Source of the DNA: Candidatus Nomurabacteria bacterium
GTDB taxonomy: Bacteria > Patescibacteriota > Minisyncoccia > Phycocordibacterales > CALRBL01
DNA length: 35,969 bases
NCBI GenBank assembly: GCA_963834935.1
Contig: CAWIDS010000002.1
Coordinates: forward strand, 1-35,969
Direction of reading: 5' to 3'
Each line of letters opens with the position of its first letter. Positions within the stretch are counted from its first letter, which is position 1. Under the pieces are notes generated by a model. It saw only the letters and a list, made by a program, of their open reading frames with translations, did no database searches and was not told the origin of the DNA. Positions 1 to 35,969 of this stretch are shown in pieces. Position numbers and translations under genes: made by a program.

Positions 1-154
1 ACAGGGAAGTGGATATGGCGACTGAACACTCTCCAATACCAACCACCGCTTGTCAGGGAGGCAAACATGAGGGGTCATACATGATCCAGCAATGTTTCTT
101 GAAAGATCTCCATTTCCTGCCGAGATCTCCTCGAGTTGAGAGCTTCTTTTCCAT
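1..154 (-). CDS. Possible partial hypothetical gene (cassette D), running off the window edge, possibly frameshifted near its start
   Basis: ATG at 154 lies in the same position relative to the junction motif as the other cassette genes. Its own frame closes after 33 codons, while the adjacent frame stays open to base 1. Confidence 0.3.
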
Positions 155-236
155 AATTTCTCTATCTTTTTCTATTGTTGAGGTTGTACTTCAAAAGCTA
201 TTTTTAAAGTAGCACGTAAATTATATTTTGTATACT

Positions 237-281
237 TTACTCCGCACGTGGGAGGATGTTCGGAAAAGTCTAAACCAATAA
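237..281 (+). repeat. Cassette junction motif, copy 1 (putative att site)
   Basis: TTACTCCGCACGTGGGAGGATGTTCGGAAA; reads LLRTWEDVRKSLNQ*. Confidence 0.85.
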
Positions 282-305
282 AAAAGCCCTGTCTTTCGAC
301 GGGGC
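280..305 (-). terminator. Intrinsic terminator of the cassette C gene
   Basis: Minus strand GCCCCGTC-GAAA-GACAGGGC followed by T6. Confidence 0.8.
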
Positions 306-341
306 AGGTATCCTTGAGTTGTGTGAGGAATCCCTATTGCT

Positions 342-596
342 CTAGGAAGCTGGTTTCTCATGAAGCTCTTCGGACTTGAGAAGTCGTGTGCGTTCCTGCA
401 CGCGCCAGTCGTCGTCAGGAATCGAGAGAGTCGGTGCAGTCAGCCAGCGCGGATCCACCTTCATCTCGACTCTGCCGTGCGTAATACAGTGAAGAACTCG
501 GAGACCCTTGGTAGGATTGTCTTCAATACGGGTTACATCCGGATAATAGCATCCGCATTCTGCGGCTTCTTGATTTGGAAAATAAGGTCCAGGCAT
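342..596 (-). CDS. Hypothetical protein (~84 aa, cassette C), possible Cys/His metal site
   Basis: ORF track 342..659. The better start is ATG 596 (MPGPYFPN), preceded by GAAGGGAG. Contains CxC and CxxH. A terminator lies downstream. Confidence 0.6.
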   Translation of the reverse strand: MPGPYFPNQEAAECGCYYPDVTRIEDNPTKGLRVLHCITHGRVEMKVDPRWLTAPTLSIPDDDWRVQERTRLLKSEELHEKPAS

Positions 597-748
597 TTTT
601 CTCCCTTCTATAGAAGAATTCCTCCAACACACACGTGAGGGGGAGGTCTGGGAGAACACTACAATTTATTAGAAGGAATGTCTATGATAGCTGTATGACG
701 TTCACAACGTTCACCCAGTAGGTGATTCTTCTGAATCACATGTTCACC

Positions 749-830
749 TTGCTCCGCACTTCATTGAGCACAATGACCTACTGGGTGGGAGGATGTTCGG
801 ATAGAAATTATGGGGAGAGGTGGTAAATAA
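749..830 (+). repeat. Cassette junction motif, copy 2, interrupted by a 25-bp insert (761-785)
   Basis: TTGCTCCGCACT-[25 nt]-TGGGAGGATGTTCGGATA; reads LLRT/WEDVRIEIMGRGGK*. Confidence 0.8.
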
Positions 831-881
831 AAAGCAAAACCCACTACCGGAGCAATGAGTCTTGCTTTGGTTCGTGGGTTT
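829..881 (-). terminator. Long imperfect hairpin, probable terminator of the cassette B gene
   Basis: AAACCCAC...GTGGGTTT outer stem with an inner AGCAA/TTGCT stem and a T-rich tail on the minus strand. Confidence 0.6.
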
Positions 882-893
882 GGTGGAGGTTGC

Positions 894-1195
894 CTATTCA
901 GCAACCGGTGAGCGAGTTGGAGGTCGAGACCTTCGCCAGTGAAGGCGGAGAGGACGACGTCGCGAACATACTCGTGGGGCTGGCCATCCGCACCGATAAG
1001 GGACAACCTCTTCAAGGTGTCCTCGTTGGTTCCGAATTTCTTGTATTTCGGGTCGCGCTTGCAGATCTGAACGAGGTCATAGCAGGTAGTTATCCCGCTG
1101 ATACCATCGTTCCAGAGGCTTGTGAGCGACATCATCAACACCTGAGCGAGTGGTTTTGGAACCTCCGCTCCGTTTTTCAATTTTATCATTTCCAT
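894..1195 (-). CDS. Hypothetical protein (~100 aa, cassette B), probable 1-bp deletion near 914
   Basis: ORF track 761..1195 runs through the terminator and junction motif. Restoring one base near 914 gives ...GEGLDLQLxSPVAE* with TAG at 894-896, just upstream of the terminator. Confidence 0.65.
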
Positions 1196-1259
1196 ATGCT
1201 TAAAAAGGGCAGTCTATTTGATTTTCTTCAGCTGAAGTTGTATCAGCTTCTTTATTCAA

Positions 1260-1288
1260 ATAATAACACAATTATATATAAAAAGCAA
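1260..1288 (-). promoter_or_regulatory. Sigma70-type promoter of the cassette B gene
   Basis: Minus strand TTGCTT-N17-TATTAT with a TG extension. Confidence 0.55.
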
Positions 1289-1298
1289 TGGTATGAAG

Positions 1299-1355
1299 TT
1301 GCTCCGAACTTGGGAGGATGTTCGGAGGGGAATTGTAGAAAAGGGAAGTAACTAA
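1299..1355 (+). repeat. Cassette junction motif, copy 3 (putative att site)
   Basis: TTGCTCCGAACTTGGGAGGATGTTCGGAGG, with an 8-bp inverted repeat CTCCGAAC/GTTCGGAG; reads LLRTWEDVRRGIVEKGSN*. Confidence 0.85.
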
Positions 1356-1380
1356 AAAAGTACCATCCGAAGACGGTGCT
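1354..1380 (-). terminator. Intrinsic terminator of the cassette A gene
   Basis: Minus strand AGCACCGTC-TTCG-GATGGTACT followed by a T run. Confidence 0.8.
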
Positions 1381-1414
1381 GCTGGTTTGATTCATATGCG
1401 GAGCATTACATTTC

Positions 1415-2050
1415 CTAGGCAGTTGCCAGAGGAGGCTCCTTTTTGAGTTGGCCTGATTGTCGGCTGCCCCATTCAGAGAACTTGTAAATGCCGACACAAG
1501 TGAGGAAAAGGAAGGCTCCTGTGATGATCCAAACTATTATTAAGCCCCCACAAAATGCAAATATTGAAAAACCCCACGATTTCTCGTAATGAAGGACCGT
1601 TTTGTAGTCCTCCTTCAGTACGACGCTCTCCAACATTGCCGTAGGCTCCTTGTTGCCGACGCTGTTCGTAAGGTCATCTTCGGTGACAAATTGGAAACCT
1701 CCGATTTGTGAAGAGTAATAAACCTTCCCGTCAGCGTTGAAAACGACCGTTGTAGGGAAGCGGCTTCTGCCAGCAAGTTTTCCGAAATCAACTAGCGACG
1801 GCAGGAATGTCGTCCTAATACTGCTTCCTCCTCCTGTTTTCATCCAAGGCACCTCGCCGAGAGGGTTTACAACACTCGCGTTGTAGGGTATCCATGCGGG
1901 CACTGTCCTCTCGAAGGGCTTGAAGGGTTTGAAGCAAGTGATCGCCCATTCTCTGCTAAACCATAACAGGAAGGCGAGACCGACGAGCAGGACGAGAATG
2001 ATCGGAATTTTTTGCCGATGTTCCTTTAATTTCTTTCCAATATTTTTCAT
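1415..2050 (-). CDS. Hypothetical membrane protein, 211 aa, with N- and C-terminal TM helices (cassette A)
   Basis: ORF with a GGAG RBS. Hydrophobic segments IPIILVLLVGLAFLLWF and FSIFAFCGGLIIVWIITGAFLFLTCVGIY. Confidence 0.8.
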   Translation of the reverse strand: MKNIGKKLKEHRQKIPIILVLLVGLAFLLWFSREWAITCFKPFKPFERTVPAWIPYNASVVNPLGEVPWMKTGGGSSIRTTFLPSLVDFGKLAGRSRFPTTVVFNADGKVYYSSQIGGFQFVTEDDLTNSVGNKEPTAMLESVVLKEDYKTVLHYEKSWGFSIFAFCGGLIIVWIITGAFLFLTCVGIYKFSEWGSRQSGQLKKEPPLATA

Positions 2051-2110
2051 CTGTAATCTCCAGGTTGTGAGTTGAGAAACTGCGACTCGGGATGAGATCG
2101 CTTCAGATGG

Positions 2111-2139
2111 ATTAAATCATCAAAATACTGTTTAGTCAA
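2111..2139 (-). promoter_or_regulatory. Sigma70-type promoter of the cassette A gene
   Basis: Minus strand TTGACT-N17-TTTAAT with a TG extension, a few bp from the tRNA 3' end. Confidence 0.55.
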
Positions 2140-2145
2140 TTTGTG

Positions 2146-2217
2146 CTCCCCCGGTAGGGATCGAACCTACGACCAATCGATTAACAGTCGATTGCTCTAC
2201 CGCTGAGCTACAGGGGA
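2146..2217 (-). tRNA. tRNA-Asn(GTT), CCA not encoded
   Basis: TCCCCTGTAGCTCAGCGGTAGAGCAATCGACTGTTAATCGATTGGTCGTAGGTTCGATCCCTACCGGGGGAG folds as a cloverleaf with anticodon GTT and a GTTCGA T-loop. Confidence 0.97.
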
Positions 2218-2246
2218 ATGTTTCTGCCTTTCGGCGGAATGTTCCT

Positions 2247-2274
2247 ATAGTAGCAAAAAAAAACATATTGTAAA
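2247..2274 (-). promoter_or_regulatory. Putative tRNA promoter
   Basis: Minus strand TTTACA-N16-TACTAT with a TG extension. A GAAA-capped hairpin at ~2222-2239 lies in the leader. Confidence 0.5.
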
Positions 2275-2324
2275 CTTGAACCTGCTGAGCCAGCTGAGCC
2301 CGCGGAGTGGTGTATAATATATTC

Positions 2325-2684
2325 ATGAATATAAATATCAAAGCATCAAACCTTGAATTGACGGACACCATCAAGGATTACATCAATAAAAAGATTAAAA
2401 GTATCGCCAAGCTCGTTAATGCCGATGAAGCATCTCTTCTTATAGAAGTAAAAGTAGGCAAGAGGAAAGGTCATCACAAAGCGGGAGATGCTTTTAAGGC
2501 TGAGATAAATTTCACCATGAGCGGCACCTATCTCAGCATGGAATCTTCAAGGGAAACCCTTTATGCCGCCATAGACAAGGTCCGCGACGAGATAGTCGCG
2601 GAGATAAAGAAGACCAAAACCCGAAAGAATTCGCTCGGCAAGAAAGGCGGACGCAAAATAAAAGGCATCATCAAAAGGGCTTAG
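2325..2684 (+). CDS. hpf: Ribosome hibernation promoting factor (HPF/RaiA family)
   Basis: MNINIKASNLELTDTIKDYINKK...LYAAIDKVRDEI. TATAAT lies 6 nt before ATG 2325. Confidence 0.9.
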   Translation: MNINIKASNLELTDTIKDYINKKIKSIAKLVNADEASLLIEVKVGKRKGHHKAGDAFKAEINFTMSGTYLSMESSRETLYAAIDKVRDEIVAEIKKTKTRKNSLGKKGGRKIKGIIKRA

Positions 2685-3526
2685 TCAGCCGGCTCGTAGT
2701 CAGTTTCTTTCTTTCCCTCGGGGATTACCCTTTCGACGACGAACTTTCCGTCGGCATATCTGGCTTTAGTGACGATTGCGCGAAATCTCTGGTCGCCTTT
2801 CTTGAAAAAGAAAAATACTTTAGGCCAATGCTGATAGGCGAGATATTTGAGGTAGTTTTTCCTACCATCATCTGCAAGTGAAATCTCTCCATCGCTTTTT
2901 TCCAGCATCTTGGTATAGGTAGCCAGGTCATGATCTTGCTCTTGCGGGACGATTTTTTTCTTGAGCCATCGCGGAAGGGTCTCAGCGAGAAGCGCAGCGC
3001 TTTCCATTGCGAGCGTTTCCTCGACATCGTCGTAAGGGGCAGGGAATTGAGTTTCTCCGAAATCGATTTTTTTCTGGGCGAGGATCGGGCCATGATCCAT
3101 CAATGCATCCATCAACATGATAGTGGCGCCGACTTCTTTCTCGTTATTCAGGATTTGCCCTTGGATAGGAGCCGGACCGCGATATTTCGGAAGGAGCGAC
3201 GGATGCACGTTCAGGGTGCCATATTCGGGAATGTCTAGGATGATTTGGGGAATTATCTTTCCGTAGGATGCCACGATGAAAAGCTTATAATCCTTCAGGA
3301 CCTTGATCAGACTTTCTTCATTGAGCTTTTCGGGCTGCAAAGCAGGAATGTCATTTTGATCCGCCCATATCTTCGCAGGAGGGGGAGTCATTTCTTGCTT
3401 TCTTCCCGCTGGCCGGCTGGGAGCAGTGATAATGAGCGAGGGTATGATGCCAAAATTGCTTTTCAATTCCTCAAGCAGAATGACCGAGATGCGCGATGTG
3501 CCAAAAAAAACGAAAGGCGTATTCAT
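2681..3526 (-). CDS. fmt: Methionyl-tRNA formyltransferase
   Basis: FVFFGT N-terminus, LNVHPSLLPKYRGPAP and MDHGPI motifs; follows def. True start at 3526, not 3682. Confidence 0.95.
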   Translation of the reverse strand: MNTPFVFFGTSRISVILLEELKSNFGIIPSLIITAPSRPAGRKQEMTPPPAKIWADQNDIPALQPEKLNEESLIKVLKDYKLFIVASYGKIIPQIILDIPEYGTLNVHPSLLPKYRGPAPIQGQILNNEKEVGATIMLMDALMDHGPILAQKKIDFGETQFPAPYDDVEETLAMESAALLAETLPRWLKKKIVPQEQDHDLATYTKMLEKSDGEISLADDGRKNYLKYLAYQHWPKVFFFFKKGDQRFRAIVTKARYADGKFVVERVIPEGKKETDYEPAD

Positions 3527-3527
3527 T

Positions 3528-4067
3528 TTATTTTTTCTTCCTGCTTTTCTCCGGCGGCATGTCTTCGATATCCTTCGCCTTGTCAATGAAGAGCTTGCCG
3601 TTAAGATGGTCTGTCTCATGCTGAAAGACCTGAGCCAGAAGATCGCTCGCACCTCTTTCGAAAAGCTTGCCATTCTCATCATATGCCCTCACAGTGGCTT
3701 TTTTTGCCCGCTTTATCTTTCCATATAAATAGCGCACAGAGAGGCAGCCCTCTTCCATCCATTCTGCGCCTTTAGACAGCTTTACTATCTCTGGATTAAT
3801 GAAAACGAGGTCATGGTGCTTCTGCTTTTTGGTCATTTCTATATCCTCACCTGTCTTCAGCGAATGAAGTACCGCGCCTGAGACGACGAAGATCCGGAGG
3901 GATATGCCGAGTTGCGGCGCGGCAAGCGCCACTCCGTCGATTTCTTTAGCCAGAGCCGCGCTCATTTCCTTCAGTATTTTCTTTATTTCAGGTCCAGTAA
4001 TTTCTTTTACCGGCACTTTCTTTGCAATCTGGCGAAGAATAGGGTTTTCCTTTTGGATAATAGGCAT
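3528..4067 (-). CDS. def: Peptide deformylase
   Basis: GVALAAPQLG, EGCLS and QHETDHLNG motifs. Confidence 0.97.
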   Translation of the reverse strand: MPIIQKENPILRQIAKKVPVKEITGPEIKKILKEMSAALAKEIDGVALAAPQLGISLRIFVVSGAVLHSLKTGEDIEMTKKQKHHDLVFINPEIVKLSKGAEWMEEGCLSVRYLYGKIKRAKKATVRAYDENGKLFERGASDLLAQVFQHETDHLNGKLFIDKAKDIEDMPPEKSRKKK

Positions 4068-4082
4068 GTTGGAGGCAGTATA

Positions 4083-5702
4083 TCACAACATGCTTTCAGG
4101 ATTAACGTTAATGGTGACGCTCGGCGGCAGTGAAAGCAAAAGCACCGAAAGCTCTTCGGATCGCGCCGGATCTTCCCAATATTCTTTTTTTACCGAAATG
4201 AGAGCATGAAGGATATGTTGGTTGTTTTGGGTCTTGATGAACGCTGGAAATACCGAGAGCTTCCATTCTGAAAGCAGTGTGGTGATCTTCTTCATTTCTG
4301 CCGCAACTTTTTCTTTCTCTCCTTTAACGCTCAACTTGATGAAGACATTGAAAGGTGGATATCCGAGAGCCTTTCTTTCGGCGATTTCCCGCTCGTAGAA
4401 GGCATTCAGATCGTTTTTCTGCCACTCGAGAAGAAGCGGGTGCTTGATGTTCTTAGTTTGGACGATCATCTTGCCGGATACTTGCTCTTCAACATTCAGC
4501 AGCAGCCGCATGATGCGCTCGTTGATCGAGAAGTCTGGTAAAGAGAGCATGGAATCGAGCGAGATGACGCAGAACGTGCTGATTTTTTCTTTGCGATGGA
4601 GCATGAGCGGCAGAAGGGATGCTTCCGTGCCGACTGCTACTGAGTCATTGCTGATGCCGTTCTTTTTCAGAAAAGCATTCACTTCTTCCTCTGCTTTTTC
4701 TACGCCGATGCCGAATGCCTTGAGCCTCCAGCCGCCGCAAGTCAGGCATTTTTTCAGTGCCGTCTCCCTATGTCCGCAGTGGTGGCAGAGCAGATTGTTG
4801 TACTCTCCTTCTTTCTTGCTGAGGTGAAGAGTAAGCGGCGCCTGGCATCGAGTGCAAAGCACTGCTTGGCCGCAATCTTGGCAAACCAGCACGCCAGAAT
4901 GGCCCTTTCGGGTGGAGAGGATGAATATTTCCGCTGGTGAATGCTTGATTGATAGGAGTGACTTTCGCAAATCATCACCGATGATGTTGAACTTCTCGTT
5001 TTCTTTCCTTTTCAGGTCGCTGATTATCCTTTCAACTGCTGGCTTGCGGCTCTTAATGGGCAGCTTGATATTTTCAATCCGAGCCAAGCTGTCCTCGTAG
5101 CTTATCTTGATGCCAGCTTTTTCAGCGTAAATCTTGAATGCATATCGAAAATCGATGAATGGCCGCGAGATGCCTTTGTACGCGCGCGATCCATCGTTCT
5201 CGATGATGATGCGCGATGCGCTTCTTGGAATGTCGAGAAGCGAACTCGGTAGAAGAACTAAAGCATCTTTCTCCTTCTTTGTCTTTTCCTTGATTATTCT
5301 TTGCTGCATCTTTGTCGGGCAGATGACAACAGTCTTTGTTTCAGTTTCCTTTCTCTTTCCAGCTTTCAATTCATCAATGATTTTTTTGGTTAAAAATATC
5401 TTCAATGCTGCACCTGTAGTGCAGGCATGGTAGCGCGCGATTTCCTTGATTGCTTCCATAGCAGGGAGGCTGAGAAAAGGCTTAGAGACCAAGCTGCTGA
5501 CCTTTTTTAAGGCAAAATCAGCCGTTTTGAGATCGGCCTTGCGAGAGCGGGCGTCTTCGATCGAAATCACCAGGCCCTCGATCAGCTTTTTCCGAAGCGG
5601 GACTTGCACGAGTGAACCGAGCTGCACCTCGGAAGAAGTGAAATAGGTGAGGTTCTCCTTGCCGATTCCGCGCGCTATGGGAATGACAGTGATTATATTC
5701 AT
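4083..5702 (-). CDS. priA: Primosomal protein N' (PriA), reduced form
   Basis: N-terminal 3'-DNA-binding region (LTY...GSLVQVPLR), four CxxC zinc pairs, GIGVEK, LSLPDF, IVQT and ERKALGYPPF. Confidence 0.85.
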   Translation of the reverse strand: MNIITVIPIARGIGKENLTYFTSSEVQLGSLVQVPLRKKLIEGLVISIEDARSRKADLKTADFALKKVSSLVSKPFLSLPAMEAIKEIARYHACTTGAALKIFLTKKIIDELKAGKRKETETKTVVICPTKMQQRIIKEKTKKEKDALVLLPSSLLDIPRSASRIIIENDGSRAYKGISRPFIDFRYAFKIYAEKAGIKISYEDSLARIENIKLPIKSRKPAVERIISDLKRKENEKFNIIGDDLRKSLLSIKHSPAEIFILSTRKGHSGVLVCQDCGQAVLCTRCQAPLTLHLSKKEGEYNNLLCHHCGHRETALKKCLTCGGWRLKAFGIGVEKAEEEVNAFLKKNGISNDSVAVGTEASLLPLMLHRKEKISTFCVISLDSMLSLPDFSINERIMRLLLNVEEQVSGKMIVQTKNIKHPLLLEWQKNDLNAFYEREIAERKALGYPPFNVFIKLSVKGEKEKVAAEMKKITTLLSEWKLSVFPAFIKTQNNQHILHALISVKKEYWEDPARSEELSVLLLSLPPSVTINVNPESML

Positions 5703-5719
5703 GCGGCTATTGTCGCATT

Positions 5720-7237
5720 TCAGCGATTTTCTACAATCAGGCTTCGGCCTGTCATGACATCCGGTTTTTTTATATTGAAGATGCCTAACACGGTGGGAGT
5801 GAGATCTGCCAGTGTGCCTTCATTTCTCAATTCTAGTCCTTCTTGAGTCACTATCAAAGGCACGGGATTTATAGTATGCGAAGTATGCTTCTCGCCTGTG
5901 GCTTGGTCGACATTCACTTCGGCGTTTCCGTGGTCGGCAGTGATTAGGGCGATACCTTCTTTTGAGGAAAGGGCTTCGATGACTCGTCCCAGCTGAAGGT
6001 CGGTCTCTTCAAGGGCTTCGATGATGGCAGGAACGTTGGCAGTGTGTCCGACCATGTCAGGATTGGCGAAGTTGATGAAGATGAAATTGGTTCCCGCTTC
6101 GATTTCCTCTAATGCTTTATTTGCAATGCCTTCTGCTTGCATCTTGGGCGCGAGATCATGAGTGGGCACGTCTTTCCGGCTTGGCAGCATGATGTGTTTT
6201 TCTCCCGGGTAGGGCTTTTCAATGCCGCCGTTCAAGAAATAGGTTGCATGCGGAAATTTTTCCGTCTCCGCGATATGGGCTTGTGAAAGGCCTGCTTCTG
6301 CTATCTCCTTTGCTAGGGTAGTGGAGATGGCAGTGGAAGGGAAAGCGACATCCGCCTTTGAATCCTTTTCGTATTCGGTCAAAGTGACATAATAAAGATT
6401 CTTCTCCGGCATCTTTTGCTCGATCTTCTTCGAGAGCATGCGAGCCCGATCCGCACGGAAATTGAAGAAGAATATACCGTCGTTGTCTTCGACTTTGAAT
6501 GCCTTTCCATTTCCGTCAGCAAAGACGATAGGCTCTATATGCTCATCAACGATGCCTCTCTTGTAAAGCTCTTTCACTGTTTCAGACGCTATGCCATTTT
6601 GGATGTTTCCTTTGCCCTCGAACACCACTTCTTCCGCCCGAGCGAGCCTGTTCCAGTTGTTGTCCCTGTCCATGGCATAAAATCTGCCGCTCAGGCTGGC
6701 AATGAAGCCAGCGCCGATTTCCTTGAGAATAGCCTCGATTTCTTTCAGATATTCTTCCGCGCTTTGAGGAGCCGAGTCTCGTCCGTCAGTGAAAGCGTGG
6801 ATGGCAATCTTTTCTATACCTGCTTTTTTAGCCGCACGCAGGAAAGCGATCAGATGATCCTGGTGACTATGCACTCCTCCGTAGCCGATAAGGCCTTTGA
6901 TGTGCAGTGTCGAATTATATTTCTTTACGTGGCTAAAAAGGGAGACGAAAGCGGGATTCTTACCGAAGTCATCATTAAGAATGGCCTTTTTTATGCGAAC
7001 TAGGTCAGTATCAATGATTTTGCCGGCGCCGATAGTAGTATGACCTATCTCACTATTGCCCATCTGCCCTTCAGGAAGGCCTACCGCTTCGCCTGAGGCT
7101 TGCAAAAGGGTATGAGGGTATCTTTTCCAATATGCATCAAAATTAGGCGTTTTAGCCGCTGCTACGGCGTTATTTTGCGTATCTTCCCGATATCCCCATC
7201 CATCCAGAATGATCAATGCGACTTGTTTGTTTTTCAT
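5720..7237 (-). CDS. gpmI: 2,3-bisphosphoglycerate-independent phosphoglycerate mutase
   Basis: LIILDGWG, GQMGNSEIGH, DGRD, YAMDRD, NFRADR, DMVGH and TADHGN motifs. Confidence 0.97.
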   Translation of the reverse strand: MKNKQVALIILDGWGYREDTQNNAVAAAKTPNFDAYWKRYPHTLLQASGEAVGLPEGQMGNSEIGHTTIGAGKIIDTDLVRIKKAILNDDFGKNPAFVSLFSHVKKYNSTLHIKGLIGYGGVHSHQDHLIAFLRAAKKAGIEKIAIHAFTDGRDSAPQSAEEYLKEIEAILKEIGAGFIASLSGRFYAMDRDNNWNRLARAEEVVFEGKGNIQNGIASETVKELYKRGIVDEHIEPIVFADGNGKAFKVEDNDGIFFFNFRADRARMLSKKIEQKMPEKNLYYVTLTEYEKDSKADVAFPSTAISTTLAKEIAEAGLSQAHIAETEKFPHATYFLNGGIEKPYPGEKHIMLPSRKDVPTHDLAPKMQAEGIANKALEEIEAGTNFIFINFANPDMVGHTANVPAIIEALEETDLQLGRVIEALSSKEGIALITADHGNAEVNVDQATGEKHTSHTINPVPLIVTQEGLELRNEGTLADLTPTVLGIFNIKKPDVMTGRSLIVENR

Positions 7238-7251
7238 AGAAGTTAATTGTA

Positions 7252-7314
7252 TCAAAAAAGCCCTGACAAAGTATCTTATCGATCTTAAAAGATACTTTGT
7301 CAGGGCTTTTTTGA
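7252..7314. repeat. Perfect 26-bp inverted repeat with an 11-nt loop between divergent gpmI and rplI
   Basis: TCAAAAAAGCCCTGACAAAGTATCTT (7252-7277) and AAGATACTTTGTCAGGGCTTTTTTGA (7289-7314). Confidence 0.95.
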
Positions 7315-7338
7315 CATTAGTATCCCTTTCTGTATACT
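7311..7338 (+). promoter_or_regulatory. rplI promoter
   Basis: TTGACA-N16-TATACT, 10 nt before the ATG. Confidence 0.7.
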
Positions 7339-7348
7339 GTTCTCTACT

Positions 7349-7795
7349 ATGAAAGTAATATTCCTAAAACCGGTACCGCAGGTTGCAAAGAAATACGAGA
7401 TCAAGGACGTGGCTGACGGCTATGCTTTGAACTTCCTTTTCCCTCGGAATCTTGCTGAAATGGCAACCGATAAAGCTCTTGTGCAAGTAGAGAAGAGGAA
7501 ATCTGAGCTTGAAGTGGAGAAAAAGGTCCAAGAAGAGCTTCTTCTCAAGAGCCTTGATGCATTGAAGAAAGTGGTTATCACTTTGAGTGCTAAAGCTAAT
7601 GAAAAAGGCCATCTCTTTGCCTCGATTCATAAGGAACAGCTTTCCGAGGAATTGATGAAAGAAAGTCATATAAACGTCCATCCCGATTTCATCGACATGC
7701 CAAAGCCAATCAAGGAAGCGGGAGAGCATGACGTTACGGTCAAGATCCAAGACAAAGAGGCTCAGTTTAAAGTGATTGTTGAATCTGTCCAATAA
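7349..7795 (+). CDS. rplI: 50S ribosomal protein L9
   Basis: MKVIFLK...[16 protein letters not shown]; GHLFASI; PIKEAGEH. Confidence 0.96.
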
Positions 7796-7812
7796 GAGTA
7801 AAGTCGCGTACT

Positions 7813-7851
7813 AAAAAAAACTCACCTTGCAGATCGCAAAGTGAGTTTTTT
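7813..7851. terminator. Bidirectional terminator between convergent rplI and rpmA
   Basis: A8-CTCACCTTGC...GCAAAGTGAG-T6. Confidence 0.8.
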
Positions 7852-7875
7852 ATTTAGCATGCTGACGAAGCTATT

Positions 7876-8148
7876 CTAGACGATATTAACGATCTTTCTC
7901 ACTGTTTTTGTTCCGTTGAAGTTGTTCTTTCGCTTGTTGGCGAACTCGACTTTTCCAGCTTTAAGGGCAAAAAGAGTATGATCTTTGCCGATTCCTACAT
8001 GTTTTCCGGCCATGACTCGAGTGCCTCGCTGGCGTACGATGATGCTGCCGGCCTGCGCCACTTCACCAGAATAGAGCTTTACTCCAAGGTATTTTGGTTT
8101 CGAATCATTGAGGTTTTTTGCGGATCCCCCCGCTTTTTTACTTGCCAT
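7876..8148 (-). CDS. rpmA: 50S ribosomal protein L27
   Basis: MASKKAGGS...[10 protein letters not shown]...[10 protein letters not shown]...GKDHTLFAL. Confidence 0.97.
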
Positions 8149-8256
8149 GGTGGTTTATTAGCTAGTTGATAATTAATTGATAGTTGCTTCGGTTCCTTTT
8201 TATCTCGTCTACGTAGGATATACGTATTATTAAATAAGTAGGAATATAGTAACAAA

Positions 8257-8628
8257 ATGAATAAAAAAAGCAATATTCTGTTGGGTTTGGTGTTAATAGC
8301 GTTGGCAGGGACAGCCTTTGCCTCAGGCAGGCTCTCAGTATCGAAGCCGAATGTCCAAGCAGAAAGCGTAAGCCAAAATACCAGCCAGGCAGGCGTTTCT
8401 GGTGTGCCAAGCATCCCAGCCACGGACAACTCTGCAACGGCTGATGCTTCAGCCTCATCAAGTTCTGAACAAAGCGGACTTTTCGTGGCATCCAAGACAG
8501 GGAAGAAGTACTTTCCCGCTGATTGCATCGCCGCAAAGAAGGTAAAAGATGAAAATAAGGTCACTTTTTCGAGCGCTGCGGAAGCTGAAAAAGCCGGATA
8601 TGAGCTTGCTAAGAACTGTAAGAATTAA
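8257..8628 (+). CDS. Secreted or membrane-anchored protein with a C-terminal Ada metal-binding-like domain
   Basis: Signal peptide, Ser/Ala-rich linker, then FVASKTGKKYFPADC...ENKVTFSSAAEAEKAGY...C. Confidence 0.75.
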   Translation: MNKKSNILLGLVLIALAGTAFASGRLSVSKPNVQAESVSQNTSQAGVSGVPSIPATDNSATADASASSSSEQSGLFVASKTGKKYFPADCIAAKKVKDENKVTFSSAAEAEKAGYELAKNCKN

Positions 8629-8918
8629 GACTTAAATTATATACAATATAAGTAGACAAAATGTCAATTAATATTGTATATATTATCCTTAATATTAGCC
8701 ATATAATTCGTGTTTAGTCTATTTTAGAATGTACAAAAAGGTTGACTTTAAGGTTATTTTTTGATATCCTAAAGCCAACCAGATTAGCTCTGGCTCTTTT
8801 ATTCTCAGAACAGGCCGAAAGCCGAAGTCCAGGGATAAAAGATTCTGTGCAACTCCATAATGCTATTGAGTAACGGACATGGAGATTATCAGCTAAAAAT
8901 AGGCTTATTTTACAATTA

Positions 8919-9380
8919 TTGATCAGTTCGGTCATGCTCTTCAATGCTACGACTACCGGAACATCGCTTCCAACAAGCACTCCAGTAGCTGATATGCAAA
9001 GCATTTCCTCGGTTCGGACAGAGACAGCTGCTACTTCTTCCACCACATCCTCCGTTTTGAACTCAAACGCCGATGTCGAAGAAATAGTGAAAAGTTATTT
9101 CAAAAATAAGCCCCTTCTTGCTGAAATTGCTCGATGTGAGTCAACTTATAGGCAATACGACAAAGACGGCAATGTCTTTAGGGGGAAAGTGGATCATTAT
9201 GATGTCGGCGTGATGCAGATCAATGAGGTCTATCACGAGGCAAAAGCCGAGAAGCTCGGCCTTGATATCCATACTCTTGAAGGGAACTTGAAATATGCTT
9301 CTTTGCTGTTCGATAAGGAAGGTTCTGAGCCTTGGAGCTCATCCGAGCCTTGTTGGGGAAAGTCAGCTAATCAGTCATAA
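8919..9380 (+). CDS. Secreted lysozyme-like / lytic transglycosylase (SLT-like) protein; start uncertain
   Basis: Hydrophobic N-terminus, Thr/Ser-rich linker, IARCES (catalytic Glu-Ser), GVMQIN, N..YA and G..PW motifs. Confidence 0.75.
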   Translation: MISSVMLFNATTTGTSLPTSTPVADMQSISSVRTETAATSSTTSSVLNSNADVEEIVKSYFKNKPLLAEIARCESTYRQYDKDGNVFRGKVDHYDVGVMQINEVYHEAKAEKLGLDIHTLEGNLKYASLLFDKEGSEPWSSSEPCWGKSANQS

Positions 9381-9404
9381 TTTTAGCTCGAAGAGCTAAT
9401 CCTT

Positions 9405-9436
9405 GAAAAACACTGCCATACATGGTAGTGTTTTTC
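9405..9436 (+). terminator. Intrinsic terminator after the SLT-like gene
   Basis: GAAAAACACTGCCAT-AC-ATGGTAGTGTTTTTC. Confidence 0.75.
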
Positions 9437-9513
9437 GTTGGGAGTGCAGATCCGCGTGCATCTGCCTTTAAGCCCCATACAATAAACCTCAGTTCAGTGA
9501 CGTCAGAAAAAAT

Positions 9514-9948
9514 ATGCATCACGGCCAGAATCGTTCATCCCGGCGCCATCGCCATTTTGAAACTACCAACCATCGCCTTCTTTTTGAAATGGCGCAGTGT
9601 CACGTCGAACGACGTGGCGGCCCACCCAAAGGCAAGCGCCGCCGGCAAAAGGTCAAGTCCATCGCCATGATGGCCGGTCAGGCAGGCATGGTACTGTGGG
9701 GAATCCTTACTCGCGCGGGCGAGGGAAGGGCTGTCCCATTGGCAGACATGGTGAAGATGGTAAAGAGGCAGGTTCGCGGCATCGGCTATCGGGCCATCGC
9801 CAAGATCGTGGAAAAGCTCCGCGTCAACTACGCTCTGGAGCTGGTTTCAGGAGCAGGCTACCGGATCAATGACGAATGGGTCGCAACCCTTAGTCAGTGG
9901 CAGACAGCCTGGGAGGTTTTTATCGAAGGGAAGCAGGTCAAGGCCTGA
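9514..9948 (+). CDS. Hypothetical basic protein with a putative winged-helix C-terminal half
   Basis: Standalone ORF between two terminators. IAKIVEKLR...LELVSGAGYRI resembles an OmpR/PhoB-type recognition helix and wing. Confidence 0.6.
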   Translation: MHHGQNRSSRRHRHFETTNHRLLFEMAQCHVERRGGPPKGKRRRQKVKSIAMMAGQAGMVLWGILTRAGEGRAVPLADMVKMVKRQVRGIGYRAIAKIVEKLRVNYALELVSGAGYRINDEWVATLSQWQTAWEVFIEGKQVKA

Positions 9949-9981
9949 TTCATAAACAGGTATAGTTTTTTGGCTTTAACC

Positions 9982-10014
9982 AACCAGCGAGGAATCAATC
10001 CTCGCTGGTTTTTT
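9982..10014 (+). terminator. Intrinsic terminator
   Basis: AACCAGCGAGGA-ATCAA-TCCTCGCTGGTT-TTTT. Confidence 0.85.
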
Positions 10015-10065
10015 ACTGTTTTTATCTGGTTGTTTGTGTTAAAATAGGTATATAGATATATATTT

Positions 10066-10275
10066 ATGAGCGATGTTCAATTTGATGAGCCAGTAGCAGG
10101 GAATTATTCTTCCTCAAGAATAGATGAGGTAAAAAACGAGCCAAAGAGAGGAATTGTCGGATTCCTCTTAAGGTATGGAATAATTAAGACCGAAAGCATT
10201 GCAAACATAGTACTTGTCTGCGTTTCTATATTTTTCTTTTCATTATCCATATTAATTTATTTATTATCAAGATGA
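10066..10275 (+). CDS. Small membrane protein, 69 aa, with a C-terminal TM helix
   Basis: ORF with hydrophobic C-terminus ANIVLVCVSIFFFSLSILIYLL. Confidence 0.75.
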   Translation: MSDVQFDEPVAGNYSSSRIDEVKNEPKRGIVGFLLRYGIIKTESIANIVLVCVSIFFFSLSILIYLLSR

Positions 10276-10442
10276 TCAAATATCTTTTCTCATATCAGAG
10301 AACAAATAAAAATAGAGGTATGGTCAGACTTGTCATCAAAGCGGGACTGGCAAAAAGCGTAGCTACGGCAAACGCTATCTTATTAGGAATCGCATGCGTA
10401 CTCTTCCTGATGTCAGTGGGAATATATTTAGTGTATGTCTAA
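10272..10442 (+). CDS. Small membrane protein, 56 aa, paralog of the upstream gene (absent from the ORF track)
   Basis: ATGA overlap. MIKYLFSYQRTNKNRGMVRLVIKAGLAKSVATANAILLGIACVLFLMSVGIYLVYV aligns without gaps to the upstream protein. Confidence 0.7.
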   Translation: MIKYLFSYQRTNKNRGMVRLVIKAGLAKSVATANAILLGIACVLFLMSVGIYLVYV

Positions 10443-10517
10443 TGTTTCAAAGCAGGGGATTATCCCAAGTAGTAACGTCGCACAATATATCTTTTCGGTA
10501 GGTACAGCTAAGGGGCT

Positions 10518-12377
10518 TTACGAGGGAAATATTTCCTGCTTGATGAATACGTCATACCAGACAGACAATATGTAAAGTATATAGATCTTGCGCGAATTGT
10601 CGGCTTTTCCGCTGGCGTGTTCTTTGAAGAGATGCTTGATATAACCGATCTTGAAATGCTCGTTGATATATTCGTTGGTGAGGATCACTTTTGAAAAGCG
10701 GTCGGGATTATCTTTGAGCCAGAAGCGAAGAGCAGTCGGAAAGCCAAGTTTTCTTCTTGACGAGGTTTTCTTCGGAAGGATATCTTTCATTGCCTGTCTT
10801 AAAATGTATTTGGTCTTCCCTCTCTTGTATTTGAATTTTTCAGGTATTTTTTCAGACAAGTCAGCGATCTTCTTGTCGAGAAACGGCACGCGAAGCTCGA
10901 GTGAATGCGCCATAGTCATCTTATCGGCCTTCTGAAGGATGTCTCCCGGAAGCCAGGTCTCGATATCTATTTTTTGCATCTTCTGCGAATCAGTGAGGCC
11001 TTTCAGCGGCTTGTATAAGGTGGCAAGGGAAATCTTCTCTTCCCTTTTTTCACCTTCCTGGAACTTCCAGAGACGTTCGATTTCCTTGCCTTTGAAAATA
11101 TGAGCGTTGCCGATGTAGCGATCCTCAATTTTGGTAAAGAAGCGGCTGAGATAATTCTTGCCATAGAATCTGAAAGGAATCATGGTAAGCGGGCGTATAA
11201 GTTTTTCCCTCATCCACTTAGGGAATATCTGTTTCATGCGATTGAGATCGAACGGCTCTCTATAGATGTTGTACCCGCCGAAAAGCTCATCTGCGCCTTC
11301 GCCGGAAAGCACCACTTTCACCTTCTTTCGCGCTTCTTTGGCCAGAAAATATAAGCCGACCGCAGAAGGATCAGCGACAGGCTCGTCGAAATGCCAGACT
11401 ATCTTCGGCAGCTCATCGAGGTATTCTTCTGATTTCAAGACGATCTCACTGTGATCAGTCTTGATATGGTCAGCCATCTCCTGCGCCTGCTTTCCTTCGC
11501 TGACTTGATCGAAGCTGATAGTGAAAGTAGACACTTTCTTATCTGTATTCTTGCTCATCAGGGCAACTATAGCTGCACTGTCGACTCCTCCGCTCAAAAA
11601 TGAGCCAACCGGAACATCGCTGATCATATGTGCTTTAACCGAATCCTCAAGCGTATCGCGGACTTCCTTTCTCAGCGCTTTCTCCTCAAATTCAGTATTT
11701 TTGAATTCGTATTGCCAATATTGTTCCTGTTTTACTTTGCCGCTGGTGATGTCTATCTTGAGATAACTTGCAGGCGGAAGCTTCCAGATTCCTTTGAAGA
11801 AAGTTTCTTCGAGTGGATTATATTGATATGAAAGATAATTGAATACCGCATCATGGTTTATTTTGCGTTTGAAGTTCGGATGAAGCAGAAGGCTTTTGAT
11901 TTCCGATCCATATGCAGCGATACGGTCGTTTTCTACCAAGTAATAAAGCGGCTTTATGCCGAAATAATCGCGAGCGATAAAAAGCTCCTGCGTCTTCTTG
12001 TTGTAGATCGAGAAAGCGAACATCCCACGGAGCCTGACGAGCATGTTTTCCTTTTCTTCCTCATAAAGATGGATGAGCACCTCGGTATCACTCTTTGTCT
12101 TGAAGATATGTCCCTTTTCCTTCAGTTGGTCGTAAAGCTGCTGGTAGTTGTAAATTTCACCATTGAAGACAATTGAGAGGGTTCCATCCTCATTCTCAAT
12201 CGGCTGTTTGCCGCCCGAAAGATCGATAATTGAAAGCCTTCGCATACCCATAGCGATGAAGGGGTCCACATAAAAGCCATCCTCGTCCGGCCCGCGATGG
12301 GTAATGATATCCACCATCTTATGTATAGTCTCAAGCGTATGTTCGCCTTTGCCGATGATTCCTGCAATTCCACACAT
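10518..12377 (-). CDS. asnB: Asparagine synthetase B family glutamine amidotransferase (intact copy)
   Basis: MCGIAG Ntn start, HRGPD, NGEIYN, RDYFGIKPLY, LSGGVDS, SGEGADELFGGY and ELRVPFLD. Confidence 0.95.
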   Translation of the reverse strand: MCGIAGIIGKGEHTLETIHKMVDIITHRGPDEDGFYVDPFIAMGMRRLSIIDLSGGKQPIENEDGTLSIVFNGEIYNYQQLYDQLKEKGHIFKTKSDTEVLIHLYEEEKENMLVRLRGMFAFSIYNKKTQELFIARDYFGIKPLYYLVENDRIAAYGSEIKSLLLHPNFKRKINHDAVFNYLSYQYNPLEETFFKGIWKLPPASYLKIDITSGKVKQEQYWQYEFKNTEFEEKALRKEVRDTLEDSVKAHMISDVPVGSFLSGGVDSAAIVALMSKNTDKKVSTFTISFDQVSEGKQAQEMADHIKTDHSEIVLKSEEYLDELPKIVWHFDEPVADPSAVGLYFLAKEARKKVKVVLSGEGADELFGGYNIYREPFDLNRMKQIFPKWMREKLIRPLTMIPFRFYGKNYLSRFFTKIEDRYIGNAHIFKGKEIERLWKFQEGEKREEKISLATLYKPLKGLTDSQKMQKIDIETWLPGDILQKADKMTMAHSLELRVPFLDKKIADLSEKIPEKFKYKRGKTKYILRQAMKDILPKKTSSRRKLGFPTALRFWLKDNPDRFSKVILTNEYINEHFKIGYIKHLFKEHASGKADNSRKIYILYILSVWYDVFIKQEIFPS

Positions 12378-12383
12378 GCCCCT

Positions 12384-12392
12384 ATTCTACCA
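12384..12392 (-). promoter_or_regulatory. Extended -10 promoter of asnB (leaderless)
   Basis: TGGTAGAAT 6 nt before the ATG, with no SD sequence. Confidence 0.6.
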
Positions 12393-12500
12393 TTTTAAGC
12401 CCTTTTTTGGCTTATTGACGGAATATAAAAGCAGTGTTCTGTCATTTGTAAAATTGCAGCTTTAGAGTAGAATGTCGGATTATTGGATAATCAGAAAAAT

Positions 12501-13256
12501 ATGAAAAAAATCCGTACACGATACTTTCTTTTGAGCCTTGTTTTTCTTTTTTTGTTCGTGACGGCCGCACATGCATACGTAGTTCCTACGCTTTCATTGC
12601 TCAACCTTAATAACGGCACTATCCAAGCGGAAGTTCAAGGTGATCCCAATTCTGCTGTTGAGCTTTATTATTACAATCAGCAATACAATATCGGCTATAC
12701 GAATGTGAGCGGATATCTCTACACGACGTTGAATGCTTCTCAGTACAATATCCCGGCCGGAGCTTCCGTATATGTGACCATAAACGGCACACAATCCCAG
12801 ATAGTTTCTTGGCCGTATAATACGTCTAATTATTACAACTATTATAATTATAATGCGTACAATGTGCCGCCTATCACTTTCAATCAGACCAATCTCAGCC
12901 TGACGCAAGGACAAAACGCATCACTCACGATGTATGGTGGCTCGGGTTCGTACTATATTTCAGGTAGTGCAGCCCCAATCCTGAACATCACCATCACCGG
13001 CTCGACGATGAACGTGTATGCCGCATCGCAAGGTAGCGCTAATGTAGTAGTCTGCTCGCAGAACGGCTATTATGGCAACACTGCGAACTATTATGGCAAC
13101 AATAGTGTTTGCGGCAGCGTGAATATCACAGTTACCGCGTCATACTACCCCGTTTATTATCCGAATTATCCCACCTATTATCCGAACTACTATCCCGCAT
13201 ATAATTATAATTACGACTACAACGGCGGTTATCGATTGATGTACAGAACATTCTAA
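12501..13256 (+). CDS. Secreted Tyr/Asn-rich protein with probable beta-rich (Ig-like) domains
   Basis: MKKIRTRYFLLSLVFLFLFVTAAHA signal peptide with an AxA site, beta-strand patterns and a YYP-repeat tail. Confidence 0.8.
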   Translation: MKKIRTRYFLLSLVFLFLFVTAAHAYVVPTLSLLNLNNGTIQAEVQGDPNSAVELYYYNQQYNIGYTNVSGYLYTTLNASQYNIPAGASVYVTINGTQSQIVSWPYNTSNYYNYYNYNAYNVPPITFNQTNLSLTQGQNASLTMYGGSGSYYISGSAAPILNITITGSTMNVYAASQGSANVVVCSQNGYYGNTANYYGNNSVCGSVNITVTASYYPVYYPNYPTYYPNYYPAYNYNYDYNGGYRLMYRTF

Positions 13257-14593
13257 GATGATATCGAAAGCTTCTCTATCGCTGATTTGATCCTTCTTAG
13301 AGTTTCGTCTTTTCCTAGAATTGCTATCAGGGCAATCGGATCAGGGGATCGCTGTTTTCCTGAAAGGGCGAAGCGAAGAGGCCAGAGGACGATTCCTCTT
13401 CCCTGCTCTTCGGCAAATGGCCAGATGTCGCCGCCTTTGTCGATTATTTTTGCGGCCTGAGTGAGGATTGCTGCAGTACTTTCGACGCTGACTTCCTTTC
13501 CTTTTCTCATCTTTTCAGGCGGAAGGATATCATTTGCATTCTCGTAAACAGGGGGCAAGAAGAAATAGTCCAGTTCGCCATGCATTGCCATTTCATCGAC
13601 TTCTCCAAAATAGGATATCCTTTCTTTTATGATAGGTAGGACTTTCGGGAATCTTTCTGAAAAATATTCTGTATTCTTGAGCGCTTCAGGAATCCTTTCT
13701 TCTACCGCTTTCGATAGGACCGCGTCCTGCAGCTTTTTCATGTATTCCTTGTTCATCCATTTCAACTTTGCGTCGTCAAAAATGGCACCGCCTTTATGCA
13801 CCTTGTTCAGGTCAAAAAGAGAAATGAGTTCCGCTTCAGTGAACAGCTCCTGTTCGCCGCCTGGATTCCAGCCTACGAGCGAAATATAGTTCAGAAGCGC
13901 TTCCGGCAGGTAGCCTATTTTTTTGTATTCCGTAAGTGCGAGCGCTCCTTTCCTTTTGGAAAGCTTCGTGCGGTCCGTTCCAAGTACGATTGGCAAGTGC
14001 GCATACAAGGGAGTGGGCGCGCCAATCGCTTGCTGAATGAGAATCTGCCGTGGCGTGTTAGAGATATGATCTTCGCCACGAATGACATGAGTGATGCCCA
14101 TCTCATAATCATCGACAACGACAGCAAGATGAAAGAGAGGCTCATCGATGCTTTTTGCTAGTACGAAATCCTTGAGCTCAGTCGTATCGAATTCTATCTT
14201 CCCGCGGACAAGGTCATCGAAGGAAATTTTCTTGTTAGGATTCTTGAATCTGATGACAGTCGCGCGATCGCCTTCTTTTTTCACTTCTTCCTGTGAGACA
14301 TAGGCCTTTCCTTCGTCTATCATTTTCTGGAGATAGAATTTATGTCTTTCGACAAGGTCGCTCTGGCGATGCATCTCATCGTAGGAAATGCCGAGCCACT
14401 TCAAGCTTTCGAGGATATTTTCCTCATATTCTTTCATGCTTCGTTCCTTGTCAGTATCCTCGATGCGCAGGATGAATTTTCCGGCATTCTTCTTCGCGAA
14501 GAAATAGGAGAAAATTGCCGTGCGGTAAGCGCCCGCATGAAGCGTTCCTGTGGGGCTTGGGGCGAAGCGGGTTATTATTTCAGTCATAGTCAT
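13253..14593 (-). CDS. gltX: Glutamate--tRNA ligase (intact copy)
   Basis: TRFAPSPTG.LH.G, LRIEDTD, ITHVIRGEDH and KLSKR. Confidence 0.96.
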   Translation of the reverse strand: MTMTEIITRFAPSPTGTLHAGAYRTAIFSYFFAKKNAGKFILRIEDTDKERSMKEYEENILESLKWLGISYDEMHRQSDLVERHKFYLQKMIDEGKAYVSQEEVKKEGDRATVIRFKNPNKKISFDDLVRGKIEFDTTELKDFVLAKSIDEPLFHLAVVVDDYEMGITHVIRGEDHISNTPRQILIQQAIGAPTPLYAHLPIVLGTDRTKLSKRKGALALTEYKKIGYLPEALLNYISLVGWNPGGEQELFTEAELISLFDLNKVHKGGAIFDDAKLKWMNKEYMKKLQDAVLSKAVEERIPEALKNTEYFSERFPKVLPIIKERISYFGEVDEMAMHGELDYFFLPPVYENANDILPPEKMRKGKEVSVESTAAILTQAAKIIDKGGDIWPFAEEQGRGIVLWPLRFALSGKQRSPDPIALIAILGKDETLRRIKSAIEKLSISS

Positions 14594-14601
14594 GTATATC
14601 T

Positions 14602-14808
14602 TTACTTCTTTTTGTCCCGTATTGCAAGGAATTGTATTGCTTTGTTAACGGCCCGGGAATCTACGGGCGGCATGAAGCGGGCGATCTCTTTTACGGGTGC
14701 GTCAGGATGAGCCTTGATAAAATCATGCAGTTCTACCAAGGCTTCAGCCTCTTTTTCTATCTTTTTTTCTTCCTGAATGTCTATGATCTGTGCTTGTGCC
14801 GGTTTCAT
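14602..14808 (-). CDS. Hypothetical 68-aa protein between murG and gltX
   Basis: Tightly packed, co-oriented ORF within the operon. Confidence 0.65.
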   Translation of the reverse strand: MKPAQAQIIDIQEEKKIEKEAEALVELHDFIKAHPDAPVKEIARFMPPVDSRAVNKAIQFLAIRDKKK

Positions 14809-14811
14809 ATA

Positions 14812-15948
14812 TTAACGCTCGTGGCTTAAGCCGATATCGACAAGAGCTTCAGCGATGATATGCGAAGCGTCAGTGCGGGCGAATTCTTTGGCACCTGCGA
14901 TCATCCTTTGCTTTATCTCCTGGCTTCCCATTATCTTGTTTATCTCAGCTGAGATGATTTCCGGTCTGAGGTTCTGCTCTTCGATAACCTCGCATGCTCC
15001 GTTCTTGGCGTAGCTATATGCATTAGTGCGCTGGTCATGGCTGATGCGTTCGGGAATGGGAATGATGATGCTCGGCACGCCGCATACTGCGATCTCGAAT
15101 ATGGTCGAGCCGGCGCGCGAGATGATAAGGTCAGCGACTCCGTAGGCACGCCTCATCATGTCCTCGTCGAGGTAGGCATAAGGCTTGTATCGTTCCGGAT
15201 GAGCAAGGTTCTCGGTGGTGACTTTGGATTGGCCGCTGACACTCTCGAAGTTCTTTGGACCGGTCTGATGGATGATCTGGTAGCTATCCAAAAGCCGAGG
15301 CAAAGCGTCAAGGAGCGCGTCGTTTATGATCTGCGCTCCTTGCGATCCGCCGAGGACAACAATGACCGGCACGCCCTTTTCCAGGCCGAATTTCTCGAAG
15401 GATCCTTCCTTAATCGGTTCGGTGATGCTTTTTCGAAGAGGGTTTCCTGTCCATGCAACCTTATCCGCTTTGAAATATCTGGCGGTGTCAGGATATGACA
15501 CGGCGATGCGGCTAGCGAATTTCCCCGCCCAAGCGTCAATCTTCTGGCCTGCTGTCCGACGCATGGATCATCACCGGAATGCCGAGAATCTTCCCGCAAG
15601 AAGCGTCGGAAAGCTGGCATATCCACCTTTGCCAAAGATCACATCAGGATAGATGGTGAATATCAGGAATAATGCTTTGACGCATCCGAGGAAAGTGACA
15701 AAGAGGTCACTCGTGTTCTTAAAAATATTGTCGAGCGAAAGATTCCTCCTGAGCTTGCCAGCCGGTATTTCCTTGTAGACGATGTTTTGTCCGTAAAGCA
15801 AGTCGAGATTATAAGGCGCAGATGATATGAAGTAGAGCTTCGGCGGAACGATCTTTTTCTCTTTCGATATGTTGTTTATTTCTTCAGCTACGGCAATGAG
15901 CGGGTAGAAATGGCCGCCTGTTCCTCCTCCTGTTAGTACAATTTTCAT
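14812..15948 (-). pseudogene. murG: murG, mirror copy with indels near 15540-15590 (probably sequence error)
   Basis: Reverse complement of 30637-31776, split into two ORFs. Confidence 0.8.
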
Positions 15949-15953
15949 GAATG

Positions 15954-17066
15954 TTATGCGGTTTGATATCTGGAAACGTTAAGGATTATGCCGACTTCGG
16001 CAAGGGTGATGAAAAGTGCTGTCCCGCCATGGCTGATGAAGAGAGCGGATCTGAAACCGGCACGATGCCGAGCATCGAAGCAATATTGATCATCGACCCT
16101 GTGGTGATAAGTATAACAATTCCGACCACAAGCAGTCTACCGAATTGATCGGGCGTGCGCGTGGCTATCTTGAAGCCGAGAAGCGTAAAGGCTACATAAA
16201 GAAGTATCAAGGCTGTACCGCCGATAAAGTCGAATTCCGCGCCAGCTACAGCGAACACCGAATCTCCGATAGGCTCAGGCAGGAAGTTGAATTTTTGGAC
16301 GCTTTGTCCGAAGCCGCGGCCGAAGAGGCCCCCAGATCTGATTCCTATCATGGACTGCTGTATCTGATAACCGTCTTCCGGTCGGGTCGCTCGTAGGATC
16401 TATAAACGTATGAATATTATCATCACTTACGGTCGTTTTATTGTAAAATTTGAAAACCTACTGATGCTGATAGCAAGCAATATCAAGAGATCTCTCCATC
16501 TCGCGCCTGCAATCATATACATGGCCAAACGGGCCACGAAGACGACTCCAAAAGTGACTGTATCGGGCTGGCTCAAAATAAGTGCACCGGGAAATGGCGC
16601 TCACGGCCAAGAATGATATCGGTGCCGTATTTGAAAGTGGCTCCTTTGCTTTTTATTCCTGAAAGCCAGGTCGCGAAATAAATGACGAAACCGACCTTAT
16701 ACACTTCAGACGGCTGAAAAAGAGAAAGAGCCGAAGCTCATCCATCGTGGCGCACCCTTCAGCTTGATGCCAAGATGTGCTGCACCAAAAGCATTATTAG
16801 GAGAAGCATCCAGAATCCGTAGAGTCAAAAAGGGGATATTTCCCTCCACAAGCGATAGTTGATTCGGGAAGTGATGTACATCGCAATGCTGCCGAGGACC
16901 AAGCCGAAGTGGTCATCTGGTTGATGATTACAGACTTGAAAGTATTGTTCGTCTGGGCGACAAGGTGGAGCGACGCCGAGGGTACAGTCAGAATCCCGCT
17001 ATCATCAGGATAAGCACGCTGATAAAAAAAGGCTTATCGTACCGACTTTTTCTTCATGGAACTCAT
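15954..17066 (-). pseudogene. ftsW: ftsW, error-laden mirror copy (probable artefact)
   Basis: Reverse complement of 29525-30631 with many indels. Confidence 0.75.
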
Positions 17067-18141
17067 CCTATTATCGAGATTATTATGCCGACAGCTCCAG
17101 TAATGATTGATAGCACCCAGAATCGCATGGTCACTTTGTACCAAGGCCAGCCGATCGCCTCAAGATGATGGTGAAGCGGCGCTACGCCGAAAGACTTTCT
17201 TCTTGAAGAATTTCTTCGAGAACATCTGAATCGATGACGAAAGCGAAGTAATGAAAAGCGGGAAAGCCGAGTAGTGCAAGCAAGAATGGCGGCCCCGTCA
17301 GGAATGCCACTGATAGCAAGCGTTACCGAAAGGCCGAGCATGCCTGTCTCGCCCATATAGAATCTTGCGGGGCGGAGTATTGAACCATAGGGAAGGTTTA
17401 GGATTCCTCCTACTTTCAGTGCGCAAAAAGGCAGCCAGATTTATCTTTTTTCTGATTATTGAGGAACGCAATGACCATATATGAGCCCCATGCAGTTGCC
17501 ATTACTCCCCCGGCAAGGTAAATGCCATCCCCCGATCCTGAAAAGACTCCGAGCATGACCAGGATGAAGAAAGGTATGAAAAAGATGCCGAAATCGAAAT
17601 CGCCGGCGAAAGGTATGTGAACTGATGTGTCAGCCAATTTGACTGCAAACCACCAGGCCGCTTATTGATGAGAAGCACCACGAAACGCGATACCTTCGGG
17701 AAATGCCGTCATCGTACTTGCCCATTCCGCGTATCTGCAGCATGTCATCGATGAAGCCGATAAGAGATGCGAATATGAGGCCAAAAAGCGGAGAAATAGT
17801 TTGATTCTTGTTCAGGAAGTTCAGCTTCTCATTGAGACCTCCCCCCCCCACAGTGGAGTTCAGATAGATGAGGGAAATGGTAATGAGCACCGATACCCAG
17901 ATGATCACCCCTCCTACGCGTGGAGTCGAAAGTTCCCCGCATTCATTATGGATTTTTTTGAAGTCTTCGAGAAATCTTGTCTTCTGGCCGGTCGCTCACC
18001 TCGATCTTGCGAGATTTCTGCTTCCAAAGCCGCTGCATATAGAAGAAAGTGGAGAAAAATGGAGTGATTAGGATGCCTACCATGAAGGAGATAACTGGCC
18101 GGCGCGAAGACTTTGATGATATCAAGAGTGAGAAAATCCAT
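17063..18141 (-). pseudogene. mraY: mraY, error-laden mirror copy (probable artefact)
   Basis: Reverse complement of 28455-29528; fragments in several frames. Confidence 0.75.
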
Positions 18142-18144
18142 TGC

Positions 18145-19092
18145 CTATTTATTATACGTTTGCAGTGTGCTTGAGGCAAGAAGAAGCATGTCACTGAAAA
18201 CTGCTGTTATAGGTTGATCCAAGCACGGTCAACTATTATGACGGGATCACCAGGAGCCCTGTTGAAGAGAATTATAAGGTTTCCGCCCCCTGCATTAGTG
18301 AATCCTGTCTTCTTGCCGGCCAGCATTCCGGGGATCTTGTCCGTGATGGTATCCGTATTTCAGCATGATGAGTTGAAGAATTAGAGGGAAAAATCATGCG
18401 TTGCATACTTCGTATACTCAAAAATGTCAGCAGTATTCGTAATATACGTATTCGAAAAGTGAGCTGATTTCCTTGGCTGAACTCACGCCTCCATGAACAT
18501 GAAACTTATTATTCATCAAGTCCTTTCTAATTGGTGAAATGAAGGGTCTCGAGATTCATAATCTTCGCCTCTTCATTCATCATGGTGACCAACGGCACGC
18601 TCGAAAAAGCGTCTGCAATCTGCTGTGCTCCGTCATTAGAAGACATCATCAGTGCTGAACTTGAGCAAGATCCAGGAATTTCCATTTCTCACCTACCTTC
18701 AACCCGCTGTCTCCCAGCTGCGCTATGGCCTGGGGTTTGATAGTGATATCTGGATCCTTGTCTCCGCACTGATTCTTCGGTGACAAGCGCTGTCATTATC
18801 TTTGTAAGCGAAGCAAGCGGACTGGCATGTCGGAACTCTTCTCGTAAATGACTCTGCCCTCCTTGATGTCGTAGATATATACGGCCTTTGCGGAAACAGG
18901 GGAGATCGCTAAACCGAAAAAAAACGGTAGCGCAGGCTGCTGCTGGATTTGAAAGGTGCACTATAGCAGCAGCCTCGCTTTGCGATACGGTGAGGATTTA
19001 TTCCCGAGAGAAAAAATATGATGAAGGAAAAGACGGCCAGGGTGGATATTATCGAGAATACAATTATCTTGTTGTTCACTTCTTGCTTAATC
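18145..19092 (-). pseudogene. D,D-peptidase gene, error-laden mirror copy (probable artefact)
   Basis: Reverse complement of 27516-28451; the ASLTKIMTAL fragment is retained. Confidence 0.7.
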
Positions 19093-20387
19093 ACCTCTCT
19101 TTTTTCATTATTCTTAAAATCCTCAATTTCTTTCCTCACTGTTACGTATAAGTCACACTCTTCGAGCTTTGAGATGCCGAAAAAAAAAGCAGGTCGAGCG
19201 TCGGCCTATACGCAAAAACCCTACCCTCTTTTGATTTTAGGCCGCGGATCAGCAGGTTCCTAAGAATGAATCCCGAATTCCGACTCCGCGGATATAGTTG
19301 ATTTCTTTTTTTGAAAGCGGGCCCCTGATAGGGAATGATCGAAAGCGTCTCAAGCTGTGCAAAGGGGCGAGTTCCTTGACTAATTCGTCTTTTGAAAGCA
19401 TTTCGATGAGAGGGATGCTTTTCGGATGAGTCTTCAAGATCATCTCGCCTCCATTCCGTTGGAGGGACTTATTTCCCTACCCTTGAGCGATTCTTCAAGG
19501 GGCAGTGGAGCGCGGCACAAATTTCACTTTTGTCTTATCAGGACACTTTCTGTAGCCATGCAGCAGTGACTGATTCATTTTTCCAGTAAATAGCAGGCTT
19601 TCTATTGAATTTTCAAGCCATATATCAGGCATCGTTTATTGATAGTTAGGGGAGGAACCACATTATGGTTTCTAAATCCAGATATCGTCAAAGAGGGCGC
19701 GGCCGATTGAATCTCCACGATGCCCCGCTTCACGAGCTCAAGCATAGCAAGTAAAGCTGGACGATGACGTTGACCTTCTCATCAATCGAAAAGGTCTGTG
19801 CTGCTGTGTCTTGGAGAAATCCTTGAAACTGAGCGTAAGGGCTGGATTTGATGCCGGTTCGCCAGGTCATCTATGGTCTCTTCGAGGCTTCTGATCTTGC
19901 GCACGGTCACTTATTGAATTTTTTCTTTTGCGGCAGAGTGGCTACGACATTCTTGATGGCTTTGACGAGGGCACCAATAGTGATGTCTGGCGATGGCGAA
20001 AAAATCACTTCAGGCAGCCTTTCCTCGGCGCTAAACAGGATACGCCTGCCGAAGTGCGTTTAATGTATATATAGTCCTTCTCGCATCTCCTTGTAGGCTT
20101 TGAGACGCTCCCTCGAGTTCTCCTGATGTTTTTTTCCTCTTCTTCGGTCAGCGACAAGTCAGGAAGAAGTGGAGCGCGACTTGATGAGAAGCAGCGTCGA
20201 GGCGACGACGATGAAATCTGCTGTATCTCCCATGCAGAAATTACCCAGGCTTTCGATGTAGGCGATGAAGTCGTCAGTCACCTTTGCTAGGGAGATGTCA
20301 TTGATGGAAGAGTTTCCTGCCGTGGACAAGCGACAGTAGCACATCGAGTGGCCCTTCGAATATCTAAGTCTTGATGCTAAAAGCCAT
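19085..20387 (-). pseudogene. scpB (~19085-19632) and scpA (~19636-20387), error-laden mirror copies (probable artefact)
   Basis: Reverse complement of 26234-27523. Confidence 0.7.
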
Positions 20388-20393
20388 AGTGAT

Positions 20394-21138
20394 TTATGAG
20401 ATGATTAATTGCTGCGTTCTCTTCATTTTCTCTGGAGAGGCCCTCTTGTAATCATGCGAGGTGATATATCCTTCGAAATGCGGGTGAAGGACTTCGTGTT
20501 CGCTCCCACTAAATAAACTTTCATTCAGCCATGTTTGCCGTGCCTGTGCATTGGAAATAGCTTAGCGTGCACACGGTCCAGCCACCGAAGCCTTCGAAGA
20601 CGTGGGCGGTGCGGCCGACATCATCTAGTTCGCTGTCGCAGAAGCTTCTCCAACCTCCTTTGCAGCAAGGATGAGGTCGGAAAACACGATCATCAGGCAA
20701 TATCGAAGGCATAGCTTCCGTAATGCTGCTTAGGAATAACCACAGTCACTCCTTCGGTATTAGGAAAGATGTCAGGAAAGCTGATATGCTTTTCGTCTTC
20801 CCAGACCTTATATGAAGGAGCGCTGCCACGTACTATTTCGCAGAAAATGCACGACATAGGCTTTGCCGGAAACGGGTATTATGAAAGATGCTTCGAGAGA
20901 AGCTTGGTCATCTCGAACATGGTGACTGTTCCTTTTCCGCCGAAGACATCCTTGAGTGGGGCGTCACAACGATGTTCCGCTTGTTCTTTGGATCCTGGAG
21001 ATAAGTTTTTCTTCTTTATGTAAGCCCAGATCTTCTTGGTCTCCCCTATTGGGGCATCGGACCTTTTCCGACTAATGCAGAATGTTCTGCGCTGATAGTC
21101 ATCGGTTTCATAAATGCTGAGATTGATTTTGTGGGCAT
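20394..21138 (-). pseudogene. HIT (~20394-20857) and SWIB (~20879-21138) genes, error-laden mirror copies (probable artefact)
   Basis: Reverse complement of 25496-26227. Confidence 0.7.
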
Positions 21139-21182
21139 AAATTTTTGGTTAATCACCTATGATGCGTAGTATAGCATCATTT

Positions 21183-22605
21183 TTACTTCTTTACATCAAT
21201 ACCCAATTCCTTGAGCTGTGTTGGTGAAATGCTATCAGGGCTTCCCATCATCAGAATCTCTTCCTTCTCCAGTCTTCGGAAAGGCTATCACCTCGCGGAT
21301 ATTGGGTTCGTTCTGGAGAAGTATGACCATGCGGTCGATGCCTGGTAGCGAACCCGCCGTGCGGAGGGGCACTCATAAGTGAAAGGTTCGAGCATATGTG
21401 AGAATTTCTTTTGCTGCTCTTCCTCTGAAATATTAAGAAGCTTGAATACGTTCTGCTGTAGGCTCTTCTGGTGGATCGGACGCTTCCGGAGCTTAGCTTA
21501 TAGCCATTCAAGACCAGGTCATAAGCGTTCGCGCGTAGGGGGAGAACAGGTCTTCGCCTTTCATGAATTTTTCCACGTCTTCTTCCTTTACCGAACAGAA
21601 AGGATGGTGTACCGTCTTGAAGATTCCCCTTCCTTGTTCTTCTTGAACATCGGGAAATCAATGATCCAGACCGAAGCCAAGCTCATCAGGATTATTCTTG
21701 TTCTTCCGTATGTTCAGGCTTATCATTACCAGCAGGGAACCATTGATTCCTTGTAGGTCATCTGAGGAAACGGGATTTCAGTGTAATGTTTTTTGAGGGA
21801 TACAGGGTTTTGACGAGATCAATGAGCATCGTCTTCGGTGTATCTGAATGATTTCTGGTTGATCCTGCGAATGATATCTCGTAGTCAAGCTGGGCGAATT
21901 CAGGCTGACGATTTTTTTATATCCACATCGCGCATGCATCGCGTTGATTCGGAAGTATTTTTCAAAGCCCGGCTCACTATTTGAAAGCTGCTTGAACTGT
22001 CTGCGCGGACTGCGGCAAAGCATAGAACTTTCCTTCTTTTTCAAGGCGCTGAAGGCACGAGGCACCCATGCTATCCTTGTGGTGTTCCTCGCATGAGCAT
22101 CGGCGTCTAAATCTCGACGGAGCCATTCTTGTGCATATAATCCCGGAAGAAAGTAATGATCGAGTCACGCATGTGGAGGTTTTTCTGAAGCCTTTCCCGG
22201 CGAAGATCGAGGTATCTGTATTTGAGGCGCACTTCCTCACAAATCTCCGTTCCGGGTGTCGAAGGGTCGAAAAGGCGGCGTCTCAGATTCGTTGAGGATA
22301 TTGATGTTCAGGTATCTCAAGCTCTCATTGAGCCGTTCATCTTGTCTTTTTGGACATTCTTCTCAGGGCGAAGGATTGACTTTTCCTTTTACTTCGACGA
22401 CCCATTGGGGACGGAGCTTTGATCCCACTGGTGTGAGCCTCAGCAGCATTCGGCAGGATAACACCTTGCACTTTTCCGGTCATGTCGCTGGTAATCGAGG
22501 AAAATCAGCTTGCCTTGGTCGCGTCGGATGTCTACCCAGCCTGCAATAGTCACTTCCTGTCCCGTTTCTCGGCGAGATCCCTGATGTGCTGCCGCGGTTG
22601 GTCAT
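21183..22605 (-). pseudogene. aspS: aspS, error-laden mirror copy (probable artefact)
   Basis: Reverse complement of 24059-25453. Confidence 0.75.
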
Positions 22606-22634
22606 TGTGATGTGCATTTTAACAGAAAAAGCCC

Positions 22635-23323
22635 CTAGATTCCAGCCAATGCTTCTTTGAGAGTACATGAGCCGATAATATGCATTTCAGACATTGCTCT
22701 GGTGAGTGCGACGTAAAGGAGGTCCTTTTCAATCTTTTTGAATTCATCGATAAATTCGGGATTCAAAGATTGCTCGTCTACTTGACGAAAGAGTTCTTTG
22801 TCAATGGCTATAATGCATACAATATCGAATTCAACCCCTTGCGATTCAGCCATGGTGCAAGCATCAACGTTCCGATTATCAACTGAAAGCCTCCTTGAGT
22901 TCCTTAATATCGTCTTGATTTTTACCGATGATCCCTATTGTTTTCATTTCATCTCCTTTATTGAGTTTTGGTTGCTATATCCCGAAATGCCACAATAGTT
23001 TCACCGATGGGGACACTATTTTTTCACTCACTTCCCTTCCTTCTTTCAAACCATGAGGAATATCCACGTCAAAACCGAGATTTTGTATATAATTCGTGAT
23101 TTGCTTAATATTGCGATATACCTTCTGAAATTTTATCTCGTTCGGTCATCCTTTAGGTTTTCTGGGATCTCACCCCAGGTATCGTATCGTTCTAAAACGT
23201 ACTTGCTGAGCTAGGTCGCCTGAAAATATCATTGATTCAGTTTCTTTGTTGATGCATTGCTTGAGTAAAAGAAGTTGTTCAGGCATATAATTTTGAAATT
23301 TGTCGACAACCATCAAGGAATAA
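22635..23323 (-). pseudogene. Helicase 3' fragment, error-laden mirror copy (probable artefact)
   Basis: Reverse complement of 23345-24029. Confidence 0.7.
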
Positions 23324-23344
23324 GACCGAGAAGAAGATATTAAA
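23324..23344. other. Fold-back loop (21 nt of unique sequence)
   Basis: CCATCAAGGAATAA-[GACCGAGAAGAAGATATTAAA]-TTATTCCTTGATGG. Confidence 0.92.
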
Positions 23345-24029
23345 TTATTCCTTGATGGTTGTAGACGAATTTCAAAATTATATGCCTGAACAACTTCTTT
23401 TACTCAAGCAATGCATCAACAAAGAAACTGAATCAATGATTTACGTAGGCGACCTAGCTCAGCAAGTACGTTTAGGAACGATACGATCCTGGGGTGAAAT
23501 AGGAGAAAACCTAAAGGATGACCGAGCGATAAAACTTCAGAAGGTATATCGCAATACTAAGCAAATCTTGAATTATATACAAAATCTCGGTTTTGACGTG
23601 GATATTCCTCATGGTTTGAAAGAAGGAAGGGAAGTGAGTGAAAAAATAGTATCTGCATCGGATGAAACTATCAGTTACATTCGGGATATAGCAACCAAAA
23701 CTAGTCAAGGAGATGAAATGAAAACAATAGGGATCATCGGTAAAAATCAAGACGATATTAAGGAACTCAAGGAGGCTTTCGTTGATAATCGGAACATTCA
23801 TGTTTGCACCATGGCTGAATCGCAAGGGGTTGAATTCGATATTGTATGCATTATAGCCATTGACAAAGAACTCTTTCGTCTTGTAGACGAGCAATCTTTG
23901 AATCCCGAATTTATCGATGAATTCAAAAAGATTGAAAAGGACCTCCTTTACGTCGCACTCACCCGAGCAATGTCTGAAATGCATATTATCGGCTCATGTA
24001 CTCTCAAAGAAGCATTGGCTGGAATCTAG
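23325..24029 (+). CDS. SF1 helicase-like protein (UvrD/HelD-like), C-terminal part only; 5' end lost at the fold-back
   Basis: VVDEFQ (II), VGDLAQQ (III), YRNTKQI (IV), QGVEFD (V) and LYVALTRA (VI). The frame stays open through the loop (TEKKILNYSLMVVDEFQ). No Walker A motif. Confidence 0.85.
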   Translation, partial: TEKKILNYSLMVVDEFQNYMPEQLLLLKQCINKETESMIYVGDLAQQVRLGTIRSWGEIGENLKDDRAIKLQKVYRNTKQILNYIQNLGFDVDIPHGLKEGREVSEKIVSASDETISYIRDIATKTSQGDEMKTIGIIGKNQDDIKELKEAFVDNRNIHVCTMAESQGVEFDIVCIIAIDKELFRLVDEQSLNPEFIDEFKKIEKDLLYVALTRAMSEMHIIGSCTLKEALAGI

Positions 24030-24058
24030 GGGCTTTTTCTGTTAAAATGCACATCACT

Positions 24059-25453
24059 ATGACCAACCGCACTTACATCAGGGATCTCGCCGAGAAAACA
24101 GGACAGGAAGTGACTATTGCAGGCTGGGTAGACATCCGACGCGACCAAGGCAAGCTGATTTTCCTCGATTTCCGCGACATGACCGGAAAAGTGCAAGGTG
24201 TTATCCTGCCGAATGCTGCTGAGGCTCACACAGTGGGATCAAAGCTCCGTCCCGAATGGGTCGTCGAAGTAAAAGGAAAAGTCAATCCTCGCCCTGAGAA
24301 GAATGTCCAAAAAGACAAGATGAACGGCTCAATAGAGCTTGAGATCCTGAACATCAATATCCTCAACGAATCTGAGACGCCGCCTTTCGACCTTTCGACA
24401 CCCGGAACGGAGATTAGTGAGGAAGTGCGCCTCAAATACAGATACCTCGATCTTCGCCGGGAAAGGCTTCAGAAAAACCTCCACATGCGTGACTCGATCA
24501 TTACTTTCTTCCGGGATTATATGCACAAGAATGGCTTCGTCGAGATTGAGACACCAATGCTGATGCGAGGAACACCAGAAGGCTCGCGTGAATATGTCGT
24601 CCCTTCACGCCTTGAAAAAGGAAAGTTCTATGCTTTGCCGCAGTCACCGCAGCAGTTCAAGCAGCTTTCGATGGTCGCGGGCTTTGAAAAATACTTCCAA
24701 ATAGCGCGATGCATGCGCGATGAAGACCTGCGAGGCGACCGTCAGCCTGAATTCACCCAGCTTGACTACGAGATATCATTCGCAGATCAAGAAGAAATCA
24801 TTCAATACACCGAAGCGATGTTCATTGATCTCGTCAAAACCCTGTATCCCTCAAAAACATTCACTGAAATCCCGTTTCCTCAGATGACCTACAAGGAATC
24901 AATGGAAAAATATGGTAATGATAAGCCTGACATACGGAAGAACAAGAATAATCCTGATGAGCTTGGCTTCGTCTGGATCATTGATTTCCCGATGTTCGAG
25001 AAAGACAAGGAAGGAAATATTCAAGCGGTACACCATCCTTTCTGTTCGGTAAAGGAAGAAGACATGGAAAAATTCATGAAAGGCGAAGACCTGTTCTCCC
25101 TACGCGCGAACGCTTATGACCTGGTCTTGAATGGCTATGAGCTAAGCTCCGGAAGCATCCGAATCCACCAGAAGAGCCTACAGCAGAACGTATTCAAGCT
25201 TCTTAATATTTCAGAGGAAGAGCAGCAAAAGAAATTCTCGCATATGCTCGAAGCCTTCACTTATGGTGCCCCTCCGCACGGCGGATTCGCTCCAGGCATC
25301 GACCGCATCGTCATGCTTCTCCAGAACGAACCCAATATCCGCGAGGTGATAGCCTTTCCGAAGACTGGAGAGGGAAGAGACCTGATGATGGGAAGCCCTG
25401 ATAGCATTTCACCAACACAGCTCAAGGAATTGGGTATTGATGTAAAGAAGTAA
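24059..25453 (+). CDS. aspS: Aspartate--tRNA ligase, short form (464 aa)
   Basis: RLKYRYLDLRR, LPQSPQ.FKQ, RDEDLRGDRQPEFTQLD, HHPF, GAPPHGG and [19 protein letters not shown] lies 10 nt before ATG 24059. Confidence 0.96.
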   Translation: MTNRTYIRDLAEKTGQEVTIAGWVDIRRDQGKLIFLDFRDMTGKVQGVILPNAAEAHTVGSKLRPEWVVEVKGKVNPRPEKNVQKDKMNGSIELEILNINILNESETPPFDLSTPGTEISEEVRLKYRYLDLRRERLQKNLHMRDSIITFFRDYMHKNGFVEIETPMLMRGTPEGSREYVVPSRLEKGKFYALPQSPQQFKQLSMVAGFEKYFQIARCMRDEDLRGDRQPEFTQLDYEISFADQEEIIQYTEAMFIDLVKTLYPSKTFTEIPFPQMTYKESMEKYGNDKPDIRKNKNNPDELGFVWIIDFPMFEKDKEGNIQAVHHPFCSVKEEDMEKFMKGEDLFSLRANAYDLVLNGYELSSGSIRIHQKSLQQNVFKLLNISEEEQQKKFSHMLEAFTYGAPPHGGFAPGIDRIVMLLQNEPNIREVIAFPKTGEGRDLMMGSPDSISPTQLKELGIDVKK

Positions 25454-25495
25454 AAATGATGCTATACTACGCATCATAGTAATAACCAAAAATTT

Positions 25496-25753
25496 ATGCC
25501 CACAAAATCAAATTCAGCATTTATGAAACCGATGACTATCAGCGCAGAACTTGCTGCCGTCGTCGGAAAAGGTCCGATGCCCCGATCAGAAGTCACCAAG
25601 AAGATCTGGGCTTACATAAAGAAGAACGATCTCCAGGATCCAAAGAACAAGCGGAACATCGTTGCTGACGCCCCACTCAAGGAAGTCTTCGGCGGAAAAG
25701 GAACAGTCACCATGTTCGAGATGACCAAGCTTCTCTCGAAGCATCTTTCATAA
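25496..25753 (+). CDS. Standalone SWIB/MDM2 domain protein
   Basis: SAELAAVVG...PRSEVTKKIWAYIKKNDLQDPKNKRNIVAD...MFEMTKLLSKHL. Confidence 0.92.
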   Translation: MPTKSNSAFMKPMTISAELAAVVGKGPMPRSEVTKKIWAYIKKNDLQDPKNKRNIVADAPLKEVFGGKGTVTMFEMTKLLSKHLS

Positions 25754-25774
25754 TACCCGTTTCCGGCAAAGCCT

Positions 25775-26227
25775 ATGTCGTGCATTTTCTGCGAAATAGT
25801 ACATGGCAGCGCTCCTTCATATAAGGTCTGGGAAGACGAAAAGCATATCGCTTTCCTCAGCATCTTTCCTAATACCGAAGGAGTGACTGTGGTTATTCCT
25901 AAGCAGCATTACGGAAGCTATGCCTTCGATCTGCCTGATGATGTGCTTTCCGACCTCATCCTTGCTGCAAAGAAGGTGGCAAAGCTGCTCGACAGCAAGC
26001 TAGATGATGTCGGCCGCACGGCCCTCGTCTTCGAAGGCTTCGGTGTCGACCATGTGCACGCTAAGCTATTTCCAATGCACGGCACGGCAAATATGGCTGA
26101 ATGGAAGCCTATTGAGTCAAGCGTACCGAAGTACTTCACCCGCTACGAAGGATATATCACCTCGCATGATTACAAGAGGGCCTCTGAGGAGAAAATGAAG
26201 AGAACACAGCAGAAAATCATCTCATAA
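25775..26227 (+). CDS. HIT family hydrolase
   Basis: MSCIFCEIV, AFLSIFP, VIPKQH and a variant histidine triad HVHAK. Confidence 0.9.
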   Translation: MSCIFCEIVHGSAPSYKVWEDEKHIAFLSIFPNTEGVTVVIPKQHYGSYAFDLPDDVLSDLILAAKKVAKLLDSKLDDVGRTALVFEGFGVDHVHAKLFPMHGTANMAEWKPIESSVPKYFTRYEGYITSHDYKRASEEKMKRTQQKIIS

Positions 26228-26233
26228 ATCACT

Positions 26234-26971
26234 ATGGCTTTTAGCATCAAGACTGAGATATTCGAAGGGCCACTCGATGTGCTACTGTCGCTTGTCGAGA
26301 AGAGGAAACTCTTCATCAATGACATCTCCCTAGCAAAGGTGACTGACGACTTCATCGCCTACATCGAAAGCCTGGGTAATTTCTGCATGGGAGATACAGC
26401 AGATTTCATCGTCATCGCCTCGACACTGCTTCTCATCAAGTCGCGCTCGCTTCTTCCTGACTTGTCGCTGACCGAAGAAGAGGAAAAAAGCGTCGGAGAA
26501 CTCGAGGAGCGTCTCAAAGCCTACAAGAGGATCAAGGAGCTCTCGGTTCACGTTAAAACGCGCTTCGGCAGGCATATCCTGTTTAGCGCCGAGGAAAGGC
26601 TGCCTGAAGTGATTTTTTCGCCATCGCCAGACATCACTATTGGTGCCCTCGTCAAAGCCATCAAGAATGTCCTTGCCACTCTGCCGCAAAAAGAAAAGCT
26701 TCCTGAAGTGACCGTGCGCAAGATCAGAAGCCTCGAAGAGACCATAGATGACCTGGCGAACCGCATCAAATCAGCCCTTACGCTCAGTTTCAAGGATTTC
26801 TCCAAGCACGGCGGCACAAGCCTTTCGAAAGAAGAGAAGGTCAACGTCATCGTCAGCTTTCTTGCTATGCTTGAGCTCGTGAAGCGGGGCATCGTCGAAG
26901 TCAATCAGCACGCCCTCTTTGACGATATCTCGATTGAGACCCATAATGTAACTATCCCTAACTATCAATAA
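26234..26971 (+). CDS. scpA: Segregation and condensation protein A
   Basis: FEGPLDVLLSLV, LLLIKSRSLLP and VSFLAMLELVKRG. Confidence 0.95.
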   Translation: MAFSIKTEIFEGPLDVLLSLVEKRKLFINDISLAKVTDDFIAYIESLGNFCMGDTADFIVIASTLLLIKSRSLLPDLSLTEEEEKSVGELEERLKAYKRIKELSVHVKTRFGRHILFSAEERLPEVIFSPSPDITIGALVKAIKNVLATLPQKEKLPEVTVRKIRSLEETIDDLANRIKSALTLSFKDFSKHGGTSLSKEEKVNVIVSFLAMLELVKRGIVEVNQHALFDDISIETHNVTIPNYQ

Positions 26972-26974
26972 ACG

Positions 26975-27523
26975 ATGCCTGATATATCGCTTGAAAATTC
27001 AATAGAAAGCCTGCTATTCTGGAAAAATGAATCAGTCACTGCTGCATGGCTACAGAATGTGCTTGATAAGAGCGAAAGTGAAATTTCTGCCGCGCTCGCT
27101 GCCCTTGAAGAATCGCTCAAGGGTAGGGGAATCATCCTCCAACGGAATGGAGGCGAGATGATCTTGAAGACTGATCCCGAAATGAGCCCTCTCATCGAAA
27201 TGCTTTCGAAAGACGAATTAGTCAAGGAACTCACCCCTTCGGCGCTTGAGACGCTTTCGATCATTCTCTATCGGGGCCCGCTTTCAAAAAAAGAAATCGA
27301 CTATATCCGCGGAGTCAATTCGGGATTCATTCTTAGGAACCTGCTGATCCGCGGCCTGATACTAAAGGAAGAATCAAAAGAGGGTAGGGGGCTTTCATAT
27401 AGGCCGACGCTCGACCTGCTTTCCCTCCTCGGCATCTCAAAGCTGGAGGAGCTTGAGGAATACGAGACAGTGAGGAAAGAAATTGAGGATTTTAAGAATA
27501 ATGAAGAAAAGAGAGATGCTTAA
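26975..27523 (+). CDS. scpB: Segregation and condensation protein B
   Basis: IESLLF, ALETLSIILYRGP, IDYIRGVNS and LLIRGLI. Confidence 0.95.
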   Translation: MPDISLENSIESLLFWKNESVTAAWLQNVLDKSESEISAALAALEESLKGRGIILQRNGGEMILKTDPEMSPLIEMLSKDELVKELTPSALETLSIILYRGPLSKKEIDYIRGVNSGFILRNLLIRGLILKEESKEGRGLSYRPTLDLLSLLGISKLEELEEYETVRKEIEDFKNNEEKRDA

Positions 27524-28451
27524 GCAAGAAGTGAACAACAAGATAATTGTCTTCTCGATAATATCCGCCCTAGCAGTCTTTTCCTTCATCATAATTTTTC
27601 TCTCGGGAATAAATCCTCAGCCGTCGCAAAGCGAGGCTGCTGCTATAGTGCCGCTTCAAATCCAGCAGCAGCCTGCGCTACAGAAAGCTGACCAGTTTAG
27701 CGATCTCCCTGTTTCCGCAAAGGCCGTATATATCTACGACATCAAGGAGGGCAGAGTCATTTACGAGAAGAATTCCGACATGCCACTGCCGCTTGCTTCG
27801 CTTACAAAGATAATGACAGCGCTTGTCGCCGAAGAATCAGTCGGAGACAAGGATCCAGATATCACTATAGAACCCCAGGCCATAGCGCAGCTCGGAGACA
27901 GCGGGTTGAAGGTAGGTGAGAAATGGAAATTCCTGGATCTGCTCAAGTTCACACTGATGATGTCTTCTAATGACGGAGCACAGCAGATTGCAGACGCTTT
28001 TTCGAGCATGCCGTTCGTCACCATGATGAATGAAGAGGCGAAGATTATGAATCTCAAGACCCTTCATTTCACGAATCCGACAGGACTTGATGCGGACGAC
28101 GGCACATCTTATGGAGGCGTCGGTTCAGCCAAGGAAATCAGCTCACTTTTCGAATACGTATATTACAAATATCCTGACATTTTTGAGTATACGAAGTATG
28201 CAACGCATGATTTTTCCTCTAATTCTTCAACTCATCATGCTGAAAATACGGATACCATCACGGACAAGATCCCCGGAATGCTGGCCGGCAAGACAGGATT
28301 CACTAATGCAGCAGGCGGAAACCTTATAATTCTCTTCAACAGGGCTCCTGGTGATCCCGTCATAATGACCGTGCTTGGATCAACCTATGACGGCCGTTTC
28401 AGTGACATGCTTCTTCTTGCCTCAAGCACACTGCAAACGTATAATAAATAG
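27516..28451 (+). CDS. D-alanyl-D-alanine carboxypeptidase/endopeptidase (peptidase S11)
   Basis: N-terminal TM helix, SLTK (SxxK), SSN (SxN), FTNPTGL and GKTGFT. Confidence 0.9.
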   Translation: MLKQEVNNKIIVFSIISALAVFSFIIIFLSGINPQPSQSEAAAIVPLQIQQQPALQKADQFSDLPVSAKAVYIYDIKEGRVIYEKNSDMPLPLASLTKIMTALVAEESVGDKDPDITIEPQAIAQLGDSGLKVGEKWKFLDLLKFTLMMSSNDGAQQIADAFSSMPFVTMMNEEAKIMNLKTLHFTNPTGLDADDGTSYGGVGSAKEISSLFEYVYYKYPDIFEYTKYATHDFSSNSSTHHAENTDTITDKIPGMLAGKTGFTNAAGGNLIILFNRAPGDPVIMTVLGSTYDGRFSDMLLLASSTLQTYNK

Positions 28452-28454
28452 GCA

Positions 28455-29528
28455 ATGGATTTTCTCACTCTTGATATCATCAAAGTCTTCGCGCCGGCCG
28501 TTATCTCCTTCATGGTAGGCATCCTAATCACTCCATTTTTCTCCACTTTCTTCTATATGCAGCGGCTTTGGAAGCAGAAATCTCGCAAGATCGAGGTGAG
28601 CGACCGGCCAGAAGACAAGATTTCTGAAGACTTCAAAAAAATCCATAATGAATGCGGGGAACTTTCGACTCCACGCGTAGGAGGAGTGATCATCTGGGTA
28701 TCGGTGCTCATTACCATTTCCCTCATCTATCTGAACTCCATTGTCATCGGAGGAGATCTCAATGAGAAGCTGAACTTCCTGAACAAGAATCAAACTATTC
28801 TTCCGCTTTTCGCCCTCATCTTCGCATCTCTTATCGGCTTCATCGATGACATGCTGCAGATACGCGGAATGGGCAAGTACGATGACGGCATTTCCCGAAG
28901 GTATCGCGTGCTCGTGGTGCTTCTCATTGCCTCGATCGGCGCCTGGTGGTTTGCAGTCAAATTGGCTGACACATCAGTTCACATACCTTTCGCCGGCGAT
29001 TTCGATTTCGGCATCTTTTTCATACCTTTCTTCATCCTGGTCATGCTCGGAGTCTTTTCAGGATCGGTGATCGATGGCATTGACGGCCTTGCCGGGGGAG
29101 TAATGGCAACTGCATGGGGCTCATATATGGTCATTGCGTTCCTCAATAATCAGATAAATCTGGCTGCCTTTTGCGCAGTGATTGTCGGAGGAATCCTAGC
29201 CTTCCTATGGTTCAATATTCCGCCCGCAAGATTCTATATGGGCGAGACAGGCATGCTCGGCCTTTCGGTAACGCTTGCTATCGTGGCATTCCTGACGGGG
29301 CAGCCATTCTTGCTTCCGCTACTGGCTTTCCCGCTTTTCATTACTTCGCTTTCGTCATCGATTCAGATGTTCTCGAAGAAATTCTTCAAGAAGAAAGTCT
29401 TTCGCGTAGCGCCGCTTCACCATCATCTTGAGGCGATCGGCTGGCCTTCGTACAAAGTGACCATGCGATTCTGGGTGCTATCAATCATTACTGGAGCTGT
29501 CGGCATAATAATCTCGATAATAGGATGA
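28455..29528 (+). CDS. mraY: Phospho-N-acetylmuramoyl-pentapeptide transferase
   Basis: TPRVGG, GFIDD, DGIDGLA, PARFYMGETG and APLHHHLE. Confidence 0.95.
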   Translation: MDFLTLDIIKVFAPAVISFMVGILITPFFSTFFYMQRLWKQKSRKIEVSDRPEDKISEDFKKIHNECGELSTPRVGGVIIWVSVLITISLIYLNSIVIGGDLNEKLNFLNKNQTILPLFALIFASLIGFIDDMLQIRGMGKYDDGISRRYRVLVVLLIASIGAWWFAVKLADTSVHIPFAGDFDFGIFFIPFFILVMLGVFSGSVIDGIDGLAGGVMATAWGSYMVIAFLNNQINLAAFCAVIVGGILAFLWFNIPPARFYMGETGMLGLSVTLAIVAFLTGQPFLLPLLAFPLFITSLSSSIQMFSKKFFKKKVFRVAPLHHHLEAIGWPSYKVTMRFWVLSIITGAVGIIISIIG

Positions 29529-30631
29529 GTTCCATGAAGAAAAAAACCGTAGATAAGCCTTTTTTTATCAGCGTGCTTATCCTGATGATAGCGGGATTCT
29601 GCATATTCTGCTCGGCGTCGCTCGGCCTTCTCGCCCAGACGAACAATACTTTCAAGTCTGTAATCATCAACCAGATCGGCTTCGGCTTGGTCCTCGGCAG
29701 CATTGCGATGTACATCACTTCCCGAATCAACTATCGCTTGTGGAGAAAATATGCCCTTTTCGTCTACGGATTCTCGATACTGCTCCTAATAATGCTTTTC
29801 GTGCCGCATCTTGGCATCAAGCTGAAGGGTGCGCGCCGATGGATAGGCTTCGGCTCTTTCTCTTTTCAGCCATCTGAAGTGTATAAGGTCGGTTTCGTCA
29901 TTTATTTCGCGACCTGGCTTTCAGGAATAAAAAGCAAAGTAGCCACTTTCAAATACGGCACGATATCATTCTTGGCCGTGAGCGCCATTTCCGGTGCACT
30001 TATTTTGAGCCAGCCAGATACAGCCACTTTTGGAGTCGTCTTCGTGGCCGGTTTGGCCATGTATATGATTGCAGGCGCGAGATGGAGAGATCTCTTGATA
30101 TTGCTTGCTATCGGCGTCATTAGCATTTCAGCACTCGCCGTTGCCCGACCGTATGTGATGGATCGAATTCATACGTTTATAGATCCTACGAGCGACCCGA
30201 CCGGAAGCGGTTATCAGATACAGCAGTCCATGATAGCAATCGGATCGGGGGGCCTCTTCGGCCGCGGCTTCGGACAAAGCGTCCAAAAATTCAACTTCCT
30301 GCCTGAGCCTATCGGAGATTCGGTGTTCGCTGTAGCTGGCGAGGAATTCGGCTTTATCGGCGGTACAGCCTTGATACTTCTTTATGTAGCCTTTACGCTT
30401 CTCGGCTTCAAGATAGCCACGCGCACGCCCGATCAATTCGGTAGACTGCTTGTGGTCGGAATTGTTATACTTATCACCACAGGGTCGATGATCAATATTG
30501 CTTCGATGCTCGGCATCGTGCCGGTTTCTGGAATTCCGCTTCTCTTCATCAGCCATGGCGGGACAGCACTTTTCATCACCCTTGCCGAAGTCGGCATAAT
30601 CCTTAACGTTTCCAGATATCAAACCGCATAA
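29525..30631 (+). CDS. ftsW: SEDS family peptidoglycan polymerase (FtsW)
   Basis: GARRWI, FQPSE, QPD, GYQIQQS.IAIGSGG, EEFGFIG and ISHGG; lies between mraY and murG. Confidence 0.93.
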   Translation: MSSMKKKTVDKPFFISVLILMIAGFCIFCSASLGLLAQTNNTFKSVIINQIGFGLVLGSIAMYITSRINYRLWRKYALFVYGFSILLLIMLFVPHLGIKLKGARRWIGFGSFSFQPSEVYKVGFVIYFATWLSGIKSKVATFKYGTISFLAVSAISGALILSQPDTATFGVVFVAGLAMYMIAGARWRDLLILLAIGVISISALAVARPYVMDRIHTFIDPTSDPTGSGYQIQQSMIAIGSGGLFGRGFGQSVQKFNFLPEPIGDSVFAVAGEEFGFIGGTALILLYVAFTLLGFKIATRTPDQFGRLLVVGIVILITTGSMINIASMLGIVPVSGIPLLFISHGGTALFITLAEVGIILNVSRYQTA

Positions 30632-30636
30632 CATTC

Positions 30637-31776
30637 ATGAAAATTGTACTAACAGGAGGAGGAACAGGCGGCCATTTCTACCCGCTCATTGCCGTAGCTG
30701 AAGAAATAAACAACATATCGAAAGAGAAAAAGATCGTTCCGCCGAAGCTCTACTTCATATCATCTGCGCCTTATAATCTCGACTTGCTTTACGGACAAAA
30801 CATCGTCTACAAGGAAATACCGGCTGGCAAGCTCAGGAGGAATCTTTCGCTCGACAATATTTTTAAGAACACGAGTGACCTCTTTGTCACTTTCCTCGGA
30901 TGCGTCAAAGCATTATTCCTGATATTCACCATCTATCCTGATGTGATCTTTGGCAAAGGTGGATATGCCAGCTTTCCGACGCTTCTTGCGGGGAGGATTC
31001 TCGGCATTCCGGTGATGATCCATGCGTCGGACAGCAGGCCAGGGAAGATTGACGCTTGGGCGGGGAAATTCGCTAGCCGCATCGCCGTGTCATATCCTGA
31101 CACCGCCAGATATTTCAAAGCGGATAAGGTTGCATGGACAGGAAACCCTCTTCGAAAAAGCATCACCGAACCGATTAAGGAAGGATCCTTCGAGAAATTC
31201 GGCCTGGAAAAGGGCGTGCCGGTCATTGTTGTCCTCGGCGGATCGCAAGGAGCGCAGATCATAAACGACGCGCTCCTTGACGCTTTGCCTCGGCTTTTGG
31301 ATAGCTACCAGATCATCCATCAGACCGGTCCAAAGAACTTCGAGAGTGTCAGCGGCCAATCCAAAGTCACCACCGAGAACCTTGCTCATCCGGAACGATA
31401 CAAGCCTTATGCCTACCTCGACGAGGACATGATGAGGCGTGCCTACGGAGTCGCTGACCTTATCATCTCGCGCGCCGGCTCGACCATATTCGAGATCGCA
31501 GTATGCGGCGTGCCGAGCATCATCATTCCCATTCCCGAACGCATCAGCCATGACCAGCGCACTAATGCATATAGCTACGCCAAGAACGGAGCATGCGAGG
31601 TTATCGAAGAGCAGAACCTCAGACCGGAAATCATCTCAGCTGAGATAAACAAGATAATGGGAAGCCAGGAGATAAAGCAAAGGATGATCGCAGGTGCCAA
31701 AGAATTCGCCCGCACTGACGCTTCGCATATCATCGCTGAAGCTCTTGTCGATATCGGCTTAAGCCACGAGCGTTAA
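30637..31776 (+). CDS. murG: Lipid II GlcNAc transferase MurG
   Basis: GGGTGGHFYP, KGGYAS, TGNPLR, GGSQGA, ISRAG and DQ..NA. Confidence 0.96.
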   Translation: MKIVLTGGGTGGHFYPLIAVAEEINNISKEKKIVPPKLYFISSAPYNLDLLYGQNIVYKEIPAGKLRRNLSLDNIFKNTSDLFVTFLGCVKALFLIFTIYPDVIFGKGGYASFPTLLAGRILGIPVMIHASDSRPGKIDAWAGKFASRIAVSYPDTARYFKADKVAWTGNPLRKSITEPIKEGSFEKFGLEKGVPVIVVLGGSQGAQIINDALLDALPRLLDSYQIIHQTGPKNFESVSGQSKVTTENLAHPERYKPYAYLDEDMMRRAYGVADLIISRAGSTIFEIAVCGVPSIIIPIPERISHDQRTNAYSYAKNGACEVIEEQNLRPEIISAEINKIMGSQEIKQRMIAGAKEFARTDASHIIAEALVDIGLSHER

Positions 31777-31779
31777 TAT

Positions 31780-31986
31780 ATGAAACCGGCACAAGCACAG
31801 ATCATAGACATTCAGGAAGAAAAAAAGATAGAAAAAGAGGCTGAAGCCTTGGTAGAACTGCATGATTTTATCAAGGCTCATCCTGACGCACCCGTAAAAG
31901 AGATCGCCCGCTTCATGCCGCCCGTAGATTCCCGGGCCGTTAACAAAGCAATACAATTCCTTGCAATACGGGACAAAAAGAAGTAA
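31780..31986 (+). CDS. Hypothetical 68-aa protein (mirror of 14602-14808)
   Basis: Identical translation. Confidence 0.65.
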   Translation: MKPAQAQIIDIQEEKKIEKEAEALVELHDFIKAHPDAPVKEIARFMPPVDSRAVNKAIQFLAIRDKKK

Positions 31987-31994
31987 AGATATAC

Positions 31995-33335
31995 ATGACT
32001 ATGACTGAAATAATAACCCGCTTCGCCCCAAGCCCCACAGGAACGCTTCATGCGGGCGCTTACCGCACGGCAATTTTCTCCTATTTCTTCGCGAAGAAGA
32101 ATGCCGGAAAATTCATCCTGCGCATCGAGGATACTGACAAGGAACGAAGCATGAAAGAATATGAGGAAAATATCCTCGAAAGCTTGAAGTGGCTCGGCAT
32201 TTCCTACGATGAGATGCATCGCCAGAGCGACCTTGTCGAAAGACATAAATTCTATCTCCAGAAAATGATAGACGAAGGAAAGGCCTATGTCTCACAGGAA
32301 GAAGTGAAAAAAGAAGGCGATCGCGCGACTGTCATCAGATTCAAGAATCCTAACAAGAAAATTTCCTTCGATGACCTTGTCCGCGGGAAGATAGAATTCG
32401 ATACGACTGAGCTCAAGGATTTCGTACTAGCAAAAAGCATCGATGAGCCTCTCTTTCATCTTGCTGTCGTTGTCGATGATTATGAGATGGGCATCACTCA
32501 TGTCATTCGTGGCGAAGATCATATCTCTAACACGCCACGGCAGATTCTCATTCAGCAAGCGATTGGCGCGCCCACTCCCTTGTATGCGCACTTGCCAATC
32601 GTACTTGGAACGGACCGCACGAAGCTTTCCAAAAGGGAAAGGAGCGCTCGCACTTACGGAATACAAAAAAATAGGCTACCTGCCGGAAGCGCTTCTGAAC
32701 TATATTTCGCTCGTAGGCTGGAATCCAGGCGGCGAACAGGAGCTGTTCACTGAAGCGGAACTCATTTCTCTTTTTGACCTGAACAAGGTGCATAAAGGCG
32801 GTGCCATTTTTGACGACGCAAAGTTGAAATGGATGAACAAGGAATACATGAAAAAGCTGCAGGACGCGGTCCTATCGAAAGCGGTAGAAGAAAGGATTCC
32901 TGAAGCGCTCAAGAATACAGAATATTTTTCAGAAAGATTCCCGAAAGTCCTACCTATCATAAAAGAAAGGATATCCTATTTTGGAGAAGTCGATGAAATG
33001 GCAATGCATGGCGAACTGGACTATTTCTTCTTGCCCCCTGTTTACGAGAATGCAAATGATATCCTTCCGCCTGAAAAGATGAGAAAAGGAAAGGAAGTCA
33101 GCGTCGAAAGTACTGCAGCAATCCTCACTCAGGCCGCAAAAATAATCGACAAAGGCGGCGACATCTGGCCATTTGCCGAAGAGCAGGGAAGAGGAATCGT
33201 CCTCTGGCCTCTTCGCTTCGCCCTTTAGGAAAACAGCGATCCCCTGATCCGATTGCCCTGATAGCAATTCTAGGAAAAGACGAAACTCTAAGAAGGATCA
33301 AATCAGCGATAGAGAAGCTTTCGATATCATCTTAG
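31995..33335 (+). pseudogene. gltX: gltX mirror copy with two single-base indels (~32636 +G, ~33226 -C), probably errors
   Basis: AAAAGGGAAAGG vs AAAAGGAAAGG and CCCTTTAGG vs CCCTTTCAGG relative to the intact copy. Confidence 0.8.
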
Positions 33336-34087
33336 AATGTTCTGTACATCAATCGATAACCGCCGTTGTAGTCGTAATTATAATTATATGCGGGATAGTA
33401 GTTCGGATAATAGGTGGGATAATTCGGATAATAAACGGGGTAGTATGACGCGGTAACTGTGATATTCACGCTGCCGCAAACACTATTGTTGCCATAATAG
33501 TTCGCAGTGTTGCCATAATAGCCGTTCTGCGAGCAGACTACTACATTAGCGCTACCTTGCGATGCGGCATACACGTTCATCGTCGAGCCGGTGATGGTGA
33601 TGTTCAGGATTGGGGCTGCACTACCTGAAATATAGTACGAACCCGAGCCACCATACATCGTGAGTGATGCGTTTTGTCCTTGCGTCAGGCTGAGATTGGT
33701 CTGATTGAAAGTGATAGGCGGCACATTGTACGCATTATAATTATAATAGTTGTAATAATTAGACGTATTATACGGCCAAGAAACTATCTGGGATTGTGTG
33801 CCGTTTATGGTCACATATACGGAAGCTCCGGCCGGGATATTGTACTGAGAAGCATTCAACGTCGTGTAGAGATATCCGCTCACATTCGTATAGCCGATAT
33901 TGTATTGCTGATTGTAATAATAAAGCTCAACAGCAGAATTGGGATCACCTTGAACTTCCGCTTGGATAGTGCCGTTATTAAGGTTGAGCAATGAAAGCGT
34001 AGGAACTACGTATGCATGTGCGGCCGTCACGAACAAAAAAAGAAAAACAAGGCTCAAAAGAAAGTATCGTGTACGGATTTTTTTCAT
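33332..34087 (-). CDS. Tyr/Asn-rich secreted protein (mirror of 12501-13256)
   Basis: Identical translation. Confidence 0.75.
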   Translation of the reverse strand: MKKIRTRYFLLSLVFLFLFVTAAHAYVVPTLSLLNLNNGTIQAEVQGDPNSAVELYYYNQQYNIGYTNVSGYLYTTLNASQYNIPAGASVYVTINGTQSQIVSWPYNTSNYYNYYNYNAYNVPPITFNQTNLSLTQGQNASLTMYGGSGSYYISGSAAPILNITITGSTMNVYAASQGSANVVVCSQNGYYGNTANYYGNNSVCGSVNITVTASYYPVYYPNYPTYYPNYYPAYNYNYDYNGGYRLMYRTF

Positions 34088-34210
34088 ATTTTTCTGATTA
34101 TCCAATAATCCGACATTCTACTCTAAAGCTGCAATTTTACAAATGACAGAACACTGCTTTTATATTCCGTCAATAAGCCAAAAAAGGGCTTAAAATGGTA
34201 GAATAGGGGC

Positions 34211-35969
34211 ATGTGTGGAATTGCAGGAATCATCGGCAAAGGCGAACATAGCTTGAGACTATACATAAGATGGTGGATATCATTACCCATCGCGGGCCGG
34301 ACGAGGATGGCTTTTATGTGGACCCCTTCATCGCTATGGGTATGCGAAGGCTTTCAATTATCGATCTTTCGGGCGGCAAACAGCCGATTGAGAATGAGGA
34401 TGGAACCCTCTCAATTGTCTTCAATGGTGAAATTTACAACTACCAGCAGCTTTACGACCAACTGAAGGAAAAGGGACATATCTTCAAGACAAAGAGTGAT
34501 ACCGAGGTGCTCATCCATCTTTATGAGGAAGAAAAGGAAAACATGCTCGTCAGGCTCCGTGGGATGTTCGCTTTCTCGATCTACAACAAGAAGACGCAGG
34601 AGCTTTTTATCGCTCGCGATTATTTCGGCATAAAGCCGCTTTATTACTTGGTAGAAAACGACCGTATCGCTGCATATGGATCGGAAATCAAAAGCCTTCT
34701 GCTTCATCCGAACTTCAAACGCAAAATAAACCATGATGCGGTATTCAATTATCTTTCATATCAATATAATCCACTCGAAGAAACTTTCTTCAAAGGAATC
34801 TGGAAGCTTCCGCCTGCAAGTTATCTCAAGATAGACATCACCAGCAAACCGGCAGCTGAAAGCGCGGAACAATATTGGCAATACGAATTCAAAAATACTG
34901 AATTTGAGGAGAAAGCGCTGAGAAAGGAAGTCCGCGATACGCTTGAGGATTCGGTTAAAGCACATATGATCAGCGATGTTCCGGTTGGCTCATTTTTGAG
35001 CGGAGGAGTCGACAGTGCAGCTATAGTTGCCCTGATGAGCAAGAATACAGATAAGAAAGTGTCTACTTTCACTATCAGCTTCGATCAAGTCAGCGAAGGA
35101 AAGCAGGCGCAGGAGATGGCTGACCATATCAAGACTGATCACAGTGAGATCGTCTTGAAATCAGAAGAATACCTCGATGAGCTGCCGAAGATAGTCTGGC
35201 ATTTCGACGAGCCTGTCGCTGATCCTTCTGCGGTCGGCTTATATTTTCTGGCCAAAGAAGCGCGAAAGAAGGTGAAAGTGGTGCTTTCCGGCGAAGGCGC
35301 AGATGAGCTTTTCGGCGGGTACAACATGTATAGAGAGCCGTTCGATCTCAATCGCATGAAACAGATATTCCCTAAGTGGATGAGGGAAAAACTTATACGC
35401 CCGCTTACCATGATTCCTTTCAGATTCTATGGCAAGAATTATCTCAGCCGCTTCTTTACCAAAATTGAGGATCGCTACATCGGCAACGCTCATATTTTCA
35501 AAGGCAAGGAAATCGAACGTCTCTGGAAGTTCCAGGAAGGTGAAAAAAGGGAAGAGAAGATTTCCCTTGCCACCTTATACAAGCCGCTGAAAGGCCTCAC
35601 TGATTCGCAGAAGATGCAAAAAATAGATATCGAGACCTGGCTTCCGGGAGACATCCTTCAGAAGGCCGATAAGATGACTATGGCGCATTCACTCGAGCTT
35701 CGCGTGCCGTTTCTCGACAAGAAGATCGCTGACTTGTCTGAAAAAATACCTGAAAAATTCAAATACAAGAGAGGGAAGACCAAATACATTTTAAGACAGG
35801 CAATGAAAGATATCCTTCCGAAGAAAACCTCGTCAAGAAGAAAACTTGGCTTTCCGACTGCTCTTCGCTTCTGGCTCAAAGATAATCCCGACCGCTTTTC
35901 AAAAGTGATCCTCACCAACGAATATATCAACGAGCATTTCAAGATCGGTTATATCAAGCATCTCTTCAA
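34211..35969 (+). pseudogene. asnB: asnB mirror copy, frameshifted at ~34250, garbled at ~34845-34866, truncated by the window end
   Basis: GAACATAGC vs GAACATACGC, plus a local error burst relative to the intact copy. Confidence 0.8.

Follow-up and report, generated by a model that had tools for sequence, protein, structure and literature searches.

Behind the 3' end of a tRNA-Asn gene, the window analysed here (35,969 nucleotides, the whole of contig C2 in a genome of 670 kb and 3 contigs) carries what is probably an array of small cassettes that lack a recombinase of their own and are moved by a serine recombinase of the LSR class targeting that tRNA end. The 26-bp repeat that opens each unit is best read, from sequence comparison, as the element-side arm (P') of an LSR attachment site, which also encodes the last codons of the LSR. 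The case for the repeat being an attachment site is strong, and an earlier sequence-only reading, which had tied it as a recombination-site arm to the tRNA-Asn 3' end, is supported on that point; strain breakpoints fall in GCTCC.

tRNA-Asn(GTT) occupies positions 2145–2217 on the minus strand. Its 3' end, which reads GCTCC on the plus strand, contains the core GCTC(C) (2145–2149) and a TCGAA motif (2161–2165), and its 3' 26 bp constitute the host arm (B'); the gene is found exactly where the last core of the series had been equated with a tRNA end. The proposed three units and partial fourth are likewise confirmed by repeat starts at 239, 751 and 1301, which delimit units of 512, 550 and 844 bp, and no recombinase was found in any unit, as had been claimed. 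Unit A, nearest the tRNA (1301–2144, plus strand), opens with an intact P' arm (1301–1326, plus) that reads LRTWEDVR in the frame of an LSR C-terminus; it holds a terminator-like hairpin (1362–1377, minus) and cargo A, a protein of 211 aa (1415–2050, minus) in which two hydrophobic segments were recognized by eye. Unit B (751–1300, plus) has an interrupted P' arm (751–801, plus), the terminator of cargo B (831–868, minus) and cargo B itself (895–1195, minus), a member of a hypothetical family of ~100 aa (7 matches) whose left end is approximate because of an indel in the window. As assembled, ORF B measures 144 aa, crosses the terminator and reaches the site; a protein from the database with 100% identity over 91% of the query has 100 aa and relatives have 80–99 aa, which points to the indel error. 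Unit C (239–750, plus) begins with an ACTCC variant of the P' arm (239–264, plus) and contains a hairpin (~285–305) and cargo C, a Cys/His-containing protein of 84 aa read from the ATG at 596 (342–596, minus); a GTGAAC triple repeat stands beside the core (698–747, minus). A paralog of cargo C, ~80% identical, lies at 10.1–10.4 kb on contig C1 of the same genome without a P' site. Unit D (1–238, plus) is truncated where the contig stops; its ORF, which begins at 154 on the minus strand, has a frameshift error near 74, behind which a short-read contig (depth 2.4) has an extra C; with ORF B being ~100 aa in reality, this indel indicates small errors in contig C2.

Signals for transcription are less regular than had been proposed. 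A terminator in every unit is borne out by the terminator scan for B (868–831) and A (1377–1362), whereas the hairpin of unit C was seen by eye only. The clear promoters claimed beside the cores of units A and B did not survive the promoter scan, which found none within the units: over positions 1–2400 it returned 2 matches, both outside the units, against 3.1 expected. By eye, a promoter-like TTGACT-17-TTTAAT (2111–2139, minus) lies in the left arm of the tRNA junction, below the scan threshold, and a second promoter-like motif, TAGACA..AATAAATTGTAGT, lies in unit C (656–684, minus); the latter recurs at 4 places on C1, 2 of these occurrences being tandem copies. Cargo A, B and C have no Pfam, PADLOC or PHROGs family, and the Atlas matches of cargo A reach only ≤0.86, scores below 0.9 being leads only.

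The repeat was detected with a PWM derived from 5 copies, among them a seed 1 nt out of register; true copies score 26–40 bits, against 13.6–19.3 for the best scores in 5 mononucleotide shuffles of the genome. Across the 189 sites among the matches listed, the right arm mostly carries 1–2 bits per base and the left arm at most 0.5 except at position −1; the left arm is weak too at 25 tRNA junctions. The conserved arm that had been described at the core is thus real on the right but has no conserved counterpart on the left, and the copy at 751 is split by an insert. In raw counts without shuffle control, 416 left arms (among the matches listed) comprise 103 with terminator-like hairpins, 64 with a −35-like hexamer, 11 with the GTGAAC repeat and 238 with none of these. 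In one frame the 26-bp repeat reads LRTWEDV, and early stops interrupt the LRTW frame in 27 of the 189 sites (matches listed) versus 70 and 131 in the other frames; codon wobble is nearly gone when the positions left degenerate are set aside (0.13 versus 0.12 and 0.08). Compared with the tRNA arm, the P' repeat has TCGAA shifted away from the core by 5 bp, an offset that was the best of 9 and rests on a 5-base run (7/13 matches). At the crossover, the only shared core is GCTC(C), and it is there that both the strain breakpoints and a switch of LSR tails fall.

This tail switch connects the repeat with a recombinase. LSR genes encoding Resolvase and Recombinase domains, some with a Zn ribbon, were found in L069, L123, L142 and L116, and LSR ORFs end at the tRNA-Asn junction in L069, L123, L142, G005, G007 and G012, among which G005 is a genome of the same family, syntenic with hpf. 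When LSR genes are integrated at the tRNA-Asn end, their last codons are tRNA antisense; in front of another unit the genes finish in LRTW(D/E)DVR instead, with the switch at GCTC. Three matched pairs (L069/L089, L392/L057 and L403/L178) switch at the same Leu, after which one member continues with tRNA-antisense sequence and its partner with the repeat. In-frame read-through of the repeat was seen in 2 long LSR ORFs and 9 LSR 3' fragments among the matches listed. When 120 homologs of one junction LSR were sorted into regex classes, 39 had tRNA-antisense tails, 38 ended in L-x-x-stop, 2 had an LRTW tail, 1 a similar tail and 40 other ends; from these counts, tails that span the attachment site look general in that LSR family. 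LSRs at the tRNA-Asn junction are scattered over the tree.

A recombinase acting in trans had been postulated, and relatives both support this and identify its class as LSR; the cognate enzyme of the present array, however, was not found in this genome, which is 97% complete with a gap at the array's end. The only LSR found, at ~275 kb on C1, has no tail and groups with other tail-less LSRs; since it also lies elsewhere, the array looks orphaned at present, unless an element lies in the gap. A single PF00589 gene (tyrosine recombinase) is located far off, at ~349 kb on C1, and looks like a housekeeping Xer. Six more sites were found on C1, away from tRNA-Asn. Five belong to a 1615-bp tandem at the left end of C1 that combines a pilin-type unit with one of 132 aa, this repeat ending 8 bp beyond a site; the remaining one lies 2 kb behind tRNA-Gln, the 3' end of which has GCT in common with the core. 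The array's left contig end showed no overlap with the ends of the genome's other contigs. Either end of C1 may continue the array: the left end has sites of the same polarity, promoter motifs in common with the array and a homologue of a cassette gene from G002, but synteny with G004 (pyrG) points to the right end.

Comparison of related loci suggests that units come and go. L291 and L076, which are 98% identical, differ by a four-unit internal block of 4557 bp that ends in the core GCTCC, the kind of unit gain or loss with breakpoints at GCTCC that had been anticipated. They have the distal flank and the tRNA-proximal unit in common, which speaks against a strict rule that the newest cassette is nearest the tRNA; deletion between short direct repeats could also account for the difference. 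L098 contains two copies of a 610-bp unit (92.6% identical), delimited by one site and one degenerate site and set among different neighbours. The 99.5% identity of L071 and L111 breaks off at a site, and L055, L137 and L238 hold different units of 0.55–0.87 kb in one slot behind a site, next to fusA. Active shuffling of single cassettes is likely. The circles that the earlier reading had envisaged were not detected: none of the 213 listed loci has terminal repeats (many loci being cut-outs rather than whole contigs), and short-read contigs, from a run of low coverage, held no circle junctions. A joint of position 684 to 240 in X1 was considered as a circle and rejected, its loose ends matching C1 at ~325–420 as part of a paralogous unit.

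Within the order, 13 of 401 genomes contain the motif, against 0 for the reversed control. Exact-pattern scans returned at least 161 stretches in genome contigs and at least 137 in metagenome contigs, and 0 exact site matches in viral contigs; titled loci with the motif are mostly labelled Patescibacteria (among the matches listed). Long flanks were taken for 80 loci from each collection, and 73 non-redundant loci remained of 92 after removal of 19 (16 overlapping duplicates and 3 without sites). Kin loci are not independent, and the counts are descriptive. Among the matches listed, all sites of a locus lie on the same strand (73/73 and 213/213 loci), with up to 12 sites per locus. An Asn-type tRNA 3' end stands on the expected side in 24 of the 73 listed loci (2 of these anchors were called Thr-with-intron by ARAGORN), and 21 loci end within 3 kb. 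The other 28 have at least 3 kb (3–10 kb) on the anchor side without an Asn-type end and, together with the six sites on C1, speak against exclusive anchoring at tRNA-Asn. The 145 units among the matches listed have a median length of 969 bp; 109 of them are ≤1.5 kb, and these contain one ORF in 74 cases, two in 25 and none in 10, with 92 of 124 ORFs running in the direction of the tRNA. Queries with LSR matched 6 of the 145 listed units, 3 of these matches being whole genes in elements of 8–10 kb.

In the mechanism that we propose, the LSR would read mainly the right-hand arm, either the T-arm of the tRNA (B') or the repeat (P'), in which TCGAA is 5 bp further out, and would tolerate any left arm. 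Under such one-armed reading, integration would therefore regenerate a usable tRNA site, and any circle carrying one P' arm and a gene could be inserted repeatedly. Blocks that extend from a P' site to the tRNA, or from one P' junction to another, could be excised and reinserted, reordering or pruning the array. The enzyme would be supplied in trans by a passing autonomous element of 8–10 kb; the cassettes themselves would probably arise as element derivatives that retain the ends, or by capture at secondary sites.

An alternative that we consider unlikely accepts the repeats as real LSR P' arms and takes the small units for trimmed remnants of large elements once integrated at tRNA-Asn, immobile as such. 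Some larger units do contain LSR remnants; 3' remnants occur at the right ends of units in L135 and L141 and to the left of sites in L057, L063 and L064, and the GTGAAC triple repeat of unit C, which adjoins sites in other genomes too, resembles one at the end of a 457-aa gene carried by the LSR element L069; the failure to detect circles is also in keeping with remnants, as is G004, of the same genus, in which a run of accessory genes follows tRNA-Asn with no site above 12 bits. Yet not one of the 109 listed units ≤1.5 kb contains an LSR remnant, unit sizes cluster near one gene with a predominant ORF direction, the 610-bp unit of L098 recurs with its boundaries exactly at sites, and the slot shared by L055, L137 and L238 is filled differently in each, all of which favours cassettes that move as units. 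The long-read contig could in principle have produced the array as an assembly artefact, given its indel errors and a fold-back palindrome beyond ~10.6 kb (centre ~23.33 kb), which is itself probably an artefact. That reading has almost no probability, and for the architecture it is refuted: the units are unique sequence, three pieces (511–661, 1153–1303 and 1374–1524) are matched exactly by low-depth short-read contigs from a run possibly related to the source, and many independent assemblies have the same layout, although the precise order of units in this contig depends on a single assembly. Only one DNA run, a small share, and no RNA run are listed for this genome.

Two further readings assign the repeat to a different kind of sequence. 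One-gene units in a single orientation, an inverted AAC..GTT pair within the repeat and the one tyrosine recombinase of the genome would suit an integron (IntI/attC) or Xer-dif module array, with the repeat as a tyrosine-recombinase site. The consensus of attC and dif is RYYYAAC/GTTRRRY; here AAC and GTT are 10 bp apart and the consensus is not fitted, the only PF00589 gene is distant, and the repeat continues the reading frame of LSR C-termini. The LSR tail switch largely refutes this reading and leaves it barely any likelihood. Slightly less remote, but still highly improbable, is a regulatory or REP-type repeat (an operator, an RNA element or the repeat of an HUH transposase) that follows terminators by chance. 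The repeat does form an imperfect palindrome behind terminators, 6 of its copies are found apart from tRNA-Asn, and real REP-like inserts adjoin it. Against this, no Rfam family except tRNA reaches the cut-off, neither Y1 (PF01797) nor IS110 (PF02371) transposase genes were found in this genome, and the spacing is GAAC-N10-GTTC rather than the N4 of an SOS box; such repeats would not be expected to keep strictly to one strand or to have breakpoints in the core, and LSR read-through of the repeat likewise argues for the attachment site.

Integrons and CALINs are polar arrays of mostly single-gene cassettes with one site each, and CALINs are orphan arrays without the enzyme. The tRNA-Asn array is likewise polar, with mostly one-gene units and one site per unit. 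It differs in having no tyrosine recombinase gene (PF00589) such as IntI beside it, in a 26-bp site that lacks attC structure and fits neither end of the consensus, in a recombinase that is a serine enzyme on a mobile element, in its anchor at a tRNA end, and in units that appear to have a terminator, and often a promoter, of their own. By analogy, the nearest proven case in the accounts drawn on here is that of the tandem SCC/SCCmec cassettes, where, as described by Hossain et al. 2024 (PMC11470126), the Ccr serine recombinase of one element excises and circularises adjacent cassettes, singly or linked; those cassettes measure ~17–26 kb and lie at rlmH in staphylococci (PMC11470126). By comparison, the array cassettes are mostly 0.3–1.5 kb with one gene each and up to 12 sites (matches listed), their target is the tRNA-Asn 3' end, and the site overlaps the last codons of the recombinase gene. 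Classical LSR sites have two arms and need an RDF for excision in the A118/LI model as outlined by Rutherford et al. 2013 (PMC3783163), where the distal motif is shifted by 5 bp between attP and attB. The Pfam domains, a short shared core and a 5-bp shift of the distal motif are common to these phage-type sites and the array site; the latter, however, has only one conserved arm instead of two symmetric ones, and whereas classical attL and attR are described there as inert without RDF, the array would imply repeated use of a regenerated junction. In the SSV-type 'suicidal' integrases of archaea, the att site is inside the integrase ORF and integration rewrites the gene, according to the account of Badel et al. 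2020 (PMC7253208); those are tyrosine enzymes split into two inactive pieces, whereas here the exchange concerns only ~10–20 residues at the C-terminus of a serine recombinase. Tycheposons of Prochlorococcus are presented as cargo elements forming islands at particular tRNAs of a streamlined genome, 910 of 937 carrying a tyrosine integrase, with a partial tRNA repeat of ~40 nt as the site (bioRxiv 10.1101/2020.12.28.424599). The array shares only 4–5 bp with the tRNA, and its units have no integrase.

We advance a bolder interpretation only tentatively, as one that is possible but rather doubtful: that the array is the working serine-recombinase counterpart of an integron in Patescibacteria. 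Through one-armed attachment sites, an LSR acting in trans would add single-gene cassettes of less than 1 kb at tRNA-Asn, remove them one at a time or as blocks, and reshuffle them; a new cassette inserted beside an LSR element would restore the LRTWDDV tail of the enzyme, which could switch it from integration to excision and back, or from an active to a quiet state and back. Such a system would offer ultra-small bacteria a testable route to gain or swap accessory genes one at a time. If true, renewed use by an LSR of the junction it has itself produced, with only one arm needed, would challenge the two-arm model of directionality, and iterative gene stacking at a tRNA end could become possible. 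Island databases would miss arrays of this type because TIGER/Islander exclude islands <2 kb and require an integrase (PMC12424338). No account of this system appeared in the literature listings searched; one could exist in subscription journals or in supplements to bioRxiv preprints.

The hairpin insert of 25 nt that interrupts the P' arm of unit B (761–785, plus) is REP-like and carries its GTAG tag on the opposite strand; a second copy (714–738) splits the GTGAAC triple repeat of unit C. With the insert, the P' arm of unit B is probably inactive, and units B and C are probably fused by it. GTAG-type REPs are described in PMC3733652 as intergenic palindromes of 20–40 bp with an unpaired GTAG at one end. 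The insert shares the palindrome with an unpaired GTAG end and the intergenic position; such REPs also go with a RAYT transposase and a high copy number, and here the insert differs in its low copy number and in that this genome has no PF01797 match. It was found in 11 of 201 genomes, with 1–6 copies in each.

In G004, G005, G006 and G032 (loci L225, L226, L227, L236 and L392), the tRNA-Asn gene is split by an insert of ~0.26–0.6 kb, which in G004 contains a 173-aa ORF; the window's own copy is uninterrupted. In three relatives (L055, L137 and L238), the array slot adjoins fusA, the anchor side carries a decayed tRNA-like arm, and the cargo differs from one relative to the next.

Related large serine recombinases (LSRs) have their ends inside tRNAs other than tRNA-Asn, namely those for Gln, Ser, Met, His, Ala and Glu (L397–L412; homologs P0002–P0121), which suggests that tail swapping at tRNAs is family-wide; arrays of a similar kind may exist at these tRNAs. 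Within the LSR element of L123, positions 10682–11089 give a weak match to a terminase small subunit (E 9e-4), hinting at a phage-satellite life style for this element.

In one class of units, the core is adjoined by a GTGAAC triple repeat (window 698–747; L103, L142, L161, L162, L164 and L311). At ~3.8 kb in L069, this repeat also forms the end of a 457-aa gene belonging to an autonomous element; it may act as an origin or be bound by a protein. The window holds two copies of a GTAG-tagged hairpin element of 25 nt, at 714–738 on the minus strand and 761–785 on the plus strand, with further copies at L371–L390 and L087. It is found in 11 of 201 genomes of the order, at 1–6 copies each, with no obvious target duplication; no Y1 transposase was found in the window's genome. 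At L087, the element interrupts a site resembling the P' arm, the 26-bp repeat read as the element side of the LSR attachment site. Different hairpin-like inserts also split P' arms in L291 (~1403) and L077 (~9618, both in site-oriented coordinates); therefore, the P' site may attract such inserts.

From 10624 to 35969, the window forms a fold-back palindrome centered near 23.33 kb, with arms 90–100% alike and the lowest likeness near the center; it is probably a long-read or amplification artefact. On contig C1 of the same genome (1–3589, L021), there are at least 2.2 copies of a 1615-bp block of two units (a pilin and a 132-aa protein), with 99.9% identity between copies. The repeat stops 8 bp past a site; either a circle of two cassettes was truly amplified or the repetition was produced by the assembly. 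Also on C1 (424205–426267, L022), a broken gene lies behind tRNA-Gln, and after it come an IS-type transposase gene, presumably IS3-like, and a single intact P' site facing the tRNA, making this locus a possible secondary target. Several small genes at C1 4647–10500 (L021) share a promoter-like motif and each have their own terminator, without a P' site; among them is a paralog (80%) of the 84-aa ORF carried by unit C (342–596, minus strand).

Follow-up and report, generated by a model that had tools for sequence, protein, structure and literature searches.

Motif copies and small genes beside a tRNA-Asn gene

Near one end of the window (the whole stretch of DNA that was analysed, 35,969 nt), the 15-mer TGGGAGGATGTTCGG occurs three times, at 249, 786 and 1311, and 0 of 100 shuffles gave three copies. 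The sequence (T)TRCTCCGNACN lies directly 5' of each copy (in copy 2, before an insert), and we refer to the two together as the motif. The features of this region are listed below, with half-sites and integration target as putative assignments.

237..281, plus strand: motif copy 1, with core and attP-type half-site at 237-263, orphan tail KSLNQ and TAA at 279-281; fits the consensus of the 247-copy family
287..304, minus strand: terminator hairpin of the unit 1 cargo, found by eye and not listed by the automated scan
342..659, minus strand: unit 1 cargo candidate, an ORF of 105 aa, no Pfam match, no homologue in other loci
656..748, plus strand: left flank of copy 2 (flank class c), with box ACACTACAATTTATT at 656-670 and TTCAC repeats at 701-705, 710-714 and 743-747
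749..830, plus strand: motif copy 2, with TTGCTCCGCACT at 749-760, a 25-nt insert at 761-785, TGGGAGGATGTTCGG at 786-800, tail IEIMGRGGK and TAA at 828-830
761..1195, minus strand: cargo ORF of unit 2, 144 aa as listed, no Pfam match
831..868, minus strand: terminator of the unit 2 cargo (terminator scan)
1299..1355, plus strand: motif copy 3, with the motif at 1299-1325, orphan tail RGIVEKGSN and TAA at 1353-1355
1362..1377, minus strand: terminator of the unit 3 cargo (terminator scan)
1415..2050, minus strand: cargo ORF of the unit nearest the tRNA, encoding 211 aa that include hydrophobic stretches, no Pfam match
2128..2157, plus strand: junction at the tRNA, where a left flank ending ..AGTCAATTTGT (class a) meets the core GCTCC, followed by an attB-type half-site; frame VLPR*
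2145..2217, minus strand: tRNA-Asn(gtt), the putative integration target (tRNA call; Rfam tRNA, 70.8 bits)

Read in codons, copy 1 is TTA CTC CGC ACG TGG GAG GAT GTT CGG (237-263), copy 2 is TTG CTC CGC ACT (749-760) and TGG GAG GAT GTT CGG (786-800), and copy 3 is TTG CTC CGA ACT TGG GAG GAT GTT CGG (1299-1325). Our inspection agreed with a preliminary description of this DNA on several points. The three copies differ at synonymous third positions (TTA/TTG, CGC/CGA, ACG/ACT), their tails read KSLNQ*, IEIMGRGGK* and RGIVEKGSN*, and each TAA abuts an A-run and hairpin that form a minus-strand terminator, the A-run at 281-286 being the T-run of the unit 1 terminator on that strand. The ORF listing of the window likewise contained no long upstream ORF feeding the motif frame, nor any continuous upstream ORF of which a window copy could be the coding 3' end. 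At the tRNA-Asn the same frame reads VLPR*, as had been claimed (GTG CTC CCC CGG TAG, 2143-2157), and the attB-type half-site there corresponds to the tRNA-Asn acceptor and T-arm in antisense.

The real genes of the motif region are on the minus strand. The unit 1 call at 342..659 is uncertain because a 92-aa plus-strand ORF is also open, and the unit 2 cargo frame stays open across its terminator and copy 2. None of the window cargo ORFs had a Pfam match or a homologue among the other loci. At copy 2 the 25-nt insert shifts the frame and parts the core from the half-site, and an inverted repeat (712-736 / 763-787) is present; the box ACACTACAATTTATT is also found 5' of motif copies on contig C1. 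No recombinase gene was found in the window or in the array of this genome.

The motif is widespread in Paceibacteria

A total of 247 distinct motif copies were found in related Paceibacteria loci, and the motif, a widespread repeat of Paceibacteria genomes, was present in 116 stretches among one-genome-per-species contigs. The genome under study has nine copies, eight of which fit the search pattern, the ninth being window copy 2, split by its insert. In these relatives the arrays are polar, with all copies of a locus on one strand in 62 of 62 multi-copy loci, and they are linked to tRNA-Asn, which lies downstream and antisense of the motif in 20 of the 22 cases found, as in the window. The units are mostly single genes spaced 0.3-3 kb apart, with cargo genes in either orientation relative to the motif. 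Genes for HPF and fmt recur (10 loci each; both are also in the window), and the most recurrent gene family is a large serine recombinase (LSR) whose ORF ends in the motif. The motif pattern had 0 matches in viral_contigs, and a 63-nt query of motif plus tail had no match in phage or plasmid collections. In public read sets, 0.17 of the sampled words were present in one soil run, and three runs yielded only unitigs of ~150 nt and tRNA fragments, with no joints, a result that has no bearing on excision.

The commonest motif peptides are LRTWDDVR (123 copies) and LRTWEDVR (50), the peptide being intact in 173 of the 247 copies. The open stretch upstream of the motif has a median of 9 codons, and the tail length after it peaks at 4-10 codons. 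The proposal that variation is exclusively synonymous failed once more copies were included: copies on C1 of this genome read ..EDVG and LHTWKNIR, and several of the 247 have in-frame stops. When substitutions were tabulated by codon position, the 99 copies that do not fit the seed pattern did show the third-position excess that the proposal implied (173 of 271 mismatches), but two positions, 8 and 14, give most of it. Codon-like conservation extends outside the search pattern, where T at +31 (a second codon position) is found in 98% and T at +34 in 75% of copies, with varying third positions around both. The four-fold site at index 20 shows no variation among copies, so part of the constraint is on the DNA as such.

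Sequences to the left of the tRNA belong to the classes (a, b and c) that are also found to the left of the motif, which indicates that units are delimited at the core. Mosaic pairs of copies, in which homology breaks within the motif, share the left flank alone in 16 cases, the right flank alone in 3 and both in 0; linking variable motif positions to flanks in these 16 + 3 non-independent pairs did not locate the crossover.

Recombinase genes end in the motif or in tRNA sequence

In 10 of the 247 copies the motif is preceded in-frame by LSR coding sequence, three of these being long ORFs of 486-584 aa:

L086: LSR of 584 aa ending in the motif, ..FSTMLRTWDDVRTDILERK*
L136: LSR of 507 aa ending in the motif, ..PNWLRTWDDVRMSLL*
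L056: LSR of 486 aa ending in the motif

C-terminal LSR remnants stand at the motif in L016, L039, L052, L065, L091, L111 and L116. Thus the overlap of an att arm with a recombinase 3' end, which had been proposed from the window, is observed in relatives, in the same frame, and the earlier suggestion that large serine recombinases of CPR bacteria end in similar peptides was correct. The suggested domain check returned Resolvase and Recombinase (Pfam) in 6 of 6 long ORFs tested. Zn_ribbon_recom exceeded its cut-off of 25.3 bits in three of the six (L136, L040 and L068), with L056 at 21.8 bits. The same last 11 residues are found in LSRs of only 24% identity. A phmmer search of the L136 LSR against PDB sequences gave no match at E <= 0.001.

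The predicted exchange of the LLRTWEDVR... tail for a tRNA-antisense one is also seen in relatives. The L115 LSR ends ..FSTMLPG*, with its stop within a tRNA-Asn (5444-5516) that is followed by HPF and fmt, as in the window. It is 47% identical to the L086 LSR and colinear with it to FSTML, after which L115 reads PG* and L086 reads RTWDDVRTDILERK*. The LSRs of L040 (..LLRG*) and L064 (..NWLGR*) likewise read on into this tRNA-Asn 3' sequence, beside which L040 has a group I intron (Rfam). The LSR-tRNA junctions of these three loci match the LSR-motif junctions only to ..(A/T)TGCTCC or TGGCTC. Database homologues have both kinds of tail. Among the best 120 of 254 matches to the L136 C-terminus, the tail is at most 3 aa long in 59 (RG, PR, GR..), long and tRNA-antisense-like in 36 (..QGSNLRP..), motif-type in 14 and of another kind in 7, and 4 are without the anchor; the 23 matches to the L086 C-terminus comprise 5 motif-type, 12 two-residue and 6 other tails. 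The PR* tail of the window junction is also a tail of database LSRs.

The related loci also support the idea that the cassettes kept only the tail. Two observations weigh against the attachment-site reading given below. About 237 of the 247 copies are orphans without LSR coding sequence, and many have conserved non-LSR left flanks, for which simple decay of LSR genes does not account. Neither an LSR gene nor a remnant of an LSR body was found in the array of the genome under study. Its sole LSR is on C1 at ~274.9-276.2 kb, away from the array and with a different tail, and is 41% identical to the L040 LSR over ~360 aa.

The motif as a putative attachment site

Given that the motif is the 3' end of LSR genes and that sister LSRs run into antisense tRNA-Asn, we infer that the motif is very probably the element-side (attP-type) half-site plus crossover core of an LSR, and that the copies are scars left at the junctions of cassettes that were stacked at tRNA-Asn. 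On this reading the system would work as follows. An LSR family of Paceibacteria-type CPR bacteria would insert DNA at the 3' end of tRNA-Asn, using an attachment site within the recombinase's own 3' coding end. The core (T)G(G)CTCC, common to the antisense tRNA 3' end, would hold the crossover and be cut by the LSR; the ~24 nt that follow the core, GAACTTGGGAnGATGTTCGA, would be the element-side half-site (the P' arm), and the following ~20 nt would encode the last of the enzyme's final 15-17 residues, LRTW[D/E]DVRxx[I/L][I/L]..*. Since the motif is within the LSR 3' coding end, an LSR adjoining the tRNA ends in tRNA-antisense codons, and one adjoining another unit ends in the LRTWDDVR tail, as would one on an excised circle.

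Repeated insertion at the tRNA would stack units head to tail and leave one half-site copy per joint. Three such joints would remain in the window (237-281, 749-830 with its insert, and 1299-1355), separating small minus-strand genes with their own terminators and AT-rich upstream regions. With the recombinase genes gone, the window copies would be untranslated scars. The origin and movement of units that have no LSR would be a further part of this reading, and the tail may affect recombinase activity, possibly as the directionality switch put forward in the preliminary description.

A further likeness lies in the spacing of TCGAA, found at index 20-24 in the motif and at 15-19 in antisense tRNA-Asn, so that it is 5 bp further from the core in the motif. 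In excerpts of PMC3783163, the distance of the outer zinc-ribbon motif from the centre is described as 5 bp greater for attP than for attB; the TCGAA offset is consistent with this rule, and a chance match is possible. A left (P) half-site mirroring the motif was not found by reading the LSR coding ends and flank classes a, b and c, and the motif thus lacks the inverted symmetry that LSR sites should have. Neither a circular form nor an empty site was observed, nor any recombination activity.

In G001, a genome of the same genus, the tRNA-Asn contains an intron and adjoins different genes, and both motif and LSR are absent. It was considered as an empty site and rejected as no clean unoccupied one. 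The first 5 kb of C1 may join the start of the window in a single array; G001 synteny instead connects C1's opposite end with the window neighbourhood.

Alternative explanations

Islands at tRNA genes usually carry tRNA 3'-end repeats, and the motif copies might be decayed duplicates of the tRNA-Asn 3' end, with the LSR frames across them incidental. Motif and antisense tRNA-Asn do share GCTCC, then T.GGGA, then TCGAA. We consider this improbable, since the motif is far more uniform than the adjoining tRNA-Asn acceptor stems (CCCCGG, CGTGGG, GGGAGG), the offset of TCGAA from the tRNA is a constant 5 nt, conservation with codon periodicity continues ~20 nt past any likeness to the tRNA, and LSRs with as little as 24% identity end in the same peptide.

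With their small units all in one orientation, the arrays look like rows of integron cassettes. The motif, too, may be divided into two arms (..CGAAC / GTTCG..) with a short centre between them, and the genome has one Xer-like tyrosine recombinase. A tyrosine recombinase site (integron-like attC or dif-like Xer), with the arrays as integron or IMEX-type stacks, is nevertheless quite improbable. No integron integrase is at the arrays, the sole tyrosine recombinase being far off at C1:348.9 kb, no tyrosine recombinase was seen among the recurrent families of the loci, and the most recurrent of those families is the LSR. The attC core consensus (R''/R', with L''/L' and a variable centre) is RYYYAAC / GTTRRRY, from which the motif arms, TCGAAC / GTTCGR and 10 nt apart, depart. 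A chromosomal dif site was rejected, as an order-wide search of 401 genomes matched no more than 5 (this genome included) and nine copies are present in this genome versus one site per chromosome. The GC skew of the three contigs was weak and gave no terminus.

On one side of the motif lies a terminator and on the other the AT-rich stretch that precedes the next minus-strand gene, a position that would suit cis-regulation, whether by an operator in front of the cargo promoters or by a small RNA hairpin. The CGAAC..GTTCG of the motif resembles the Gram-positive SOS box, and an Rfam scan at loose E-values gave, in the motif region, only a sub-threshold RAGATH-32 match (248-321, 23.2 bits vs a threshold of 41.8). 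Such a role is highly improbable given that cargo genes point either way with respect to the motif, that the distribution among genomes is patchy and that the overlap with the LSR ORF is left unexplained. An RNA stem would be left with mismatches by the G to A change at index 4 (20 copies) and the A to C change at index 5 (15 copies), and a structured RNA was rejected, with double changes in 0 of 6 candidate pairs and single changes that break pairs. That the orphan copies are themselves translated as mini-proteins is scarcely credible: their short open frames are of similar length, end at a stop and mostly encode the intact peptide (173 of 247), but the upstream open stretch is as short as noted above, no consistent start codon or ribosome-binding site is present, and in-frame stops in several copies and the insert in window copy 2 disrupt the frame.

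Comparison with known systems

The closest precedent for a recombinase attachment site of the kind proposed here is the ssrA islands of Dehalococcoides. In excerpts of McMurdie et al. 2011 (PMC3146451), the insertion point of an LSR (the CcrB-like DsiB) is the 3' end of a gene for a small stable RNA, islands are tandem and repeat-bounded, and dsiB overlaps attL. The same excerpts read 15 islands without an integration module as cis-mobilisable, suggest that DsiB may be complete only on the circle or beside another island, and raise control of direction by its C-terminal tail, leaving that question open (PMC3146451). Several differences stand out: the target is tmRNA there and tRNA-Asn here; the islands are bounded by a repeat that copies 20 bp of the target, whereas here it appears to be a distinct attP-type half-site of 26 to ~45 nt encoding a conserved peptide; DsiB C-termini are reported as divergent (PMC3146451), unlike the conserved LSR tail peptide here; and the units here are mostly single genes 0.3-3 kb apart, in CPR bacteria.

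SCC and SCCmec elements (Ccr, rlmH 3' end) are similar in using a serine recombinase, in forming tandem elements with short direct repeats, in including some elements without a recombinase and in having a repeat that overlaps a coding end (see also PMC3146451). They differ in that this coding end is that of host rlmH rather than the recombinase, the target is protein-coding and the elements are much larger. The A118/LI, phiC31 and Bxb1 serine integrases share the domain set described above (Resolvase and Recombinase in 6/6, zinc ribbon in 3/6) and an outer motif, here TCGAA, whose distance from the centre is 5 bp shorter in the target than in the element (PMC3783163). Unlike in those systems, the site here lies across part of the gene for the enzyme itself, its left side showed no mirrored half-site, and what results is arrays whose units have no recombinase.

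Integron cassette arrays (attC, IntI) are rows of small, mostly single-gene units of variable content with a conserved site between them, as here. In contrast to integrons, there is here no tyrosine integrase or attI, the motif is no folded palindrome of the attC type, the units appear to have their own promoter and terminator, and cargo is in either orientation. The integrase of Myxococcus phage Mx8 is a tyrosine integrase, unlike the serine recombinase here. In Mx8, attP is within the integrase gene and integration gives a new 3' end with reportedly altered properties (PMC6070905). Mx8 is a single prophage that has no array of cassettes.

Implications for CPR bacteria

A literature search, supplements aside, found no published description of such a system in CPR bacteria. 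One possible, though rather unlikely, extension of the attachment-site reading is a gene-capture platform run by the serine recombinase, an analogue of the integron in CPR bacteria, in which single-gene units with no more than the P' half-site would leave the array, change places and enter tRNA-Asn sites in trans, by excision, reshuffling and insertion, with the rewritten C-terminal tail setting the direction. On such a platform the full LRTWDDVR tail, present on the circle or beside another unit, would be active, and the tRNA-derived stub would lock the LSR. As each recombination event would rewrite the LSR C-terminus, the system could show whether tails control the direction of serine integrases. 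The defined pair of recombinase and site (26 conserved nt on the element, with tRNA-Asn as the target) would be a candidate integration tool for CPR bacteria. More generally, a widespread Paceibacteria repeat is probably explained as a footprint: a system based on a serine recombinase would have left it while stacking small accessory genes next to tRNA-Asn, in hosts whose genomes are very small and for which few ways of gaining genes are known.

Copies of the LLRTWEDVR-coding repeat in the window and in related genomes

The window holds three copies of the LLRTWEDVR-coding repeat (the motif), and the 15-mer TGGGAGGATGTTCGG occurs three times in it, a number that none of 100 shuffles gave. The three differences among the copies are synonymous in the plus-strand frame that reads LLRTWEDVR (hereafter the motif frame). 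After each copy this frame stays open for a further 5–9 codons and closes with a TAA immediately next to an A-run and hairpin; at tRNA-Asn(gtt) it reads VLPR*. Direct reading thus agreed with the preliminary description in the positions of the copies, their tails and the peptide at the tRNA, and an ORF listing of the window bore out its claim that no long ORF feeds the motif frame.

Features of the window around the motif copies
237–263, plus strand: motif copy 1 (direct sequence reading)
749–760 and 786–800, plus strand: motif copy 2, with a 25-nt insert between its parts (761–785; direct sequence reading)
1299–1325, plus strand: motif copy 3 (direct sequence reading)
712–736 and 763–787: inverted repeat, 25 nt, 84% complementary, bracketing the left part of motif copy 2
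287–304, minus strand: terminator hairpin (read by eye)
342–659, minus strand: plausible gene (ORF listing)
868..831, minus strand: terminator hairpin (terminator scan)
761–1195, minus strand: plausible gene, the ORF of unit 2 (ORF listing), without a stop before the terminator and open across the hairpin and motif copy 2
1377..1362, minus strand: terminator hairpin (terminator scan)
1415–2050, minus strand: plausible gene (ORF listing)
2145–2217, minus strand: tRNA-Asn(gtt) (tRNA prediction)

Read along the minus strand, tRNA-Asn is followed by three units, in each of which a gene is preceded by an AT-rich upstream region and followed by a terminator and then by the motif in reverse complement. 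By this layout, the window copies are intergenic and lie outside any translated gene.

The motif was absent from the six other genomes of the host family. Of 401 genomes of the order, 5 carried it, the host genome included; a reversed control pattern gave no matches in the same 401 genomes. Searching one genome per species gave 116 stretches with the motif, and among the 80 listed, all but four short contigs were titled Patescibacteria-group, Saccharibacteria or unclassified bacteria. With up to four substitutions allowed, these loci and the host genome contain 247 distinct copies.

Recombinase genes that end in the motif or in antisense tRNA

When all ORFs from 123 sequence sources were clustered, a serine recombinase was the most recurrent family (16 loci). 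Large serine recombinase (LSR) coding sequence in the motif frame runs into the motif at ten copies, as long ORFs or as C-terminal remnants in loci of related Paceibacteria.

LSR genes ending in the motif
L086: long ORF, 584 aa, ending ..FSTMLRTWDDVRTDILERK*
L136: long ORF, 507 aa, ending ..PNWLRTWDDVRMSLL*
L056: long ORF, 486 aa, ending ..PIWLRTWDDVRKVIIEEK*
L016, L039, L052, L065, L091, L111 and L116: C-terminal remnants (n = 7), ~61–153 codons in which the LSR frame is recognisable or open

The preliminary description had proposed that an att arm overlaps the 3′ end of a recombinase gene, and such an overlap is what these loci contain; the reading of the motif as a recombinase tail is supported by them. 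Resolvase and Recombinase domains were detected in all six long ORFs tested (Pfam), three of which also had a zinc ribbon above the cut-off. The last 11 residues are common to LSRs of just 24% overall identity, which fits a shared DNA module.

Tails antisense to tRNA, which had been expected of integrated homologues, were found as well. The LSR of L115 is 47% identical to that of L086 and colinear with it as far as FSTML, and ends PG* with its stop inside tRNA-Asn (5444–5516), HPF and fmt coming next as in the window. The same tRNA-Asn 3′ sequence is entered by the LSRs of L040 (..LLRG*) and L064 (..NWLGR*), and antisense tRNA-Ala by that of L068. Group I introns (Rfam Intron_gpI) are present in the tRNA-Asn of L040 (5491–5839, minus strand, 63.3 bits) and of L151, on contig C3 of the same-genus genome G001 (2389–2639, plus strand, 58.7 bits); ARAGORN missed tRNA-Asn in these relatives because the intron interrupts the gene.

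In G001 an ORF of 173 aa, which has Cys/His motifs, overlaps the region of the intron, and a LOOT RNA (Rfam RF03000, 85.4 bits) lies at 2093–2210 on the minus strand of L115, within the LSR-bearing unit adjoining tRNA-Asn.

A database search with the L136 C-terminus gave 254 matches, and among the best 120, which were classified, 59 had tails of at most 3 aa, 36 had long tails resembling an antisense T-arm (..QGSNLRP..), 14 had motif-type tails, 7 had other tails and 4 were without the anchor. Of the 23 matches of the L086 C-terminus, 5 had motif-type tails, 12 had tails of two residues and 6 had other tails. PR*, the tail that an LSR would gain at the window tRNA, is present among database LSR tails. 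Judging by the DNA of L115, L040 and L064 and by the window itself, we infer that the short database tails are tRNA antisense. A second long-tail family, with ..PLVDKFRTANW....SLQN in place of LRTWDDVR (P0015, P0029, P0050, P0100, P0124, P0125 and P0134), points to a second kind of arm on the element side.

Anatomy of the recombination site

LSR–motif and LSR–tRNA junctions have in common only (T)G(G)CTCC, whose TGG CTC (W L) reads ..GAGCCA, the 3′ end of the tRNA, in antisense; on this comparison the exchange point would have to lie within that core. TCGAA is located at index 20–24 in the motif (C of CTCC = 0) and at 15–19 in antisense tRNA-Asn. Because a passage in Rutherford et al. (PMC3783163) gives such a 5-bp shift for the position of the zinc-ribbon motif in attP versus attB, we infer that the motif is the P′ arm, on the element side, and the tRNA the B′ arm. 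No left arm mirroring the motif was found.

Right of the core the motif is near-invariant up to index 24, which is partly a product of the search pattern. In the 99 copies outside the seed pattern, mismatches at codon positions 1, 2 and 3 numbered 44, 54 and 173; the codon-position check thus returned a third-position excess, but 126 of the 173 came from two positions (8 and 14), and no copy varied at index 20, a four-fold site. Outside the search pattern, conservation was seen at −1 (G, 93%), +24 (A, 84%), +31 (T, 98%) and +34 (T, 75%), the last two being second codon positions of hydrophobic residues with variable adjacent third positions. The motif is therefore under two constraints, one on DNA and one codon-like.

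Array organization and flanking sequences

All copies lay on one strand in 62 of 62 multi-copy loci, and 20 of the 22 tRNA-Asn genes found had the window's arrangement, being antisense to the nearest motif and downstream of it. The left flanks of the tRNA and of the motif fall into the same classes; units are therefore delimited at the core, and what comes next can be the tRNA or the motif of a further unit.

Left-flank classes
Class a: GTCAA
Class b: GGTTCGAAC together with a hairpin that covaries (52 of the 247 copies)
Class c: three TTCAC repeats
Fourth case: LSR 3′ end

The class b module (~60 nt), whose hairpin with the covarying stem lies between an A-run and a T-run, has a TGnTATAAT-like box further left on the opposite strand and resembles a cartridge that combines terminator and promoter; examples are L029, L132 and L113, and it stands directly left of tRNA-Asn in L033, L045, L075, L099, L105 and L112. 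In 9 of the 247 copies, as well as at two tRNA junctions, the class c repeats (TTCAC/TGCAC, 8–9 nt spacing) directly adjoin the core (window 701–747; L055, L137, L130, L120 and L049); an accessory protein might bind there. In L055, just 73 nt separate motif and tRNA.

Copy pairs shared only the left flank in 16 cases, only the right in 3 and both in none, with homology ending within index 0–25, and this one-sided sharing indicates that units have been reassorted at the motif. The same cargo families occur in different arrays and in both orientations. LSR remnants beside the motif are graded from three codons (STM, in copies on host contig C1) through ~60–150 codons to full length, which fits the earlier proposal that the cassettes kept only the tail. 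Random decay leaves the conserved non-LSR left flanks unexplained.

The motif elsewhere in the host genome

The host genome (G000; 670 kb, three contigs, of which C2:1–35969 is the window) has six copies beyond the window: an exact one at C1:426243 and five variants, all within 3.6 kb of the start of C1. In the motif frame these variants give ..EDVG or LHTWKNIR, so non-synonymous changes exist, and the claim of only synonymous variation held for the window copies but not for these. Contig C1 begins within a tandem repeat of ~1615 bp (G000:C1:1–3600), in which motif variants recur at 326, 1941 and 3557, and likewise at 895 and 2510. Its units each contain a prepilin-type ORF (N_methyl in Pfam) and an ORF of 132 aa without a Pfam match. 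Since this array and that of the window both stop at contig ends, the true array is probably longer than assembled.

The lone exact copy is 2 kb downstream of tRNA-Gln(ctg) (G000:C1:424205–426267), with a transposase-like ORF, judged from its translation, between the two, as well as a small hydrophobic, membrane-protein-like ORF (107 aa) that the copy follows. No LSR body was found in the host genome's arrays, where tblastn matched only tails of 13–16 aa; its sole LSR (C1, ~274.9–276.2 kb) has a different tail and no adjoining tRNA.

Relation to known systems

In layout the arrays resemble SCC composite islands as well as integrons. Closest among published cases are the Dehalococcoides ssrA islands, which PMC3146451 describes as tandem and bounded by a 20-bp repeat, 15 of them without an integration module; its authors speculate that the enzyme is complete only in the circular form or where another island adjoins it. 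A precedent is phage Mx8, in which, according to a passage in PMC6070905, integration gives the integrase a new 3′ end. A literature search found no published description of the present system in CPR bacteria. It differs from the known systems in that the repeat would be an attP-type half-site coding a conserved peptide rather than a copy of the target, that the units are mostly single genes, and that the hosts are CPR bacteria.
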